Under the pieces are notes generated by a model. It was not told the DNA's origin. It ran no database searches and worked only from the letters and a program-made list of their open reading frames with translations. A stretch of 64,000 bases of DNA. It comes from Spirochaetales bacterium. Its GTDB lineage: Bacteria > Spirochaetota > GWE2-31-10 > MWDO01. Position 1 is the stretch's first letter. Each line of letters begins with the position of its first letter. A program made the translations under genes and the position numbers. Shown piece by piece: positions 1-64,000 of the stretch. The stretch is from assembly GCA_017540815.1 (NCBI GenBank), contig JAFYAI010000144.1:685-64684 (forward strand), given 5' to 3'.

Positions 1-951
1 TCTGACATAGCACGGGAAGAATTCCCGGATCTTGATCTGACCATCCGTGGTGCTATATCGATCGCACGACGGCTGCAGGATCCGCTGGCAGAACTTGTCA
101 AGATTGATCCTAAGTCTATCGGAGTCGGTCTCTACCAGCACGATGTCAATCAGACAGCATTGTCCGACAGCCTTGACGAAGTTGTTGAGTCCGTTGTAAA
201 CAATGTTGGTGTGAATATCAATACTGCTTCATTCTCACTCTTAAAGTATGTATCAGGCATTACAACATTCACCGCTAAGAATATCGTCGAATATCGTGAT
301 GATCATGGCCTAATCCGCTCACGCGAAGAACTGCACGATATTCCGGGTATCGGCGACAAAGTTTTCCAGCAGGCTGCTGGATTTATCAAGATACCTGAGA
401 GCGACAATCCGCTTGACAACACTTGGGTTCATCCTGAGAATTACGAGATTGCTTCGGTTATCTATGATTCTCTTAAAAAGAATGTCGAATTCAAAGATAA
501 AGACATTCTTGATATGGAGCGTAAATACGATGTCAGCGATACAGTTATCCGTGATATTATTGACGAGATTAAGAAACCTAATCGAGATCCGCGTGACGGA
601 TTCCCCAAGCCGATTATGCAGAAAGGCGTTGTGAAGTTTGAGGACCTCTCTGTCGGCATGAAAGTCAACGGAAAGGTTAAGAATGTAGTAGATTTCGGTG
701 CATTCGTCGATATTGGCATCAAAGAAACGGCACTTATCCATGTATCGCAGATGTCCAACAGTTATATTAAGTCTCCATCGGAAGTTCTTAAAGTCGGCGA
801 TGTCAAAGAATTCAAGATTATTGAGATTGACCCTGCCCGCAAACGAATTTCATTGTCACTTAAAGACGGTAAAGGTGCTTCTGCTTCACCAAGCGGACCA
901 CGCAAGCCGAAGTTTAACTATCGTGATTACATCGTAGAGACGATTGAATAA
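1..951 (+). CDS. tex: Tex-like RNA-binding transcription accessory protein (3' part; begins upstream of window)
   Basis: Frame is open from position 1 (SDIAREEFPDLD...ARRLQDPLAELVKIDPKSIGVGLYQHDV); HhH motifs and a C-terminal S1 domain (GKVKNVVDFGAFVDIG). Confidence 0.93.
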   Translation, partial: SDIAREEFPDLDLTIRGAISIARRLQDPLAELVKIDPKSIGVGLYQHDVNQTALSDSLDEVVESVVNNVGVNINTASFSLLKYVSGITTFTAKNIVEYRDDHGLIRSREELHDIPGIGDKVFQQAAGFIKIPESDNPLDNTWVHPENYEIASVIYDSLKKNVEFKDKDILDMERKYDVSDTVIRDIIDEIKKPNRDPRDGFPKPIMQKGVVKFEDLSVGMKVNGKVKNVVDFGAFVDIGIKETALIHVSQMSNSYIKSPSEVLKVGDVKEFKIIEIDPARKRISLSLKDGKGASASPSGPRKPKFNYRDYIVETIE

Positions 952-1025
952 AAATTCTTCGTGAGGAGTTGTGCAGGATGGCACAACTTCTCATGAAATT
1001 AATACAATTTATTAGGAGTTCTATT

Positions 1026-1634
1026 ATGGTTTTTTCGGAGTTGAAAGCAACGGCAAGGCAGCAGATGAAAGGCAATGTGCTGATTTTCTTCGGCACAACA
1101 TTTGTATTGGGGCTGATTCTCAGCGTCTCGTCTGCTACATTTGTTGGGCCGCTTGTTCTTGGTGGAGTGGTTGAACTTGGCACAGTCCTGTTGGCTTTAG
1201 AGATTGCTCGTGCAGGTAAAACTGAGTTCAATACAGGTTTTAAGGGGTTCACTCAATTTGGTTCTGCATTTATAGCAGCATTTGTCGGTTCAATCTTTAT
1301 TATGCTGTGGAGTTGTCTGTTCATTATTCCGGGCATTATCGCTGCATTTCGCTATTCAATGACATTCTACATTCTTGCTGACAATCCTGAGATGTCAGGT
1401 ATGGATGCACTCAACAAGTCAAAGGAAATGATGAAAGGTCACAAATGGGAGTTTTTCCTGCTGCAGCTGTCATTTATCGGCTGGTGCTTACTTGTTCCGT
1501 TCACATTTGGTATTCTGTTGATTTGGCTTACACCATACATTGAGACAACAAATGCTCTTTACTATGAAAAGATAAAAGATGAAATCTCTATAGATACTAC
1601 TACTGAAGATACTGATTCTACTGATGAAGAGTAA
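1026..1634 (+). CDS. DUF975 family membrane protein
   Basis: ELKATARQQMKG N-terminus, LWSCLFIIPGIIAAFRYSMT and SKEMMKGHKWEFF motifs; AGGAG RBS before ATG 1026. Confidence 0.85.
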   Translation: MVFSELKATARQQMKGNVLIFFGTTFVLGLILSVSSATFVGPLVLGGVVELGTVLLALEIARAGKTEFNTGFKGFTQFGSAFIAAFVGSIFIMLWSCLFIIPGIIAAFRYSMTFYILADNPEMSGMDALNKSKEMMKGHKWEFFLLQLSFIGWCLLVPFTFGILLIWLTPYIETTNALYYEKIKDEISIDTTTEDTDSTDEE

Positions 1635-1664
1635 AAAAAAGAGGTCGTTAGACCTCTTTTTTTT
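1633..1664. terminator. Bidirectional intrinsic terminator
   Basis: A8-GAGGTC-gtta-GACCTC-T8 between convergent genes. Confidence 0.85.
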
Positions 1665-1668
1665 ACTC

Positions 1669-3021
1669 TTAAAGTATGTACTTCGATAAATCCCTATTCT
1701 CAATAATATTACCTAACGCTTTATTAACATAATCCTTGTCAATGTTAATCACTTTGTTTTCAAGCTCAGGTGCATTGAAGCTAATATCCTCGAAGAGTTT
1801 CTCCATAATTGTATGCAGTCGGCGAGCACCGATATTCTCCGTATCAGAATTAACTTTAGTCGCATACTCTGCCAACATTTCGATAGCATCATCGGCAATG
1901 GAGATCTCCAAACCTTCAGTGCCAAGCAGTTCTTTATACTGAAGAATTAAGGCATTCTTAGGTTTAGTAAGTATCTCGATGAAGTCTTCTTTTGTAAGAC
2001 TTTGCAATTCGACACGAATCGGGAATCGTCCCTGAAGTTCCGGGATAAGATCTGACGGCTTGCTCATCGTAAATGCTCCGGCAGCGATAAACAAAATGTG
2101 GTCAGTGCGGACAAGACCGTATTTAGTATTAACCTGTGAGCCTTCTACAATCGGCAGCAGATCTCGCTGAACACCTTCGCGAGACACACCATCTGAACCG
2201 CGTGACTTAACAGCAACTTTATCTATCTCATCGATAAAGATTATACCTTCATTCTCAACACGGTCGATCGCTGTATCAGCAACTTTATCCATATCAAGCA
2301 GTTTATCTATCTCTTCATTGAGGATAATCTCTCTTGCCTGAGCGACAGTCACGCGGCGTTTCTTCTGCTTTGTGCCGCCAAACATTCCATTCATATCGGA
2401 GAGATTTATTCCGAATCCTTCAAGACCGGCTCCTGAGAACATCTCCACCATCGGTGAAGTCGAAACACTTACTGAGATCTCAACTTCGCGGTCGTCAAGT
2501 TTACCTTCGTCAAGCAGGACTTTCATCTTATCACGTGTGGGATTAAGTCCGTCATCCTGCACAATGACATCTTTATCATTATCATGCTTCTTTGCTTCGG
2601 GGACAAGGATTTTCAGCAGTTTCTCCTCAGTATGTTTCGTTGCGGCTTCCAGCACGGAGTCACGCATCTCTTCCTTTACGATCTTCACTGCCGCAGTCAC
2701 AAGATCTCTAACCATCGACTCAACATCGCGGCCGACATAGCCGACTTCTGTATATTTTGTTGCCTCAACTTTAACAAATGGAGCTTTGCAGAGTTTAGCA
2801 AGTCTTCGAGCAATCTCAGTCTTACCGACACCTGTCGGTCCGATCATAATGATATTCTTCGGAGCGATTTCCTCTCGCAGTTCCTTGTCAAGAACTTTTC
2901 GTCTCGCTCTGTTTCTCAGTGCTATCGCAACTGCTTTCTTCGCTTCTTTCTGACAAATGATATATTTATCAAGTTCTTCTACAATCTGACGAGGTGTCAG
3001 CTCATTTATTTCCTGTTTCAT
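1669..3021 (-). CDS. hslU: ATP-dependent protease ATPase subunit HslU
   Basis: [15 protein letters not shown], Walker [13 protein letters not shown] pore motif, IFIDEIDK, C-terminal DLSKYIL. Confidence 0.97.
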
Positions 3022-3551
3022 TTAATCTCCTCCAACATAATGCTGTGATTAGTATAGATACAGATGTCGCCTGCAATCTCAAGCGATTTCTTGGCGATCT
3101 CTGCAGCAGAATAATTAGAGCACTCCAGATACGCCCGTGCCGCTGACAATGCGTAGTTGCCGCCGCTTCCGATAGCCGCTATGCCCATATCAGGCTCAAC
3201 GACATCGCCTGTTCCTGATATAATGAATGTTGCATTCTTATCTGCAACAATCAGAAATGCTTCAAGTTTTCGCAGATTCTTATCTGTTCGCCAATCTTTT
3301 GCAAGTTCAACCGACGCACGTGTCAAGTCGCCCATGTATTCTTCGACTTTCGCCTCGAATTTATCGAAAAGATTAAACGCATCAGCGGTACTGCCTGCGA
3401 ATCCGATAATGATCTGATCATGATAGATTTTCCTTAGTTTTCGGGCGTTGCTTTTCAGCACTGTATTTCCGAATGTCACCTGCCCATCGGCAGCCATTGC
3501 CACCTGTCCGTCTTTGCGAACGGCAAGCACAGTCGTAGATCTAACTCTCAT
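3018..3551 (-). CDS. hslV: ATP-dependent protease peptidase subunit HslV
   Basis: N-terminal [31 protein letters not shown]; overlaps the hslU start by 4 bp. Confidence 0.97.
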
Positions 3552-3606
3552 AATGATACCTCATAATTTTTTATTTCCTATAATTTAGTAAAAAATTATC
3601 GAAATT

Positions 3607-4203
3607 TCAAGCAAATTTATTACTTTTTATTAAAAAAATTATACATAATGCAAAAATACTCAAAACCAATGCATTATAAATAATGAATTTCAGCGAGATT
3701 TTGCTCTTCTCCTCATTCTGAGTCTCCGGAATGCCTCTTTTATAGATGACGATTAGTTTCTTTATAATCATCTTGAAGTTTTTACTCTTGGCAACAATCT
3801 CTATCAAATATCGAAAATATTGCAGTGACATTCCAAGAAGTGATTTGCCTGAACTCTTTATAAAATGCACCTTCTCGGAGAAGAAATTCCCAGTAAAAAG
3901 AAACAGCCCAAACACAAGTGCAGCATTAGCAGCGGCTCTATGCACTCCATATTCCGTAATATTGACTGCTCCGACTGACACGACAATTCTGCCGCCGCTT
4001 GTAAAAATGTTCAATATGCCAATAATCAGCGATATAATGAGCATCTTTATAAATATCTTTCTTCGTCCGCCGCGGATAATGTAATATATCAATTCTACAA
4101 CCAATACAGCGGCGAAATAGAGATTATATATCACAGCAGCCACAGCGGCGAAATGAACTGCACAAGTCAATATGTAAACAGAAGCATTAAATTTGGGTTT
4201 CAT
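3607..4203 (-). CDS. Hypothetical membrane protein (weak resemblance to ECF transporter T component)
   Basis: 198 aa with several hydrophobic segments and a G...NITEYGV motif reminiscent of EcfT; family call is weak. Confidence 0.5.
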   Translation of the reverse strand: MKPKFNASVYILTCAVHFAAVAAVIYNLYFAAVLVVELIYYIIRGGRRKIFIKMLIISLIIGILNIFTSGGRIVVSVGAVNITEYGVHRAAANAALVFGLFLFTGNFFSEKVHFIKSSGKSLLGMSLQYFRYLIEIVAKSKNFKMIIKKLIVIYKRGIPETQNEEKSKISLKFIIYNALVLSIFALCIIFLIKSNKFA

Positions 4204-4207
4204 TCGA

Positions 4208-4240
4208 TAAAAAAAAGAGACTCTTTTAGAGTCTCTTTTA
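4208..4240 (-). terminator. Intrinsic terminator of ribosomal supercluster
   Basis: AAAAGAGACTC-tttta-GAGTCTCTTTT hairpin with a U-tract on the minus strand downstream of rplQ. Confidence 0.8.
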
Positions 4241-4265
4241 TCCTTTTTATTTCATTATAGGAAAA

Positions 4266-5087
4266 TTAAAACTTAGCAACATTTGCTTTCAAGTCATCGA
4301 TAGCTTTGAGACAATTAGCCTTGTCAGCATAGCCATAACTTGTAGCAAGAATCTTACCAGCCTCAGACTTCAATCGGAATGTTGTCTTGCTGTCCTTAGT
4401 GATTACTTCGTATTTAGCACCAGTAATCTCCGGCTGATCCTCATCACTGTCAAGGTCTTCTACACCTGCTGTTGCAGCTGCAGCTTTGAATGCTTCCATA
4501 TCAGCCTTAGCAACATCTTCTGCTGCTGCATCACTGCTCAAGATAACATTAGCACCATTAGCCAATGTGAACTTGAACTGATCGCCGTCAGCAACTACAG
4601 CTAACTTAGAATCTGCCTTTACAGCAAAGTCTGTATCATTAGCTTTAACTTCTGCTTTCTTTTCAGCAGCAGGAGCTTCCTTAGCAGCCGACTTGTTGTC
4701 TTTCTTAGCTTTCTTCTTAGGTGCAGCCTCTTCGTTAATCAACTCTAAGTATGCCATATCAGAACCATCACCAAGTCTCTTCTTACTGAGTCTGATAATT
4801 CTTGTATAACCGCCTTCACGACCAACATAATTCGGAGCAATCTCTGTAAAGAGTTTCTTCAGAATGTCTTTATCCTGAATAGTCTTAGCCACGATACGAA
4901 TATTGTGCAGATTATTTACACGAGCACGAGTGATAATCTTCTCGGCTACGCTTCGGATTTCTTTTGCCTTGATTACAGTCGTCTTAATTCGACCATATTT
5001 GAATAAGGCTTCACACATATTTCTGTATAACGCACTTCTGTGAGCGGTTGTTCGATTTAATTTTCTAAATTTTTTTAAGTGATCCAT
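4266..5087 (-). CDS. rplQ: 50S ribosomal protein L17 with C-terminal K/A-rich linker and tandem YegP/DUF1508-like domains
   Basis: L17 core (RKLNRTTAHRSAL, GRIKTT, REGGYTRI) in the first ~118 aa, followed by a ~155 aa extension. Confidence 0.95.
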   Translation of the reverse strand: MDHLKKFRKLNRTTAHRSALYRNMCEALFKYGRIKTTVIKAKEIRSVAEKIITRARVNNLHNIRIVAKTIQDKDILKKLFTEIAPNYVGREGGYTRIIRLSKKRLGDGSDMAYLELINEEAAPKKKAKKDNKSAAKEAPAAEKKAEVKANDTDFAVKADSKLAVVADGDQFKFTLANGANVILSSDAAAEDVAKADMEAFKAAAATAGVEDLDSDEDQPEITGAKYEVITKDSKTTFRLKSEAGKILATSYGYADKANCLKAIDDLKANVAKF

Positions 5088-5101
5088 TTTTTCCTCACAA
5101 A

Positions 5102-6130
5102 TTACGATTTCTTTTTATTCAGTACTTTTGATACTTCTTCTTCCATACCGAAAGTCAGTTTTTGCTTAGCAAGTTTTTCCTTAATCTCCAACAGAGATTT
5201 CTTACCGAATGCCCTGATTTTAGAGATATGCTCTTCTGACTTGCTTACCAAGTCTCCGATTGTTCGGATATTTACCGTTCTCAGACAATTGCTTGCTCGG
5301 ACAGAAAGCTCTAACTCATCAATCGGTGTCTCAAACAACTGTTTGCGGCTGTCATCCTCACGGCTGAGTTCCATCTCTGACTCGTCAGCCTCTTCTTCAA
5401 AGTTGATGAAGATCTGCAGATGCTCTTTCAAGATCTTGGCAGCACCGGCTAACGCATCCTCAGGCTTGATAGTTCCGTCAGTCCAAAGTTCAAAGATTAT
5501 CTTATCATAATCATTTCTTGAGCCGACTCGTGTATTTACAACCTCATATTTTACTTTCTCGATAGGACTAAACATAGCATCTATCGAAATTGTATCAAGA
5601 GCTTCGATATATTCTTCCTGTCGCTCTGCACCAACATAACCACGACCTAAGTCAATCTGCAACTCAACAACAACATTTCCTTTGTCACTAAGTGTAAACA
5701 GATGATATTCCGGGTTTAGAACTTCGATTGTATCATCAATTGCCAAATCAGCAGCAGTGATTTCACAGAATCCCTGTTTCTCAACACGAATCGTCTTGGA
5801 TTCAAGGTCATCTGTCAGCCGCAGTTTCACATTCTTAAGATTATTGATAATCTCGCTTGTTTCTTCTTTTACTTCAGGAATTGACTCAAAAGCAGAAGAC
5901 AATGTGTGCGGATTACCGTTTTCATCATAAGTTGTAACCTTCATCGCAGAAATAGCGTATCCTGGAATACTAGATAAGAGCAATCTTCTAAAAGTGTTCG
6001 CTAAAGTATGTCCAAAACCCCTTTCCAGCGGATAAATCAAAAATTTGCCGTAGTTTGATGTACAGCCGTCTTTTTCATATTGTAATTTTTTCGGTTTTTG
6101 AAAACCCTTAACTAACATTTTTGAATTCAC
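5102..6130 (-). CDS. rpoA: RNA polymerase subunit alpha
   Basis: PLERGFGHTLANTFRRLLLSSIPG; CTD IDELELSVRASNCL; GTG start. Confidence 0.97.
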   Translation of the reverse strand: MNSKMLVKGFQKPKKLQYEKDGCTSNYGKFLIYPLERGFGHTLANTFRRLLLSSIPGYAISAMKVTTYDENGNPHTLSSAFESIPEVKEETSEIINNLKNVKLRLTDDLESKTIRVEKQGFCEITAADLAIDDTIEVLNPEYHLFTLSDKGNVVVELQIDLGRGYVGAERQEEYIEALDTISIDAMFSPIEKVKYEVVNTRVGSRNDYDKIIFELWTDGTIKPEDALAGAAKILKEHLQIFINFEEEADESEMELSREDDSRKQLFETPIDELELSVRASNCLRTVNIRTIGDLVSKSEEHISKIRAFGKKSLLEIKEKLAKQKLTFGMEEEVSKVLNKKKS

Positions 6131-6148
6131 TATATTCTCCTAATTTAA

Positions 6149-6799
6149 TTATTTTGAATACAATTCGACTATCAACTGCTCGTTAATATCTGTTAAATCA
6201 ACAATCTCGGATCGTCTTGGTATCTGCTTAAGAGTTCCTGTCAACTTGCCTTTATCAACATCGAGCCATGGCATAACACCCTGCGTATCGATCATCTTCA
6301 TTGCTTCTCCGATAACAGCGAGTTCCTTGCTCTTCTCTTTGAAAGAAACAACATCGCCCTCTTTAAGATTGTATGAAGGGATATTAACCTTGCGTCCGTT
6401 TACTTCAACATGACCGTGGAGAATAAGCTGTCTTGCCTGTGCTCTTGAAGATGCGAAGTGCATTCTGTAAAGAACATTATCAAGACGAGTCTCAAGAATC
6501 TTAATGAGGTTCTCACCTGTGATACCCTTCTGTCGGTTAGCAATCTCAAAGTATCTTCTGAACTGCTTCTCCAAAATGCCATACATCTGTTTAACTTTCT
6601 GCTTCTCTTTAAGCTGAACACCATATACAGACATCTTCTTCATTCGTGTGCCCTGTGATTTTCCCGGAGCACATTTTCGGAGAAGACTGTAGTTCTTATC
6701 GATCGGGCACTTAGCTGTAATACATCTTTCACCTTTAAGGAAAAGTTTCTGATTTTCAGCTCTGCATCGTCTGCATTTTGCCTGTAAATATCTTGCCAT
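6149..6799 (-). CDS. rpsD: 30S ribosomal protein S4
   Basis: MARY..KCRRCR, LETRLDNV, EQLIVELYSK. Confidence 0.98.
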   Translation of the reverse strand: MARYLQAKCRRCRAENQKLFLKGERCITAKCPIDKNYSLLRKCAPGKSQGTRMKKMSVYGVQLKEKQKVKQMYGILEKQFRRYFEIANRQKGITGENLIKILETRLDNVLYRMHFASSRAQARQLILHGHVEVNGRKVNIPSYNLKEGDVVSFKEKSKELAVIGEAMKMIDTQGVMPWLDVDKGKLTGTLKQIPRRSEIVDLTDINEQLIVELYSK

Positions 6800-6824
6800 A
6801 ATTAAACTCCTTCAAATCTGCCAG

Positions 6825-7220
6825 TTAGACTCTTCTTCTTTTCTTTGGTCTGCATCCGTTATGCGGAACAGGAGTAACATCTTTAATCATCGAAACATAC
6901 AGTCCGACATTATCAAGACTTCTGACAGCAGACTCTCGTCCCATACCAGGTCCTTTCAGATATACTTCAACCTCTTTAAGACCGTAAGCATCAATTGCTT
7001 TCTTAGCCGCATTCTCTGCAACAAGCTGTGCTGCGAATGGAGTAGATTTCTTAGCACCTCGGAATCCAGCCAATGTTCCTGATGAACACCAAGACAGAAC
7101 ATTGCCCTGTTTATCTGTTACAGTGACAATGGTATTATTAAAAGACACCTGAATAAATACTTTTCCGTATCCGATGACTTTTTTATCCTTCTTTTTACCT
7201 TTTCCTACTACTTTAGCCAC
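6825..7220 (-). CDS. rpsK: 30S ribosomal protein S11
   Basis: [27 protein letters not shown]. Confidence 0.98.
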
Positions 7221-7261
7221 TTTGTACTCCTTTATACTCTAGTACTATTACCCGTTAATTA

Positions 7262-7627
7262 TTATTTCTTCTTGCCTGCAACTGTTCGCTTCTTGCCCTT
7301 TCGAGTTCGTGAATTTGTCTTAGTTCTCTGACCACGAACAGGCAATCCTTTTCTGTGTCTCAGACCTCTGTATGATGCAATATCCATTAATCGCTTAATG
7401 TTCATCTGCACTACAGTTCGCAGTCGTCCCTCGACTACATACTCATTCTCTATAACTTTTCTTAACTCATTTACTTCAGCTTCGCTTAAGTCATTAGCAC
7501 GAACACCGAGTTTAACATTCGCTTTCTCACATATCTTCTTAGCACTCGTATTACCGATACCATATATATATGTCAAAGCAAACTCAATAGGTTTATTTGG
7601 TAAATCAATACCTGCGATTCTCGCCAT
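7262..7627 (-). CDS. rpsM: 30S ribosomal protein S13
   Basis: [30 protein letters not shown]. Confidence 0.98.
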
Positions 7628-7664
7628 TGCATTCTCCTAAAATAATGTATCCTACAAATTAAAC

Positions 7665-7778
7665 TTACTTCTGTCTCTGTTTGTGTCGAACATTTTCGCA
7701 CACAACTCTGATTACGCCTCTTCTCTTAATAACTCTACACTTATCACATATAGGTTTTACACTTGCTCTTACTTTCAT
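7665..7778 (-). CDS. rpmJ: 50S ribosomal protein L36 (not in ORF track)
   Basis: Manual translation [37 protein letters not shown] (37 aa), with a GAGGAG RBS. Confidence 0.96.
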
Positions 7779-7794
7779 ACGAACTCCTCATTTA

Positions 7795-9120
7795 TTAGAA
7801 ATTTCTCGACCGAATCTTACCTTTACTTACCAATCCATCCTGATGATGCATCTTAAGATGTGAGTCTATCTGGCTCATTACATCAAGAACAACGCCAACC
7901 ATGATTATAAGCGATGTACCGCCAAGCAGGTAGGCAAAACTTGCAGGGAATTCCGGGATTAAATCAATAATCACAGTCGGTATCAAGGCGATGAAAGCCA
8001 AGAATATCGAACCCGGCAATACTATTCGGTTAAGAACCTTTGTCAAGTATTCCTCTACTTTATTGATAGGAATACCCGGTATAGTTCCTCCGTTCTCTCT
8101 TATGTTCTTAGCAATCTCTATAGGATTCAGTGTTACCTGTGTATAGAAATATGCGAAGAATATAATCAACAGTGTATAAACTGTCAAATATACCCAACTG
8201 CCTCTTGTAAGAGAGTTGCTGATCGCTGTTATCCAACCAACATTTCTGAACATTGCACCCATTGTCTGAGGTATGATCAGCACTGAACTTGCAAAGATGA
8301 TAGGTATTACACCCGACGGATTGATCTTAAACGGCAGGTATGTATTCGGAGCACCGCCATACACTTTTCGTCCCACGATTCGCTTTGCATAGTTTACAGG
8401 TATCTTTCGCTGTCCCTGCTGCTCATAGATACACAATGCTATAATAAATATAAACATTATAAGTATCAACAGTACGATAGGAATATCCAACTCACCGCGC
8501 TGAACTTTATCGAACAACTGCTTCAATGCACCCGGAACACGAGCTACGATACCTGCAAAGATGATAAGCGATATACCGTTGCTTATACCTTTTTCAGTTA
8601 TCTTTTCACCCATCCACATAAGTATCATCGTACCTGTCATCGTGATAACGATCGTCAGAATGTAGAAATACACTCTCGGATTCATCACTACTACATTCTC
8701 AGGCAGCGAACCGATAAAATTGATCGTCAGGAAACTCTGAACCAAACAAACAGGCAGAGTACCTATCCTGGAGTACTGTGCAAACTTTTTTCGTCCGCCT
8801 TCTTCTTCAACCATACGCTTGAGAGAAGGAACAACAATCATCAGCAACTGCATAATAATAGTCGTTGTGATATACGGCATAATACCGAGTGCAAAAATCG
8901 ACATATTATCAAATGCACCACCTGCAAAAAAGTTAAAGTACTGCATAATAGGATCAGCACTTCCCTGCTGCGACTCTATGAACAATTTCAATGCAGAAAA
9001 ATCTATACCCGGCACAGGAATCTGTGTTCCGAGACGATACAGAATCAAAATCCCCAATGAATAAAGAATTCTGTTTCGTAATTCTTTTATCTTAAAAATA
9101 TTTCCTAATGTATTTGCCAT
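7795..9120 (-). CDS. secY: Preprotein translocase subunit SecY
   Basis: SIFALGIMPYIT, GISNGISLIIFAGI, GGTSLIIMVGV; multiple TM segments. Confidence 0.98.
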   Translation of the reverse strand: MANTLGNIFKIKELRNRILYSLGILILYRLGTQIPVPGIDFSALKLFIESQQGSADPIMQYFNFFAGGAFDNMSIFALGIMPYITTTIIMQLLMIVVPSLKRMVEEEGGRKKFAQYSRIGTLPVCLVQSFLTINFIGSLPENVVVMNPRVYFYILTIVITMTGTMILMWMGEKITEKGISNGISLIIFAGIVARVPGALKQLFDKVQRGELDIPIVLLILIMFIFIIALCIYEQQGQRKIPVNYAKRIVGRKVYGGAPNTYLPFKINPSGVIPIIFASSVLIIPQTMGAMFRNVGWITAISNSLTRGSWVYLTVYTLLIIFFAYFYTQVTLNPIEIAKNIRENGGTIPGIPINKVEEYLTKVLNRIVLPGSIFLAFIALIPTVIIDLIPEFPASFAYLLGGTSLIIMVGVVLDVMSQIDSHLKMHHQDGLVSKGKIRSRNF

Positions 9121-9155
9121 TATTATTCCTTATATTTTATCAATAAAACAATCAC

Positions 9156-9626
9156 TTATTCTGCTTTTGCTTCCTGACATTCACACAATACTACAGCTTT
9201 ACCGCCGGCTTTCTCGATTTTTTCTTTAGCACTCTTAGAGAAAACATCTGCTTTAACTTCGAGCTTCTTGGTCAGATCACCGATACCCAAGATCTTAATG
9301 CCTTTCTTACCGGAGATCTTAACACCTGCAGCAGCCAAAGCATCACGATCTATAACAGCACCATTTTCAAATGCGTCAAGCATGTACAGATTTACTTCAT
9401 TATACTCTTTCTTAAATCGAGCATTCTTAAAGCCTCTCTTAGGCAATCGTCTGAACAATGGAGTCTGTCCACCTTCAAATCCCGGTCGTGTACCGCCGCC
9501 TTTTCGAGCATTCTGTCCTTTGTGACCTTTACCTGCAGTTTTACCTGTGCCTGAACCGGGTCCTCGGCCTATTCTTTTTGTATTTTTCTTACAACCGTAA
9601 GGTCGTTTCAACATTTCAACTGACAT
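9156..9626 (-). CDS. rplO: 50S ribosomal protein L15
   Basis: RIGRGPGSGTGKTAGKGHKGQ, FEGGQTPLFRRLPKRGF. Confidence 0.97.
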   Translation of the reverse strand: MSVEMLKRPYGCKKNTKRIGRGPGSGTGKTAGKGHKGQNARKGGGTRPGFEGGQTPLFRRLPKRGFKNARFKKEYNEVNLYMLDAFENGAVIDRDALAAAGVKISGKKGIKILGIGDLTKKLEVKADVFSKSAKEKIEKAGGKAVVLCECQEAKAE

Positions 9627-9648
9627 CACAATCCCCTTAAATACATTC

Positions 9649-9828
9649 TTATTCAGTTACTTGAACTAAATGTTTAACCTTAAATATCATTCCACGAACT
9701 ACAGGTGTATCATCGAATTCCCGCTCTGCATTAATTCTTCTGAGTCCCAATGCGGTCAGCGTGTTTCTCTGATCCTGAAGTATTCCGTATTTAGATTTAA
9801 TTAATTTAACTTTAATCTTTTTTGCCAT
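9649..9828 (-). CDS. rpmD: 50S ribosomal protein L30
   Basis: KIKVKLIKS, TLTALGLRR, VRGMIFKVKHLV. Confidence 0.95.
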   Translation of the reverse strand: MAKKIKVKLIKSKYGILQDQRNTLTALGLRRINAEREFDDTPVVRGMIFKVKHLVQVTE

Positions 9829-9843
9829 TTCCAATACCCCTTA

Positions 9844-10395
9844 TCAGAACAAATCCGCCATTTTCTTGCCGCGTCTAGCAGCAACATCTTTGATGTTTCT
9901 CAGTGACTGCAAGCCAAGAATAGTAGCCTTTGTTACATTTACCTGATTCTTAGACCCCAACACCTTTGCAAGCACATCTGTTACACCTACAGAATCCATA
10001 ATCGATCGAACAGCACCACCGGCAATAACACCTGTACCAGGAGCAGCAGGTCGAATAATAACTTTCGATCCTTTGAACTCACCGATAATTTCATGCGGAA
10101 CTGTTTTCTTCTTTGTAAGATATATCTTCTGCATATTCTTCTTTGCATTCTGCGAAGCCTTAGAGATCGCATCAGAAACCTCATTAGCCTTACCAAAACC
10201 AATTCCGATTCTTCCGTCTTTATCGCCTACAGCAACAAGAACAGAGAAACTAAATCGGCGACCACCTTTTACAACTTTTGCAACACGGCGAGTCTTGATA
10301 ATAGTCTCTTCAAGCTGTGCCTCTACTGCACCCTCGTCAGCCTGCATATTTACCGAATTAAAATCTTTATCTGTATTTTTTTCTAAATCAGCCAT
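9844..10395 (-). CDS. rpsE: 30S ribosomal protein S5
   Basis: RVAKVVKGGRRFSF, PAAPGTGVIAGG; start chosen by the GAGGA RBS. Confidence 0.97.
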   Translation of the reverse strand: MADLEKNTDKDFNSVNMQADEGAVEAQLEETIIKTRRVAKVVKGGRRFSFSVLVAVGDKDGRIGIGFGKANEVSDAISKASQNAKKNMQKIYLTKKKTVPHEIIGEFKGSKVIIRPAAPGTGVIAGGAVRSIMDSVGVTDVLAKVLGSKNQVNVTKATILGLQSLRNIKDVAARRGKKMADLF

Positions 10396-10415
10396 TGTAT
10401 CCTCTCGCACCATCT

Positions 10416-10781
10416 TTAAAACTTCAAACCAGCATCACGAGCAGCATCAGCCAATGCCTGAATCTTACCCGTATATAAGTAGCCATTTCTATCGAATACA
10501 ACTGATGTTATATTCTTATCGAGCAGTTTCTTTGCTATATCTGCACCGACTTTTGCTACAACTTCTTTATTAAGCTTTGTTTCTTTCTTGCCTTTAAACA
10601 GTGCAAGACTCGACGATGCAGCAAGTGTCTCACCTTTTACATCATCAATAGCCTGTACATATATATATTTATTGCTTCGGAATACTGACAGCCGCGGTTT
10701 ATCAGCCGTGCCGTTTAATTTTTTGCCAACTCTCTTTTTTCTTTTGAGCTGTCTCTCATTAACCCAATTAGTCTTAAACAT
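10416..10781 (-). CDS. rplR: 50S ribosomal protein L18
   Basis: [39 protein letters not shown]. Confidence 0.97.
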
Positions 10782-10817
10782 ACTATCTCCAAAATTTTAA
10801 TACTAAACAATACCAGC

Positions 10818-11360
10818 TTATTTCTTGGCAGCTTTACCGGCTTTGCGGCGAATTCTTTCATCCGCATACTTAACACCCTTGCCCTTGTACGGTTCAGGCG
10901 GTCGGTACTTCCGAATCTGCGATGACACATGCCCTACGAGCTCTTTATCAATGCCTGACACAGTGAGTTTCACACCTTCTTCTACAGCGATCTTAATGCC
11001 GGCAGGTATTGGATATTTAACATCATGTGAAAATCCCAAATTCAGAACAAGATCCTGTCCTGCGACAGCAGCCTTGTAACCTGTACCAACTATCTCCAAC
11101 TTCTTCTCATAGCCTTTGGAGACACCGATCACCATATTATTTATCAGGACACGATATAACCCATGAGCAGCTTTTGTCTCTTTCAGATCATTAGCTCTCT
11201 CTACGATAACTTTGTTATCTTCGACCTTTGCTGTAATATCGGAATTTGCAATATCCAATGACAGCTTGCCTTTAGAGCCTTCCACATCAATATGACTTCC
11301 GGCGATCTTTACCTGAACACCGTCCGCTAACACTATCGGTAATTTACCTATTCTAGACAT
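10818..11360 (-). CDS. rplF: 50S ribosomal protein L6
   Basis: MSRIGKLPI, RPPEPYKGKGVKY. Confidence 0.98.
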   Translation of the reverse strand: MSRIGKLPIVLADGVQVKIAGSHIDVEGSKGKLSLDIANSDITAKVEDNKVIVERANDLKETKAAHGLYRVLINNMVIGVSKGYEKKLEIVGTGYKAAVAGQDLVLNLGFSHDVKYPIPAGIKIAVEEGVKLTVSGIDKELVGHVSSQIRKYRPPEPYKGKGVKYADERIRRKAGKAAKK

Positions 11361-11431
11361 GTATTTCCATCCTTATTTTTCTTATTTTACAGTCTAAATC
11401 TGTTAAAATCGTGACATTTTTTATTTTAATG

Positions 11432-11460
11432 TTTATACTATATTTTTCTCAATTTGTCAA
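11432..11460 (-). promoter_or_regulatory. Putative internal sigma70 promoter upstream of rplF
   Basis: TTGACA-17 bp-TATAAA on the minus strand in the 105-bp rpsH-rplF gap. Confidence 0.55.
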
Positions 11461-11465
11461 TATTT

Positions 11466-11864
11466 TTACCAAACGGTACACAATATTTCACCGCCGATTT
11501 TCTTTTCAATGGCTTTTCTGCCTGTTGTGATACCTGCGGAGGTTGAAACAATAACTGTTCCTGTTCCGTTGTACAATCGAGGCATATCTTTGTAACCTTT
11601 GTAAATTCGTCGGCCCGGCTTGCTGATTCGCATAATACCGTCAATAACTGACTTGCCGCCCTCATCGTATTTCAGGAAAATTCGAGTCCATTGTTTTTCG
11701 TCTTCTACGATCTTTCTGAAATTTTTAATGTAGCCCTCATTCTTGAGAATTTTGATAATCTCAACTTTCTCCTTAGAAGGGATTACATCTACATACTCGT
11801 GACGAGCAGTAATTGCGTTCTTTATCTTTGCAAGCATATCGCCAATAATATCATGACTAGCCAT
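11466..11864 (-). CDS. rpsH: 30S ribosomal protein S8
   Basis: DIIGDMLAKIKNA, RISKPGRRIY, GGEILCTVW. Confidence 0.97.
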   Translation of the reverse strand: MASHDIIGDMLAKIKNAITARHEYVDVIPSKEKVEIIKILKNEGYIKNFRKIVEDEKQWTRIFLKYDEGGKSVIDGIMRISKPGRRIYKGYKDMPRLYNGTGTVIVSTSAGITTGRKAIEKKIGGEILCTVW

Positions 11865-11891
11865 TTGCAGCTCCTTTTTTATCTGTTATAC

Positions 11892-12077
11892 TTACCATGA
11901 AGATTTTACAACACCCGGGATCTGACCCTCACCGGCGAGTTTGCGGAAACAAATACGACACATATCGAATTTTCGCAAATAACCTCGAGGTCTGCCGCAA
12001 ATTGCACATCGATTATTAGTTCTAATCTTAAACTTCGGTGTCTTGCGATATTTTTCAATCATTGCTTTTCTTGCCAT
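11892..12077 (-). CDS. rpsN: 30S ribosomal protein S14 type Z (Zn-binding)
   Basis: 61 aa, [10 protein letters not shown]...[16 protein letters not shown]. Confidence 0.97.
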
Positions 12078-12085
12078 ACTAACTC

Positions 12086-12625
12086 CTATCTTTTAACAAA
12101 AGGCATATTAAACATCTGAAGCAGCTTCTTTGCCTCTTCATCAGTCTGTGCTGTTGTAACAAAATTGATATTCAAACCCTTTATATCGTCAATCTTCTCA
12201 AAATTTACTTCCGGGAAAATCAAATGCTCTTTGATACCCATTGAGAAATTGCCACGACCGTCAAATCCTGAAGCCTTAACACCTCGGAAGTCCTTTACTC
12301 GAGGCAAAGATACATTGATGAGTCGATCAAGGAACTCATACATTCTATCTCCGCGAAGAGTAACCATACAGCCGATCTCCATGCCTTCTCGCAGTTTAAA
12401 TCCGGCGATAGACTTCTTAGCTCGTGTCTTAACGGCTCTCTGACCTGCGATCTGAGTGAGTTCCTCAGCTGCTGTCTCCAATTTTTTCTTATCCTGAATG
12501 GCTGCACCAACACCCATACTTAATGTGATTTTGGACAGTTTCGGCACCATCATGACATTGCTGTAATTCTTTTTTAATTCATTAAAAATCTTAGTTTTAT
12601 ATAAAGTTTTTAACCTTGGTTCCAT
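12086..12625 (-). CDS. rplE: 50S ribosomal protein L5
   Basis: [28 protein letters not shown]. Confidence 0.98.
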
Positions 12626-12657
12626 AATGTCTCCTAAACAAACACAAATACCGGCTC

Positions 12658-12984
12658 TTAGTTAATCTCAGCCTTGCATTTTTTGCAGACTCGTACTTTC
12701 TTGCCGTCTTTGATAAGAAATCCAACTCGTGTAGCTTCCTTACACTTCGGACATACAAGCATTACATTGGAGATATCCATGTATGCTTCTACATCTTTAA
12801 TCCCGCCCTGCTCATTCTGATTGCGCCGTCGAATTGTCTTACGAACAACGTTCATACCTTCTACTACAACGCGGCCTTTTTCTCGGTCTACAGATACAAT
12901 TTTACCGGTATTGACAGCTTTTGAAACATCCTTTCCTGCAATAACTTTAACAGTATCACCTTTTTTAAGTTTATTATATTTCAT
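12658..12984 (-). CDS. rplX: 50S ribosomal protein L24
   Basis: [16 protein letters not shown] motif, [10 protein letters not shown]. Confidence 0.97.
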
Positions 12985-13001
12985 TGCTTCACTCCACTTA
13001 C

Positions 13002-13370
13002 TTAAAGAACTTCCGGAGCAAGAGAAACAATCTTCATGTAATCTTTCTCTCGAAGCTCTCTGGCTACAGGTCCAAATACACGTGTTCCTTTTGGATTCTT
13101 GTTTGCATCGATAATAACAACTGCGTTATCATCAAACTTGATATAAGAACCATCCTCGCGTCTGTACTCTCTTGCTATTCGGACGATTACACCCTTAAGA
13201 ATAGCACCCTTCTTTACAGGTCCGTTAGGGATAACATCTCTTGCAGAAACAACAATAATATCTCCTATGGACGCGTATCTTCTTTTTGAACCGCCGATAA
13301 CTTTGATACATTTAACAAGTTTTGCACCGCTGTTATCTGCAACTTTCAGAATTGACTCTTGCTGAATCAT
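13002..13370 (-). CDS. rplN: 50S ribosomal protein L14
   Basis: [36 protein letters not shown]. Confidence 0.98.
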
Positions 13371-13385
13371 TGCTATGCCCCCTAC

Positions 13386-13649
13386 TTACTTAACCTTGCT
13401 TACGATCTCTACGACTTTCCAGCATTTATCCTTACTGATAGGCCGTGTAGACTCTATACGAACAGTATCGCCTTTCTTGCACTCATTATTCTCATCATGA
13501 GCCTTGAAGTTCTTGCTCTTTTTAATGTACTTTTTGTACAAAGGATGCAGAACATGATACTGAACATTAACAACTACTGTCTTGTCCATCTTATCGCTTT
13601 TAACGATACCAATCATCGATTTAATAATTTTATTAGCTGTATCACTCAT
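13386..13649 (-). CDS. rpsQ: 30S ribosomal protein S17
   Basis: [30 protein letters not shown]. Confidence 0.97.
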
Positions 13650-13651
13650 TA

Positions 13652-13876
13652 TTATTTCTCCGAACCTTTAATTTCACCGTAAATTTCCTGCAGTTTTTTC
13701 TCATGAATATAAGTCTTGATTCTGGCAATTTGTCGTCGCAGCTCACGAATCTGAATAGGATTCTCAACAACACTAACAACTTTTTTGAACTGTATGTCTT
13801 TCAAAGTCTTCTTTGCCTTATCCAATTCATTTGAAAGCTCTTCAATAGACTTTTCTTTTAACTCATTTTTTTTCAT
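13652..13876 (-). CDS. rpmC: 50S ribosomal protein L29
   Basis: [18 protein letters not shown]; position between rplP and rpsQ. Confidence 0.95.
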
Positions 13877-13900
13877 ATCCAAATCCTTCAGACCTTATTG

Positions 13901-14314
13901 TTATAATGTCTCGCGTTTTACCAACTTCGTTGCGATCGGCAGTTTCTGCCCCGCCAGCCAAAATGCCTGCTGAGCAACTTCTTCCGGCACACCGGAGATC
14001 TCAAAGAGGATCTTACCGGGCAGAACTTTAGCAACATAATACTCAACATTACCTTTACCATTACCCTGTCGAGTTTCTGCCGGTTTCTTTGTATACGGCA
14101 CATCAGGGAATACAGTAATCCAAATATTACCCTGTCTCTTAAGCGTTCTTGTAATAGTTCGACGAGTAGCCTCAATCTGTCTGTTAGTAATCAGTTTCGG
14201 CTCAAGTGCCATCAAACCATAATCACCAAAAACAACTTTATTTCCGCGATGAGCTTCGCCTTTGAATCTCCATCGCTGCAGCTTCCTATATTTCATTCTT
14301 TTTGGCATTAACAT
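13901..14314 (-). CDS. rplP: 50S ribosomal protein L16
   Basis: [31 protein letters not shown]. Confidence 0.97.
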
Positions 14315-14356
14315 AATCTTACTCCGTGTCTATAAATAACCAATATTTACTGTATT

Positions 14357-15091
14357 TTACTCGTCACCTTTTTTACCGGCAATCTTCTTCTGCTTCTTTA
14401 CAAGCTGACCGGCATCTTCTTTAACATCTTTCTTCAAGATTTCCTTAGTGAAGACCCAAACCTTGATACCGATAATACCATAAGTTGTATTAGCAACTGT
14501 ATAAGCATAATCAATATCTGCTCTCAATGTCTGCAGAGGAATTCGACCTTCCCGATACCACTCAGTTCGAGCCATATCAGCACCGCCCAATCGACCGGCA
14601 CACTGGATCTTGATACCGCTTACACCACCTTTCTTCGCATCAGAGATAGCTTTCTTCATAGCTCTTCTGAACGGAATGCGGGCAGCAATCTGCTTTGCGA
14701 TATTCTGAGCAATCAGCATTGCATTAGACTCAGGCTTCTTAAGATCTTTGATCTTAATATCGATCTTAGCCGATGTAACTTTGCTGATAAGCTTAGTCAG
14801 TTCCTGAATATTCTTACCTTCCTGACCGATAACTATACCCGGACGGGAAGAATTGATATATACAGTCAATCTATCCGGCTTTCGATAAATCTCTACCTTA
14901 GAAATCTCAGCAGCGATCTTTTTGCCTTTCTTGCCGTCATCATTGCTGTAATTGAAATCCATTACGATTTTCTTAATCTTAAGATCCTCATGCAGTGCTT
15001 TTGCATAATTCTTCTTATCGATGAACCAAACCGAATCCCAATTCTTATTTACGCCTACTCTAAATCCGATAGGATTAACTTTCTGTCCCAT
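14357..15091 (-). CDS. rpsC: 30S ribosomal protein S3
   Basis: MGQKVNPIGFR, GRLGGADMAR, GRIPLQTLRADIDY. Confidence 0.98.
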   Translation of the reverse strand: MGQKVNPIGFRVGVNKNWDSVWFIDKKNYAKALHEDLKIKKIVMDFNYSNDDGKKGKKIAAEISKVEIYRKPDRLTVYINSSRPGIVIGQEGKNIQELTKLISKVTSAKIDIKIKDLKKPESNAMLIAQNIAKQIAARIPFRRAMKKAISDAKKGGVSGIKIQCAGRLGGADMARTEWYREGRIPLQTLRADIDYAYTVANTTYGIIGIKVWVFTKEILKKDVKEDAGQLVKKQKKIAGKKGDE

Positions 15092-15438
15092 TACTTGTCT
15101 CCTTCTGCATCAGTCACTTCTACCATAATATGGCAGCTTCGTTTTAAGATTTTCGACGCACGTCCTTTAGAAATCGGATGATACCTCTTCATTGTAGGAC
15201 CACCATCAACAAGAACATTAGATACAACCAAACTCTCCTCAGAAGCAGAACTGTTTGTATTCAAATAATTAGACCGTGCACTGTGAACGAGTTTCTTAAG
15301 AATATCAGCACTCTTGTTTGTCATACACATAAGATATGCTTCAGCATCAGTTACATTCTTATTCTTAATCTCATTTGCTATTCTTCGCACCTTATACGGT
15401 GAGATTCTAATATACTTCGCTTTTGCAACAGCAACCAT
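15091..15438 (-). CDS. rplV: 50S ribosomal protein L22
   Basis: AKYIRISPYKVR, VDGGPTMKR, ILKRSCHI. Confidence 0.97.
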   Translation of the reverse strand: MVAVAKAKYIRISPYKVRRIANEIKNKNVTDAEAYLMCMTNKSADILKKLVHSARSNYLNTNSSASEESLVVSNVLVDGGPTMKRYHPISKGRASKILKRSCHIMVEVTDAEGDK

Positions 15439-15448
15439 AATTCACCCC

Positions 15449-15727
15449 TTAACCTTTTGCTTTCTTCTCAGAACCAGAGTGACCTCTGAATGTTCTGGTC
15501 GGCGAAAACTCACCGAGTTTATGACCTACAAGGTTTTCAGTAACATAAACAGGAATAAACTTTTTTCCGTTATATACATTAATCGTCAAACCAACCATTT
15601 CAGGAAAAACCGTTGATCGTCTTGACCATGTATTGATTGTTTTCTTGCCCGTTCCGTTCTTTATATCAAGAACTTTCTTATACAAGTGCTTGTCAATAAA
15701 CGGACCTTTCTTAATACTTCTTGACAT
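15449..15727 (-). CDS. rpsS: 30S ribosomal protein S19
   Basis: [29 protein letters not shown]. Confidence 0.98.
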
Positions 15728-15745
15728 TCGTATCTCCTTATTATA

Positions 15746-16573
15746 TTACTTCTTTCTTCTTCGCAGTATCTGACTTGTTGAAGGTTTCTTCTTGTGTCGA
15801 GTCTTGAAACCTTTTGTCGGCTGACCCCAAGGAGAAACAGGATGTCGTCCACCCTTATTCTTACCTTCACCACCACCATGCGGGTGATCTACAGGGTTCA
15901 TTGTAGTTCCTCGAACTGTAGGCCTGATACCTTTGTATCGTGACTTACCGGCTTTACCAAGGTGAACTTTTGCATAGTCAAGATTACCAACCTGACCGAT
16001 CGTAGCCAAGCAGTTTTCGTTGATATATCTCAACTCACCGGATGGCATCTTCATAATAGCTTTGCCATTCTCAAAACCTGAGATCTGAGCAAAAGAACCT
16101 GCAGACCTTGCGATCTGAGCACCGTTCCCCGGAGTCATCTCAATGTTATGAACAATAGTACCTACAGGAATATCCTTAAGTTTCTTAGCATTACCAATCT
16201 CGATCTTAGCACTGTCACCTGATCGCAGAATCGAACCAACTTCCAGATTATCCGGAGCAACGATATATCGCTTCTCACCATCAGCATAACTGAGCAGTGC
16301 TATATTAGCACTTCGGTTAGGATCGTATTCGATCGAAACAACCTTAGCATCAATATCAAACTTATCTCGTTTAAAATCAATCGCTCTAAGTTTTCTCTTA
16401 TGACCGCCACCTTTATGTCTCGTGGTAATAAAACCGGATCGTGATCTACCACAGCCAGCTTTCTTGCCTTTTGTAAGAGATTTCAATGGCTTATCAACCG
16501 TAATCTCATCAAATGTAAGAACCGTCATATTTCTCAAACTTGGTGTAGACGGCTTAAATCTTCGTATACCCAT
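15746..16573 (-). CDS. rplB: 50S ribosomal protein L2
   Basis: [26 protein letters not shown]. Confidence 0.98.
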
Positions 16574-16584
16574 TTTTTAACCCC

Positions 16585-16872
16585 TTAAACGCCTTCAAAA
16601 ATACCGATTTTATCACCTTTTTTCAAAGTGATAATTGCTTTCTTCTTAGAAGCAGTCGTTCCGATCTTATATCGAACTCTTTTTTTCTTGCCTTTGCAGT
16701 TGATTACATTTACGCTCAACGGCTTAACATTGAACATCTTCTCAACAGCACGAGCGATTGTAATCTTATCAGCATCTTTATTTACTATAAACACATACTT
16801 ATTCTCTTTTTCACGAAGAGTAGTAGTTTTCTCCGTAATCATCGGTCTAATTAAAACTTCATCTAACTCCAT
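16585..16872 (-). CDS. rplW: 50S ribosomal protein L23
   Basis: RPMITEK, KKAIITL. Confidence 0.97.
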   Translation of the reverse strand: MELDEVLIRPMITEKTTTLREKENKYVFIVNKDADKITIARAVEKMFNVKPLSVNVINCKGKKKRVRYKIGTTASKKKAIITLKKGDKIGIFEGV

Positions 16873-16887
16873 CTGCTACCCCCACAA

Positions 16888-17529
16888 TTAATCTTTTATC
16901 TTCAGATTGTCATTAATTCTCATCAATGACTCTTCTGTCACAACTACTTTTTCAGAATAATACAAGTCATGAGCATTCAATCTGTCGCAGTTAAGATTTT
17001 TTACCCACGGAATATTCTTTGATGCGATATATACATTGTTTTCTTTCTCATTAAGGATAAGAGAAATCCGATCCGAAATGATTTTCTTCTCGATAAGCGG
17101 ATTAATCGCAGTCAAGAACTCTTTTGTCTTTGCATTCTCAAGCGGAATCTTATCCAAGATTACCAGATTGCTGTCGAGCAACTTCTGAGAAAAGATAGAT
17201 CTATAAGCCAACTTCTTAATTTTCTTAGGCAGCTTATATGAGAAATCTCTCGGCTTTGGACCGAATGCAACACCACCGCCTGTCCATACAGGATTACGCT
17301 TAGTACCTACACGAGCACGACCTGTACCTTTCTGCTTCCACGGCTTAGTTCCTGAACCGGCAACCTCAGCCTTCGTCTTAACTGATGATGTCCCCTGTCT
17401 TCTGTTAGCCAACTCATTCTTTATAGCTTCGTAAATAGAAGATTTGTTAGGCTTCAGTGCGAACACTTCATCATCGAGTTCTATATCTTTTACTTTATTA
17501 CCTTTAATGTCTATAACTGTAGCTTTCAT
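16888..17529 (-). CDS. rplD: 50S ribosomal protein L4
   Basis: KPWKQKGTGRARVG, GGVAFGPKPR. Confidence 0.98.
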   Translation of the reverse strand: MKATVIDIKGNKVKDIELDDEVFALKPNKSSIYEAIKNELANRRQGTSSVKTKAEVAGSGTKPWKQKGTGRARVGTKRNPVWTGGGVAFGPKPRDFSYKLPKKIKKLAYRSIFSQKLLDSNLVILDKIPLENAKTKEFLTAINPLIEKKIISDRISLILNEKENNVYIASKNIPWVKNLNCDRLNAHDLYYSEKVVVTEESLMRINDNLKIKD

Positions 17530-17564
17530 AAATCAAACCCTTTGTCGTTTTTTAATACCAACAT

Positions 17565-18194
17565 TTATTTACTTTTCTTCTTTGCTTTATTAACATAAAC
17601 CAAAGAATTATTAGGTCCGGGAACAGCCCCTTTCACAAGAACAACATTCTTTTCTTTATCAACTGCAACCAACTGAAGATTAAGAACAGTTACATTGTCA
17701 CCGCCCATTCTGCCGGCTCTTTTCAAACCCTTGAAGACCCTTGAAGGATAAGAACACTGTCCTGTAGAACCGTTCTGTCGGTGAAACTTAGAACCGTGAG
17801 TCTCACGACCACCACCGAAGTTCCAGCGCTTCATAACACCCTGAAAACCTTTACCTTTGCTTACACCGGCGACATCAACAAATTTAACACCATCCAACAG
17901 TTCAAGACCTACAGAATCACCGATCTTGTAAGCATCGGCATTATCCACACGAAATTCTTTCAGATATTTCTTCGGAGCAACACCTTCTTTAAACTGTCCG
18001 GCATAGCACTTAGATGCTTTACCCTCTCTCTCATCTTCATATCCGAGTACAACTGATGTATATCCGTCTCGGTCTGCATTTTTAATATTAACGATTGAAT
18101 TATTTTCAATCTGTATTACTGTCGTCGGAATAATCACACCGTCATCAGAGAAGATCTGTGTCATTCCGATTTTCTTTCCTATCAAACCCAACAT
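17565..18194 (-). CDS. rplC: 50S ribosomal protein L3
   Basis: GKKIGMTQIF, SKGKGFQGVMKRW, VKGAVPG. Confidence 0.98.
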   Translation of the reverse strand: MLGLIGKKIGMTQIFSDDGVIIPTTVIQIENNSIVNIKNADRDGYTSVVLGYEDEREGKASKCYAGQFKEGVAPKKYLKEFRVDNADAYKIGDSVGLELLDGVKFVDVAGVSKGKGFQGVMKRWNFGGGRETHGSKFHRQNGSTGQCSYPSRVFKGLKRAGRMGGDNVTVLNLQLVAVDKEKNVVLVKGAVPGPNNSLVYVNKAKKKSK

Positions 18195-18250
18195 ATTTTA
18201 CCCTTATTATAGAATTTACTTTTTGTGTCTTAAACTAAAACACTTTCCCC

Positions 18251-18559
18251 TTACATATTCTTGATATCGACATCCACTCCGGCTGCAAGTTCCAGTTTCA
18301 TCAGTGACTCCAATGTTCCTTCTACCGGCTCAATATCAATAAGTCTCTTGTGAGTTCTCATCTCGAACTGCTCTCGTGATTTAATGTTCACATTTACAGC
18401 TCGAAGGACAGTAAACTTATTTATCTTTGTTGGTAGAGGAATAGGACCGGAAAATTTTGCATTCGTCTTCTTAACCGCAGCCACTATCGACTTGGCAGCC
18501 TGGTCAACCAACTCAATATCAAAACCTCGTAATCGAACCCTAATCTTATTCATTGCCAT
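18251..18559 (-). CDS. rpsJ: 30S ribosomal protein S10
   Basis: [33 protein letters not shown]; real start is the ATG at 18559 after an AAGGA RBS. Confidence 0.97.
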
Positions 18560-18650
18560 TTTGCTTATCCTTTTACATAGATATTTTTTCGTTAGTTTAT
18601 ATTCACAGCACACTTTACGAATGTGCAAACAAATCTGTAAAGTATGTGCT

Positions 18651-18679
18651 ATTATAGCATATTTATAAAAAAAAATCAA
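18651..18679 (-). promoter_or_regulatory. sigma70 promoter of the S10 operon
   Basis: TTGATT-17 bp-TATAAT with an extended -10 TG. Confidence 0.75.
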
Positions 18680-19014
18680 TTATTTTTTGCCGTTTTACAG
18701 AAAATATATGCAAAAATTAATGCAATAATTGCCTATACTTCCATACTTAACACACAAAAGCACATTCAAGGCGTGTTTCAAAGCCTTTTTTCATCATAAA
18801 TTCGCTGCTAATAGTGCAAAAACGAATTTACTTCATGCTTTTCCGCATTATTGCGGCTGCTCTGATACGAAAGCGAATTTTTTTGAGAATATTTATATCT
18901 GAGGGTATATCAATAACACCCGTCATAAAATATTTATTCAGAATACTTGCAGTAGACACCGCACTTATTTTGAATAAACACTTACACATCCGCTCTAATG
19001 TATCATATAAATCA

Positions 19015-19048
19015 AACAATATTGCGTTTATAAAACGCAATATTGTTT
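19015..19048 (-). terminator. Hairpin downstream of tuf (probable terminator)
   Basis: AACAATATTGCGTTT / AAACGCAATATTGTT inverted repeat ~10 bp after the tuf stop. Confidence 0.65.
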
Positions 19049-19058
19049 GTGAAATTGA

Positions 19059-20249
<1,191 letters not shown>

Positions 20250-20279
20250 TTGCAATCTCCTTATAAAGAATTGTAAAAT

Positions 20280-22379
20280 TTATTTTGAATATTTTTTTAT
20301 AATCTCATCAGCAACATTTCGCGGAGCTTCCTCATAGTGATCGAACTGCATTGTATAATTTGCTCGACCCTGTGAGAGCGATCTCAACTGAGTTGCATAA
20401 CCAAACATATTTGCCAAAGGAACTTTAGCATCTATTGTCTTGATACCCTTCTTGTCTTCCTGATTCTCTACACGACCTCGTTTCTTGTTAATATCACCAA
20501 TGATATTACCTGTGTATTCATCAGGAGATACAATCTCAACTGCCATAATCGGCTCCAAGAGAACCGGTTTAGCTTTCTGCATACCTTCTTTGAAAGCCTG
20601 AATAGCACATATCTTGAATGACATTTCCGAAGAATCGACTTCGTGATATGATCCATCATATAATGTTGCTTTAATATCAACAACAGGATAACCGGCCAAA
20701 ACACCGTTCTGCATAGCTTCTTCGAGACCTTTCTGGATAGCCGGGATATATTCTTTTGGAATCTTACCGCCGACAACTTCATTCTCGAATACAAATCCTG
20801 CCCCCGGCTCACTCGGTTCAAATCTGATCATTACATGACCATACTGACCGTGACCACCTGACTGCTTAGCATACTTATTGTTAATATCTGATGTACCCGT
20901 AATTGTCTCTCGATACGCAACCTGCGGAGCACCGACATTAGCCTCAACATTGAACTCACGCTTGATACGATCTACGATAATCTCAAGGTGAAGCTCACCC
21001 ATACCTCGGATAATAGTCTGTCCTGTTTCCTGATCTACATTAACTTTGAATGTAGGATCTTCCTCGGCAAGTTTCTGCAGAGCAATACCAAGTTTATCCT
21101 GATCTGCCTTTGACTTAGGCTCGATAGCTATAGATATAACCGGATCAGGGAATACCATCGACTCAAGGATAACAGGAGCAGATTCATCACAAAGCGTATC
21201 ACCTGTCGTTGTGTATTTGAGACCTACAGCAGCGGCAATATCACCGGCATACACTGTATCAATCTCATTTCGCTTATTAGCGTGCATCTGCAGGATACGA
21301 CCGATTCGCTCTTTCTTGCCTGAACAAGCATTATATACATAAGAACCACTTGTCAAAACACCTGAGTAAACTCGGAAGAATGTCAACTTACCAACGAACG
21401 GATCTGTCATAATCTTGAATGCCAAAGCACTGAACTTCTCTTCATCGCTTGACTTTCGTGATACAACTGTATCTTCGCCGGGCAATGTACCTGTAATATC
21501 AGGAACATCAACAGGAGCCGGCAGATAATCGATAACTGCATTAAGCAGCAGCTGAACACCCTTATTCTTGATAGCAGAACCACAAGCCATCGGGAATAAT
21601 TCAGCAGCAATACACCCCTTTCGCAGAGCTTTCTTAATCTGCGGGATAGTTACCTCTGACTCTTTATCATCGAGAACTTTCTCCATAATGTCATCATCAT
21701 AATCTGCAACTTTCTCGATCAAAGAACTTCGGAACTCTTCCATTTTATCTTTAAGATCAGCAGGAACATCAATCTCTTTGTAATTGATAAGTTCCTTAGA
21801 GTTAGCATCAAAAGAGTAAGCCTTTCGCTCGATAATATCAACAACACCTACGAAGTTATCTTCAGCACCGATAGGCAGCATAATAGGAACAGGGTTAGCA
21901 CCGAGCTTATTCTCGACCTGATCCAATACATTGTAGAAATCAGCTCCCATTCGATCCATCTTATTAACGAAGATCATTCGAGGAACATTATATTTAGTTG
22001 CCTGTCTCCATACAGTCTCTGACTGCGGCTGAACACCGCCGACTGAACAGAACACACCAACTGCACCATCAAGAACTCGCAGTGATCGCTCTACCTCAGC
22101 AGTAAAGTCTACGTGTCCCGGAGTGTCGATAATGTTGATTCGGTTACGAATGCCGTCTTTAGTCCAGTATGTTGTAGTTGCAGCAGAAGTAATCGTAATA
22201 CCTCGCTCCTGCTCCTGCTCCATCCAGTCCATCGTCGCCTCACCGTCGTGAACCTCACCAATCTTATGTGATTTACCCGTATAGAACAGAATTCGCTCTG
22301 ACAATGTTGTCTTACCGGCATCAATGTGAGCCATAATTCCGATATTACGTGTATTTTCAAGAGAAACTTCTCTAGCCAT
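20280..22379 (-). CDS. fusA: Elongation factor G
   Basis: [29 protein letters not shown]. Confidence 0.99.
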
Positions 22380-22432
22380 AATATTTTTCCTTAATAATCA
22401 ATAAAGTTTTAACAACCAACTTAACCGACAGA

Positions 22433-22903
22433 TTACCATCTGTAATGAGAGAACGCCTTGTTAGCCTCTGCCATTTTGTGAGTATCCTCTCGCTTCTTGT
22501 AAGAAGAACCAGTCTTGTTAAAAGAATCGATCAACTCACCGGCCAATTTATTATCCATTGTTTTCTCGGATCGCTTGCGTGCATTAGCAATAATCCATCG
22601 CAGAGCAAGTGCATTACCTCGTTCCTTAGGAACTTCGATAGGAACCTGATATGTTGCACCACCAAGTCGTCGCGACTTAACCTCTACAAGCGGACGAACA
22701 TTATCGATAGCTTCTGTTAATGCCTCTACCGGCTCTTTACCTGTCTTCTCAGCCAACTTATCAAGAGCGTTATACATAATGCTTCTTGATACGGACTTCT
22801 TGCCGCGAGACATCATTACATTGATGAACTTAGAAATGAGAATGCTGTTATACTTCTCATCCGGCAAAATCTGTCTTTTGGGAATATACTTATTTCTTGA
22901 CAT
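22433..22903 (-). CDS. rpsG: 30S ribosomal protein S7
   Basis: EVKSRRLGGATYQVP, HKMAEANKAFSHYRW. Confidence 0.98.
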   Translation of the reverse strand: MSRNKYIPKRQILPDEKYNSILISKFINVMMSRGKKSVSRSIMYNALDKLAEKTGKEPVEALTEAIDNVRPLVEVKSRRLGGATYQVPIEVPKERGNALALRWIIANARKRSEKTMDNKLAGELIDSFNKTGSSYKKREDTHKMAEANKAFSHYRW

Positions 22904-22957
22904 ACTCCGACTATCTCCTTAATTAATTTCTTATAACTGTTCTTTATCAATCAAATC

Positions 22958-23332
22958 TTAAGCCTTTGGCTTCTTTGTACCATACTTTGATCGGCTTCGT
23001 TTTCGGTCATTAACACCGAGTGAATCCAAAGCACCACGAACAACATGGTATCGAACACCAGGTAAGTCCTTAACACGTCCGCCTCGCACGAGAACAACTG
23101 AGTGTTCCTGCAAATTGTGTCCCACACCCGGAATATAGGAAGTTACTTCAAAACCGGAAGTCAGACGAACACGGCAAGCCTTTCTCAAAGCTGAGTTAGG
23201 CTTCTTAGGTGTCAGTGTCATTACTCTTGTGCATACGCCCCGTCTCTGCGGGCAGCTCTTCAGTGCAGGCGACTTAGTCTTCGACTTTACGCTCTTTCGA
23301 CCTGTTCTAATCAACTGATTAATTGTTGGCAT
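22958..23332 (-). CDS. rpsL: 30S ribosomal protein S12
   Basis: [27 protein letters not shown]. Confidence 0.99.
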
Positions 23333-23461
23333 TTACTGTCTCCGTTAATAAATTATTTATATCTGTTATACAACCAATATTCTGTTTAATATACATCATG
23401 CTGCACTGTCCGATGACCGAAAACCACCGTATATACACAGTGACAGACATTCATAGAGTGA

Positions 23462-23490
23462 ATTATACCAAAAAATAATTTTTGTGTCAA
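23462..23490 (-). promoter_or_regulatory. Consensus sigma70 promoter of the str operon
   Basis: Perfect TTGACA-17 bp-TATAAT on the minus strand, ~130 bp upstream of rpsL. Confidence 0.85.
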
Positions 23491-23519
23491 TGTTTTTTTA
23501 CGTTATTGAAGAGATTTTG

Positions 23520-24539
23520 TCAGAATGTTTCCTCATAAGTAAGTTTATGACTGCTGTCTCGGCGAAGAGTCTCGCATAATATGCTTATTTTATTGCGTTT
23601 TGACGAATTCGCAGCAAAAGTTTCAGCCAATTCCAAATAATTATCACGAATTTTATAATTATGATCGATATGATATGCGTAAGCAATATAAAACAGAATT
23701 TCTTCTATAATAGTCTCATCCGTCACATACTGATACTTGGCAATATCATTAAGCACAACGATAAAATCCGTCGGTCCGGCATAAGAGAAGTCATACACAT
23801 TGCGCTTAACCAAATCACTGCAGCCTGTCATCCATACAATAGCCGCAAGAGTAAGATAAAACAAACCGTCATCTTTACGCTGCTGCAGCACAGCATGTTT
23901 GCCGATTGAATACAGTGCCCTCATATACTCGGTTCCTTCCAAACGATACACCCGGAAAACATGAGACAGCGACGGGTCAGTCTTAATATTGAATTTTATT
24001 CGTTGCCAGAGATCTTTTTCTTTCGATGCAAAGAAACTCTCGCAGATCTCCCTGTCTGTAATATCCTGCAGATCAAAGTCAAGACGCTTGCCATACACAT
24101 CGGAGAGTTTGTATTTCAGTTCAAGCTCTTCCTGCGGATACTCAAAATACGCTTTCGCCTGCAATGCAAATCTATACTCCTCTTCGGCCTCATCCAAGAA
24201 TCCTGTAGCAACATACAAGTCACCCATCAATTCATGATATTGAGGGAATGTGTCTTCTTTTTGAAAATCCGATTTCTTATCATTGACCATTCTGCGAACT
24301 TCATAATCGGTCTTATCCTTGTTGGCTGCCTTCAAAAGCTGATAATATTCTTCGACACGCTCATTAAACTGTGCGGCTTTTGCTTTGCGGGCTTCCAATA
24401 TGGCCTGAGCATACTCGCCCTTATGCTTGAGATTCTCTGCACGCTTAAGATACACCCAACTCGGCTCGGACAGCTGCTCCTGTGCAAAAACAGATATGAC
24501 AGCAGAAAATAATAATAATAATAAAACCGATTTCTTCAT
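23520..24539 (-). CDS. Exported TPR-like hypothetical protein
   Basis: Signal peptide MKKSVLLLLLFSAVISVFA; TPR-like helices (HELMGDLYVATGFLDEAEEEYRFAL). Confidence 0.7.
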   Translation of the reverse strand: MKKSVLLLLLFSAVISVFAQEQLSEPSWVYLKRAENLKHKGEYAQAILEARKAKAAQFNERVEEYYQLLKAANKDKTDYEVRRMVNDKKSDFQKEDTFPQYHELMGDLYVATGFLDEAEEEYRFALQAKAYFEYPQEELELKYKLSDVYGKRLDFDLQDITDREICESFFASKEKDLWQRIKFNIKTDPSLSHVFRVYRLEGTEYMRALYSIGKHAVLQQRKDDGLFYLTLAAIVWMTGCSDLVKRNVYDFSYAGPTDFIVVLNDIAKYQYVTDETIIEEILFYIAYAYHIDHNYKIRDNYLELAETFAANSSKRNKISILCETLRRDSSHKLTYEETF

Positions 24540-24552
24540 ATTAATTAATATT

Positions 24553-25584
24553 TTACTCACTATAGCGATTTAATAACATTAATAATTCGTCTAAAATCGA
24601 TTCGTTCTTTACAGTTTTTGTATCGTTTTCGCTGAATATTACGGACTTATCTTTGCCGCATGCCACTCCAAAGTCGGCATCACGAGCTTCGCCCGGTCCG
24701 TTGACCACACAGCCCATGATGGCGACTTTCACGGGGCGGTACAGTTTCACATCGGCACTGCGGATCTTAAACTGACGCACGATCTCAAACAGATTAGTGC
24801 CTGTTCGTCCGCATGTCGGGCAGCTGACAACTTCCAGCGGACTCTTGCGAAGCCCTATACTCTCAAGGATCTTAATACCCGTCCGAACCTCATCTTCTTC
24901 AGGTGCAGTGAGACTCACTCTGATCGTGCTGCCGATGCCGTCGAGGAGCAGGTGACTTATGCCTATCGCATTCTTAATAGTGCCGTCGAAGTTATCACCC
25001 GCCTCGGTCACACCGATATGCAGTGGCAAACCGAATTTTATCGTCGCCATGCGGTTGACTTTCAGCGTCTCCATCACATTCGACGACTTAAACGACAGCA
25101 CAATCCTGTCATAGCCGTATTTATCGAAGTAGCCAAGCTCTTCCTCTGCTGCCGCAATCATCGCTTCGCATTTATCGGGGATCTTATCGGTGATATGCTT
25201 GGGCAGTGAGCCGCCGTTAATGCCGATACGCACCGGTATGCCGTATTCTTTCAGACAGCTGATCACACTTGCCACGCGTGACTCATCGCCGATATTGCCC
25301 GGATTGATGCGGACTTTGGCTACACCTGCCTGTATCGCTCCGATCGCCAGCCGATAATCGAAGTGAATATCGGCGACAACAGGTATGGGCGACTCCCTGA
25401 CGATCATCCTGATAGCCTCAACAGACGGCTCATCAGGCACAGTTATGCGGATAATATCACAGCCGATACTCGCCAGATGATTTATCTTATGCAAAGTCAA
25501 AGCCACATCTGTTGTAGGATTTTTTATCATAGTCTGCACCGGTATTATACCGGGCTTTAATTCGATATTGCCGATTTTAATCAT
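24553..25584 (-). CDS. ispG: (E)-4-hydroxy-3-methylbut-2-enyl diphosphate synthase
   Basis: ADIHFDYRLA, RINPGNIG, PLHIGVTEAG, SCPTCGR, GCVVNGPGEA. Confidence 0.96.
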   Translation of the reverse strand: MIKIGNIELKPGIIPVQTMIKNPTTDVALTLHKINHLASIGCDIIRITVPDEPSVEAIRMIVRESPIPVVADIHFDYRLAIGAIQAGVAKVRINPGNIGDESRVASVISCLKEYGIPVRIGINGGSLPKHITDKIPDKCEAMIAAAEEELGYFDKYGYDRIVLSFKSSNVMETLKVNRMATIKFGLPLHIGVTEAGDNFDGTIKNAIGISHLLLDGIGSTIRVSLTAPEEDEVRTGIKILESIGLRKSPLEVVSCPTCGRTGTNLFEIVRQFKIRSADVKLYRPVKVAIMGCVVNGPGEARDADFGVACGKDKSVIFSENDTKTVKNESILDELLMLLNRYSE

Positions 25585-25610
25585 GAGTAAAGTCCTTTTT
25601 GTAATTATAA

Positions 25611-25650
25611 CAAAAAAAAGAGATTTTGCAACAGCAAAATCTCTTTTTTT
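25611..25650 (-). terminator. Hairpin/terminator between rseP and ispG
   Basis: A-run GAGATTTTGC-aaca-GCAAAATCTC T-run. Confidence 0.7.
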
Positions 25651-25659
25651 ACATTTTAT

Positions 25660-27042
25660 TTACTTTATCAAATTCGACACATCGATATATGCAATCACGA
25701 TCGACAGTGTGATCAGCACGGCGAAGCCGGCAAGATTAATGATATACAGCACTTTGAGTTTCAGCTTGCGGCGGACTATCATCTCGTAGAGGCACAGCAC
25801 AATGTGACCGCCGTCAACTGCCGGAAACGGAAGCAGATTAAAGAATGCCAATGCCAATGAAATAACCGATATTATATAGACAAAGTTTCGCACTCCGTCG
25901 GCAAGATTATTCCTGAATCCAGATATTGTTGCCTCTCCGATCATTGCTCCGATGCGGATAGGACCGCCAACCTGATTCTGCACATTCTTCTTAGGCATAA
26001 AGATAAGGCTGTGCAGACCGATCGCAGACATCGCAATGACATCTCCGCTTTGGCACAGACCATCCCACAGTGCAGCATGAGGTAGTTTACCCGGAGTATG
26101 GACGGTCGGCACGGCAAAATTCAGCCAACAGTCATCCTGCCCGATAATATGATTGATCTCATCAAAGACGACAGGAGCCTCAAAATATGTATCACCGCGG
26201 TTAATACCGAACATCGCAGTCATAGACTCACCGAAATGATGCTGCAGATATTGATTGATATATACATCTGTAATATTCTCCGTATCACCGTTAATGCTGA
26301 CGATAATATCGCCGTCGGCAAGATTCATATATTTGGCAAGTTTACTATTCGCTGCGTCGGCAACTGTCGGACTCAGCCAATAATAAACACCGACGACAGC
26401 TTTCATCTGCGACGCATCCCAACGCGGATAAACCGTGACACTCTCGATCTGAGCATCACGCTCCACGGTAAACACAATGGGTTTCTTTCCATTATATATC
26501 ATCTTCTTGGTAAGTTCATCGTAGTAATGAATCGGTTTGCCGTTAATAGCGACGATCTTATCGCCGGACAGCAGCCCGCCCTCACTCGCCGGAGAACGCT
26601 CCGTCACTTCGCCGAACTTACTCTGCACATCATCAATGAGCAGAATACGACTGTCAAGACGCTGCCGATCTGTGCTGCACATAGCCAGACATGAGAACAT
26701 AATGACAGCAATGAGGAAGTTCATAAAAGGTCCTGCGAATGCGATAAGCAGCCGCTTCCAGCTTGCAGTGCCATAGAAACTGTCAGGATCGCGAACACTT
26801 TCATCCGACTCGTCGATCGCTTCGTCACCTTTGAACTTGCAGAACCCGCCTATCGGGAATACACTTATCTGATAACTTGTTCCGCCTCTTGTAAATCCGA
26901 TTAGTTTCGGTCCCCAGCCGATTGCAAAAGTCTCGACTTTCACTCCAAACAGTTTGGCAACTACGAAATGTCCGCCTTCGTGAAAAAAAACTAAAATGCC
27001 GAATCCGATCACGGCAACTATGATTGTTAATAAAGTAGTCAT
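25660..27042 (-). CDS. rseP: RIP metalloprotease RseP (site-2 protease with PDZ domains)
   Basis: HEGGH zinc motif, PIGGFCK, PDZ (SPASEGGLLSGDKIVAING), NLLPFPAVDGG. Confidence 0.93.
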   Translation of the reverse strand: MTTLLTIIVAVIGFGILVFFHEGGHFVVAKLFGVKVETFAIGWGPKLIGFTRGGTSYQISVFPIGGFCKFKGDEAIDESDESVRDPDSFYGTASWKRLLIAFAGPFMNFLIAVIMFSCLAMCSTDRQRLDSRILLIDDVQSKFGEVTERSPASEGGLLSGDKIVAINGKPIHYYDELTKKMIYNGKKPIVFTVERDAQIESVTVYPRWDASQMKAVVGVYYWLSPTVADAANSKLAKYMNLADGDIIVSINGDTENITDVYINQYLQHHFGESMTAMFGINRGDTYFEAPVVFDEINHIIGQDDCWLNFAVPTVHTPGKLPHAALWDGLCQSGDVIAMSAIGLHSLIFMPKKNVQNQVGGPIRIGAMIGEATISGFRNNLADGVRNFVYIISVISLALAFFNLLPFPAVDGGHIVLCLYEMIVRRKLKLKVLYIINLAGFAVLITLSIVIAYIDVSNLIK

Positions 27043-27060
27043 TTGTATTATTCCATATTA

Positions 27061-27139
27061 TGTCATTCCGAGCATAGCCGAGGAATCTATAATAGATTTC
27101 TCCATTACGCTCACTTTATTCGCTCCAGTCGAAATGACA
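27061..27139. repeat. Palindromic repeat element (TGTCATTCCGAG...GTCGAAATGACA family)
   Basis: Terminal inverted repeat TGTCATT/AATGACA with an internal GAGGAATCT/AGATTTCTC stem; partial copies at 48271-48298 and 56895-56920. Confidence 0.7.
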
Positions 27140-27267
27140 AGATTATTTATAATGAAATTATAATTATTTTTGAATTAAAAGACAAGTTTTTTTTTAAAAA
27201 AAGTGGACATTAATAGAAAAAAAATTTATAATGAATTACTATTATATAGAAAATAAGGAGCATTACA

Positions 27268-28521
27268 ATGGTAAAAATCAAACCGTTCAAAGGCATACTG
27301 CCTTCCAAAGACCTGTTAGACAAGGTTGTCGCACCTCCGTATGATGTGCTCTCATTCGCCGACTGCAAAAATCTTACAAACAATAATCCGCATTCTCTGA
27401 TACATATCACCCGATCCGAGGCTGACTTCCCCGACGGGACAGATCCGTATTCTCAGGCTATATATGACAAAGCGAAAGAAAATCTCGCTGCATTTCTCAA
27501 AAACGGCATCCTCGTGCAGGATCCTGACGAATATTACTATGTCTATCGCCAGACGATGAACGGACGAACTCAGACGGGATTCTTCTGTGCTGCAAGTGCC
27601 TACGACTATATGGACGGCATTATCAAGAAACACGAGAACACCCGCAAAGACAAAGAGGATGACCGCATTCGCCACATTCGGACGACGAACTGCCAGTGTG
27701 AGCCTGTATTCCTTGCTTACAAATACAACGACGCTCTGAATGACATCCTTACAAATGCCGTTAAGAGTCCTGCACATTTCGACTTTGGCACACCTGACGG
27801 CACTCATCATGAGCTGTGGAAGGTCACGGATAAGGCGGTGATTGCCCGGATCACAGATGAGTTCAAGAAACTCGACTGCTTATACATTGCCGACGGTCAT
27901 CACAGATCTGCAGCAGCAACCAACTACTGCAAAGCAAAAGACGCAGAATTGGGCAACACCAACCGCAGCACCGATGAAGAATATCAGTATTTTATGTCTG
28001 TCGTATTCCCGGACAGAGACTTATATATCTATCCGTATAACCGAGTTATCAGGAAACTCAATATGCCGCTCGGTGACTTCATGGACAAAGTCGGGCAGAG
28101 TTTCTCGGTTGAGAAAGTCAATGCCAACGATGGAGAAGGCTACTCACCTAAGCATCACGGCGAAGTCGGACTATATATCAACGGCAGCTGGTATTGTCTG
28201 AAGTATAAAGGCACGATTGACAAGACTGATCCTGTCGGCTCACTTGATGTCGCTGTCCTGCAGAATAATATCCTGTCTCCGATACTCGGCATCACTGATC
28301 CGCGGACAGATAAGAATATTGACTTCATCGGAGGCATCAAAGGCTCTGCATATCTGAAAGGACTTGTAGACAGCGGTGAAATGTGCATGGCATTCAGCAT
28401 GTATCCGACAAGTATTGATGAGCTGTTCGCAGTAGCCGACAAAAGTCTGCTCATGCCGCCGAAATCAACTTGGTTTGAGCCGAAACTGCTGTCAGGCATT
28501 ATGCTGCATAAATTGGATTAA
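27268..28521 (+). CDS. DUF1015 family protein
   Basis: VVAPPYDV, IKKHENTR, YIADGHHR, MPPKSTWFEPKL. Confidence 0.92.
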   Translation: MVKIKPFKGILPSKDLLDKVVAPPYDVLSFADCKNLTNNNPHSLIHITRSEADFPDGTDPYSQAIYDKAKENLAAFLKNGILVQDPDEYYYVYRQTMNGRTQTGFFCAASAYDYMDGIIKKHENTRKDKEDDRIRHIRTTNCQCEPVFLAYKYNDALNDILTNAVKSPAHFDFGTPDGTHHELWKVTDKAVIARITDEFKKLDCLYIADGHHRSAAATNYCKAKDAELGNTNRSTDEEYQYFMSVVFPDRDLYIYPYNRVIRKLNMPLGDFMDKVGQSFSVEKVNANDGEGYSPKHHGEVGLYINGSWYCLKYKGTIDKTDPVGSLDVAVLQNNILSPILGITDPRTDKNIDFIGGIKGSAYLKGLVDSGEMCMAFSMYPTSIDELFAVADKSLLMPPKSTWFEPKLLSGIMLHKLD

Positions 28522-28523
28522 CT

Positions 28524-30200
28524 ATGATAAAACTCATTGAGGAGCGGGTCCGCAAGATTAAATTAAGTTATAAAATTCTCTTATACATTGGCATGTCGAT
28601 CCTATGGTCACTTGCCAATGTCGGGTATTCTTTCGGATTCCTAACATGGTTTGCTCTTGTACCGATGCTGTTTATGCTGCGATATGAGACTATCAAGTCT
28701 GCCGCTGTGTATTCAACTCTGTTTGGATTTGTATTCTATCTGACTAACTTCTGGTGGATGGGAGTCCCGTTTGTCAAATTCTTCGGCGGCAATCCGCTTA
28801 CCGCTGCACTTGGCGGGATACTCGGATTCATAGTCGTGATAATCCTTTCGGCATGGCACGGACTCAGCTATACTGTGGCTGTATTCCTCACAAAATATGT
28901 CTCCGAGAAGAAAAGTCAGATGTTCTATGCAGCATTCCCGATCATAATGACGGCAGCGGACTATTTCTTCCCGAAACTGTGGCATGATCAGATCGGATAT
29001 TCGCAGTATATCTTCTTGGGATTCTGCCAAACGGCTGATATATTCGGAGTACCGATTATTACGCTGATAATCTTATTCTGCAATGTGACGGTGCTGATGA
29101 TCGTCGAGTCATACCTGCTGCGTAAGCCGATGCATATCCCGATTATTTCATTCTTATGCGTCATTGCAGTCGTCACCGTAACGATAGTCTATGGCAACCT
29201 GCGGCTTGATCAGCTCAATACTCTGGCAGGAGATATGCCGAAAGCCAAAGTTGCTGTCATCCAGGGCAACATCAGCAGAGCAAACAAGCATAAAGCAGAT
29301 CGTAATAAAAAAACAGACAGCATACGACCAAATATATACACTAGACTTACTATGTCTATCCTTGACCAATCTCCGGATCTCGTTGTTTGGCCTGAGTCTG
29401 CTATGATGACAAAACTTGATGCCAATCTGGAATATTTCGACAATATCATGCAGTTCCACGGTGTGCCGCTGCTGTTCGGGTCGTCAGCCATTATATACAA
29501 TCACTCGGATGACAAAGCGAAATCAGTCAGATACAACTCGCTGTTCTTCGTCAATGAGAACGCACGATTAATAGACAGATATGACAAGATGAGACTCATT
29601 CCATTCGCAGAGACAATGCCGCTGCCGGGGTTGGGTCAGATAATGCAATGGTACGGGCTTTTGCCTTTTACGGAAGGATCATCGCACCGCATTATGACTG
29701 CCGGAGATATAAGATTCAGTCCGAATATCTGCTACGAAGATCTTATGCCGGATCTTATTCGGCGAGGTATGAATGGATCTCCATCACATAAGGCTCAAAA
29801 AGCCAATCTTATCATTAATGCAACTAATGATTCATGGTTCGGCAGCACTCCTGCTGCGAGGATGCACCTGCATATAAGTGCTTTCCGAGCGATAGAGAAT
29901 CGCCGAACACTTGTTAGAGCGACATGCACCGGTTACTCTATGGTTTGTCTGCCGACAGGTCAGATGATACAGCGGACTGATCTTGACGAAAAAGCAGCAT
30001 TCGTCTCGGAAGTTCCTCTATCAGATGAGAATACTATATATGATAACGGCGGATGGGTGTTTGTATATATCCTGCTGTTTATCGCATTATTGCTTCCGCT
30101 CATAACACTCATTGTCCGCGGCAGACGACAGCTGCTGCTCAACAAGCGGCTGAGAGAGAAACGCCATCAGGAGAGACTGTTCCAAAGTTGGATTGATTAA
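28524..30200 (+). CDS. lnt: Apolipoprotein N-acyltransferase
   Basis: N-terminal TM helices; nitrilase triad WPES, YDKMRLIPFAE, ICYED; TNDSWFG; FRAIENRR. Confidence 0.92.
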   Translation: MIKLIEERVRKIKLSYKILLYIGMSILWSLANVGYSFGFLTWFALVPMLFMLRYETIKSAAVYSTLFGFVFYLTNFWWMGVPFVKFFGGNPLTAALGGILGFIVVIILSAWHGLSYTVAVFLTKYVSEKKSQMFYAAFPIIMTAADYFFPKLWHDQIGYSQYIFLGFCQTADIFGVPIITLIILFCNVTVLMIVESYLLRKPMHIPIISFLCVIAVVTVTIVYGNLRLDQLNTLAGDMPKAKVAVIQGNISRANKHKADRNKKTDSIRPNIYTRLTMSILDQSPDLVVWPESAMMTKLDANLEYFDNIMQFHGVPLLFGSSAIIYNHSDDKAKSVRYNSLFFVNENARLIDRYDKMRLIPFAETMPLPGLGQIMQWYGLLPFTEGSSHRIMTAGDIRFSPNICYEDLMPDLIRRGMNGSPSHKAQKANLIINATNDSWFGSTPAARMHLHISAFRAIENRRTLVRATCTGYSMVCLPTGQMIQRTDLDEKAAFVSEVPLSDENTIYDNGGWVFVYILLFIALLLPLITLIVRGRRQLLLNKRLREKRHQERLFQSWID

Positions 30201-30207
30201 ATAATAA

Positions 30208-30244
30208 AAAACAAGAGGTTTCGTATAGAAATCTCTTGTTTTTT
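30208..30244. terminator. Bidirectional terminator between lnt and MATE
   Basis: AAAACAAGAGGTTTC-gtata-GAAATCTCTTGTTTT between convergent genes. Confidence 0.75.
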
Positions 30245-31592
30245 ATCCTATCTTACTCATTTCTTTACGATATATCACAGCAAAATATATCAGTTCTGCT
30301 ATAGCAGTAATAGTCCATGATACAGGATAGAGCATAAACAGTGATGCCGGTGTATGTATCCGTGCAAATATCGTAAATATCCATATAATCCTGAATACAC
30401 ACGACCCCATAATGACTATAATCGTCGGCATAATGCCGTGTCCCAAAGCCCTCGCACCTGCAATAGTGCAGTCCATAAGAGCGGTAACGCCGTAGACCAT
30501 ACCGAGATACCGCAGCCGATATATACCGGCCCGGATCACCGCCGGATCGGAACTGAATATACTCATAAATGTCTGTCCGAATATTATAAACAGAAAGAAT
30601 GCAATCTGTCCAACCGCCGCCGAGAACAAAAGACACCACAGATAACTGTCTCTTATACGGCGGCGGATACCTGCTCCGAAGTTCTGCCCCATAAATGAGC
30701 CGCATGCAGTGTAGAATGCAGCCATCATATTATAAACAATCGCATCTGCATTGCCTGCCGCACCGTTGCCGGCAACAAACGAAGCATCGAAAGAATTAAC
30801 TCCGTATTGGAAGAACATATTTGCGATATGGAAAACTCCTATCTGTGCAGAATACGGCAGTCCGAGAGACAGTATCGTCTTCAGCATTCCGGGATCGAGT
30901 TTCAGAGCAGACAATCTGAGTTTGTGCGGCTGCTTCGACATAATCAAAGCAATCAGCACACTGCCGGCTGACAGGTACTGAGATATAACTGTCGCCAACG
31001 CAACTCCTGCCACACTCATTTTAAAGAATATGACAAACACAAGATTAAGTATTATATTGATGATACCGCTTACAGTCAGTATGTAGAACGGTTTGCGTGT
31101 GTCTCCTGCCGCAGAGTAAACTGCATTACCGAAGTTGTATATCGCTCCTGCCGGCAGTCCGCAGAATACTATCCTTAGATACAGTTTCGCTCCGTCGAAC
31201 AGTTCTGCACGCGTGCCAATCAGTGTCAGCAAAGGATGACAGACGCACTGAGCGGTCGTAAAGAATGTCAAACCGATAATCATACTTATGATAAATGCCG
31301 TGCTGACAGACTTAGCGATATTGTCATGATTTTTTGTGCCATAGTGATATGCGACGACAACATTAATGCCGCCGCCGAACCCCATGATCATCCCGCCGAA
31401 AAATATCGCAACAATCGCTGCAGAACTTACCGAGCCGAGAGCCATATCTCCGGCGAATCTGCCAACAACAGCTATATCGGCGATATTAAACATCACCTGT
31501 AGCACATTCGTTACCATCAGCGGCAGGCTAAAGAACATAATCTGTTTCGGCAAATTGCCGACTGTTAAATCTTTTGTGTTGCGAATACTCAT
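30243..31592 (-). CDS. MATE family efflux transporter
   Basis: DLTVGNLPKQI..FSLP, GDTRKP, NIILNLVFV, VAGVALATVISQ, GQNFGAG. Confidence 0.92.
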   Translation of the reverse strand: MSIRNTKDLTVGNLPKQIMFFSLPLMVTNVLQVMFNIADIAVVGRFAGDMALGSVSSAAIVAIFFGGMIMGFGGGINVVVAYHYGTKNHDNIAKSVSTAFIISMIIGLTFFTTAQCVCHPLLTLIGTRAELFDGAKLYLRIVFCGLPAGAIYNFGNAVYSAAGDTRKPFYILTVSGIINIILNLVFVIFFKMSVAGVALATVISQYLSAGSVLIALIMSKQPHKLRLSALKLDPGMLKTILSLGLPYSAQIGVFHIANMFFQYGVNSFDASFVAGNGAAGNADAIVYNMMAAFYTACGSFMGQNFGAGIRRRIRDSYLWCLLFSAAVGQIAFFLFIIFGQTFMSIFSSDPAVIRAGIYRLRYLGMVYGVTALMDCTIAGARALGHGIMPTIIVIMGSCVFRIIWIFTIFARIHTPASLFMLYPVSWTITAIAELIYFAVIYRKEMSKIG

Positions 31593-31737
31593 TTAATCAC
31601 AAATATAACAAAAAAACATTGATTAATCAAAGAATTTTAATATTTTTTTATCAAATTTTTTTCTTTGTTAGAATTACTTGATTTTAAGCAAAAAATCGAG
31701 TAATATTGTAATACGAAAAGATAAATGGGGGATATAA

Positions 31738-33435
31738 ATGCAGGATATGTTTAATAAATACTTGTCTTTGCGGCGTAAAATACTCGTCGTCGATGATGAA
31801 CTGATCAATCGCGAAGTCCTTGGTAATATAATAAACAGTGATTATGATGTGTTGTTTGCTGCAGACGGCGATGAAGCATTAAAGATAATACGCAAAGAAG
31901 AACAAACTTTGTCACTGATTATGCTGGATCTGATAATGCCGCATATTGATGGTTACGAAGTGCTGCGATCCATGCAGAACTCACCAAATCTTAAGAGAAT
32001 ACCTGTAATAGTGCTGACAGCAGATAAATCTGCGGAGATCAAAAGTCTTGAACTCGGAGCGGCAGACTTTATCTCTAAACCTTACGATATGCCGGAAGTC
32101 ATACTTGCCCGTGTTCGCAGATTGATACAACTGGCTGAGAGCTATGCGATGCTTAATCGAACTGAGTTTGATGCTCTGACAGGGCTGTATAACATAGAGT
32201 TTTTTTGGGAGTACTGTAGCCGATATGACATATTCTTCCCGCATGTACAGACTGACTGCATAGTTATCAATATCAATAAATTCCATATTCTTAACGAACT
32301 GCACGGCCGTGAATACGGCGATATGATATTGAAGACTATATCTTCATTCCTGCAAAATACTGTCGCTAAGAAAGACGGCTTCGCATGCCGCCGCAGTGAT
32401 GATACATTCTATGTGTATATACCTCATCAGCCTGACTATGAGCAGATGATCTCAGACCTTGAGTCATACATTCAGAGTGCAGCCGGTAATGCTCGGATAA
32501 GTCTCCGTATCGGTATATATACACGAACTGACCATTCAGAGCCGATAAACAGCGGATTTGAGAATGCCAACACAGCATGCAGCAGAGGTCGCAGCAGCTA
32601 TAAGACTGTAATAACAAAATATGATAATGCTCTGCATGAGAAAGAACTGTATAACGAACGCCTGCTGCAGGAGACGGACAAAGCTCTGCAAGAGAAACAG
32701 TTCCGAGTGTGTTTCCAGCCGAAATATAAAATCACAGGTGCAGTGCCGACACTTACAAGTGCAGAAGCACTAATCAGGTGGCAGCATCCGACTCTCGGAA
32801 TGATCAGTCCGGGAACATTTATCCCGCTGTTTGAGGAGAACGGACTCATCCATAAACTCGATCATTATGTTTGGGATGAGACAGCGGCTAACATCCGTGC
32901 TTGGAAAGATAAATACGGCACATCAGTACCGGTATCAGTCAATGTGTCAAGAATGGATATATACGATCCCAATCTGGAACAGGAACTGCTCGGTATCGTG
33001 CATGCTCACAATCTTACCACATCAGACTTGCTGCTGGAAGTAACAGAGTCTGCTTATACTGATAACTCTAAGCAGATCATCCGGACTGTGGAGGCTCTGC
33101 GGGCGGACGGATTTCGCGTAGAGATGGACGACTTTGGATCAGGATATTCATCATTGAATATGTTGTCCGATCTGCCGATCGATGCACTTAAGCTGGATAT
33201 GGGATTTGTAAGAAATATCTGCGTCAATGAAAAAGATATGAAAATGGTGAATCTGATGATAGACATCGCCAAATATCTGGAAGTTTCTGTCATTGCAGAA
33301 GGTGTAGAGACAGAAGAACAATATCTGAGATTAAGAAATGCCGGATGCGACATAATACAGGGATATTATTTCTCTAAGCCGCTGTTCCCGGATGATTTTG
33401 AAAAGTTATTAGTCAATAAGGAGTGGAAATGCTAA
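31738..33435 (+). CDS. Response regulator REC - degenerate GGDEF - EAL (probable c-di-GMP phosphodiesterase)
   Basis: ILVVDD...MLDLIMP receiver; DALTGLYN with SDDTF in place of GGDEF; EALIRW, DDFGSGYSS, EGVET, QGYYFSKP. Confidence 0.9.
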   Translation: MQDMFNKYLSLRRKILVVDDELINREVLGNIINSDYDVLFAADGDEALKIIRKEEQTLSLIMLDLIMPHIDGYEVLRSMQNSPNLKRIPVIVLTADKSAEIKSLELGAADFISKPYDMPEVILARVRRLIQLAESYAMLNRTEFDALTGLYNIEFFWEYCSRYDIFFPHVQTDCIVININKFHILNELHGREYGDMILKTISSFLQNTVAKKDGFACRRSDDTFYVYIPHQPDYEQMISDLESYIQSAAGNARISLRIGIYTRTDHSEPINSGFENANTACSRGRSSYKTVITKYDNALHEKELYNERLLQETDKALQEKQFRVCFQPKYKITGAVPTLTSAEALIRWQHPTLGMISPGTFIPLFEENGLIHKLDHYVWDETAANIRAWKDKYGTSVPVSVNVSRMDIYDPNLEQELLGIVHAHNLTTSDLLLEVTESAYTDNSKQIIRTVEALRADGFRVEMDDFGSGYSSLNMLSDLPIDALKLDMGFVRNICVNEKDMKMVNLMIDIAKYLEVSVIAEGVETEEQYLRLRNAGCDIIQGYYFSKPLFPDDFEKLLVNKEWKC

Positions 33436-33770
33436 CCATTGAAAAATTAAAAGCATTCGGTGCTAATACCGAAGAAGGATTAAAGAGATGTGTCAATAAA
33501 GAGGATTTTTATCTGAGGATGGTCAATAAAGCACTTGAAGGGGATCAGATAGAACAGTTAAGCAGTGCTCTCGCCGAGAAAAATCTCGACAAAGCATTTG
33601 AACTGGCACACACTCTCAAAGGAGTCCTCGCCAACCTTGCCCTGACTCCGCTGCTTGAACCGATCAACACTATGACAGAGTTGCTGCGTTCAAGGACTGA
33701 TACCGATTATTCAGCTCTGCTTCTGCAGAGCCAGTCCAAGTGGACAGAACTGAAAAAATTGGCAGAGTAA
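33429..33770 (+). CDS. Stand-alone Hpt (histidine phosphotransfer) protein
   Basis: AHTLKGVLANL phospho-His motif; overlaps the upstream stop codon. Confidence 0.85.
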   Translation: MLTIEKLKAFGANTEEGLKRCVNKEDFYLRMVNKALEGDQIEQLSSALAEKNLDKAFELAHTLKGVLANLALTPLLEPINTMTELLRSRTDTDYSALLLQSQSKWTELKKLAE

Positions 33771-33806
33771 TAATGTATAATGCACAGTTTGCATTATACA
33801 TTATTA
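33768..33806. repeat. Heptamer-derived hairpin joining two convergent stop codons
   Basis: TAATAATGTATAATGCA-cagtt-TGCATTATACATTATTA; the arms include both TAA codons. Confidence 0.7.
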
Positions 33807-34094
33807 CACACTGCCCACTACATCAATCTCGAAAACTTTGATCCCTTCATCCGGAAAATCCATCTTGAGATCTTTGACCGCTTTGATAATCTTCTCGGCA
33901 AGAGTCTCATCGCAATAGATGATCAGCATAAAATTCTCTTCCGGCCAAACGGCATCGCCCATCTTAGGGTTGGATGTCCCCTCTCCGTGGACGATAGGTA
34001 TCTTAGTATAATGCGGATGTGCGTCGAATTGTCTAAATCGGTCAAACATATCCTCTTCAACGGCTCGATTTGCAATGATTTCAAGCTTTTTCAT
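33804..34094 (-). CDS. PII-like transporter-associated protein (PG0541-type)
   Basis: 96 aa, KKLEIIANRAVEED, VHGEGTSNPKMGDAVWPEEN; lies at the end of an RND operon. Confidence 0.8.
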   Translation of the reverse strand: MKKLEIIANRAVEEDMFDRFRQFDAHPHYTKIPIVHGEGTSNPKMGDAVWPEENFMLIIYCDETLAEKIIKAVKDLKMDFPDEGIKVFEIDVVGSV

Positions 34095-34128
34095 ATTATG
34101 ACTCCTTAAGTTAATTATACATTATGAA

Positions 34129-35469
34129 TTATGAATTACATAATTCTGTCACTCTCAGACCGAAACGCTCATCTATGACAACGATCTCTCCTCTGGCGAA
34201 AGGCTTAGTCTCACATTTGCGAACAAGGTCAGTCGGCATCCCTGCGATAGTATCAAGTTCGACAACAGTACCTTCCTCGAACTTAGAGTCCTCCCGTATC
34301 GTAAACTGTCCCAACCGGGCATAAGCATTGCCGCTCTTGATTGTCGGACCAAACGGCTCGCAGCATATATCAGCATCAGCATTCTGCGGCGGATTAAGGA
34401 CCTCCGTTATACGCACTCCGAAATTCTCATCTATGACGACGACCTCACCTTTGGCAAATATCTCATTCCGTTCAAGATCAATCAAATCCACCGGCTCGCC
34501 TGCCAATGTATCCAACGGAATAAGATCTCTGATTGCAGGAGTCTTCCCGTCATTGATATGGAACTGTCCCAGCGATACAGCGGCATTGCCCGGCTCGGCG
34601 ATCAGACCATATTCATTATGAGTGACAGGCTCTTTATTCAGAATGTTTTTATCGATCATATTATTCTTCACAAACGGATAAGGCAGACAAACATTGATCA
34701 TGCCGTCTTCATCACCGATCTTACTCTCGATCGTGACAAGGACAACCATCTCAGTTGGCGAAGCACTCTGCACAAACTGAGGATTGTTCTCCATGCGGAT
34801 GTGCGACGGCTTCGGCAGGATGTTTTTCTGCGGGATGTCAGACTGCCTTTCACTGCCGAACACATTCCGCCTGTATGCCGCATTGAATGCGGAAGTGATG
34901 AAGCGAAACATCGGCCGCACGGCTATAGTCTTCATCATAAACTGCTCAATATCCGTGAGATCTATGTTAATTCTGCTGTAATGGAAGATGCCACCAAGCA
35001 TGGTCATGATCTCATCCTGCTGCTCCTGCGTAAAATCAGACTCATTCAGATCCTGCTCCATCCGAGCGGCTTTGCCCTCGTACATTACATAGAGAAATTC
35101 TCTGGTAATGGACGGATCTATCTCCAATGAAACTTTCTCGCCTGCCCATAATGCATTGCATATCGTCGTCGGAGTTGGTATCGACCGCAAAAACTCTTCG
35201 TAAGTAAGTTGATCGACACTCGCTACCTTGAAGTGACACAAACTGCGAAGTTTTGCCGAGAAATATGTCGTCATTGTGCGGCATACGCTCTCGAAGAGTA
35301 AACTCATCTCTCGGATCTGCTCTTTGGTAAATTTATCCGGCCGCTTAAAGTCATATATCTTTATCCTGCGTATTTCATTATTAGGCATCTTAACCTTATC
35401 GCCATTGCAGCTTTCTGATATTGCATTTAATAAAGAATCGATCTCATCCTGCTCTAATACTTCACTCAT
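34129..35469 (-). CDS. FliM-like protein fused to two FliN/SpoA-type domains
   Basis: [14 protein letters not shown] CheY-binding-type peptide, [28 protein letters not shown]; two C-terminal repeats ending [18 protein letters not shown] and [18 protein letters not shown]. Confidence 0.8.
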
Positions 35470-35487
35470 TGCATGACTCCTTGTAGA

Positions 35488-38400
35488 TTATGAATTATTA
35501 GCCGCTCCGGCGTGTTCTTCCGCTGCTCTTTTGGCTTCCAGTGCATCACGCTCATGGATCTTCTCCATCAGTCGCTTTCGTCTCAGCTGACGCTTAGCCT
35601 CAGCTTTGACTGCACGCTTGCGTCCGACTCGCTCCTGCAATCCTTTAAACAATGAATAAAGCACAGGTATAAGGAACAAAGTGAATATCGTACTCGTTGT
35701 AAGACCGCCAACGAGCGTTCTGGCGATAGGAGTCATCAGCTCCGAACCTTCACCTGTATTCAATGCCATAGGCAGCAAGCCGAGGATAGTTGTAAGGACA
35801 GACATCAGTATCGGTCGGAGACGGCTGCCGCCCGCGATCGCACATGCTTCTTTGATCGGATGACCTCGCTTCACCATCAGGTTAGTGTAGTCTACAAGGA
35901 CGATACCATTATTGACGACGACACCGAGCAGGACGAGCAGACCGATAGCATTAAACATATTGAACGGCTCACCTAATATCAGGTAAAATCCTACAACACC
36001 GATGATCATAAGCGGCATCGTAAACATAATGATAAACGGATCCATAAATGACTCAAACTGACACGCCATAACGGCATATACAAGCAGTATAGCCATTGCC
36101 AGTATCATAATGAGATTACCGCCTATGTCCTGCAGGTCTTTCATATCACCTGCCTGACTGATGAATACCGAATCATCTCTGGCAATCCTCTCATCGATAA
36201 GTGCCTGTATCTGTGCCATAACTTCGTTAAGTTTAGCTTCCTTGACTTTACCGCACTGAACATGGACGGTTCTCATCTGATCCTCACGCTTGATAGTTAC
36301 AGGACCTGTTGTCTCTATGACCTGAGCCACGCTTGACAGAGGAACTTTCTTACCGGTCGTAGGACTGAGGACGAATACATTCTCCAGATCCATCACTTTC
36401 TTGCGGTCTTCTTCTTTAAGTATAACAACTATGTCATATTCATCGCCGCCTTCACGATACATTGATGCTGTCTGACCGTTTATATTGTATTTAACTTCAT
36501 TGGCGATGCCGGCGATAGTCAGTCCCATGGAATACGCTTTCTCACGGTTGATCTTGATCGTCAGTTCCGGCAGTCCGTCGTCGGTATCGAGTGTCGGCTC
36601 TGTCGCTTCAGGCACATTATCCTTGATAAGATCTCGGATCCTTTTAGCCGTAGCGATAGCCTTATCCATATCGTTGGACTTTATCGCAAAGTCGATAGGA
36701 GTAGAACTTCCCATACCGCCGCCGCCGCCGGACTTAAAGTTAAACTTCGCATTCGGATAATCGGCAAAATGTGCTCTAAGTTTTTTCTTTATATCATTCT
36801 CATGATCTATTCGCTTCTCTTTATCTTTCTCCAGCTTGATCTGTATTTCACCGTAGTATGTATTCTTATTGCCGAGCATACTCTTAGATCCGCCGTAAGA
36901 ACACATCAGACTTGTGTAGCCTTTGATCTCTTTCTGGATCATGAGCAGCAGCTGCTCACCCATAGCCTCTGTGTAATCAAGCGAAGTTCCAAGCGGCAGT
37001 TCAAACGACAGCGTTACGGCATCAGACTCCTGCTGCGGAGCAAACTCTATACCAATCTTCGGAATCATCAGAACACTGCCAACGAGGAGCCCCAGTACAA
37101 CGAGGATAACTATCAGCCGGTGACGGAGACACCAGCGTATTGCTGACGCATAAGCATTGTCAAGGCCTTTAAACATCTTATCCATGAATCCGTCAGCTGC
37201 AGCGATCAATTTTGGATAGTTCTTCTCAAGTTTAGACTGCACAGGCAGATAATGGCTGGCAAGGACAGGCACTAAGAATATAGCAACAGCGATAGATGCC
37301 ACAAGTGCAACAACTACTGTGAATGCCAACGCACCGATCATCTCACCCATTATCTCCAATTTTGATTTAAACATTACTATCGGCAGGAATACACATATCG
37401 TCGTCAGTGTCGAAGCGGAGATAGCCATTACCATCTCGGCAGTACCGATTTCGGCGGCAGTCGTGAGTTTTGCACCTTTTTCACGATATTTGAATATATT
37501 CTCCAGCACGACTATGGAGTTATCGACAAGCATACCGACACCAAGTGTCAAACCTGCAAGTGTGAGCATATTGAGCGAGTAGCCCATCATCGCCATGAGG
37601 AACAGTGTGATAACGATAGATACAGGGATCGCAACTGCCATAATAAGCGTAGATCGTATATCCCGCAGGAATATGAAAAGCACGATAACGGCAAGCAATG
37701 CTCCGCTCAGTGCACTGCTTACAACTTCGCCGATTGATTTACGGATCTGATCTGTCGAGTTTCGTGCTATATCTATCTTAATATCATTAGGCAGATCATG
37801 CTGGATCTGAGGCAGTCTCTCCAATACTCTGTCCGCAACCTGCACTGAGTTGCTTCCTGACTGCTTGGATACGCTGACTCGGACAGTCTCATTGCCGTTA
37901 TATCGAACTATTGTAGTCTTATCTTCGTAGCCGTCATAGACATGAGCCACATCATCGAGACGAATCGGCTTGCCGCCTTTGTATGATATAACTGTTGACT
38001 TAACATCGTCGATAGTTTTATATTCACCGCTTGTCTGCAGCAGCAGATCAAGGTTGCCCTTAGTGATCGTACCGGCAGACACATCTATGTTCTGATAAGC
38101 TATCTTGCTTACGATCTCACCTAATGTCAGATTTAACGCATTGAGCCGGTTAAGAGAACACTCCACTCGGATATTTCGTTTGCGTCCACCCCATATATTA
38201 ACAGAAGCAACACCGTTTATCTGTTCCAGCCGCGGAGAGATAATATCATCGCAGAGCTTATATACCTCCTCCGGCGTTCTGTTACCCTGCACGACGAGAT
38301 TCATAATAGGCATCATCGAAGGGTCAAACTTAAATATCGTCGGTTCCTCGGCACTGTCCGGCAGATAACGCTTCACCATACCGAGTTTATCACGCACATC

Positions 38401-38718
38401 ATTAGTAGCGACATCGAGATCCTTGCCGTATTGGAACTCCAGCGTTATCATACTGTAGCCTTTACTGGACTGGCTTGTGATCTTCTTGATACCGGATACG
38501 CTGACCAGACTGCTCTCCAGAACACGCGTTACTCGCTGCTCTATCTCAGACGGGCCGCTGCCTTTGTTCTCTGTCATTATGAGGATTACCGGGAATTCTA
38601 TATCAGGATACAGGTCTATCGCCAGATCCTTTGCTGTGAACATACCCATAATCAGGACAACGATAAATATTATCATCATCATTACAGGTCTGTTTACGAC
38701 TGTCTTAACCATACTCAT
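35488..38718 (-). CDS. RND efflux transporter permease (AcrB/BesB-like)
   Basis: VNRPV, IDLYPDIEFP, GMLVDNSIVVLENI, GVVVNNGIVLVD, RLRPILMS. Confidence 0.95.
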   Translation of the reverse strand: MSMVKTVVNRPVMMMIIFIVVLIMGMFTAKDLAIDLYPDIEFPVILIMTENKGSGPSEIEQRVTRVLESSLVSVSGIKKITSQSSKGYSMITLEFQYGKDLDVATNDVRDKLGMVKRYLPDSAEEPTIFKFDPSMMPIMNLVVQGNRTPEEVYKLCDDIISPRLEQINGVASVNIWGGRKRNIRVECSLNRLNALNLTLGEIVSKIAYQNIDVSAGTITKGNLDLLLQTSGEYKTIDDVKSTVISYKGGKPIRLDDVAHVYDGYEDKTTIVRYNGNETVRVSVSKQSGSNSVQVADRVLERLPQIQHDLPNDIKIDIARNSTDQIRKSIGEVVSSALSGALLAVIVLFIFLRDIRSTLIMAVAIPVSIVITLFLMAMMGYSLNMLTLAGLTLGVGMLVDNSIVVLENIFKYREKGAKLTTAAEIGTAEMVMAISASTLTTICVFLPIVMFKSKLEIMGEMIGALAFTVVVALVASIAVAIFLVPVLASHYLPVQSKLEKNYPKLIAAADGFMDKMFKGLDNAYASAIRWCLRHRLIVILVVLGLLVGSVLMIPKIGIEFAPQQESDAVTLSFELPLGTSLDYTEAMGEQLLLMIQKEIKGYTSLMCSYGGSKSMLGNKNTYYGEIQIKLEKDKEKRIDHENDIKKKLRAHFADYPNAKFNFKSGGGGGMGSSTPIDFAIKSNDMDKAIATAKRIRDLIKDNVPEATEPTLDTDDGLPELTIKINREKAYSMGLTIAGIANEVKYNINGQTASMYREGGDEYDIVVILKEEDRKKVMDLENVFVLSPTTGKKVPLSSVAQVIETTGPVTIKREDQMRTVHVQCGKVKEAKLNEVMAQIQALIDERIARDDSVFISQAGDMKDLQDIGGNLIMILAMAILLVYAVMACQFESFMDPFIIMFTMPLMIIGVVGFYLILGEPFNMFNAIGLLVLLGVVVNNGIVLVDYTNLMVKRGHPIKEACAIAGGSRLRPILMSVLTTILGLLPMALNTGEGSELMTPIARTLVGGLTTSTIFTLFLIPVLYSLFKGLQERVGRKRAVKAEAKRQLRRKRLMEKIHERDALEAKRAAEEHAGAANNS

Positions 38719-38728
38719 AAGGCACTCC

Positions 38729-39400
38729 TTATCTGTCTATATTTTTATCGACCTGCAGATACAGCCGCAGATCTCCTACATTCTCCGCAAAATATGTTGC
38801 ACCGGCTTCGGACAACTCATTATAGCTGCCGTAACCGTATAATACCCCTATGCAGGTAATGCCGCTGCCAACGGCACCTATCGCATCATACTCCCGATCA
38901 CCGATCATCACCATACGGGTTTTGTCGGTTATCCCCATTCTGTCAATGACACTGCCGATCAGTTCGGTCTTATCTGTCATCGTGTTGTCAGGCATACTGC
39001 CTGCAACATATCGGAAGTATTGACGAATGCCAAACCTGTCCAGCACATTCTCCGCCGCCTGCTGCAGCTTGCTCGTGATGAGGATAACATCTCTGCCTGC
39101 AGAATGCAGATCCCGCAGCAGTTCCGTCACACCTTCGTATAAGTGCATCTTATACTGCCCCTCGGCGAAGTAATAGCTCCTGTAATCCTCTATTACATGA
39201 TCTACCTCATCTTTGCCGAAACCACAATATTTCATAAACGACTGTCTGAGCGGTGGTCCAATGAACTTATCCAGATCTCCAATCTGACCAAGATCGAGAT
39301 TGTAGTCGGCAAAGACCGACCGCAGAGAATCCTTAATCCCTTCACCCGACTCAACAAGCGTGCCATCCAAGTCAAAGCATATATATTGATAGTCCTGCAT
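38729..39400 (-). CDS. HAD-family hydrolase (phosphoglycolate phosphatase/5'-nucleotidase-like)
   Basis: FDLDGTL, FIGPPL, MIGDREYD, GVLYGYG. Confidence 0.9.
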   Translation of the reverse strand: MQDYQYICFDLDGTLVESGEGIKDSLRSVFADYNLDLGQIGDLDKFIGPPLRQSFMKYCGFGKDEVDHVIEDYRSYYFAEGQYKMHLYEGVTELLRDLHSAGRDVILITSKLQQAAENVLDRFGIRQYFRYVAGSMPDNTMTDKTELIGSVIDRMGITDKTRMVMIGDREYDAIGAVGSGITCIGVLYGYGSYNELSEAGATYFAENVGDLRLYLQVDKNIDR

Positions 39401-39403
39401 AAT

Positions 39404-40741
39404 TTATTTTAAACTATCCTCTTTTGTCAGGATGTTAAGCGTCTGAACAATCTTTACTCTGGCATTATCCTCCAACAGTGTCTGTCCGCTATATACTATC
39501 TGTTCATCCTGCTTCAAGCCTTTGGTTATCTCTACCTTATTATCGATCTCAATACCGGCACCGACCATACGCTTCTCGGCAAATAATGTATCCTTATCGA
39601 TAAACTCTTTCTCCAAGAGCAGTTCCCGCAGATCGAGATCCTGAGTCTTGTCCAGACGAACTTTCTGCGGAGTAGACAGATTATATGTTCTGTCCTGTGC
39701 GATGAATATATCCCATGCACGTTGCTCTTTCGCACCGAATGACTTATTCTGAGTAACATACATCTCTTTGTCTTTATCATAAGTATATATCGCTTTGAGT
39801 ATCTCCTGATCCTCAGGCTTACCGTCCAATGCTTTGAGAATGTTATACTCAAATATATCGGTTCTTAATTCAGCCGGCAACATCCTCGGGAAATACTTCA
39901 GCAGGATCTGCTGCTGTTCCATCGTCGCACCCTGCAGCAGTTTATCCAGATCTTTGTTAGTGATCATTGTCGGAATCTGTGCTATAACATATACAAATGT
40001 ATCTCCGTATCGTCTCATTACACATTCTGACGGGATCTTAAACGCATTGGGCTTATACTCGGTTATAACCCGCATATTGCCATACATACCGGGTTTGAGC
40101 AGCTTTGAGTTTGGATCGCGGACATCTGCCTTAACCTCCAATGTTCGGGAGATCTCATCTACGACAGGACTGATCTCACTCGTCACACCTTTGAATGTCA
40201 TATCGTGGTAAGCGTCCACATCTATATACACCTGCAAGCCTTCTTTCATCTTGGAGATATATTTCTCAGCAACATTCGATACAACCTCCAATGAGTCAAG
40301 CTGACCAATGCTGGCTACGGCACTCTGAACACTGACAGTCTCACCGATCTTGAACGGCAGACTCGTCACAGAACCTGCAACAGGAGCGAATACAGGGCTG
40401 TTGGCATAAGTCATACCCGGCTTTGACGGATCAATGTCCATCAGCTTAGTGCCTTTGGAGACTGTCTGTCCTAATTTGACATACAGATTGGCGACTTTAC
40501 CGTTCTGATCAGGGAAAACCTTGACATTACGCTTGGACTGGATGTTGCCATACAGCTTAATATAATCATTGAACTCACCGCGGACGACTTTGATCACATC
40601 TACGGCGAATACAGACTGCTCGTCTTTCTTTTGTCCGGCAGCTCCCGGCTTATCGGCAGCCGCATTCCCTTTGTCTTTGCATCCGACAAGTACTGCCATG
40701 CAGAGCATCATGACTGTCAATATTTTAATCTTTTGGTTCAT
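39404..40741 (-). CDS. RND periplasmic adaptor lipoprotein (BesA-like, hairpin-less) with an internal insertion
   Basis: Lipobox LVGC; lipoyl halves joined directly (IDPSKPGMTYANSPVFAPVAG); LKPGMY; IPSECV; ~130 aa extra before AEKRMV...GLKQDEQIV. Confidence 0.85.
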   Translation of the reverse strand: MNQKIKILTVMMLCMAVLVGCKDKGNAAADKPGAAGQKKDEQSVFAVDVIKVVRGEFNDYIKLYGNIQSKRNVKVFPDQNGKVANLYVKLGQTVSKGTKLMDIDPSKPGMTYANSPVFAPVAGSVTSLPFKIGETVSVQSAVASIGQLDSLEVVSNVAEKYISKMKEGLQVYIDVDAYHDMTFKGVTSEISPVVDEISRTLEVKADVRDPNSKLLKPGMYGNMRVITEYKPNAFKIPSECVMRRYGDTFVYVIAQIPTMITNKDLDKLLQGATMEQQQILLKYFPRMLPAELRTDIFEYNILKALDGKPEDQEILKAIYTYDKDKEMYVTQNKSFGAKEQRAWDIFIAQDRTYNLSTPQKVRLDKTQDLDLRELLLEKEFIDKDTLFAEKRMVGAGIEIDNKVEITKGLKQDEQIVYSGQTLLEDNARVKIVQTLNILTKEDSLK

Positions 40742-40782
40742 TTTTGTTCCCCTTATAAGTTATTTGTTTAGTTATTTGTCAG

Positions 40783-42327
40783 TTATTGTATTTTCGGATT
40801 TGGTTTATGATTATCTTCTTCGACACTCAGGATGTCGCTAATATCACTGTTCAGCAGAGACTCCAACTCCAGCAGTGAGTTTCTGTAAGAAAACTCCGTT
40901 GCCAGCTGCTGATATTTCATATTAAACAGCATATTCTCCGCATCTTTAACATCAAGGATTTCCCTTGTTCCGAGATTATATGCCTTCTTCGTCTCGTCAT
41001 AAGACTCCTGGGCCATCTCGACACTCATCTCGACAGACTTGATATTCTCGATAGCGGTGCGAATGTCATCGATCGACTTGCGTATCTGTATTTCCTGAGA
41101 CTTCATATAATTATCTATATTATATTCGAGTTTTTTGACAGCATTAGTCGCTCCGATAACACCAACCTGTGCCGAAGAGAATGGCAGCCACTGCGACAGC
41201 GGCAGGCTGAGCGATAGCGAGAGACTGCTGTTCTCTATGAGTTTATTCTCATCATTGTCAAACCATTGTTTCGTCATATCAGGCACAGTTGAAGAAGCCG
41301 ACAGTCCCAAAGAGAAACTCGGTGTCATCTGTGCAATATAGATACCAAGAGCAGCCTTAGCCTGTTTCTTGCCGAGCAGCATTGTTTTGAGAGTCAGATT
41401 ATTCTTCTCGAAGAGTTTGAGTGCATGTTCATAATCAGGAACTGCTTTATTCTCCACTATAAATGTGTCGGTCAGTGTCAGATTGCGTCCCAGCTCCTCA
41501 CCGATATAATACGACAGCATATTTTTGTAGTAAACTATCGTATTGCCCAGACTTTGCAGATTAGGCTTATAGCTCTCATAATCGACTCTTGTGCTGAGTA
41601 CATCAAGTCTCGGAGTAAGACCATTGCGGAACTTAGTCTGAGCCTGCTCGTAGCGGTCTTTCTTGCTTTCGAGTTTATTAAGCTCTATCTCAAAGTTCGC
41701 CTTATTCAGAACAAGCATATAGTAGAATGTCTTGACATTTTTCTTAAGACTCGCAACTGCATCCTCGTAAGTGATCTTGCCGGACTGATAGTCAAGCACC
41801 GTATTGTAAGAACTTAATATCATCGCCGCATTAAAGTTCCACTGCAGATTGAATGACAGGTTGGCATTCCAGCGGGGGGTGTCATATTCCATTGTTGCCA
41901 TTTGGTTATACACTTTCATCCCACCCATTTCTGTAGGATTGCCGAATGGGATTGTAGTCGAACCTTTCAGATCATCATCACTTTTGAGCGATGAGATAAG
42001 ACTGCCTGACAGTGACATAGTAGGATAATAACTGTTAAACAGCGATACGACTGACCACTTCTTACCTTTGAGATCTATCGACGAACTTTTCAGTCCGAGA
42101 TTATTTCGCACAGCCATATCGATAGCCTGATCCAAACTAAGCTCTGTCAGGCCTGACTTCTCCTCGGCTGCTTTACTGTCGATCAGCACTACTTCGGAAG
42201 ACTTCTCCTCGGCAGACACATCCGATGCCGGTGTATTTTTCAGTGATCGTTTCACATCATTGCCTTTATCCTGTGCAGACAATGCAAATGTGGTTATCAT
42301 CATTAATAGCAGTAAAATCTTTTTCAT
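40783..42327 (-). CDS. TolC family outer membrane efflux protein
   Basis: Signal peptide; LSLDQAIDMAVRNN; FRNGLTPRLDVL; YNLGTREILDVKDAE. Confidence 0.85.
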   Translation of the reverse strand: MKKILLLLMMITTFALSAQDKGNDVKRSLKNTPASDVSAEEKSSEVVLIDSKAAEEKSGLTELSLDQAIDMAVRNNLGLKSSSIDLKGKKWSVVSLFNSYYPTMSLSGSLISSLKSDDDLKGSTTIPFGNPTEMGGMKVYNQMATMEYDTPRWNANLSFNLQWNFNAAMILSSYNTVLDYQSGKITYEDAVASLKKNVKTFYYMLVLNKANFEIELNKLESKKDRYEQAQTKFRNGLTPRLDVLSTRVDYESYKPNLQSLGNTIVYYKNMLSYYIGEELGRNLTLTDTFIVENKAVPDYEHALKLFEKNNLTLKTMLLGKKQAKAALGIYIAQMTPSFSLGLSASSTVPDMTKQWFDNDENKLIENSSLSLSLSLPLSQWLPFSSAQVGVIGATNAVKKLEYNIDNYMKSQEIQIRKSIDDIRTAIENIKSVEMSVEMAQESYDETKKAYNLGTREILDVKDAENMLFNMKYQQLATEFSYRNSLLELESLLNSDISDILSVEEDNHKPNPKIQ

Positions 42328-42377
42328 ATAATATTCCTTTTTATCAGGCATCCTGCTGCAATCAGCCGAATCTGATA

Positions 42378-43640
42378 TTAAATTCCTTCCATATAAATCT
42401 TATAAATCTCCCGCAAGTCTCTGACTTCTTCCGAGGATGTCGTTCCGCCGTTTTTCTCATTTTTACGGACGATGAGTCTCACAATATAAGTACTCAGCAG
42501 AACTACCGCTGTAACAGATGCTCCGTTCTCCGCATCGAATGATATATTATGCCTGCGATTGATCTCTTCAGTCAGGATGCCGAACATCCTCAGCTTTGTC
42601 TTGGGACACGGATTAACCGATTCTCTAATCATCTGATAATGAAGCCAATCGAAGTATTTTAGAACATTTGCATCCGCCGTAAAGTAACAGAAAGTAGCCG
42701 CCATGCAGCCGTATAGATCTTCGTTAAAATTATCGTATTTTAATCCGTTTGCTTTAACATAGTTTAAGATCAAATCAGACTCATTCTCAAATAATTGCTG
42801 CAGCATATTGTCCCGGCTCGTAAAGTGCGAATACAGGCTGCTCTTGCTGTTAAATCCCAATGCCTTGGCAATGCGATCCATAGACGCATTAACTATACCG
42901 TCCTGAGCAATCACCGATGTGATCGCTTCAAAGACTTTATCTCGTCTGATCAGAGTCTCACTGCCGATTATATCATTCTCGATACGCATAAAGTCTTCAT
43001 CGGTCAGCACTGTCTTATCCCCGGTATTCTGCCGCTGCCCGTTAAACAGCGCATCAAGGATAATCCTCTTGGTCTCATCAAGCATAGCCTCAGTGAAATG
43101 AGCGGAATCAGTCTTGTAAACATACTTGCGCCGATACATATAGACCGATACAGCCGTATAAAAACAAAAAAACAGTATATGTTCGCATGTCTCTTCGCTC
43201 AGCGGAATACCCTTGGCAGCACTGTACTGCTCACAGATGATCTGTATAGTCTTACAGCGATACAAACTGAATATATCCTTATTGATAATCTGAGGCTTGA
43301 TCATCGGACTTGTAAAGAACAGGAAATAATGTCTGTCACTATGTGAGATAAAAAAGTCAAACCCTTTGTCAATCAGAACGGCAAACGACTCCTGCAGCGT
43401 TCCATGCTCGATCTCACTGATGAATTGATCGGCAAATACTCTCAGATCCGATGTGAATGTCTCGACCATTGCATCACAGAGAGACTCTTTCGACGGGAAA
43501 TAGCGGAACAATGCCGGCTTAGTCATATTCATAGCCTCAGCAACGACAGTCAGGCTCGTATTGGCATACAAGTCACGGCTCCACTGTACAAATGCTGTGT
43601 TTATAATGTCATGCTTCTTCTGTTCGTGCTTATCCGTCAC
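42378..43640 (-). CDS. Tandem (double) TetR-family regulator
   Basis: Two TetR HTHs: TSLTVVAEAMNMTKPALFRYFPSK and ASMDRIAKALGFNSKSSLYSHFTSR. Confidence 0.85.
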   Translation of the reverse strand: MTDKHEQKKHDIINTAFVQWSRDLYANTSLTVVAEAMNMTKPALFRYFPSKESLCDAMVETFTSDLRVFADQFISEIEHGTLQESFAVLIDKGFDFFISHSDRHYFLFFTSPMIKPQIINKDIFSLYRCKTIQIICEQYSAAKGIPLSEETCEHILFFCFYTAVSVYMYRRKYVYKTDSAHFTEAMLDETKRIILDALFNGQRQNTGDKTVLTDEDFMRIENDIIGSETLIRRDKVFEAITSVIAQDGIVNASMDRIAKALGFNSKSSLYSHFTSRDNMLQQLFENESDLILNYVKANGLKYDNFNEDLYGCMAATFCYFTADANVLKYFDWLHYQMIRESVNPCPKTKLRMFGILTEEINRRHNISFDAENGASVTAVVLLSTYIVRLIVRKNEKNGGTTSSEEVRDLREIYKIYMEGI

Positions 43641-43687
43641 TTATAATCCTGCCTCGCCGTCCGACTCATATCTTAATAATCATTTTG

Positions 43688-43738
43688 TTTACGAACGGTC
43701 ATTAACATAATTATAGTGCATATTAAGCAAAAAATCAA
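43688..43738 (-). promoter_or_regulatory. sigma70 promoter of the efflux operon with a possible TetR operator
   Basis: TTGATT-17 bp-TATAAT (43738-43710); imperfect palindrome TGACCGTTCGTAA just downstream. Confidence 0.6.
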
Positions 43739-43760
43739 GAAAAAAATGAAGAAAATTTGA

Positions 43761-43796
43761 GAAAAAAGCGGTTTTGCCTTGCAAAACCGCTTTTTT
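43761..43796 (-). terminator. Intrinsic terminator
   Basis: AAAAAAGCGGTTTTGC-ctt-GCAAAACCGCTTTTTT after gene 43809-44750. Confidence 0.8.
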
Positions 43797-43808
43797 GTTA
43801 ATCCGCTC

Positions 43809-44750
43809 TTAATAGAACATTAAGAAGTTTGTTCCTTTATATAAGCCGAATCGAGCACCACTAAGTTTGAATGTATCCCAGTACCAGTCCTCACCGACTG
43901 CTGTTATTACTGAATGACCTTTTTCTGAACCGTCGTCAACTTCTTTTCTTTCTGCTTTTTTGTAAACAACTGACAGATAGTTGCCGGCTTCTGCTGTAGC
44001 AGTAACAACTTCTTTCTCATAAGAGATCGGAGCAATATACTGTCCGTAGAAGATAACCTTCTGAATGTCGCCTGAGTTCAGCTTGTCAGCGAATACCTGA
44101 GCATAGCCGTCATTTGAGCAGTTGCCTGCACCATAAAACTGAAGGCTTGTTGTATTCTTAGCAACATTCTTGCAAGTAAATGCCAAGCAGTAAGCACCTT
44201 CCGGCATGAACCACTCCCACTTATTCTTGAATTTAACATTAAGAATGTCGCCGCCAACTTTCTGAATTGATTCAACTTTCTCAATCTTAGTTCCAAGCGG
44301 AATAAAACCCATTCCTGGAACAGCACCAGGGAACATAAGTGTACTGTCTACAGTCATGAACTTGCCAACAATCCAATCACCAAGTGCAGCAGCTTTTGCA
44401 TTCTCAGTAACCAATACATTGATAGTAGCTACTTTCTTGTCTGCTTTCTTATCAAAAGCATTGATCATCTTGATGTCAAGAACAGAATTAACTGCCAAAG
44501 CCAATTCATACTGATACTTGCCTGTGTCAGCTGTAATCTGCAGCAAATCGTTGCTCTGAGTTACAGACTTAATCTGGTCATATTTGAATGTCTTAGTCAT
44601 TGGGAATCCGCCTGCTGTCATAACAGTGATTGCCAAAGCCTTAACATTGTCATAAGACCCAAACTGATTGATCTTGCCTGCGAAATCCAGTGCAAAAGAT
44701 CCCATTGCCAATGCCATTGATAATACAATAGCCAAAATACCTTTCTTCAT
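43809..44750 (-). CDS. Exported hypothetical protein
   Basis: Signal peptide MKKGILAIVLSMALAMGSFA; strong AGGAG RBS; codon choice resembles the ribosomal protein genes. Confidence 0.8.
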   Translation of the reverse strand: MKKGILAIVLSMALAMGSFALDFAGKINQFGSYDNVKALAITVMTAGGFPMTKTFKYDQIKSVTQSNDLLQITADTGKYQYELALAVNSVLDIKMINAFDKKADKKVATINVLVTENAKAAALGDWIVGKFMTVDSTLMFPGAVPGMGFIPLGTKIEKVESIQKVGGDILNVKFKNKWEWFMPEGAYCLAFTCKNVAKNTTSLQFYGAGNCSNDGYAQVFADKLNSGDIQKVIFYGQYIAPISYEKEVVTATAEAGNYLSVVYKKAERKEVDDGSEKGHSVITAVGEDWYWDTFKLSGARFGLYKGTNFLMFY

Positions 44751-44812
44751 ATTACTCTCCTATAATAAGGTATAAATTTGATATAGTTTTATCTTAAAAA
44801 ATAATAATTGTC

Positions 44813-44869
44813 AAGAGAATTTTATAAAAAAACAGATACAGTGTATCTGTTTTTTTATAAAATTCTCTT
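44813..44869. repeat. Perfect 28-bp inverted repeat (1-nt spacer) between divergent promoters
   Basis: AAGAGAATTTTATAAAAAAACAGATACA-G-TGTATCTGTTTTTTTATAAAATTCTCTT. Confidence 0.9.
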
Positions 44870-44895
44870 AAAGAAATTCCAAATATTCCGAATAT
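44869..44895 (+). promoter_or_regulatory. sigma28 (FliA)-like promoter of flagellin
   Basis: TAAA-15 bp-CCGAATAT upstream of flaB. Confidence 0.65.
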
Positions 44896-44908
44896 AAGAA
44901 TAAGGCAC

Positions 44909-44955
44909 AGGAAACAAGGATGTTTCCTATTATAAAATGAATCAAGGAGGATTCA
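44909..44955 (+). promoter_or_regulatory. Two CsrA-type GGA hairpins in the flagellin leader
   Basis: AGGAAACA-AGGA-TGTTTCCT and TGAATC-AAGGAG-GATTCA; the second overlaps the SD. Confidence 0.75.
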
Positions 44956-44958
44956 AAA

Positions 44959-45834
44959 ATGATTATTAATCACAATATTAGTTCGATGTTTTCAAATCGA
45001 CAGGTGAAATTCAATGATTTGGGGTTGCAGAAGAGTTTAGAGAAGGTAAGTTCAGGATTACGAATTAACAGAGCGGGTGATGATGCTTCCGGCTTGGCTG
45101 TATCTGAGAAGATGCGGTCACAGATCCGAGGTTTGATCCGTGCAGAGAAGAATGCCGAAGACGGTATCTCAATGATACAGACAGCAGAAGGTTATCTGCA
45201 GGAAACACAGGATGTTCTCCAGCGAATCCGAGAGTTGGCTGTTCAGGCAAGCAACGGTGTATATTCTGCAGAAGACAGAATGTATATCCAGGTAGAGGTA
45301 AGCCAGCTGATCGATGAGGTAGACCGAATCGCATCTCATGCACAGTTTAACGGCATGACACTGATGACGGGTCGATTTGCTAAGCAGGCTTCGCTGAATA
45401 CGGTTACATCGAGTATGTGGTTCCACATCGGTGCAAATATGGATCAGAGAGAGCAGGTATTCATCGGAACGATGACATCACAGGGATTGCAGCTCAAAGG
45501 ACCGGTTGGTCTGCCGCACACTGCTACATTCATAACCTTGTCTACACCGGACGCAGCGAATGCCGCAATCGGAACATTGGATCTGGCACTGAAGATTGTA
45601 AACAAACAGCGTGCTGACTTGGGTGCTTATCAAAACAGATTGGAGCATGCAATGAAAGGCTTGCTCAACGGAGCCGAGAACCTGCAGAGTGCAGAGTCTA
45701 TTATCCGTGATACTAACATGGCAGACGAGATGGTTAATTACTCAAAGAACCAGATACTCGTTCAGTCATCAATGGCTATGCTTTCACAGGCAAACGCAAA
45801 GAATCAATCTGTTTTGCAGTTGTTACAAGGCTAA
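44959..45834 (+). CDS. flaB: Flagellin, spirochaetal FlaB core type
   Basis: [50 protein letters not shown]; 291 aa with no large variable domain. Confidence 0.93.
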
Positions 45835-45852
45835 CAACTTTTCACTTAGGGG

Positions 45853-45884
45853 AAATCCTCCGCAAAGGGCGGAGGATTTTTTTT
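45853..45884 (+). terminator. flaB terminator
   Basis: AAATCCTCCGC-aaagg-GCGGAGGATTT followed by a T-run. Confidence 0.85.
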
Positions 45885-46012
45885 GCCCGACAAGATGTAG
45901 GGTATGCCGCCGACGCAAGGACGCATTGGTCTGCAGCGAACTTTATATTTCTCAAAAGAAACATCAGGATTTTACAGCCGTAAAATCTTGCTGTTTTTTT
46001 CAAAATTCCCTC

Positions 46013-46041
46013 TTGACACAATTCAAATATAGTGCTATAAG
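46013..46041 (+). promoter_or_regulatory. sigma70 promoter of trpEGD
   Basis: TTGACA-17 bp-TATAAG with an extended -10 TG. Confidence 0.65.
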
Positions 46042-46151
46042 TTTCTCAATTTATTATTTCCGAGCCACTTCATCGGCAATATCACATTCTGCGAAGAATG
46101 GCTAAGAACTGCAATAGAAGATGCTAATCGGAGACAATAAGGAGGCGAAAT

Positions 46152-47618
46152 ATGCAAATACTACCCGCATGTCGCGATGCGGTCAAATATGCTGAGTCAG
46201 GCGAATACAAAGTCCTGCCTGTCAGCTGCGAGATCCTGTCGGACTTCATCACACCGATCGAAACGATCAAAATTCTTAAAAATCTCTCATCTCACTGCTA
46301 TATGCTAGAGTCAGCAGCTGCCGATGAACAATGGGGACGATACACATTTATCGGATATAATCCCAAATTGTCAGTGACATGTTCTGACGGGCTTATGAAA
46401 GTAGGCGATGAGACATATCGCACGGACAATCCTTCGGATATTCTGCGAAAGATACTCAGCGAATATAAGAGTCCGAGACTTGACTATCTGCCGCCTTTCA
46501 CAGGAGGTCTTGTCGGCTACTTCGCTTACGACTATCTCGGCTACAGTGAGCCAAGCGTTCGATGCAAAGTCGATGATACAGAAGCATTCAAAGATGTGGA
46601 TCTAATGCTTTTCGACAAGGTCATTGCATTCGACAATGTGCGTCAGAAGATAATACTTATCGTCAATATGAAGCTGGATAATCCGCAAGCCGAATATGAC
46701 AGAGCAGTCAGCGAACTGCAAAATCTTGTCAATACGCTTCGTCAGGGACAGAGAAACACCGAACCAAGCGGACACTGGATTGGTGAGATTGAACCGCTGT
46801 TCAATAAGGAAGAATACTGTGCAATGGTAGAGCGTGCCAAGCATTATATTAAGGAAGGAGATATATTCCAGATAGTGCTGTCCAATCGCCTTTCTGCTCC
46901 GTTCAAAGGCAGCCTGCTCAATACCTACCGTGTTCTGAGGACGCTCAATCCTTCGCCGTATATGTTCTACTTCTCAGGAACTGATGTTGAAGTCGCCGGT
47001 GCATCACCTGAGACTCTCGTCAAACTTGAGAACGGCATTCTGCACACATTCCCGCTGGCAGGCACCCGTCCCAGAGGCAGGAATGAGGAAGAAGACAAAC
47101 GCCTCATCGCAGAACTGCTCGCCGATGAGAAAGAACTTGCCGAGCACAATATGCTTGTCGATCTCGGCAGGAATGACCTCGGCAAGATCAGCCGATTCGG
47201 TTCGGTTGAAGTGGAGAAGCTCCACAGCATCGAGAAATTCTCACATGTTATGCACATAGGCTCTACTGTCCGCGGCGAGATTCGCGAAGATAAGGATGCA
47301 CTTGATGCTATCGAAGCGGTGCTGCCTGCCGGAACATTGTCCGGTGCACCTAAGATAAGAGCGTGCCAGCTCATCGGCGAACTTGAGAATAACAAACGCG
47401 GTATATACGGTGGTGCAATCGGTTATATCGACTTCACAGGCAATATGGACACATGCATCGCTATCCGCATCGTCTATAAGAAGAACGGCAAAGTCTTCGT
47501 CCGCAGCGGTGCAGGCATCGTTGCTGATTCCATTCCTGAGAAAGAATACGAAGAATGTATCAACAAAGCCAAAGCTGTCGTTAAAGCACTGGAGCTGGCA
47601 CAGGAGGAGAACTTATGA
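46152..47618 (+). CDS. trpE: Anthranilate synthase component I
   Basis: MLESA, GDIFQIVLS, NPSPYM, ASPETL, PLAGTRPRG, EHNMLVDLGRND, GTLSGAPK. Confidence 0.95.
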   Translation: MQILPACRDAVKYAESGEYKVLPVSCEILSDFITPIETIKILKNLSSHCYMLESAAADEQWGRYTFIGYNPKLSVTCSDGLMKVGDETYRTDNPSDILRKILSEYKSPRLDYLPPFTGGLVGYFAYDYLGYSEPSVRCKVDDTEAFKDVDLMLFDKVIAFDNVRQKIILIVNMKLDNPQAEYDRAVSELQNLVNTLRQGQRNTEPSGHWIGEIEPLFNKEEYCAMVERAKHYIKEGDIFQIVLSNRLSAPFKGSLLNTYRVLRTLNPSPYMFYFSGTDVEVAGASPETLVKLENGILHTFPLAGTRPRGRNEEEDKRLIAELLADEKELAEHNMLVDLGRNDLGKISRFGSVEVEKLHSIEKFSHVMHIGSTVRGEIREDKDALDAIEAVLPAGTLSGAPKIRACQLIGELENNKRGIYGGAIGYIDFTGNMDTCIAIRIVYKKNGKVFVRSGAGIVADSIPEKEYEECINKAKAVVKALELAQEENL

Positions 47619-48190
47619 CACTGCTGATCGATAACTATGACAGTTTCTCTTACAATCTCTATCAATATATAGGCGAGCTCGATCCGAGTATGCGTGTCAT
47701 TCGCAACGATGAGATGACAGTCGATCAGATTAGAGATCTTCATCCTGACCGCATTATCATTTCTCCGGGACCGGGCAGACCTGAGAATGCAGGCATCATT
47801 ATAGATGTCATTCGGCAGCTCGGAGACAGAATACCGATACTCGGCGTATGCCTCGGCCATCAGGCAATATGTGCCGCATTCGGAGCGACAGTGACTTATG
47901 CCAAACAGCTTATGCACGGCAAACAGTCACTTGTAACATTTTCGGCAAAATGTCCGCTTTTCCGAGATGTCCCCGGCAATGCCAAAGTCGCCAGATACCA
48001 CTCACTGGCAGCAGATCCTGCAACTATGCCGGAGTGCCTTATTGTAACTGCCGTGACTGATGACGGCGAGATTATGGCTGTGCAGCACAAAGACTATCCG
48101 ATATACGGCGTGCAGTTTCATCCGGAGTCGATCATGACCCCGGATGGCAAAACGATGATTAAGAATTTCATTAATGGGATAGAGGTTTAA
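47615..48190 (+). CDS. trpG: Anthranilate synthase component II (glutamine amidotransferase)
   Basis: IDNYDSFSYNL, SPGPG, GVCLGHQ, QFHPES. Confidence 0.95.
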   Translation: MTLLIDNYDSFSYNLYQYIGELDPSMRVIRNDEMTVDQIRDLHPDRIIISPGPGRPENAGIIIDVIRQLGDRIPILGVCLGHQAICAAFGATVTYAKQLMHGKQSLVTFSAKCPLFRDVPGNAKVARYHSLAADPATMPECLIVTAVTDDGEIMAVQHKDYPIYGVQFHPESIMTPDGKTMIKNFINGIEV

Positions 48191-48200
48191 GAGAGAAATA

Positions 48201-48298
48201 ATAGGTTCGATAAATCGAACCCGTACATAAGGATGTGATTTATCACACCCATTACAAACATATTATAAAAAGACCTCTCCGCTACGGTCGAGGTGACA
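48201..48298. repeat. Cluster of REP-like palindromes between trpG and trpD
   Basis: GGTTCGAT-aa-ATCGAACC; TGTGAT-tt-ATCACA; AGACCTCTCCGCTACGGTCGAGGTGACA (right half of the 27061 element). Confidence 0.55.
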
Positions 48299-48323
48299 GT
48301 ATTATATATCTAAGGAGCAATAT

Positions 48324-49340
48324 ATGATAAAGGAAGCAATCGTAAAGATCGTAAATAAAGAAGACCTCAGTTACGATGAGGCATATACAGTTATGAATGA
48401 GATCATGAGCGGAGAGACCTCCCCTACTCAGAATGCAGCATTCTTAGCAGCACTGTCTACCAAAAGTGCAAGAGCCGAGACGACAGACGAGATAGCCGGC
48501 TGTGCAGCAGCAATGCGGGACCACGCAACGAAAGTCGATACAGGCATGGACATCTTTGAGATAGTCGGCACGGGCGGAGACAATGCTCAGAGTTTCAACA
48601 TCTCCACCACATCGGCACTTGTCGCTGCAGCAGGCGGTATGAAAGTCGCCAAACACGGCAACCGGGCAGCGTCAAGCAAATGCGGCACGGCGGATTGTTT
48701 GGAAGCACTCGGCGTAAACATCGACCAGTCGCCCGAAAAATGCGTTGAACTGCTTAACGAAGTCGGGATGTGTTTCTTCTTCGCACAAAAGTACCACACA
48801 TCTATGAAATATGTCGGAGCGATCCGCAAGGAGCTTGGCTTTAGAACAGTATTCAACATTCTCGGACCTCTGACAAACCCCGGCTCACCGACGATGCAGC
48901 TGCTCGGAGTTTACGACGATTACCTCGTTGAGCCGCTGGCGAATGTTCTGATCAGTCTCGGCGTTAAACGCGGCATGGTTGTCTATGGAATGGATAAACT
49001 TGACGAGATCAGCATGAGCAGTCCGACGAAGATCTGTGAGTTCAAAGACGGCTGGTATCGCACTTCGATTATTACACCGGAAGAATTCGGGCTTGCACGC
49101 TGTACCAAAGATGATCTCAAAGGCGGTACTCCGGCTGAGAATGCTCAGATTACATTGGACATCCTGTCCGGTAAAAAAGGCTGCAAGCGTGATGCTGTTC
49201 TCCTTAACGCCGGAGCAGCATTATACATCGGCGGCAAAGCTGACTCTATGGCAGACGGCATTCGCCTCGCCGGTGAGATTATCGACAGCGGAGCAGCGAT
49301 GGAGACGCTGAAGAAATTTATTAATGTTAGTAATAGGTAA
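48324..49340 (+). CDS. trpD: Anthranilate phosphoribosyltransferase
   Basis: [35 protein letters not shown]. Confidence 0.96.
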
Positions 49341-49363
49341 TTCATAATTCATAATTCATAATT
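49338..49363 (+). repeat. TAATTCA heptamer tandem repeat
   Basis: TAATTCA x3 plus TAATT, starting at the trpD stop codon. Confidence 0.8.
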
Positions 49364-49401
49364 AAAAATGAGATTTTGCAGTAGCAAAATCTCATTTTTT
49401 T
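49364..49401 (+). terminator. trpEGD terminator
   Basis: AAAAATGAGATTTTGC-agta-GCAAAATCTCATTTTT; nearly identical to the hairpin at 25611. Confidence 0.8.
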
Positions 49402-49409
49402 GTTTTTGC

Positions 49410-49438
49410 TTGACAAATTTAATTTTATCATATATCAT
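49410..49438 (+). promoter_or_regulatory. sigma70 promoter of the inserted cassette
   Basis: TTGACA-17 bp-TATCAT. Confidence 0.65.
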
Positions 49439-49444
49439 TGTTTT

Positions 49445-49830
49445 AATTACAAGAATTATTTGGCAAAGAGAGTTCTCTGCCTCAATGCTAAATAAAGAAA
49501 AATTCAGATCAATAACTCATTTATTTGAAGGGAATCCGTTGGAAAATCCTGTATCTTAAATGGGGTAGGAAGGGTTTTCTTATTGGTCTGAGATTTTTCT
49601 GCCCGCAGAGACATTTAGTGATACGGGATTTTTGTAATTAAATTCAGACTAATGGAGGTTCTTCAAAATGAGAACAAGTATTTCTTCTGCTTAAATTTTC
49701 ACAACTTTATAAAACAACAATTTCCAAATGTATTGATAGTCATAAAAATATGACTATGTAGTATTATGCCGTAATTATGGCAGACAAGTCACTGTGTTTC
49801 CGTGGCAAAAATTTAACAATTAAGAGGTTT
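49445..49830 (+). ncRNA. Candidate structured cis-regulatory leader RNA containing mini-ORF MRTSISSA (49668-49694)
   Basis: Multiple long, competing complementarities (see findings); GGAGG RBS before the mini-ORF. Confidence 0.5.
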
Positions 49831-49833
49831 TAA

Positions 49834-50175
49834 ATGAGAAACTCAATGAAAATTTTATCTATTATTATGGTAATGATTATGATGATGTTGGCAGCATGTG
49901 CTCAGGATAATACATCTAATAATGGCAGCAGTAATTCCGGCAGTACTTCAACTGGTGTTGTCGGAAGATGGAAAGATACTGATAATCTTGTGTATGAATT
50001 TACATCAGGTAATATCTATATGGATGGTTCTGTATACGGAAGATATTATGGTAACGATGCTGAAGGGGAATTATCGGTAAATGATATATGGTTTTATTAT
50101 ACAGTCTCAAGCAACAGTATGACTTGGACTAAGAAAAATGATTCCTCAGTCAAAGAATATCTTACTCGAATGTAA
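49834..50175 (+). CDS. Small lipoprotein
   Basis: Lipobox LAAC, S/N/G-rich tether, then a VVGRW beta-rich domain. Confidence 0.8.
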   Translation: MRNSMKILSIIMVMIMMMLAACAQDNTSNNGSSNSGSTSTGVVGRWKDTDNLVYEFTSGNIYMDGSVYGRYYGNDAEGELSVNDIWFYYTVSSNSMTWTKKNDSSVKEYLTRM

Positions 50176-50192
50176 CCACAAGTAAAAAAAAT

Positions 50193-50232
50193 AACCCGAG
50201 ATTTTTTGACGAAAATCTCGGATTATTTTTTT
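50193..50232 (+). terminator. Terminator after lipoprotein
   Basis: CCCGAGATTTT-ttgacg-AAAATCTCGGG followed by a T-run. Confidence 0.75.
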
Positions 50233-50234
50233 CC

Positions 50235-50263
50235 TTGATTTCATTCCCAATTTATTGTATAAT
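50235..50263 (+). promoter_or_regulatory. sigma70 promoter of the TA-trpC unit
   Basis: TTGATT-17 bp-TATAAT. Confidence 0.7.
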
Positions 50264-50299
50264 TAACATAAAGCTATGTTATTCGCAAGGAGCTATAAA

Positions 50300-50536
50300 A
50301 TGTCTTACGAAACAGTTGTTGAGCAAGTCAGAACTTTGCCGGAAGATTGTCTTGAAGATCTTTCAAAATATATGCAGTTTCTTCTATATCAATACAGTTT
50401 AAATAAAATGAATAATCTCACTGAAACAGACGAAGAATTTAACGCAAAAATGCAAAATGGTTATGATGATATGCTCGCTGGACGAGTTAAACCGCTGAAT
50501 AAGGCTTTCACTGATATAAGAAGGCGGTTCTCATGA
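50300..50536 (+). CDS. Putative type II antitoxin
   Basis: 78 aa, QVRTLPEDCLEDL..YMQFL and GYDDMLAGRVKP; overlaps the toxin start (ATGA). Confidence 0.7.
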   Translation: MSYETVVEQVRTLPEDCLEDLSKYMQFLLYQYSLNKMNNLTETDEEFNAKMQNGYDDMLAGRVKPLNKAFTDIRRRFS

Positions 50537-50847
50537 AACATTATGAGATTGTAATCTCAGAACAGGCAGAAGAAGATATTGCAAAAATATATTCTTATAT
50601 ATATTATGATTTAGGTTCAGAAATTAATGCCAATGCAGTTCTTGACAGACTTTATGCCGCTATAGAACAGTTGAGTTTTGTAGGAGAAAGTTATCACTTA
50701 TACCCTAATGAACCGTGGCGATCACGCGGCATTCACTATTTCTCAGTAAATAATTATTCTGTTTTCTATACCACAAAAGAATCGATTATAACTGTAATCC
50801 ATATAGCGTATGGACGACGAGATTTAGATAAAATGTTAGAGGATTAA
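50533..50847 (+). CDS. RelE/ParE family toxin
   Basis: YEIVISEQAEEDIAKIYSYI...NNYSVFY...VIHIAYGRRDL. Confidence 0.85.
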   Translation: MKHYEIVISEQAEEDIAKIYSYIYYDLGSEINANAVLDRLYAAIEQLSFVGESYHLYPNEPWRSRGIHYFSVNNYSVFYTTKESIITVIHIAYGRRDLDKMLED

Positions 50848-50850
50848 ACT

Positions 50851-51627
50851 ATGAACATACTCGAAGAGATAGCCGCCTATACGAAGCAGCGTATAGCAAT
50901 GGCAAAGCAAAGCATACCTGTGGAAGAAATACGACAGAGAGCTTATAATATACCCAAAGGAGAGTTCGCTTTTGAGAAAGCTCTGCGTAAGCCTGACATC
51001 GCATTTATCTGCGAATGTAAGAAAGCATCTCCGTCGAAAGGACTTATCGAACCTGACTTCCGGTATCTCGATATTGCCAAATCTTATGAAGCAGCCGGAG
51101 CGGATTGTATCTCGGTGCTGACCGAGCCTAAGTGGTTCTTGGGCGATGACCGCTATCTGCAGGAGATCGTCTCTGCGGTGCATATCCCGTGTCTGCGAAA
51201 AGACTTCACCGTTGATGAATATATGATCTATCAGGCGAAACTGCTTGGGGCATCTGCCGTTTTGCTGATTTGTTCCATTCTTAGTGAGAATGACATCAGG
51301 CGGTATATCGGCATCTGCGATGAGCTTGGTCTGTCAGCTCTTGTCGAAGCTCACGATGAAGATGAAGTGAAACTTGCTCTGAATGTCGGTGCGAGGATTA
51401 TCGGTGTCAATAACCGCAATCTGAAGAATTTCTCAGTTGATACAAACAACAGCCTTAGGCTGCGAAGCCTTGTTCCTGATGATATTATATTCGTCTCGGA
51501 AAGCGGCGTTAAAACAGCGGAAGATATTCGCATTCTGCGTGATAATGGCGTTAATGCCGTGTTGATTGGTGAAACTCTTATGCGAGCAGCGGATAAAAAG
51601 GAGAAATTGAGGGAGCTGAAAGGATAA
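50851..51627 (+). CDS. trpC: Indole-3-glycerol phosphate synthase
   Basis: ICECKKASPSKG, ISVLTE, LRKDF, IGVNNRNL, VSESG. Confidence 0.96.
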   Translation: MNILEEIAAYTKQRIAMAKQSIPVEEIRQRAYNIPKGEFAFEKALRKPDIAFICECKKASPSKGLIEPDFRYLDIAKSYEAAGADCISVLTEPKWFLGDDRYLQEIVSAVHIPCLRKDFTVDEYMIYQAKLLGASAVLLICSILSENDIRRYIGICDELGLSALVEAHDEDEVKLALNVGARIIGVNNRNLKNFSVDTNNSLRLRSLVPDDIIFVSESGVKTAEDIRILRDNGVNAVLIGETLMRAADKKEKLRELKG

Positions 51628-51636
51628 TGGGTAATT

Positions 51637-51782
51637 GTGGGGCTGCCGCCCCACGCCCCGTTCGCCGCTTTCAGCGGCGTTTCCCAAGAGGGCGGAACAA
51701 CCAACTTTTCGTAGCCGTAGGTTTTTCCGCCCTCTTGACTCCCACCATTTCCTTGGAAACGCTGGGGCAAGCCCCAGCCCCC
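51637..51782. repeat. GC-rich multi-hairpin element (MITE/REP-like)
   Basis: Terminal GGGGC..GCCCCA..CCCC direct-repeat hairpins; internal perfect 13-bp stem CAAGAGGGCGGAA/TTCCGCCCTCTTG. Confidence 0.65.
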
Positions 51783-51800
51783 ATTTGTGATACTTTGTGA

Positions 51801-51844
51801 AAAAGCAGGTCGGATTTTGCGTTGCAAAATCCAACCTGCTTTTT
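51801..51844. terminator. Bidirectional terminator between trpC and the RNase III-like gene
   Basis: AAAAGCAGGTCGGATTTTGC-gtt-GCAAAATCCAACCTGCTTTT. Confidence 0.75.
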
Positions 51845-52907
51845 ATGTTTCAATTTTAAGAATAAATTCAATCATATCCAACGCAGCTAAGCGTTTTGCT
51901 TCGGCTTTAGAATAGGCTTCTCCTATTCCGGCTTGCCTATAACCATCTATATCTTTATACTCATCAATAAAACATTCACATCGCCAAAGTTGATGCCCAT
52001 CATCGTGAGATTTTATAAAACAATTCAAATTGGGCTTTGATATAAATTTTTTCAAATAAAGAGTATTTAGGGCTTGAACTGCGGTTTTTTCTGTAGCATT
52101 TCCTATAATTTGTCTAATCTGATAACCCTGCAAATAATCCAATGCTTTTTTTGCCGCATCCATTTTTGCTGCTGTTTCAGTTTTTCCAGAACCATCTCTT
52201 GAAGTTGAATACCATGAATTATTTAAGTAGAGCGAAACATTGCATCTGAATATTCCGTCATTATTTTTATTAACAAATGAGAATTTAGGTTCTCTAATAT
52301 CTAACTCATAGCACTTATCATAAAGCATATCGATGAAATTTTCATCAAAGTCTAATATTTCCCACATTAATTTACAAGACTTTTCGATAACATCCCAATT
52401 CCATTCATTTTTAGAAGATGAATAAGAATATTTTATTGAAGAAGCAACAGCAATCGCACCAATAATTGCTTCAAATAAATCACAGCGGACTTTTTCGTTT
52501 TTCCACACTTCGTTATTTTTATCACTCTTACCTAATAGTAGATACCTATCTAAATTTAGCACGTCAATACAATGAGCCAATGCAGATCTATTCACATATT
52601 TAGCTCGGATTCTAGTTAGTTCAGATTCGTTTTTTTCTGAATAAAAAAAGTCATCTTTATATGAATTTGGAAATGTACTGTAAGAATGCCATAACCAATC
52701 TGTCATAATTGTATTGACGAGTTGATCACCATAAAATTCAAGTTCTTCATTACTCTTATATTCTTCATTTTCTGCAGCAAAAGATTTGCGAGTAAATGCC
52801 TGAATTAATAATTTTTTGTAATTACCAAACCTATACCCAATTTTCTCTTCAATTTCCGATTGATGTTCCAATAAATATTGAACATCTTCTTTTTCATTAA
52901 TGTTCAT
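51843..52907 (-). CDS. Ribonuclease III-like protein with two dsRBD-like domains
   Basis: IEEKIGYRF, QAFTRKS, signature NEELEFYGD, DLFEAIIGAI; two dsRBD ends (GSGKTETAAKMDAAKKAL, GEAYSKAEAKRLAALDM); GGAGG RBS before ATG 52907. Confidence 0.85.
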   Translation of the reverse strand: MNINEKEDVQYLLEHQSEIEEKIGYRFGNYKKLLIQAFTRKSFAAENEEYKSNEELEFYGDQLVNTIMTDWLWHSYSTFPNSYKDDFFYSEKNESELTRIRAKYVNRSALAHCIDVLNLDRYLLLGKSDKNNEVWKNEKVRCDLFEAIIGAIAVASSIKYSYSSSKNEWNWDVIEKSCKLMWEILDFDENFIDMLYDKCYELDIREPKFSFVNKNNDGIFRCNVSLYLNNSWYSTSRDGSGKTETAAKMDAAKKALDYLQGYQIRQIIGNATEKTAVQALNTLYLKKFISKPNLNCFIKSHDDGHQLWRCECFIDEYKDIDGYRQAGIGEAYSKAEAKRLAALDMIEFILKIET

Positions 52908-53105
52908 TATGAACCTCCATAGATATATATTTCTTGGAGGCACTACTGCACAGTGTTCCTATATGTGAGAATTATAATAACACTTGGCTTTGATCCAGAT
53001 GCATTAAAAAGAAAATAATGTGAATGTTCTTCAGCACAAGAAACAATTCATTTATAGTCATTCTAAATAACTGATTTCAAATGAAGTGCCTTCATTATGA
53101 TTATA

Positions 53106-53134
53106 ATCATAGTGTATTCTTTATTGTTTGTCAA
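53106..53134 (-). promoter_or_regulatory. sigma70 promoter of the RNase III-like gene
   Basis: TTGACA-17 bp-TATGAT on the minus strand. Confidence 0.65.
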
Positions 53135-53193
53135 GATTTTTCTTTATTATTATTATTTTGCGAAAACCTCGCTGTTTTTCCACAACTTTTTTA

Positions 53194-53222
53194 TAGACAA
53201 AAATCATTATTTAATGTATAAT
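53194..53222 (+). promoter_or_regulatory. sigma70 promoter of trpFBA
   Basis: TAGACA-17 bp-TATAAT. Confidence 0.7.
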
Positions 53223-53253
53223 ATAAATCAATCTAGTGTCAGTGGTGAGGCAG

Positions 53254-53862
53254 ATGACCAAAATGAAATTATGCGGCATAAGCCGTGTGCAGGATGCTGA
53301 AACTGCCAACGATATAATGCCGGATTATGTCGGATTTGTATTTTGGAGCAGGAGTCATCGCTGCATAGACATTGAGACGGCAAAACTGCTGAGACAAACG
53401 CTAAGACCTGATATAATGACTGTCGGCGTATTCGTCAATGAAAAGGCTGATATGATCGCCAAGTTGTATCGCGATGGGCTAATAAATATGGCTCAGCTGC
53501 ACGGCAATGAGGATGAGGATTATATCAAGTCACTTCGCAGAATGGCGGATATTCCGATTATAAAGGCATTCCGCATTCGGAGCAGGGCTGACTTGGATGC
53601 GGCACAGTGCAGCACTGCAGACTATATCCTGCTTGACGCAGGCATGGGTGATGGAGTGACTTTTGACTGGGAGTGGCTTAAAAACTTTGACAGACCTTAC
53701 ATTCTCGCAGGCGGATTGGACTGTCAAAATGTGACGGAAGCGATAAATCGACTGCACCCGTTCGGTGTGGATGTAAGCAGCGGCATCGAGACTGCCTGGA
53801 TAAAAGACAAAGATAAAATGCTCACATTTGCAGCTGCTGTAAGAGCTGCGGATAAAGGATAG
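53254..53862 (+). CDS. trpF: Phosphoribosylanthranilate isomerase
   Basis: KMKLCGI, VGVFVN, QLHGNE, LAGGL, GVDVSSGIET. Confidence 0.94.
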   Translation: MTKMKLCGISRVQDAETANDIMPDYVGFVFWSRSHRCIDIETAKLLRQTLRPDIMTVGVFVNEKADMIAKLYRDGLINMAQLHGNEDEDYIKSLRRMADIPIIKAFRIRSRADLDAAQCSTADYILLDAGMGDGVTFDWEWLKNFDRPYILAGGLDCQNVTEAINRLHPFGVDVSSGIETAWIKDKDKMLTFAAAVRAADKG

Positions 53863-53865
53863 ATT

Positions 53866-55056
53866 ATGACAAATCAGAACGGACGATTTGGCATTCACGG
53901 CGGACAGTATATCCCTGAAACGCTTATGAATGCCGTAATAGAACTTGAGAATGCCTACAATCATTATAAAGACGATCCTGACTTCAATCGTGAACTGACC
54001 GACTTGTTTAACGATTATGCAGGCAGACCGTCGCGGCTCTACTTCGCTAAGAAGATGACCGAAGACTTAGGCGATGCGAAGATATATCTCAAACGCGAAG
54101 ATCTCAATCATACCGGCTCACACAAGATCAATAATGTACTGGGGCAGGCCCTGCTCGCTCACAAGATGGGCAAGACACGGCTAATCGCTGAGACAGGAGC
54201 AGGTCAGCACGGAGTTGCGACTGCGACAGCGGCTACGCTTTTCGGTATGGAATGTGTCGTATTCATGGGTGAAGAAGACACTAAGCGTCAGGCTCTCAAT
54301 GTCTACAGAATGAAACTCCTCGGTGCAACAGTTGTGCCGGTCAAGACAGGCACTGCCACACTGAAAGATGCAGTCAGTGAAGCTATGAGAGAATGGACTT
54401 CCCGAATTAGTGACACTCACTACTGTCTTGGTTCTGTTATGGGACCGCACCCATTCCCTACTATTGTGCGTGACTTTCAGGCGGTAATATCCCGTGAGAT
54501 CAAGTCTCAGATGCTTGAGGCAGAAGGGAGACTTCCCGATGCAGTGCTTGCCTGCGTAGGCGGCGGCTCGAATGCAATGGGCAGTTTCTATAACTTCATC
54601 GAAGATAAAAATGTTCGGCTAATCGGCTGCGAGGCAGCCGGACGCGGAGTCGATACATTCGAGACAGCGGCTACCATTGCTACCGGTCGGCTCGGGATAT
54701 TCCACGGAATGAAGAGTTATTTCTGTCAGGACAAATACGGGCAGATCGCACCTGTATACAGTATCTCTGCCGGACTTGACTATCCCGGTATCGGACCGGA
54801 ACATGCATGGCTGCACGACATTGGCAGAGCCGAATATGTGCCTGTTACGGATGATGAAGCAGTTCAGGCATTTGAGTATCTGTCACGAATGGAAGGCATC
54901 ATACCGGCTATCGAGTCGGCACACGCCGTGGCTCATGCGATGAAGATCGCTCCGAAGATGGATAAGGATCAGATTATCGTTATCACAATTTCCGGACGAG
55001 GCGACAAAGATGTTGCCGCTATCGCACGCTATCGCGGGGAGGACATCTATGAGTAA
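53866..55056 (+). CDS. trpB: Tryptophan synthase beta chain
   Basis: [48 protein letters not shown]. Confidence 0.98.
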
Positions 55057-55822
55057 TATTGCAAAAGCCTTTGCCAATGGCAAAGCATTTATACCATTCA
55101 TCACATGCGGAGATCCGGATATTCCAACGACGGAAGCCTGCATCCGCGAGATGGTGCGGGCAGGAGCAGACCTTATCGAACTTGGCATACCATTCTCAGA
55201 CCCGACAGCAGAAGGACCAGTCATACAAGGTGCAAACATTCGGGCACTAAGCGGCGGAGTTACGACGGATAAAGTATTCGAGATGGTTATCCGCCTGCGT
55301 GCAGATATAACAGTTCCGATGGTATTCATGACCTACGCAAATGTTGTATTTTCTTACGGAGCGGAGAAGTTTATCGGCAAATGCCGAGAGATAGGCATTG
55401 ACGGACTCATTCTGCCGGATCTGCCGTTTGAAGAGAAAGACGAGTTTCTCCCGCTGTGCAGACAGAATGATGTAGATCTCATATCGCTGATTGCTCCGAC
55501 ATCCGACAACCGTATCGCGATGATTGCCAAAGAAGCAGAAGGTTTTATATATCTCGTGTCGAGTCTCGGAGTGACAGGAATGCGCAGCCAGATTAACACT
55601 GATCTTGAGTCGATTGTTAAAGTCATTCGTGCGAATACAAAAGTGCCGTGTGCAATCGGTTTCGGCATCTCAACGCCAGAGCAGGCACATAAGATGGCAG
55701 GCATATCAGACGGAGCAATCGTCGGCTCTGCGATTATCAAGATATTGGCAGAGCATGGTGTATCTGCTCCTCCTCTCGTCGGAGAATATGTCAAGAAGAT
55801 GAAAGATGCGGTGAGAAGGTGA
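55049..55822 (+). CDS. trpA: Tryptophan synthase alpha chain
   Basis: [36 protein letters not shown]; ATG 55049 overlaps the trpB end. Confidence 0.96.
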
Positions 55823-55831
55823 AGACAGGAC

Positions 55832-55865
55832 AAAAAAAAGCGGCACAAATTGTGCCGCTTTTTTT
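55832..55865. terminator. Bidirectional terminator
   Basis: A-run GCGGCACA-aat-TGTGCCGC T-run between convergent genes. Confidence 0.85.
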
Positions 55866-55879
55866 ATCATTATTTCTCA

Positions 55880-57367
55880 TTAATTTATCTTCAGATAATG
55901 TCTCTCCAAATACAAACTGCGGTTCTGACTTGGCTTGTGATATTTCGACTCAGGATAGTTCTTGATGATAATATTATATATCCGATATGCTTCGCGGTAG
56001 TCAGGATTGACCTTGTAATGCTCCAGCGAATATGCCAGATAGTATAATGCCTTATCAGTCAGGTTAGACTCCGGGAAATCCTGCATAAACTTGCGGTAGC
56101 CGGTAATCGCCCCTTTGTAGTCGCCGTTCATCACAAGCAAGTCATAATCAATAATGCCGAGTTTATCATCGGACTGTCGGGCATCAGGAGTGGCATACTG
56201 ATTATACACCTTAGCAGCACCGGCAGTATCATTGTCATTCTTATACAATCCTATAAGCTCGGTCAAGGCATCGGCATAGTATACATTATCCGGATCGGAG
56301 AGTGCTGCCGTGAACTGTTTGCGTGCTTCATCCGGCTTAGCCTGCCGCTTAGCAGCCATACCGGCTTTGTATGCAGCCTCGGCAGCACCGGGTTTGACAG
56401 CAGGAGTGCTCGCAGCTTTTGTATTCTTAGACGGCGACTCCTGTATGAATATCTTATAAGGCTGCCGAATAATCGCATCTTTAGTCGTTCGGACGAAGAC
56501 AAGATTAACCTCGCCCGGAGCTTTGACATCAAATGTGAATATCGTCTGCTTGTCATTGCTTTTGCGGTCTTTGAGTTCCAGATAAGCAGGCAGCATCTTC
56601 TTCATCACCCACTGATCGCCTGCCATCGAAAGTGTCAGCTGACTATCCGTAACACCTGCCTGCTCCTGCTGAGGCATTTCTTTGACTTTGAGATTTTTAA
56701 GATTAGTCATATCAAGTGTATCTTCGTCAATCTTGCGAACAGGCACAAATGCTGTCTCTTTCTTAGCCGAAGCAGGACTCCGCTTAGCATTGGATTTCTC
56801 TGTTTCATTTGCTTTCTTCGTTTCAGTCGGGATTGCATTAGACCGAGCTGATAATTCGTTATGCTGAGGTGCTGCCGAAACTTCTGTAACAATCGATTCT
56901 TCGCTTCGCTCAGAATGACGGGATAATTCTTCATTATGCATTATGAATTGTGCATTGTGCATTGTATCAGATCTCTCTGTTTCGGTCGAACTGACATTAT
57001 CAGCAGACTTTTCATTCTTCATTGTGAATTGTGAATTGTGAATTATGAATTGTTCATCCTCATCATCCGCAAGACCAATATCCCAGAAGGCTTTAGTCTG
57101 TTCGGCATCCTGATCCCGGCTAAGCAGAGTCTCCGGCATAGGGCTTCGATAGCGGACAACACGCTCCAACCGCGGACTGATCATATCGCTGCCATAGTCG
57201 TCACTGCTGATAAGCCGCTTAGACACAGAATGTGATGCGGTCACAGCCGATTCCATTTGCGGATAACGCATTTCGGTAACAGCATTATTCGACATACAGC
57301 CTGTCATCGCAAGACATAATACGGCAGTAAGGATATTACTTGGTTTCTGATTTGGTTTTCTTCGCAT
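55880..57367 (-). CDS. Lipoprotein with low-complexity repeat-derived linker and C-terminal TPR (BamD/YbgF-like) repeats
   Basis: Lipobox MTGC; C-terminal DYKGAITGYRKFMQDFPES, KALYYLAY, IIKNYPES. Confidence 0.75.
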   Translation of the reverse strand: MRRKPNQKPSNILTAVLCLAMTGCMSNNAVTEMRYPQMESAVTASHSVSKRLISSDDYGSDMISPRLERVVRYRSPMPETLLSRDQDAEQTKAFWDIGLADDEDEQFIIHNSQFTMKNEKSADNVSSTETERSDTMHNAQFIMHNEELSRHSERSEESIVTEVSAAPQHNELSARSNAIPTETKKANETEKSNAKRSPASAKKETAFVPVRKIDEDTLDMTNLKNLKVKEMPQQEQAGVTDSQLTLSMAGDQWVMKKMLPAYLELKDRKSNDKQTIFTFDVKAPGEVNLVFVRTTKDAIIRQPYKIFIQESPSKNTKAASTPAVKPGAAEAAYKAGMAAKRQAKPDEARKQFTAALSDPDNVYYADALTELIGLYKNDNDTAGAAKVYNQYATPDARQSDDKLGIIDYDLLVMNGDYKGAITGYRKFMQDFPESNLTDKALYYLAYSLEHYKVNPDYREAYRIYNIIIKNYPESKYHKPSQNRSLYLERHYLKIN

Positions 57368-57800
57368 TTTTGCCCCTCGTCTCGAAGTTGAATTTCAATT
57401 CATCTTCAACTGCATCTTCAAGAATGGTCTGATAGTCTTTAACTACCATATCAATCTTCGGAGGGGTGTATTCTTTGAGCGTCATAAAGTCGATATAATC
57501 ATCAGAAACCTCAAATGTGTGATTAACAGGCAGAACCAACTCATCACGCATAAGCATCCGGAAGTCCTCTTCACGCGGATCGGAAGCAGGTCTGACAGGT
57601 GTGACGAATGTTCTGTCAGGACGAGAACATCCCCTGCCAATCATCAAAGCCGTAATGACAATGAGGACAACAAGCCCAGCTCCGACATAGAGTATGATCT
57701 TCATAATCTGTGCGAAGTTATTATCGACTGTTGCCTTCATGCCGTTCATCCCGGCAGAGACTTTCCCTGTGAATTTGTTCCTTAGATCTTTTACCGACAT
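57336..57800 (-). CDS. Hypothetical membrane-anchored protein
   Basis: Single TM segment (IILYVGAGLVVLIVITALMI); overlaps the downstream gene. Confidence 0.65.
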   Translation of the reverse strand: MSVKDLRNKFTGKVSAGMNGMKATVDNNFAQIMKIILYVGAGLVVLIVITALMIGRGCSRPDRTFVTPVRPASDPREEDFRMLMRDELVLPVNHTFEVSDDYIDFMTLKEYTPPKIDMVVKDYQTILEDAVEDELKFNFETRGKNAKKTKSETK

Positions 57801-57912
57801 AAGATTGTAAAAATATCCCCTCTGCTTTGAGTTTCCTCAAAGTCCCCAATTTATTTTTTTTGAAAATATCGTGACATTTCCCATCCCCATAGGAAATGTC
57901 ACGGATTTAACA

Positions 57913-59022
57913 TTATTTTCCGAACAGTTTTATCAATAATATGATAATCGCCGTAACTCCTGCGATACCGCCAAACAGTCCGAGAACCTTTGCCCAACTT
58001 GTCGGAGCCTTACCGGCTACTTTACCGGTCTGACCGTTTACAAGGAAATTATACACTTTATCCTTGAATCGATATGACGAGATCCATATAGGCAGCATCA
58101 TCAGCTTATAGTCAATCGTCTGATAGTCTGTGGTAACATTGAGATTGCGATGTTCATCACCGCCGATCTCCTCGATAATACCACTGGCGATCTCTTCATC
58201 GATCTCATTCTTAGCCATGTTCCAGCCCTGATGAATATCGACTGTATATCGCTCTGCCAAAAATCCTGATATATATCTCGGATCATATTTGGTCAGTTCT
58301 TCCAACTTATACGGTTCAATGTCTTTCGCCAATATCTGACTGACATTATCCGAAGCAACAATATTGACATCATCAAAAGACTCTATGTAGTTACCGGCAA
58401 CTTTCTCCCACCGCGTATGCCTGATCTTCTCCTCTCTGGTCTGAACTTTACCATCACTGTCAGTGAAAGTCTTCATCTCATTTGTGTAGTAATATGTTCC
58501 TTTCTCTGCAGTATAGTCAGACTCTGTTTTCGAGTCAAATGACCAAAACGGCATATATACACCACTGATAGACTCCATTGTATGGCGGCTTTTCAGTGCA
58601 TTCGGAGCAAATTTCTTCTTAGAGATCCACTGTTTGAATGCCTCAGTTGCCTGATTCTTAGAGATCTTAAACGGTATTACCGTCTCAGGAGCTATTGCAG
58701 GATTAGTGTCCTCCTGAGTAAGTATATGCGATGATCCGCAGAATGCACAAAAATCAGCAGATTTGGCACTGTCTATCATAGTTTCTGCACCGCAGCTCTC
58801 ACATTTAATGAGACGCTTCTCTTCTCCCCAATTATGACTGGCACTTGTATCTGCCGTCCTGTAGTCGTGAACAGCCGGCTTCTCCTCATCCCTCTCGATC
58901 GGTGCAGTATCCGAACAGAAAGGACATTTGAGACTCTGGCTCTCCGGATCGAATTCCATATTGCCGCCGCAGGATCGGCATTGGTACTTCGATGTGTTTA
59001 CTTTAGATGCATTATCGCTCAT
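57913..59022 (-). CDS. Zn-ribbon (multi-CxxC) membrane-anchored protein
   Basis: CRSC, CPFC, CESC, CAFC; VYMPFWSF; VNGQTGKVAG; C-terminal TM segment. Confidence 0.8.
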   Translation of the reverse strand: MSDNASKVNTSKYQCRSCGGNMEFDPESQSLKCPFCSDTAPIERDEEKPAVHDYRTADTSASHNWGEEKRLIKCESCGAETMIDSAKSADFCAFCGSSHILTQEDTNPAIAPETVIPFKISKNQATEAFKQWISKKKFAPNALKSRHTMESISGVYMPFWSFDSKTESDYTAEKGTYYYTNEMKTFTDSDGKVQTREEKIRHTRWEKVAGNYIESFDDVNIVASDNVSQILAKDIEPYKLEELTKYDPRYISGFLAERYTVDIHQGWNMAKNEIDEEIASGIIEEIGGDEHRNLNVTTDYQTIDYKLMMLPIWISSYRFKDKVYNFLVNGQTGKVAGKAPTSWAKVLGLFGGIAGVTAIIILLIKLFGK

Positions 59023-59172
59023 ATTGATTCCTCACAGCAAATGCTACGCATTTTACATTATTTGATTAAATTATACACAAAAAATTTCAATTTATCAACA
59101 ATTATTTTAATTTACTTGACAAATTGCATAAATTTTCAGATAATTTATTAAAATCCAATATTCGGAGGCATC

Positions 59173-59574
59173 ATGCAGAACCAATCGGAAGCAATATTAA
59201 GCGAAAATGAAACAAAATCGACAGGGACACCGGAAGAAACCCGCAAAATCGTAGATGAACTTATCAATGTCCTAACCGAGAAAAAAGGTGAAGATATTAC
59301 GGCTCTTGATATTACGGATCAGAATTCTATAGCTGACTACATCATCATTGTAACAGCCAACTCCACACCGCATGCGGCAGGTCTCGGCAAAGCGGTCGTT
59401 GATTATTTTATGGACAACAATCACAAAGATTTCCTCTTCAAGCGGAATGTTGAGACAAACAATCCGTGGATCCTGGTTGATGCGAAAGATATTATCATCC
59501 ATATCTTCATGGCAGAAGAACGGGAGTTCTATAATCTGGAGAAGATTTATGCAAAAGGTAAGAGGATTTATTAA
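59173..59574 (+). CDS. rsfS: Ribosome silencing factor
   Basis: EKKGEDI, IADYIIIVTANS, WILVD, IHIF..EEREFYNLEK. Confidence 0.9.
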   Translation: MQNQSEAILSENETKSTGTPEETRKIVDELINVLTEKKGEDITALDITDQNSIADYIIIVTANSTPHAAGLGKAVVDYFMDNNHKDFLFKRNVETNNPWILVDAKDIIIHIFMAEEREFYNLEKIYAKGKRIY

Positions 59575-59605
59575 TTCATAATGCACAATTCATAATGCAG
59601 AATTT
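59572..59605 (+). repeat. AATTCAT/AATGCAC heptamer array
   Basis: TAATTCATAATGCACAATTCATAATGCAGAATTT starting at the rsfS stop codon. Confidence 0.75.
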
Positions 59606-59680
59606 AATTTACGGAACATTTGAAGACAGGATGTATTTTTCAATTCTGGGAAATGAGTTCAAGGGGAAGGAGACAAAGGC

Positions 59681-60118
59681 ATGATTAGAGAAGTCGTATT
59701 TGATGATTTAGACCAGCTTCTTGAATTGTATTTATTTCTGCACGAAAAGAAAAAGCCGGAAGTTGACGCAAACCTAAAAGAAGTGTGGAAGCAAATTATC
59801 GAGGACAAAAATCATCACATCATCGTAAATGAAGTTGACGGAAAGATTATCTCGTCCTGCGTCTGCGTAATTATTCCAAACCTGACCAGAAACATTCGCC
59901 CCTATGCCTTTGTTGAAAATGTCGTGACTCATGCTGATTACAGAGGAAAGGGGTATGCAAGTGCCTGCCTTGATTATGCAAAGAAACTTGCCCTTTCAGA
60001 AAACTGCTACAAGATGATGCTGCTGACCGGCTCCAAGGAAAAGTCCACGCTGGATTTTTATCAGAATGCAGGATACAACTGCAATGACAAGACTGCGTTC
60101 ATTCAGTGGTTAGAATAA
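59681..60118 (+). CDS. GNAT family N-acetyltransferase
   Basis: ENVVTHADYRGKGYA acetyl-CoA motif, CYKMMLLT, FYQNAGY. Confidence 0.9.
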   Translation: MIREVVFDDLDQLLELYLFLHEKKKPEVDANLKEVWKQIIEDKNHHIIVNEVDGKIISSCVCVIIPNLTRNIRPYAFVENVVTHADYRGKGYASACLDYAKKLALSENCYKMMLLTGSKEKSTLDFYQNAGYNCNDKTAFIQWLE

Positions 60119-60182
60119 AGTTATGACAATAACCCAAATCACCCAGAACAAAAAGTGCTATCTTCTCTCTCCTTCGTTATAT

Positions 60183-60212
60183 AAAAAACGCCCGACAAAG
60201 TCGGGCGTTTTT
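60183..60212. terminator. Bidirectional terminator
   Basis: AAAAACGCCCGAC-aaa-GTCGGGCGTTTTT. Confidence 0.85.
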
Positions 60213-60222
60213 AATCACTCAC

Positions 60223-62343
60223 TTATTTACGATATTTTGTGATTATGCTTTTTCTTTCTTCCAGGATCTCGATCACAGACTCTGCATTCTCGGCATTCAT
60301 AAGTGCTGCCCGCACTTCATCACGCATAAGTGCACCGCTGAAAGCAGCCATTGCTCTCATCTGCGGACCTGAATTCTCGATTGGGGAAGCAAGCATAATA
60401 AAGATCTTCGCAGGCTGTCCGTCAAGAGAATTAAAATCTATGCCTTCTTTTTTGAGTCCGATCGCAACGCATGTTTCTTTTACACCATTTGTTTTCGCAT
60501 GCGGGATTGCGATGCCTTTTTCAAGACCCGTACTCATTGTAGCCTCTCGTTCTTTAAGTGCATTTAACACCATCTCGCGATCTTCGATATTTCCTGACCG
60601 ACACAGCAGTGAAAGGAGTTCTTCAAGGATCTCGTCTTTTGTGCTGCCTTTGAGATCAACCGAGATACAGTCTTTGTTAAGATAACGCGTCATAGAATCA
60701 GTAACGCGGTTTTCGGCACTTGCCAATCCCTGCTGAAGACTCTGTGCATCTTTAAGAGAAGACAATGACTGCATTGATTTGTTAAGTCGGAACATAATCT
60801 CATAAAGTTCGCCTTTTATAAATCCCATATCCTCTTCGGCAGTTTCAATAACAAGCCGAGATCCGTCTGTCTGCAGGGAAATAGCCGTCTCACCTCGGCG
60901 GGCAGTGATGATTCCGTCATCGATATTCATCATCTGAACAAAGAAGCCTTCTGCACGCAAATCCCGATAGAGCAGATCCAGCACGAGCTGAGTAAGTTCC
61001 TGATTCTGAAAATCCCACTGAAACTGCTGACTTTCCGATGATGAGACTTCTTTCCTCGTGCCGCGGCCTTTAACGGAGAGAGAAAGGCTGAGAATAGGAG
61101 GAGCAACCAAAGTTGTAACGAGTGTCATCAAAATAACAACACCGAACAAATCCTGATTGATAATAGGTATACCGGCAGCATCTTTTGCTGTCAGTCCGAT
61201 ACCTGCTATTATCAAAGCGACTTCACCACGCGGGATCATACCGGCTCCGATTCTGAATCCGCCTTTGAGATTAAATCCCAAACCAAGTGCAGGCAGACCG
61301 CATCCCAAAAGTTTTGACAAGACAGCGATCACAGTATAAATCCCGCCGCAAACTAAAACCTTCTGACTGAACAGTTTCGTAACATCAACGCTCATACCTG
61401 TAACAGCAAAGAAAACAGGAACGAAAAACTTGTAAAGCGAGTGAATCTTCTCCTGAATAACCGGTGCAATATCAGTTCCGCTGAGTGCCAAGCCTGTTGT
61501 ATAAGCACCGATAATCATCGCTATGCTTTGTTTCTCAAAAAATCCTGCAAGGAAGAATGCAATACCCAAAGCAGCGATTGAGAAATCCGTTGCATCACCA
61601 AAAAAGCGAACAAATCGTGCGATTTTTTTGGAGAGCAGGATAAAAATCACCGTTGCAGCAAGCCATATACCGAATGCTTTAAGAGCGATGATTCCGATTT
61701 TACCGCCGGACAGAGTCTGTCCGCTGCCCATCGCTCCGACGATACCCATTACTACTGCAAGAAGAACAATACCGAGTACATCATCAAAAACCGCTGCAGC
61801 CAAAATCGTAACTCCTTCCGGAGAATCCATCTTCTTCCTATCGCTTAGGATGCGTGCTGTAATACCGACAGAAGTTGCCGTTGACATTATACCGAGGAAA
61901 AGGCATTTGATGTCAAAAAGTCCTGAACATTCTATCCCTAAGATGGGCAGGATAAACATCGCACAGCCGGCTCCAAAGAAAAATGACACAAGCACTCCGC
62001 CCACACCGATGATACCGCCGGAAACAGAATATTTGATGAACAGCGAAAGGTCAGTCTCCAATCCTGATGCAAAAAGCAATATAATAGAAGCAATCTGTGC
62101 AAACGCATATAACTCTGATGAAACTGCCCCTGCAGCAGAATCCGTTACACCAAAAAATCCGTTAGGGAATCCGGGGAGAGCAATACCGCCAAGTGCAAAA
62201 GGTCCGATTATTATACCTGCAATGAGTTCTCCCAAAACAGAAGGGATGCCCACCCGTGCTGCCAATTTGCCAAAAATTCGTGCAGCAAAAATGATTATCG
62301 CAAGCTGAAAAACAAGATTAGTTATAATTTCTGTAATATCCAT
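60223..62343 (-). CDS. CPA2 cation:proton antiporter fused to a PTS EIIA domain (NapA-like)
   Basis: PSVLGELIAGIIIGP, GLETD, ATSVGIT, AAVFDD, GMIPRGEV; C-terminal EREATMSTG..GIAIPHAK. Confidence 0.9.
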   Translation of the reverse strand: MDITEIITNLVFQLAIIIFAARIFGKLAARVGIPSVLGELIAGIIIGPFALGGIALPGFPNGFFGVTDSAAGAVSSELYAFAQIASIILLFASGLETDLSLFIKYSVSGGIIGVGGVLVSFFFGAGCAMFILPILGIECSGLFDIKCLFLGIMSTATSVGITARILSDRKKMDSPEGVTILAAAVFDDVLGIVLLAVVMGIVGAMGSGQTLSGGKIGIIALKAFGIWLAATVIFILLSKKIARFVRFFGDATDFSIAALGIAFFLAGFFEKQSIAMIIGAYTTGLALSGTDIAPVIQEKIHSLYKFFVPVFFAVTGMSVDVTKLFSQKVLVCGGIYTVIAVLSKLLGCGLPALGLGFNLKGGFRIGAGMIPRGEVALIIAGIGLTAKDAAGIPIINQDLFGVVILMTLVTTLVAPPILSLSLSVKGRGTRKEVSSSESQQFQWDFQNQELTQLVLDLLYRDLRAEGFFVQMMNIDDGIITARRGETAISLQTDGSRLVIETAEEDMGFIKGELYEIMFRLNKSMQSLSSLKDAQSLQQGLASAENRVTDSMTRYLNKDCISVDLKGSTKDEILEELLSLLCRSGNIEDREMVLNALKEREATMSTGLEKGIAIPHAKTNGVKETCVAIGLKKEGIDFNSLDGQPAKIFIMLASPIENSGPQMRAMAAFSGALMRDEVRAALMNAENAESVIEILEERKSIITKYRK

Positions 62344-62609
62344 AGTGAAAAAACAACTCCCAATAATGATGATTTTTTTTATATATGAGTCAGTAAATAT
62401 TCTGGCCGATTTTTTTGTGAAACTATTATACCATATTAAACGACGAATTACAAGTAAAAACACGACTTGAAATGTCATTGAGATAAAATGTTATTTATAT
62501 CAAATATCATTTTAACGCTTGCAAATAAGATAAATTTGTGATACATTTATAAATATAATCGGATTTTGATTAATTAAATTTGTAGTAGAAACTCATACCC
62601 AATGATCCA

Positions 62610-62646
62610 CCCCCTCTCCACATTGGAGAGGGGGCAGGGGCTGAGG
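62610..62646 (+). repeat. GC-rich palindromic element in the proA leader
   Basis: CCCCCTCTCCA-cat-TGGAGAGGGGG followed by a CAGGGGCTGAGG tail. Confidence 0.65.
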
Positions 62647-62661
62647 TTAAAGGAATATTAT

Positions 62662-63951
62662 ATGGAAGATTTAGAATTAACACTTAAAAAAATGAAACTT
62701 GCTTCTGCCAAATTGGCAGGCATGACTAACGAAACGAAGAACAAGGCTTTAATGGCAGTTTCGGCAGCACTTGTTGAATATGAGGATGCTATTCTTGAAG
62801 CCAATGAAGAAGACTTAAACGAGGCAAACAAGGCCGGTCTGCCTGCTCCGCTAATCAAGCGGCTCACTCTGAACAAGGACAAACTCCGCGATCTCAATGA
62901 CGGTCTTATCGGGCTGACCAAGCTCGCCGATCCTTGCAATGAGACGCTTATGCAGACAGAACTTGATGACGGACTGATTCTGACGAAGAAGAGTGTTCCA
63001 ATCGGCGTAATCGGCGTAATATTCGAGGCTCGCCCTGATGCACTTGTGCAGATCACAGCATTGTGTATCAAGAGCGGCAACTGCGTTGTGCTTAAAGGCG
63101 GCAGTGAAGCTCTTCATTCTAATCGCATTCTTGCAAAGATCATAACTGATGCCGTCTGCGAAGTGTCGGCTGACTTTACTGATACCATTACCCTGCTTGA
63201 GACTCGTGACGATGTTGCGAAGATGCTGTCATTCGACAAATATATCAATCTCATCATTCCGCGAGGCTCAAACGCATTTGTACAGTATATCAAGAAAAAC
63301 TCACTCATCCCTGTGTTGGGACATGCCGACGGTATATGCCACATCTATGTGGATAAGGCGGCAGACATCGATATGGCTGTGCGTGTCGTTACAGATGCGA
63401 AGACTCAGTATGTAGCTGTGTGCAATGCAACCGAGACGCTGCTTGTTCATTCCAAGATTGCACAGAAGTTTTTGCCGGCTCTGAAAAAATCGCTTGATGC
63501 CAAACATGTAACGCTCAAATGCGATAAACGGGCAAAAGCCATTCTGCCTGATACGGAAGATGCCACAGAGGAAGACTGGAAAACCGAGTATCTTGACTAC
63601 ATTCTGTCGATCAAAGTTGTGGACTCAGTCGAAGAAGCAGTAACGCATATTAACACTTACGGTTCGGGGCATACGGACGGCATTATCACCGCTGATGAGA
63701 ATACGGCAGATTATTTTACGACTTATGTAGACACGGCAGATGCTTTCGTGAACTGTTCGACACGGTTTGCTGACGGATTCCGATTCGGATTCGGAGCGGA
63801 AGTCGGCATAAGCACGAATAAATTCCACGCACGGGGACCTGTCGGCATTGACGGCCTTGTAATCTATAAATATATTCTCAAAGGTCACGGCGACATTGTT
63901 GACGACTATGCGACCGGCAGGAAACACTTCACTCACAAACGGCTCAAATAA
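62662..63951 (+). CDS. proA: Gamma-glutamyl phosphate reductase
   Basis: PIGVIGVIFEARP, LKGGSEA, IIPRG, VCNATETLL, STRFADG, GAEVGIST, ARGPVG. Confidence 0.96.
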   Translation: MEDLELTLKKMKLASAKLAGMTNETKNKALMAVSAALVEYEDAILEANEEDLNEANKAGLPAPLIKRLTLNKDKLRDLNDGLIGLTKLADPCNETLMQTELDDGLILTKKSVPIGVIGVIFEARPDALVQITALCIKSGNCVVLKGGSEALHSNRILAKIITDAVCEVSADFTDTITLLETRDDVAKMLSFDKYINLIIPRGSNAFVQYIKKNSLIPVLGHADGICHIYVDKAADIDMAVRVVTDAKTQYVAVCNATETLLVHSKIAQKFLPALKKSLDAKHVTLKCDKRAKAILPDTEDATEEDWKTEYLDYILSIKVVDSVEEAVTHINTYGSGHTDGIITADENTADYFTTYVDTADAFVNCSTRFADGFRFGFGAEVGISTNKFHARGPVGIDGLVIYKYILKGHGDIVDDYATGRKHFTHKRLK

Positions 63952-63961
63952 GGAGATAAAT

Positions 63962-64000
63962 ATGGAAACTAATGACCGACCGAGCTGGGATGAATATTTC
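63962..64000 (+). CDS. Start of a probable dCMP deaminase (ComEB-like), truncated by the window end
   Basis: AGGAG RBS, then METNDRPSWDEYF; RPSWDEYF is the typical N-terminus of this family. Confidence 0.7.
   Translation, partial: METNDRPSWDEYF

What the first reader, a model, noticed from the sequence alone, without database searches (positions are those of the whole stretch)
49445..49830. Candidate new RNA switch: ~390-nt leader with competing long helices gating an 8-codon mini-ORF ahead of a lipoprotein
Seen: a promoter (49410-49438) is followed by a hairpin (49456-49495). A ~155-nt rod then forms: 49516-49542 pairs with 49649-49672 (burying the GGAGG and ATG of mini-ORF MRTSISSA*, 49668-49694), 49543-49555 pairs with 49620-49632, and 49563-49572 pairs with 49594-49604. 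Segment 49580-49600 (TTATTGGTCTGAGATTTTTCT) is also ~20-nt complementary to 49496-49515, and complementary to a second copy of that motif at 49641-49655. One strand therefore has three competing partners. After the mini-ORF come three more hairpins (ATAGTCATA/TATGACTAT, TGCCGTAA/TTATGGCA, GTCAC/GTGGC) and then the lipoprotein. The many G-U pairs suggest selection at the RNA level. I do not recognise it as a T-box, c-di-GMP, SAM, TPP or other riboswitch I know. Inference: a ligand-, temperature- or antisense-controlled translational/attenuation switch.
Basis: partly seen in the sequence, partly recalled or inferred. Interest (0 to 1): 0.75.

Follow-up and report, generated by a model that had tools for sequence, protein, structure and literature searches.

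The report
Multi-copy two-state leader RNA with mini-ORF
The stretch is one of about 29 diverged copies, in one gut spirochaete genome, of a portable promoter plus folded leader RNA plus 8-codon mini-gene that sits in front of unrelated, mostly exported-protein genes and can adopt two exclusive shapes, so it looks like a new, unclassified RNA switch.

Summary
The promoter, hairpin, long rod, three-partner strand and mini-ORF are all at the stated coordinates. The + strand folds far better than shuffles (z -5.7).

Profile and covariance-model searches find 28-31 copies (68-80% identical) in this 3.07-Mb genome, and 13 more lie on metagenome contigs. None was found in 150 other genomes of the phylum, or in Rfam, plasmids or phages.

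The copies give strong covariation for two folds that share nucleotides:
- A cloverleaf-like four-way junction of P0, P1, P2 and P5.

Strand B pairs with its own copy's A or A' far better than with other copies'. G-U cells outnumber A-C cells, so selection acts on the sense RNA.

The mini-ORF (MRT plus 5 codons) is kept in 36 of 42 copies. Its AUG is predicted to be more buried in the rod fold.

Best reading: a lineage-specific, portable promoter, bistable leader and uORF cassette that gates translation initiation. The signal is unknown, and no expression data exist.

The parts
49410..49438 (+). Promoter of the cassette: -35 TTGACA (49410-49415), 17-nt spacer, -10 TATCAT (49433-49438). A T-rich stretch lies just upstream. 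Family conservation begins about 10 nt before the -35.
   Evidence: Consensus scan gives 11 of 12 matches. CTTGACAAA and TATATCAT are conserved across 28 copies.
49444..49455 (+). P0 5' strand (UAAUUACAAGAA). It starts at the predicted 5' end of the transcript and pairs with 49629-49640.
   Evidence: 85.1% of cells are paired, and 7 of 12 pairs have changes on both sides. Cognate duplex -8.3 against non-cognate -5.0 kcal/mol.
49457..49494 (+).
   Evidence: A hairpin is predicted in all 35 copies tested, with z < -2 in 34 of 35. Covariation score 0.509 against 0.246 in shuffles, with 13 of 14 pairs changed on both sides.
49496..49513 (+). Segment A, the 5' strand of long-range helix P2. Its sequence is specific to each copy.
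   Evidence: The cognate A:B duplex is the best partner in 32 of 35 copies. The distal P2 helix has 7 of 7 pairs changed on both sides.
49515..49522 (+). Nearly invariant block (consensus GUCUCAUU, here AACUCAUU). It can pair either with AAAUGGGG at 49559-49566 (P3) or with the mini-ORF start AAUGAGA at 49666-49672 (anti-start).
   Evidence: P3 has 90.8% of cells paired but mostly one-sided changes. The anti-start helix has 84.7% paired, with only 1-2 sequences changed on both sides per pair.
49530..49550 (+). P4 hairpin. The outer pairs GGGA:UCCU overlap rod helix 2a. The inner pairs are UCC:GGA.
   Evidence: 67.8% and 74.6% of cells paired, and all 7 pairs have changes on both sides.
49543..49555 (+). 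Rod helix 2a, 5' strand (AAAAUCCUGUAUC). It pairs with 49620-49632.
   Evidence: 89.7% of cells paired, with 10 of 11 pairs changed on both sides.
49558..49568 (+). Rod helices 2c (AAAUG, pairs with 49612-49616) and 2b (GGGUAG, pairs with 49599-49604), 5' strands.
   Evidence: Helix 2c is 86.8% paired and 2b 88.6%. One 2b pair reads GC 18, AU 12, GU 6. RNAalifold called 2a and 2b on a plain MAFFT alignment.
49582..49601 (+). Segment B (AUUGGUCUGAGAUUUUUCUG). It is the shared partner of A and A', and forms the apical loop of the rod.
49602..49627 (+). P5 hairpin (CCCG...CGGG). It shares CCCG with rod helix 2b and CGGG with rod helix 2a.
   Evidence: 86.8% of cells paired, with 4 of 5 pairs changed on both sides. 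It is weak: mean dG -5.8 kcal/mol, and at or below -8 in only 4 of 39 copies.
49599..49632 (+). 3' strands of the rod: 2b at 49599-49604, 2c at 49612-49616, 2a at 49620-49632.
49629..49640 (+). P0 3' strand (UUUUUGUAAUUA). It contains the U-run that follows P5.
49640..49653 (+). Segment A' (AAAUUCAGACUAAU). It is a second copy of A, lies directly 5' of the Shine-Dalgarno sequence, and is the alternative partner of B.
   Evidence: The cognate A':B duplex averages -13.2 against -5.6 kcal/mol and is the best partner in 21 of 35 copies. A and A' resemble each other most within a copy in 24 of 35.
49654..49658 (+). Shine-Dalgarno GGAGG of the mini-ORF.
   Evidence: GGAG is invariant in the 28-copy alignment. 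The spacing to the AUG is 4-11 nt.
49658..49675 (+). P6 small hairpin (GUUCUU with GAGAAC). The AUG sits at the edge between loop and stem.
   Evidence: Mean pair probability 0.29-0.35 over 28 copies. The sequence is conserved, so covariation is uninformative.
49668..49694 (+). Mini-ORF, MRTSISSA then stop.
   Evidence: 36 of 42 copies keep a 6-9-codon ORF, and 27 have exactly 8 codons. Stops are TAA 34, TAG 1, TGA 1. In 4 copies the ATG lies 3 nt upstream in frame. In 3 copies the same start opens a long signal-peptide ORF.
49834..50175 (+). Downstream gene at this locus: a 113-aa lipoprotein with no Pfam family. It is one of 4 paralogues behind cassette copies, and is followed by a terminator at 50196-50221.

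Best explanation
Window 49400 to about 49710 is one copy of a lineage-specific regulatory cassette. The cassette has three parts: a sigma-70-type promoter, a structured 5' leader of about 200 nt, and an 8-codon upstream ORF with its own Shine-Dalgarno sequence. It has spread in front of about 29 unrelated genes of one gut spirochaete, mostly genes for lipoproteins and secreted proteins.

The leader RNA is bistable.
- Fold I is a compact cloverleaf-like four-way junction. P0 pairs the 5' end with 49629-49640. P1 is a hairpin. P2 pairs A with B and carries P3 and P4. P5 is a hairpin. This fold leaves A', the SD and the AUG of the mini-ORF largely free.
It uses the same CCCG, CGGG, GGGG and CCC runs, so it cannot coexist with P5, outer P4 or P3. 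It frees the invariant GUCUCAUU block to pair with the start codon (AAUGAGA). It also leaves B free to take A', which abuts the SD.

The switch therefore gates translation initiation at this SD and AUG. In most copies that start belongs to the mini-ORF. In three diverged copies it belongs directly to the main signal-peptide ORF.

Shown: the family, its orientation, the helices and their mutual exclusivity, sense-strand selection, and conservation of the mini-ORF.

Inferred: that the two folds alternate in vivo, and that fold II blocks initiation.

Not known: how mini-ORF translation reaches the downstream gene (my guess is protection from Rho-dependent polarity or from decay), and what signal sets the balance. 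The shared conserved core suggests one common factor, a protein or a small molecule.
For: Family:
- nhmmer finds 31 hits, 28 of them near full length. Covariance model R1 finds 28 in the genome.
- 13 of 19 metagenome pattern hits are true members, at 66-121 bits.

Orientation and cargo:
- 27 of 29 copies have a same-strand ATG ORF of at least 70 codons starting 28-355 nt after the core. At L037 the first lies 603 nt away, and at L040 the one found is doubtful.
- I judged 22 of 29 to carry a signal peptide or lipobox, by eye.
- Pfam domains are unrelated to one another: Peptidase_C14, CsgG/LpoB, Flg_new, Big_3, GYF_2, RES, dynamin.

Fold I (cloverleaf):
- On 39 sequences, 79.2% of cells are paired, 31 of 39 pairs change on both sides, and the covariation score is 0.472 against 0.251 in shuffles (0 of 500 reach it). 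Slid controls score at most 0.187.
- P0 and P1 are supported separately.

Fold II (rod):
- 88.8% of cells are paired, 20 of 22 pairs change on both sides, and the score is 0.433 against 0.265 (0 of 500). Slid controls score at most 0.132.

Other support:
- A, B and A' co-vary three ways.
- G-U cells outnumber A-C cells, 155 to 56 in fold I and 71 to 8 in fold II.
- The two folds are near-isoenergetic, with constrained ensemble energies of -73.4 against -74.4 kcal/mol. Fold II is lower in 10 of 21 copies.
- In the window copy they are about 50:50 on the transcript cut at the U-run, and 92% rod on the full leader.
- The AUG is unpaired with probability 0.51 in fold I against 0.21 in fold II (Wilcoxon p = 1.3e-5, n = 21; the copies are related, so this p overstates).
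- GUCUCAUU and the start codon change together in two copies: GUCCCAUU with AAUGGGA, and CCUCAUUG with CAAUGAGG (alignment).
- The mini-ORF is kept.
- There is no Rfam match.
Against: - There is no expression evidence of any kind: no TSS, no RNA run.
- All fold energies are predictions. For single copies the forced folds differ by up to tens of kcal/mol, partly because constraints were transferred through an alignment.
- Covariation for P3 and for the anti-start helix is weak, because both are conserved sequences. Non-cognate anti-start duplexes are nearly as good as cognate ones, -12.4 against -14.0 kcal/mol.
- SD accessibility does not differ significantly between the folds, 0.27 against 0.17, p = 0.08.
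- P2 and the rod share only 3 nucleotides. They might coexist as a long pseudoknot, in which case only P5, outer P4 and P3 alternate with the rod.
- The alignments used for fold I were fitted to that structure by the covariance model.
- The copies are paralogues and therefore not independent.
- The 60 nt after the mini-ORF are AT-rich with only a small excess of C over G, 13.7% against 11.1%. A Rho entry site is therefore not supported specifically.
- The family is confined to one lineage, so a recent selfish spread cannot be excluded.
Confidence: 0.55

Rival explanations
1. Transcription attenuator. P5 plus the U-run (49602-49634) would be an intrinsic terminator. The rod (helices 2a and 2b) would be the antiterminator, because it takes both halves of the P5 stem. 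The signal would decide whether RNA polymerase reads through into the mini-ORF and the gene.
For: - P5 is followed by a U-run of at least 5 in 27 of 39 copies.
- The rod shares CCCG and CGGG with P5, and both structures carry compensatory changes.
- On transcripts cut at the U-run, fold I with P5 is the more probable on average, 0.55 against 0.17 for 2a.
Against: - The U-run is the covarying partner of the 5' end in helix P0, and that helix needs the 7 nt beyond the U-run to be transcribed.
- Copies with only 3 U keep P0 complementarity (alignment).
- P5 is weak: mean dG -5.8 kcal/mol, at or below -8 in 4 of 39 copies, with loops of about 12-18 nt.
- The terminator scan does not flag it, although it flags the 16-bp terminators nearby.
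- The SD and mini-ORF are conserved downstream.
Confidence: 0.15
2. A static expression cassette without a switch. It would be a strong promoter with a 5'-stabilising, tightly folded leader whose 5' end is buried in P0, plus a short ORF that loads ribosomes early. The aim would be high, stable expression of surface-protein genes. The second fold would be a folding intermediate or an accident of the G/C runs.
For: - The 5' end is paired in a covarying helix.
- The four-way junction is compact, with linkers of 0-2 nt.
- The cargo is mostly abundant envelope proteins.
- No ligand-like conserved unpaired pocket was identified.
Against: - The rod has the highest share of paired cells (88.8%), and 20 of 22 of its pairs change on both sides. 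It cannot coexist with P5 or outer P4.
- The copy-specific A' tracks A and B. That has no role in a static fold.
Confidence: 0.12
3. A selfish MITE-like or other mobile repeat, whose hairpin potential reflects terminal inverted repeats and which has no regulatory function of its own.
For: - There are about 29 copies in a 3-Mb genome, confined to one lineage.
- This locus looks like an insertion into a trp operon.
- The genome holds other repeat modules.
Against: - Every copy points at a downstream same-strand ORF.
- The copies are old and diverged (68-80% identity), yet their helices are kept by compensatory changes.
- G-U cells far outnumber A-C cells, so selection is on one RNA strand.
- The promoter and the SD/ATG are conserved.
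- No match was found in plasmids, phages or viral contigs.
- An orthologous locus at 84% identity keeps the element.
Confidence: 0.08
4. A family of independent small RNAs of about 190 nt (49444 to about 49636) that act in trans. Each would use its copy-specific B or A segment as a seed, for example on the A' of its own mRNA.
For: - The promoter, the compact fold and a U-run at the end resemble an sRNA gene.
- The A, B and A' sequences are copy-specific.
Against: - Conservation continues through A', the SD and the mini-ORF.
- P0 needs sequence beyond the U-run.
- P5 is a weak terminator.
Confidence: 0.05

Closest known systems
Leaders controlled through a short upstream ORF and alternative RNA folds (E. 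coli tnaC-tnaA, Salmonella mgtL-mgtA; recalled from general knowledge, not read here)
   Same: A long 5' leader has mutually exclusive helices, a very short translated ORF with its own SD, and a variable, unstructured spacer before the regulated gene.
   Different: Here the mini-ORF lies downstream of all the competing helices and is itself the gated element. No regulatory codons are conserved beyond Met-Arg-Thr. The leader travels with its promoter as a cassette of about 29 copies. Involvement of Rho is only a guess.
Translational riboswitches and their expression platforms (general knowledge)
   Same: A bistable leader in which one fold hides the start region. Sequence is most conserved where nucleotides serve two alternative pairings.
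   Different: No aptamer-like conserved pocket or ligand is identified. No Rfam family matches. The family is limited to one lineage and includes its own promoter.
Putative mobile promoters, or promoter reuse in prokaryotes (PMC3575422; only the abstract in the listing was seen)
   Same: A highly similar upstream region sits in front of non-homologous genes within one genome.
   Different: Here the reused unit is about 310 nt. It carries a covariation-supported RNA structure and a mini-ORF, and it has diverged to 68-80% identity while keeping the structure.
Upstream homology box of Borrelia erp/ospE/ospF lipoprotein genes (only titles and abstracts in the listing were seen; the content is recalled)
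   Same: In a spirochaete, many lipoprotein genes share a conserved 5' flanking region that includes the promoter.
   Different: As I recall it, the box is a DNA-level promoter and operator region shared by paralogous genes on prophage plasmids. No RNA structure or uORF is described for it. No sequence comparison was made here.
Correia, ERIC, BOX and RUP transcribed repeats of bacteria (recalled)
   Same: Multi-copy intergenic repeats that fold into long RNA hairpins within mRNAs and may carry promoters.
   Different: Those repeats insert in both orientations and are symmetric inverted repeats. This family has one orientation, an asymmetric G-U-rich fold, a promoter at one end and an SD with a mini-ORF at the other.

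Membership tests
Any Rfam 15 family (riboswitches, T-box, leaders, sRNAs) | A covariance-model score at or above the family's gathering threshold | tested here: not met
   There were 0 matches in the whole window at gathering thresholds. With E up to 10 on 49300-49900 there were 16 matches. Thirteen lie on the upstream terminator and promoter region (49330-49480). The other three lie inside the leader (RT-17 at 49703-49787, GmglnB1_5p_UTR at 49532-49612, NPPA-AS1_3 at 49489-49562). All score 11-21 bits, far below their thresholds.
Leader-peptide transcription attenuator (trp/his/pyr type) | The leader ORF overlaps or precedes segment 1 of the alternative hairpins, so that ribosome position chooses the fold | tested here: not met
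   The mini-ORF (49668-49694) lies 3' of all competing helices (49444-49655).
Leader-peptide transcription attenuator (trp/his/pyr type) | A strong terminator hairpin directly followed by a U-run | tested here: inconclusive
   A U-run of at least 5 follows P5 in 27 of 39 copies. The P5 stem is weak, with mean dG -5.8 kcal/mol. The U-run is also one strand of covarying helix P0. The terminator scan does not flag it.
Leader-peptide transcription attenuator (trp/his/pyr type) | Conserved regulatory codons in the leader peptide | tested here: not met
   Only Met-Arg-Thr is conserved, and those codons also pair with GUCUCAUU and GUUCUU. Codons 4-8 vary.
Riboswitch (metabolite-binding leader) | A conserved aptamer with a ligand shown to bind | not testable with these tools
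   The conserved blocks can all be explained by their double pairing roles. Binding needs in-line probing or a similar experiment.
Reused or mobile promoter cassette | The same upstream region, promoter included, in front of non-homologous genes in one genome | tested here: met
   There are 28-31 copies. The -35 and -10 are conserved. The downstream proteins carry unrelated Pfam domains.
MITE-like repeat (Correia/ERIC type) | Copies inserted in either orientation relative to neighbouring genes | tested here: not met
   27 of 29 copies have a same-strand ATG ORF of at least 70 codons starting 28-355 nt after the core. At L037 the first lies 603 nt away, and at L040 the one found is doubtful.
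MITE-like repeat (Correia/ERIC type) | Terminal inverted repeats at the element's ends, flanked by target-site duplications | not tested
   The inverted repeat P0 lies inside the conserved unit, which runs from the promoter to the mini-ORF. The flanks were not searched for duplications.
Integron attC site | Tandem arrays of cassettes next to an integrase, with folding of single-stranded DNA | tested here: not met
   The copies are dispersed over 23 contigs, and the closest pairs are about 9-11 kb apart. The excess of G-U over A-C cells points to RNA. The integrase itself was not searched for.

The most novel reading that the evidence does not exclude
This is a new class of ligand- or factor-sensing RNA switch that travels as a self-contained cassette: promoter, bistable four-way-junction/rod RNA, and mini-ORF. 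Each copy keeps a private address triplet (A, B, A'), so about 29 unrelated surface and accessory genes of an uncultured gut spirochaete are wired into one regulon without cross-talk. A regulon would thus have been built by the spread of a riboregulator rather than of a transcription-factor site.
Probability: 0.22. Interest if true: 0.85.

Novelty: new variant of a known kind. Interest (0 to 1): 0.68.

Why it matters
If the reading holds, three points follow.

- Regulons are usually thought to grow by gain of protein-binding sites. Here about 29 unrelated genes share a complete promoter, RNA switch and uORF unit. That would be a clear natural case of a portable post-transcriptional controller.
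- Paralogous copies alone give unusually rich covariation for two exclusive folds and for a three-way exchange (A:B against A':B). The RNA is therefore a ready-made model for bistable folding and strand displacement.
- It marks a set of envelope and accessory genes in an uncultured gut spirochaete that are probably co-regulated: secreted caspase-like proteases, CsgG/LpoB-like proteins and small lipoproteins.

The limits are that it is confined to one lineage and that no expression or ligand data exist.

Tried and rejected
Searches for relatives or known families
- Rfam: nothing at gathering thresholds. At permissive E-values only weak chance-level matches (11-21 bits), most on the upstream terminator and promoter region.
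- blastn of the leader against 60 relatives: only short chance matches.
- Degenerate pattern scan of one genome per species: 7 single hits in unrelated taxa, none confirmed by model R1 at E <= 0.01. I treat them as chance.
- R1 on the other 19 genomes of the class (the same set as the order): one marginal hit at E = 0.009, 31.6 bits, which was not followed up.
- R1 on 150 other genomes of the phylum: none. Stricter filters were used there, and only 21 candidates per genome were scored.
- Viral contigs, plasmids and phages: no match.

Expression and strain data
- No RNA holder was listed among the sequencing runs, so nothing can be said on expression.
- Contigs of four DNA runs were laid on 48800-51200. 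They are fragmentary and no joint removes the cassette. One contig of run X7 spans 49257-49825 with 11 differences, and the listed ones lie outside 49447-49677. This does not test mobility.

I built a 145-position model instead.
- One literature query failed on syntax.

Other dead ends
- TrpC of family relatives is only 37-38% identical. Synteny could not show whether the cassette is an insertion.
- A Rho entry site after the mini-ORF: the composition gives only a small C over G excess, so this stays a guess.
- The terminator GAGATTTTGC...GCAAAATCTC is not part of the cassette. It has 120 hits genome-wide counting both strands, and only 8 lie upstream of cassettes.
- Literature searches found no description of this element. 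Only listings and abstracts were seen, no full texts.
Full report
WHAT IS AT THE COORDINATES

The window region lies inside a tryptophan operon. TrpD ends at 49340 and is followed by a 16-bp terminator at 49364-49399. Next come the element, a 113-aa lipoprotein gene (49834-50175) with its own terminator, an antitoxin-like ORF with a ParE toxin gene, and then trpC.

- A promoter, TTGACA-17-TATCAT, at 49410-49438, with 11 of 12 matches.
- A hairpin at 49457-49494.
- A long rod in the minimum-energy fold.
- GGAGG at 49654-49658.
- The mini-ORF MRTSISSA* at 49668-49694.

The + strand of 49445-49840 folds at -101.6 kcal/mol, with z = -5.70 and 0 of 100 dinucleotide shuffles as good. The - strand gives z = -2.21. 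Rfam gives nothing at gathering thresholds for the whole window. With E up to 10 it gives only weak matches of 11-21 bits, 13 of 16 on the upstream terminator and promoter region.

IT IS A FAMILY

- blastn of 49400-49840 against the window's own assembly (3.07 Mb, 160 contigs, 93% complete) found many diverged copies at 68-81% identity. They cover query positions 1 to about 300, that is, the promoter through the mini-ORF.
- Iterated nhmmer gives 31 hits, 28 of them near full length.
- A covariance model of the core (R1: 145 positions, 39 pairs, built on 26 copies) finds 28 copies in the genome.
- Conservation starts about 10 nt before the -35 and fades about 10-30 nt after the mini-ORF stop.
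- 27 of 29 copies have a same-strand ATG ORF of at least 70 codons starting 28-355 nt after the core. At L037 the first lies 603 nt away, and at L040 the one found is doubtful.
- By eye, 22 of 29 of these ORFs begin with a signal peptide or lipobox.
- Pfam finds unrelated domains among 23 of them: Peptidase_C14 in 3, CsgG/LpoB in 4 (one of these as LpoB/FlgO), Flg_new in 2, Big_3, GYF_2, RES/HEPN, bPH/SHOCT and dynamin. Ten have no family.
- Four copies precede paralogues of the window's lipoprotein.

WHERE ELSE IT OCCURS

- The genome carries four FlaA genes, plus Rho and CsrA. FlaA rang in none of 14 control genomes, so I take the organism to be a spirochaete.
- R1 found no credible copy in the 19 other species genomes of its class, which is the same set as its order. 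There was one hit at E = 0.009.
- R1 found none in 150 other genomes sampled from the phylum (stricter filters).
- A degenerate pattern found 7 single chance hits in one-genome-per-species contigs, none confirmed by R1.
- The pattern found none in viral contigs. blastn found none in plasmids or phages.
- In metagenome contigs the pattern hit 19 loci, of which 13 are true members at 66-121 bits. Four of these are orthologues of copies in this genome at 84-98% identity. The rest have no close counterpart.
- A contig of a sheep-gut run (X7) spans 49257-49825 with 11 differences. The listed ones lie outside 49447-49677.

STRUCTURE FROM COVARIATION

Single-sequence folds of the 28 copies, and their averaged pair probabilities, recur on two sets of helices.

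Set I is a four-way junction with linkers of 0-2 nt:
- P0: 49444-49455 with 49629-49640.
- P1: 49457-49494.
- P2: segment A (49496-49513) with segment B (49582-49601). It encloses P3 (CUCAUU with AAAUGGGG) and P4.
- P5: CCCG at 49602-49605 with CGGG at 49624-49627.

- 2a: 49543-49555 with 49620-49632.
- 2c: 49558-49562 with 49612-49616.
- 2b: 49563-49568 with 49599-49604.

The rod uses the same CCCG, CGGG, GGGG and CCC runs as P5, P3 and outer P4. It also uses the CUG at the base of P2. These helices therefore cannot coexist with it.

Counts on the model-based alignment of 39 sequences (38 distinct):

| Measure | Set I | Set II |
|---|---|---|
| Cells forming a standard pair | 79.2% | 88.8% |
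| Pairs changed on both sides | 31 of 39 | 20 of 22 |
| Covariation score | 0.472 | 0.433 |
| Shuffled mean score | 0.251 | 0.265 |
| Shuffles reaching the observed score | 0 of 500 | 0 of 500 |
| Highest slid-partner control | 0.187 | 0.132 |

- The 29-sequence alignment gave the same picture.
- RNAalifold called 2a and 2b on an unfitted MAFFT alignment.
- P0 is 85.1% paired, with 7 of 12 pairs changed on both sides (for example CG 7 and UA 7; CG 9, UA 6, UG 3).
- P1 scores 0.509 against 0.246. It is a predicted hairpin with z < -2 in 34 of 35 copies.
- Where G at the 3' end of CGGG became A, the partner C in P5 became U in 4 sequences, and the partner C in 2a became U in 2. Both helices are therefore tracked.
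- G-U cells outnumber A-C cells, 155 to 56 in set I and 71 to 8 in set II. This places the selection on the sense RNA.

Caveats:
- The set I alignment was fitted to set I by the model.
- The copies are related, so shuffle counts are not probabilities. The slid controls are the fairer yardstick.
- Three poorly modelled copies were left out of some counts: L030, which has a 50-nt insertion; L037, which is 5'-truncated; and L043, which is partial.

THE THREE-PARTNER STRAND

Segments A, B and A' (49640-49653, directly before the SD) differ from copy to copy yet match within each copy. I used an alignment-free test on 35 copies: 25 from this genome and 10 from metagenomes. Three near-identical orthologues and four copies with problems were dropped.

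| Duplex | Cognate mean (kcal/mol) | Non-cognate mean (sd) | Cognate is best partner |
|---|---|---|---|
| A:B | -16.4 | -6.7 (2.8) | 32 of 35 |
| A':B | -13.2 | -5.6 (2.4) | 21 of 35 |
| A:A' (control) | -3.25 | -3.09 (2.06) | 1 of 35 |

B therefore has two maintained, competing partners, one on each side of the rod. A target-site duplication could explain why A resembles A'. It could not explain an internal complementary B that follows both.

THE MINI-ORF

Of 42 copies (29 from this genome, 13 from metagenomes), one search shows:
- 36 keep an SD, an ATG and a 6-9-codon ORF, and 27 have exactly 8 codons.
- Codons 1-3 are Met-Arg-Thr (Met-Gly-Thr in 2 copies). Codons 4-8 vary.
- The stop is TAA in 34 copies, TAG in 1 and TGA in 1.
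- In four copies an ATG lies 3 nt upstream in frame.
- In three diverged copies the same SD and ATG open a long ORF that starts with a signal peptide. Two are caspase-like and one is a lipoprotein.
- Three copies lack the SD or the ATG.

The AUG region AAUGAGA is complementary to the nearly invariant block GUCUCAUU (49515-49522 here). Two copies change both sides together: GUCCCAUU with AAUGGGA, and CCUCAUUG with CAAUGAGG. Overall this helix is too conserved to test. It is 84.7% paired, with only 1-2 sequences changed on both sides per pair. Cognate and non-cognate duplexes are nearly equal, -14.0 against -12.4 kcal/mol.

ENERGETICS

I forced set I or set II pairs in 21 copies that have a mini-ORF:
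- Ensemble energies are -73.4 and -74.4 kcal/mol on average. Set II is lower in 10 of 21.
- The AUG is unpaired with probability 0.51 under set I and 0.21 under set II (Wilcoxon p = 1.3e-5; the copies are related).
- The SD is unpaired with probability 0.27 against 0.17 (p = 0.08).

In the window copy the two sets are about even (0.53 against 0.47) on the transcript cut at the U-run. The rod reaches 0.92 once the mini-ORF region is added.

HOW IT MOST LIKELY WORKS

I read the element as a portable cassette whose leader toggles between two shapes. The cloverleaf leaves the mini-ORF start open. The rod state hides the start, because GUCUCAUU pairs with the start codon and A' pairs with B.

The three copies in which the main ORF starts at that very AUG argue that the output is translation initiation. 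How mini-ORF translation is passed on to genes 28-355 nt away is not shown. Conservation stops soon after the stop codon, so I favour a generic coupling: protection from Rho-dependent polarity or from decay. The downstream composition gives only weak support, with C at 13.7% against G at 11.1%. The input signal is unknown.

RIVALS

- Attenuator (P5 and U-run as terminator, rod as antiterminator). It remains possible but is weakened. The U-run is a covarying strand of P0 that needs downstream sequence. P5 is weak, with mean dG -5.8 kcal/mol, at or below -8 in 4 of 39 copies. The terminator scan does not flag it.
- Static stabilising leader. It does not explain the rod's covariation or A'.
- Selfish repeat. 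It does not explain the fixed orientation, the compensatory changes or the G-U excess.
- Trans-acting sRNA family. It does not explain the conserved SD and mini-ORF.
- Long pseudoknot. P2 and the rod share only three nucleotides and might coexist this way. If so, the true alternation is between the rod and P5, P4 and P3, plus A against A'.

COMPARISON WITH WHAT IS KNOWN

The element works like uORF-containing bistable leaders and translational riboswitch platforms. It spreads like the reused promoters described for prokaryotes (abstract of PMC3575422, in the listing). It fails the tested defining features of trp-type attenuators, MITE-like repeats and attC sites, and it matches no Rfam family. 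My literature searches (listings and abstracts only) found no description of it.

VERDICT

This is a real, new, lineage-restricted structured leader family with good evidence for bistability. Its mechanism and signal are still inferred.

Noticed in passing
window 46152-53862: The trp operon (trpE, trpG, trpD ... trpC ... trpF) is interrupted by foreign-looking units. These are the cassette with its lipoprotein (49400-50230), an antitoxin-like ORF with a ParE toxin gene (50276-50847), and, on the opposite strand, a 366-aa RNase III paralogue with a dsRNA-binding domain (51843-52943).
   Followed up: partly
window 49364-49399 and 50196-50221; genome-wide: Terminator hairpins share nearly the same stem sequence, GAGATTTTGC-loop-GCAAAATCTC. 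The motif GATTTTGY-N3-6-RCAAAATC has 120 hits counting both strands of a palindrome, roughly 60 sites. Only 8 of them lie just upstream of cassettes.
   Followed up: partly
window 49340-49366: A tandem ATTCATAA repeat lies between the trpD stop and its terminator. Similar CATAAT repeats precede terminators at other loci (67 hits). This bin has a summed contig depth of 540-985 in four metagenome runs, against about 3-40 nearby, so the motif is very common there.
   Followed up: no
L019, L024, L025, L030, L034, L018, L032 (330-450 nt after the cassette start): A second repeated module follows 7 cassettes. It has an A-rich run, a palindrome of about 20 bp with a GTATAC centre (for example AAATGGAGTATACTCCATTT), and then a hairpin whose loop is TTGACA (GTTCTTGACAGAAC). 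It also occurs away from cassettes, with 40 and 20 hits counting both strands. It may be an operator plus a second promoter.
   Followed up: partly
L019, L032 (about 320 nt after the cassette start) and L085: A further small hairpin module, GGGTTCGATAAATCGAACCC, has 8 hits genome-wide counting both strands. Two of them lie behind cassettes.
   Followed up: no
L037 (G000:C159:18849-18986): This copy lacks the promoter, P1 and segment A but keeps the 3' half of the core and a mini-ORF (MADSFLL). The nearest same-strand ORF is 603 nt away. It is probably a decaying copy.
   Followed up: no
G000:C37:48876-49031: The single CsrA gene of the genome lies about 870 bp from a cassette copy (C37:48004, opposite strand). 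This may be coincidence.
   Followed up: no
10-30 nt after the mini-ORF stop in many copies (window 49699-49722: CACAACTTTATAAAACAACAATTT): A G-free motif of the type UUUCAAUCAACAAUUU recurs shortly after the mini-ORF stop in many copies. Its meaning is unknown. It could be a ribosome standby site, a Rho entry site or a protein-binding site.
   Followed up: no
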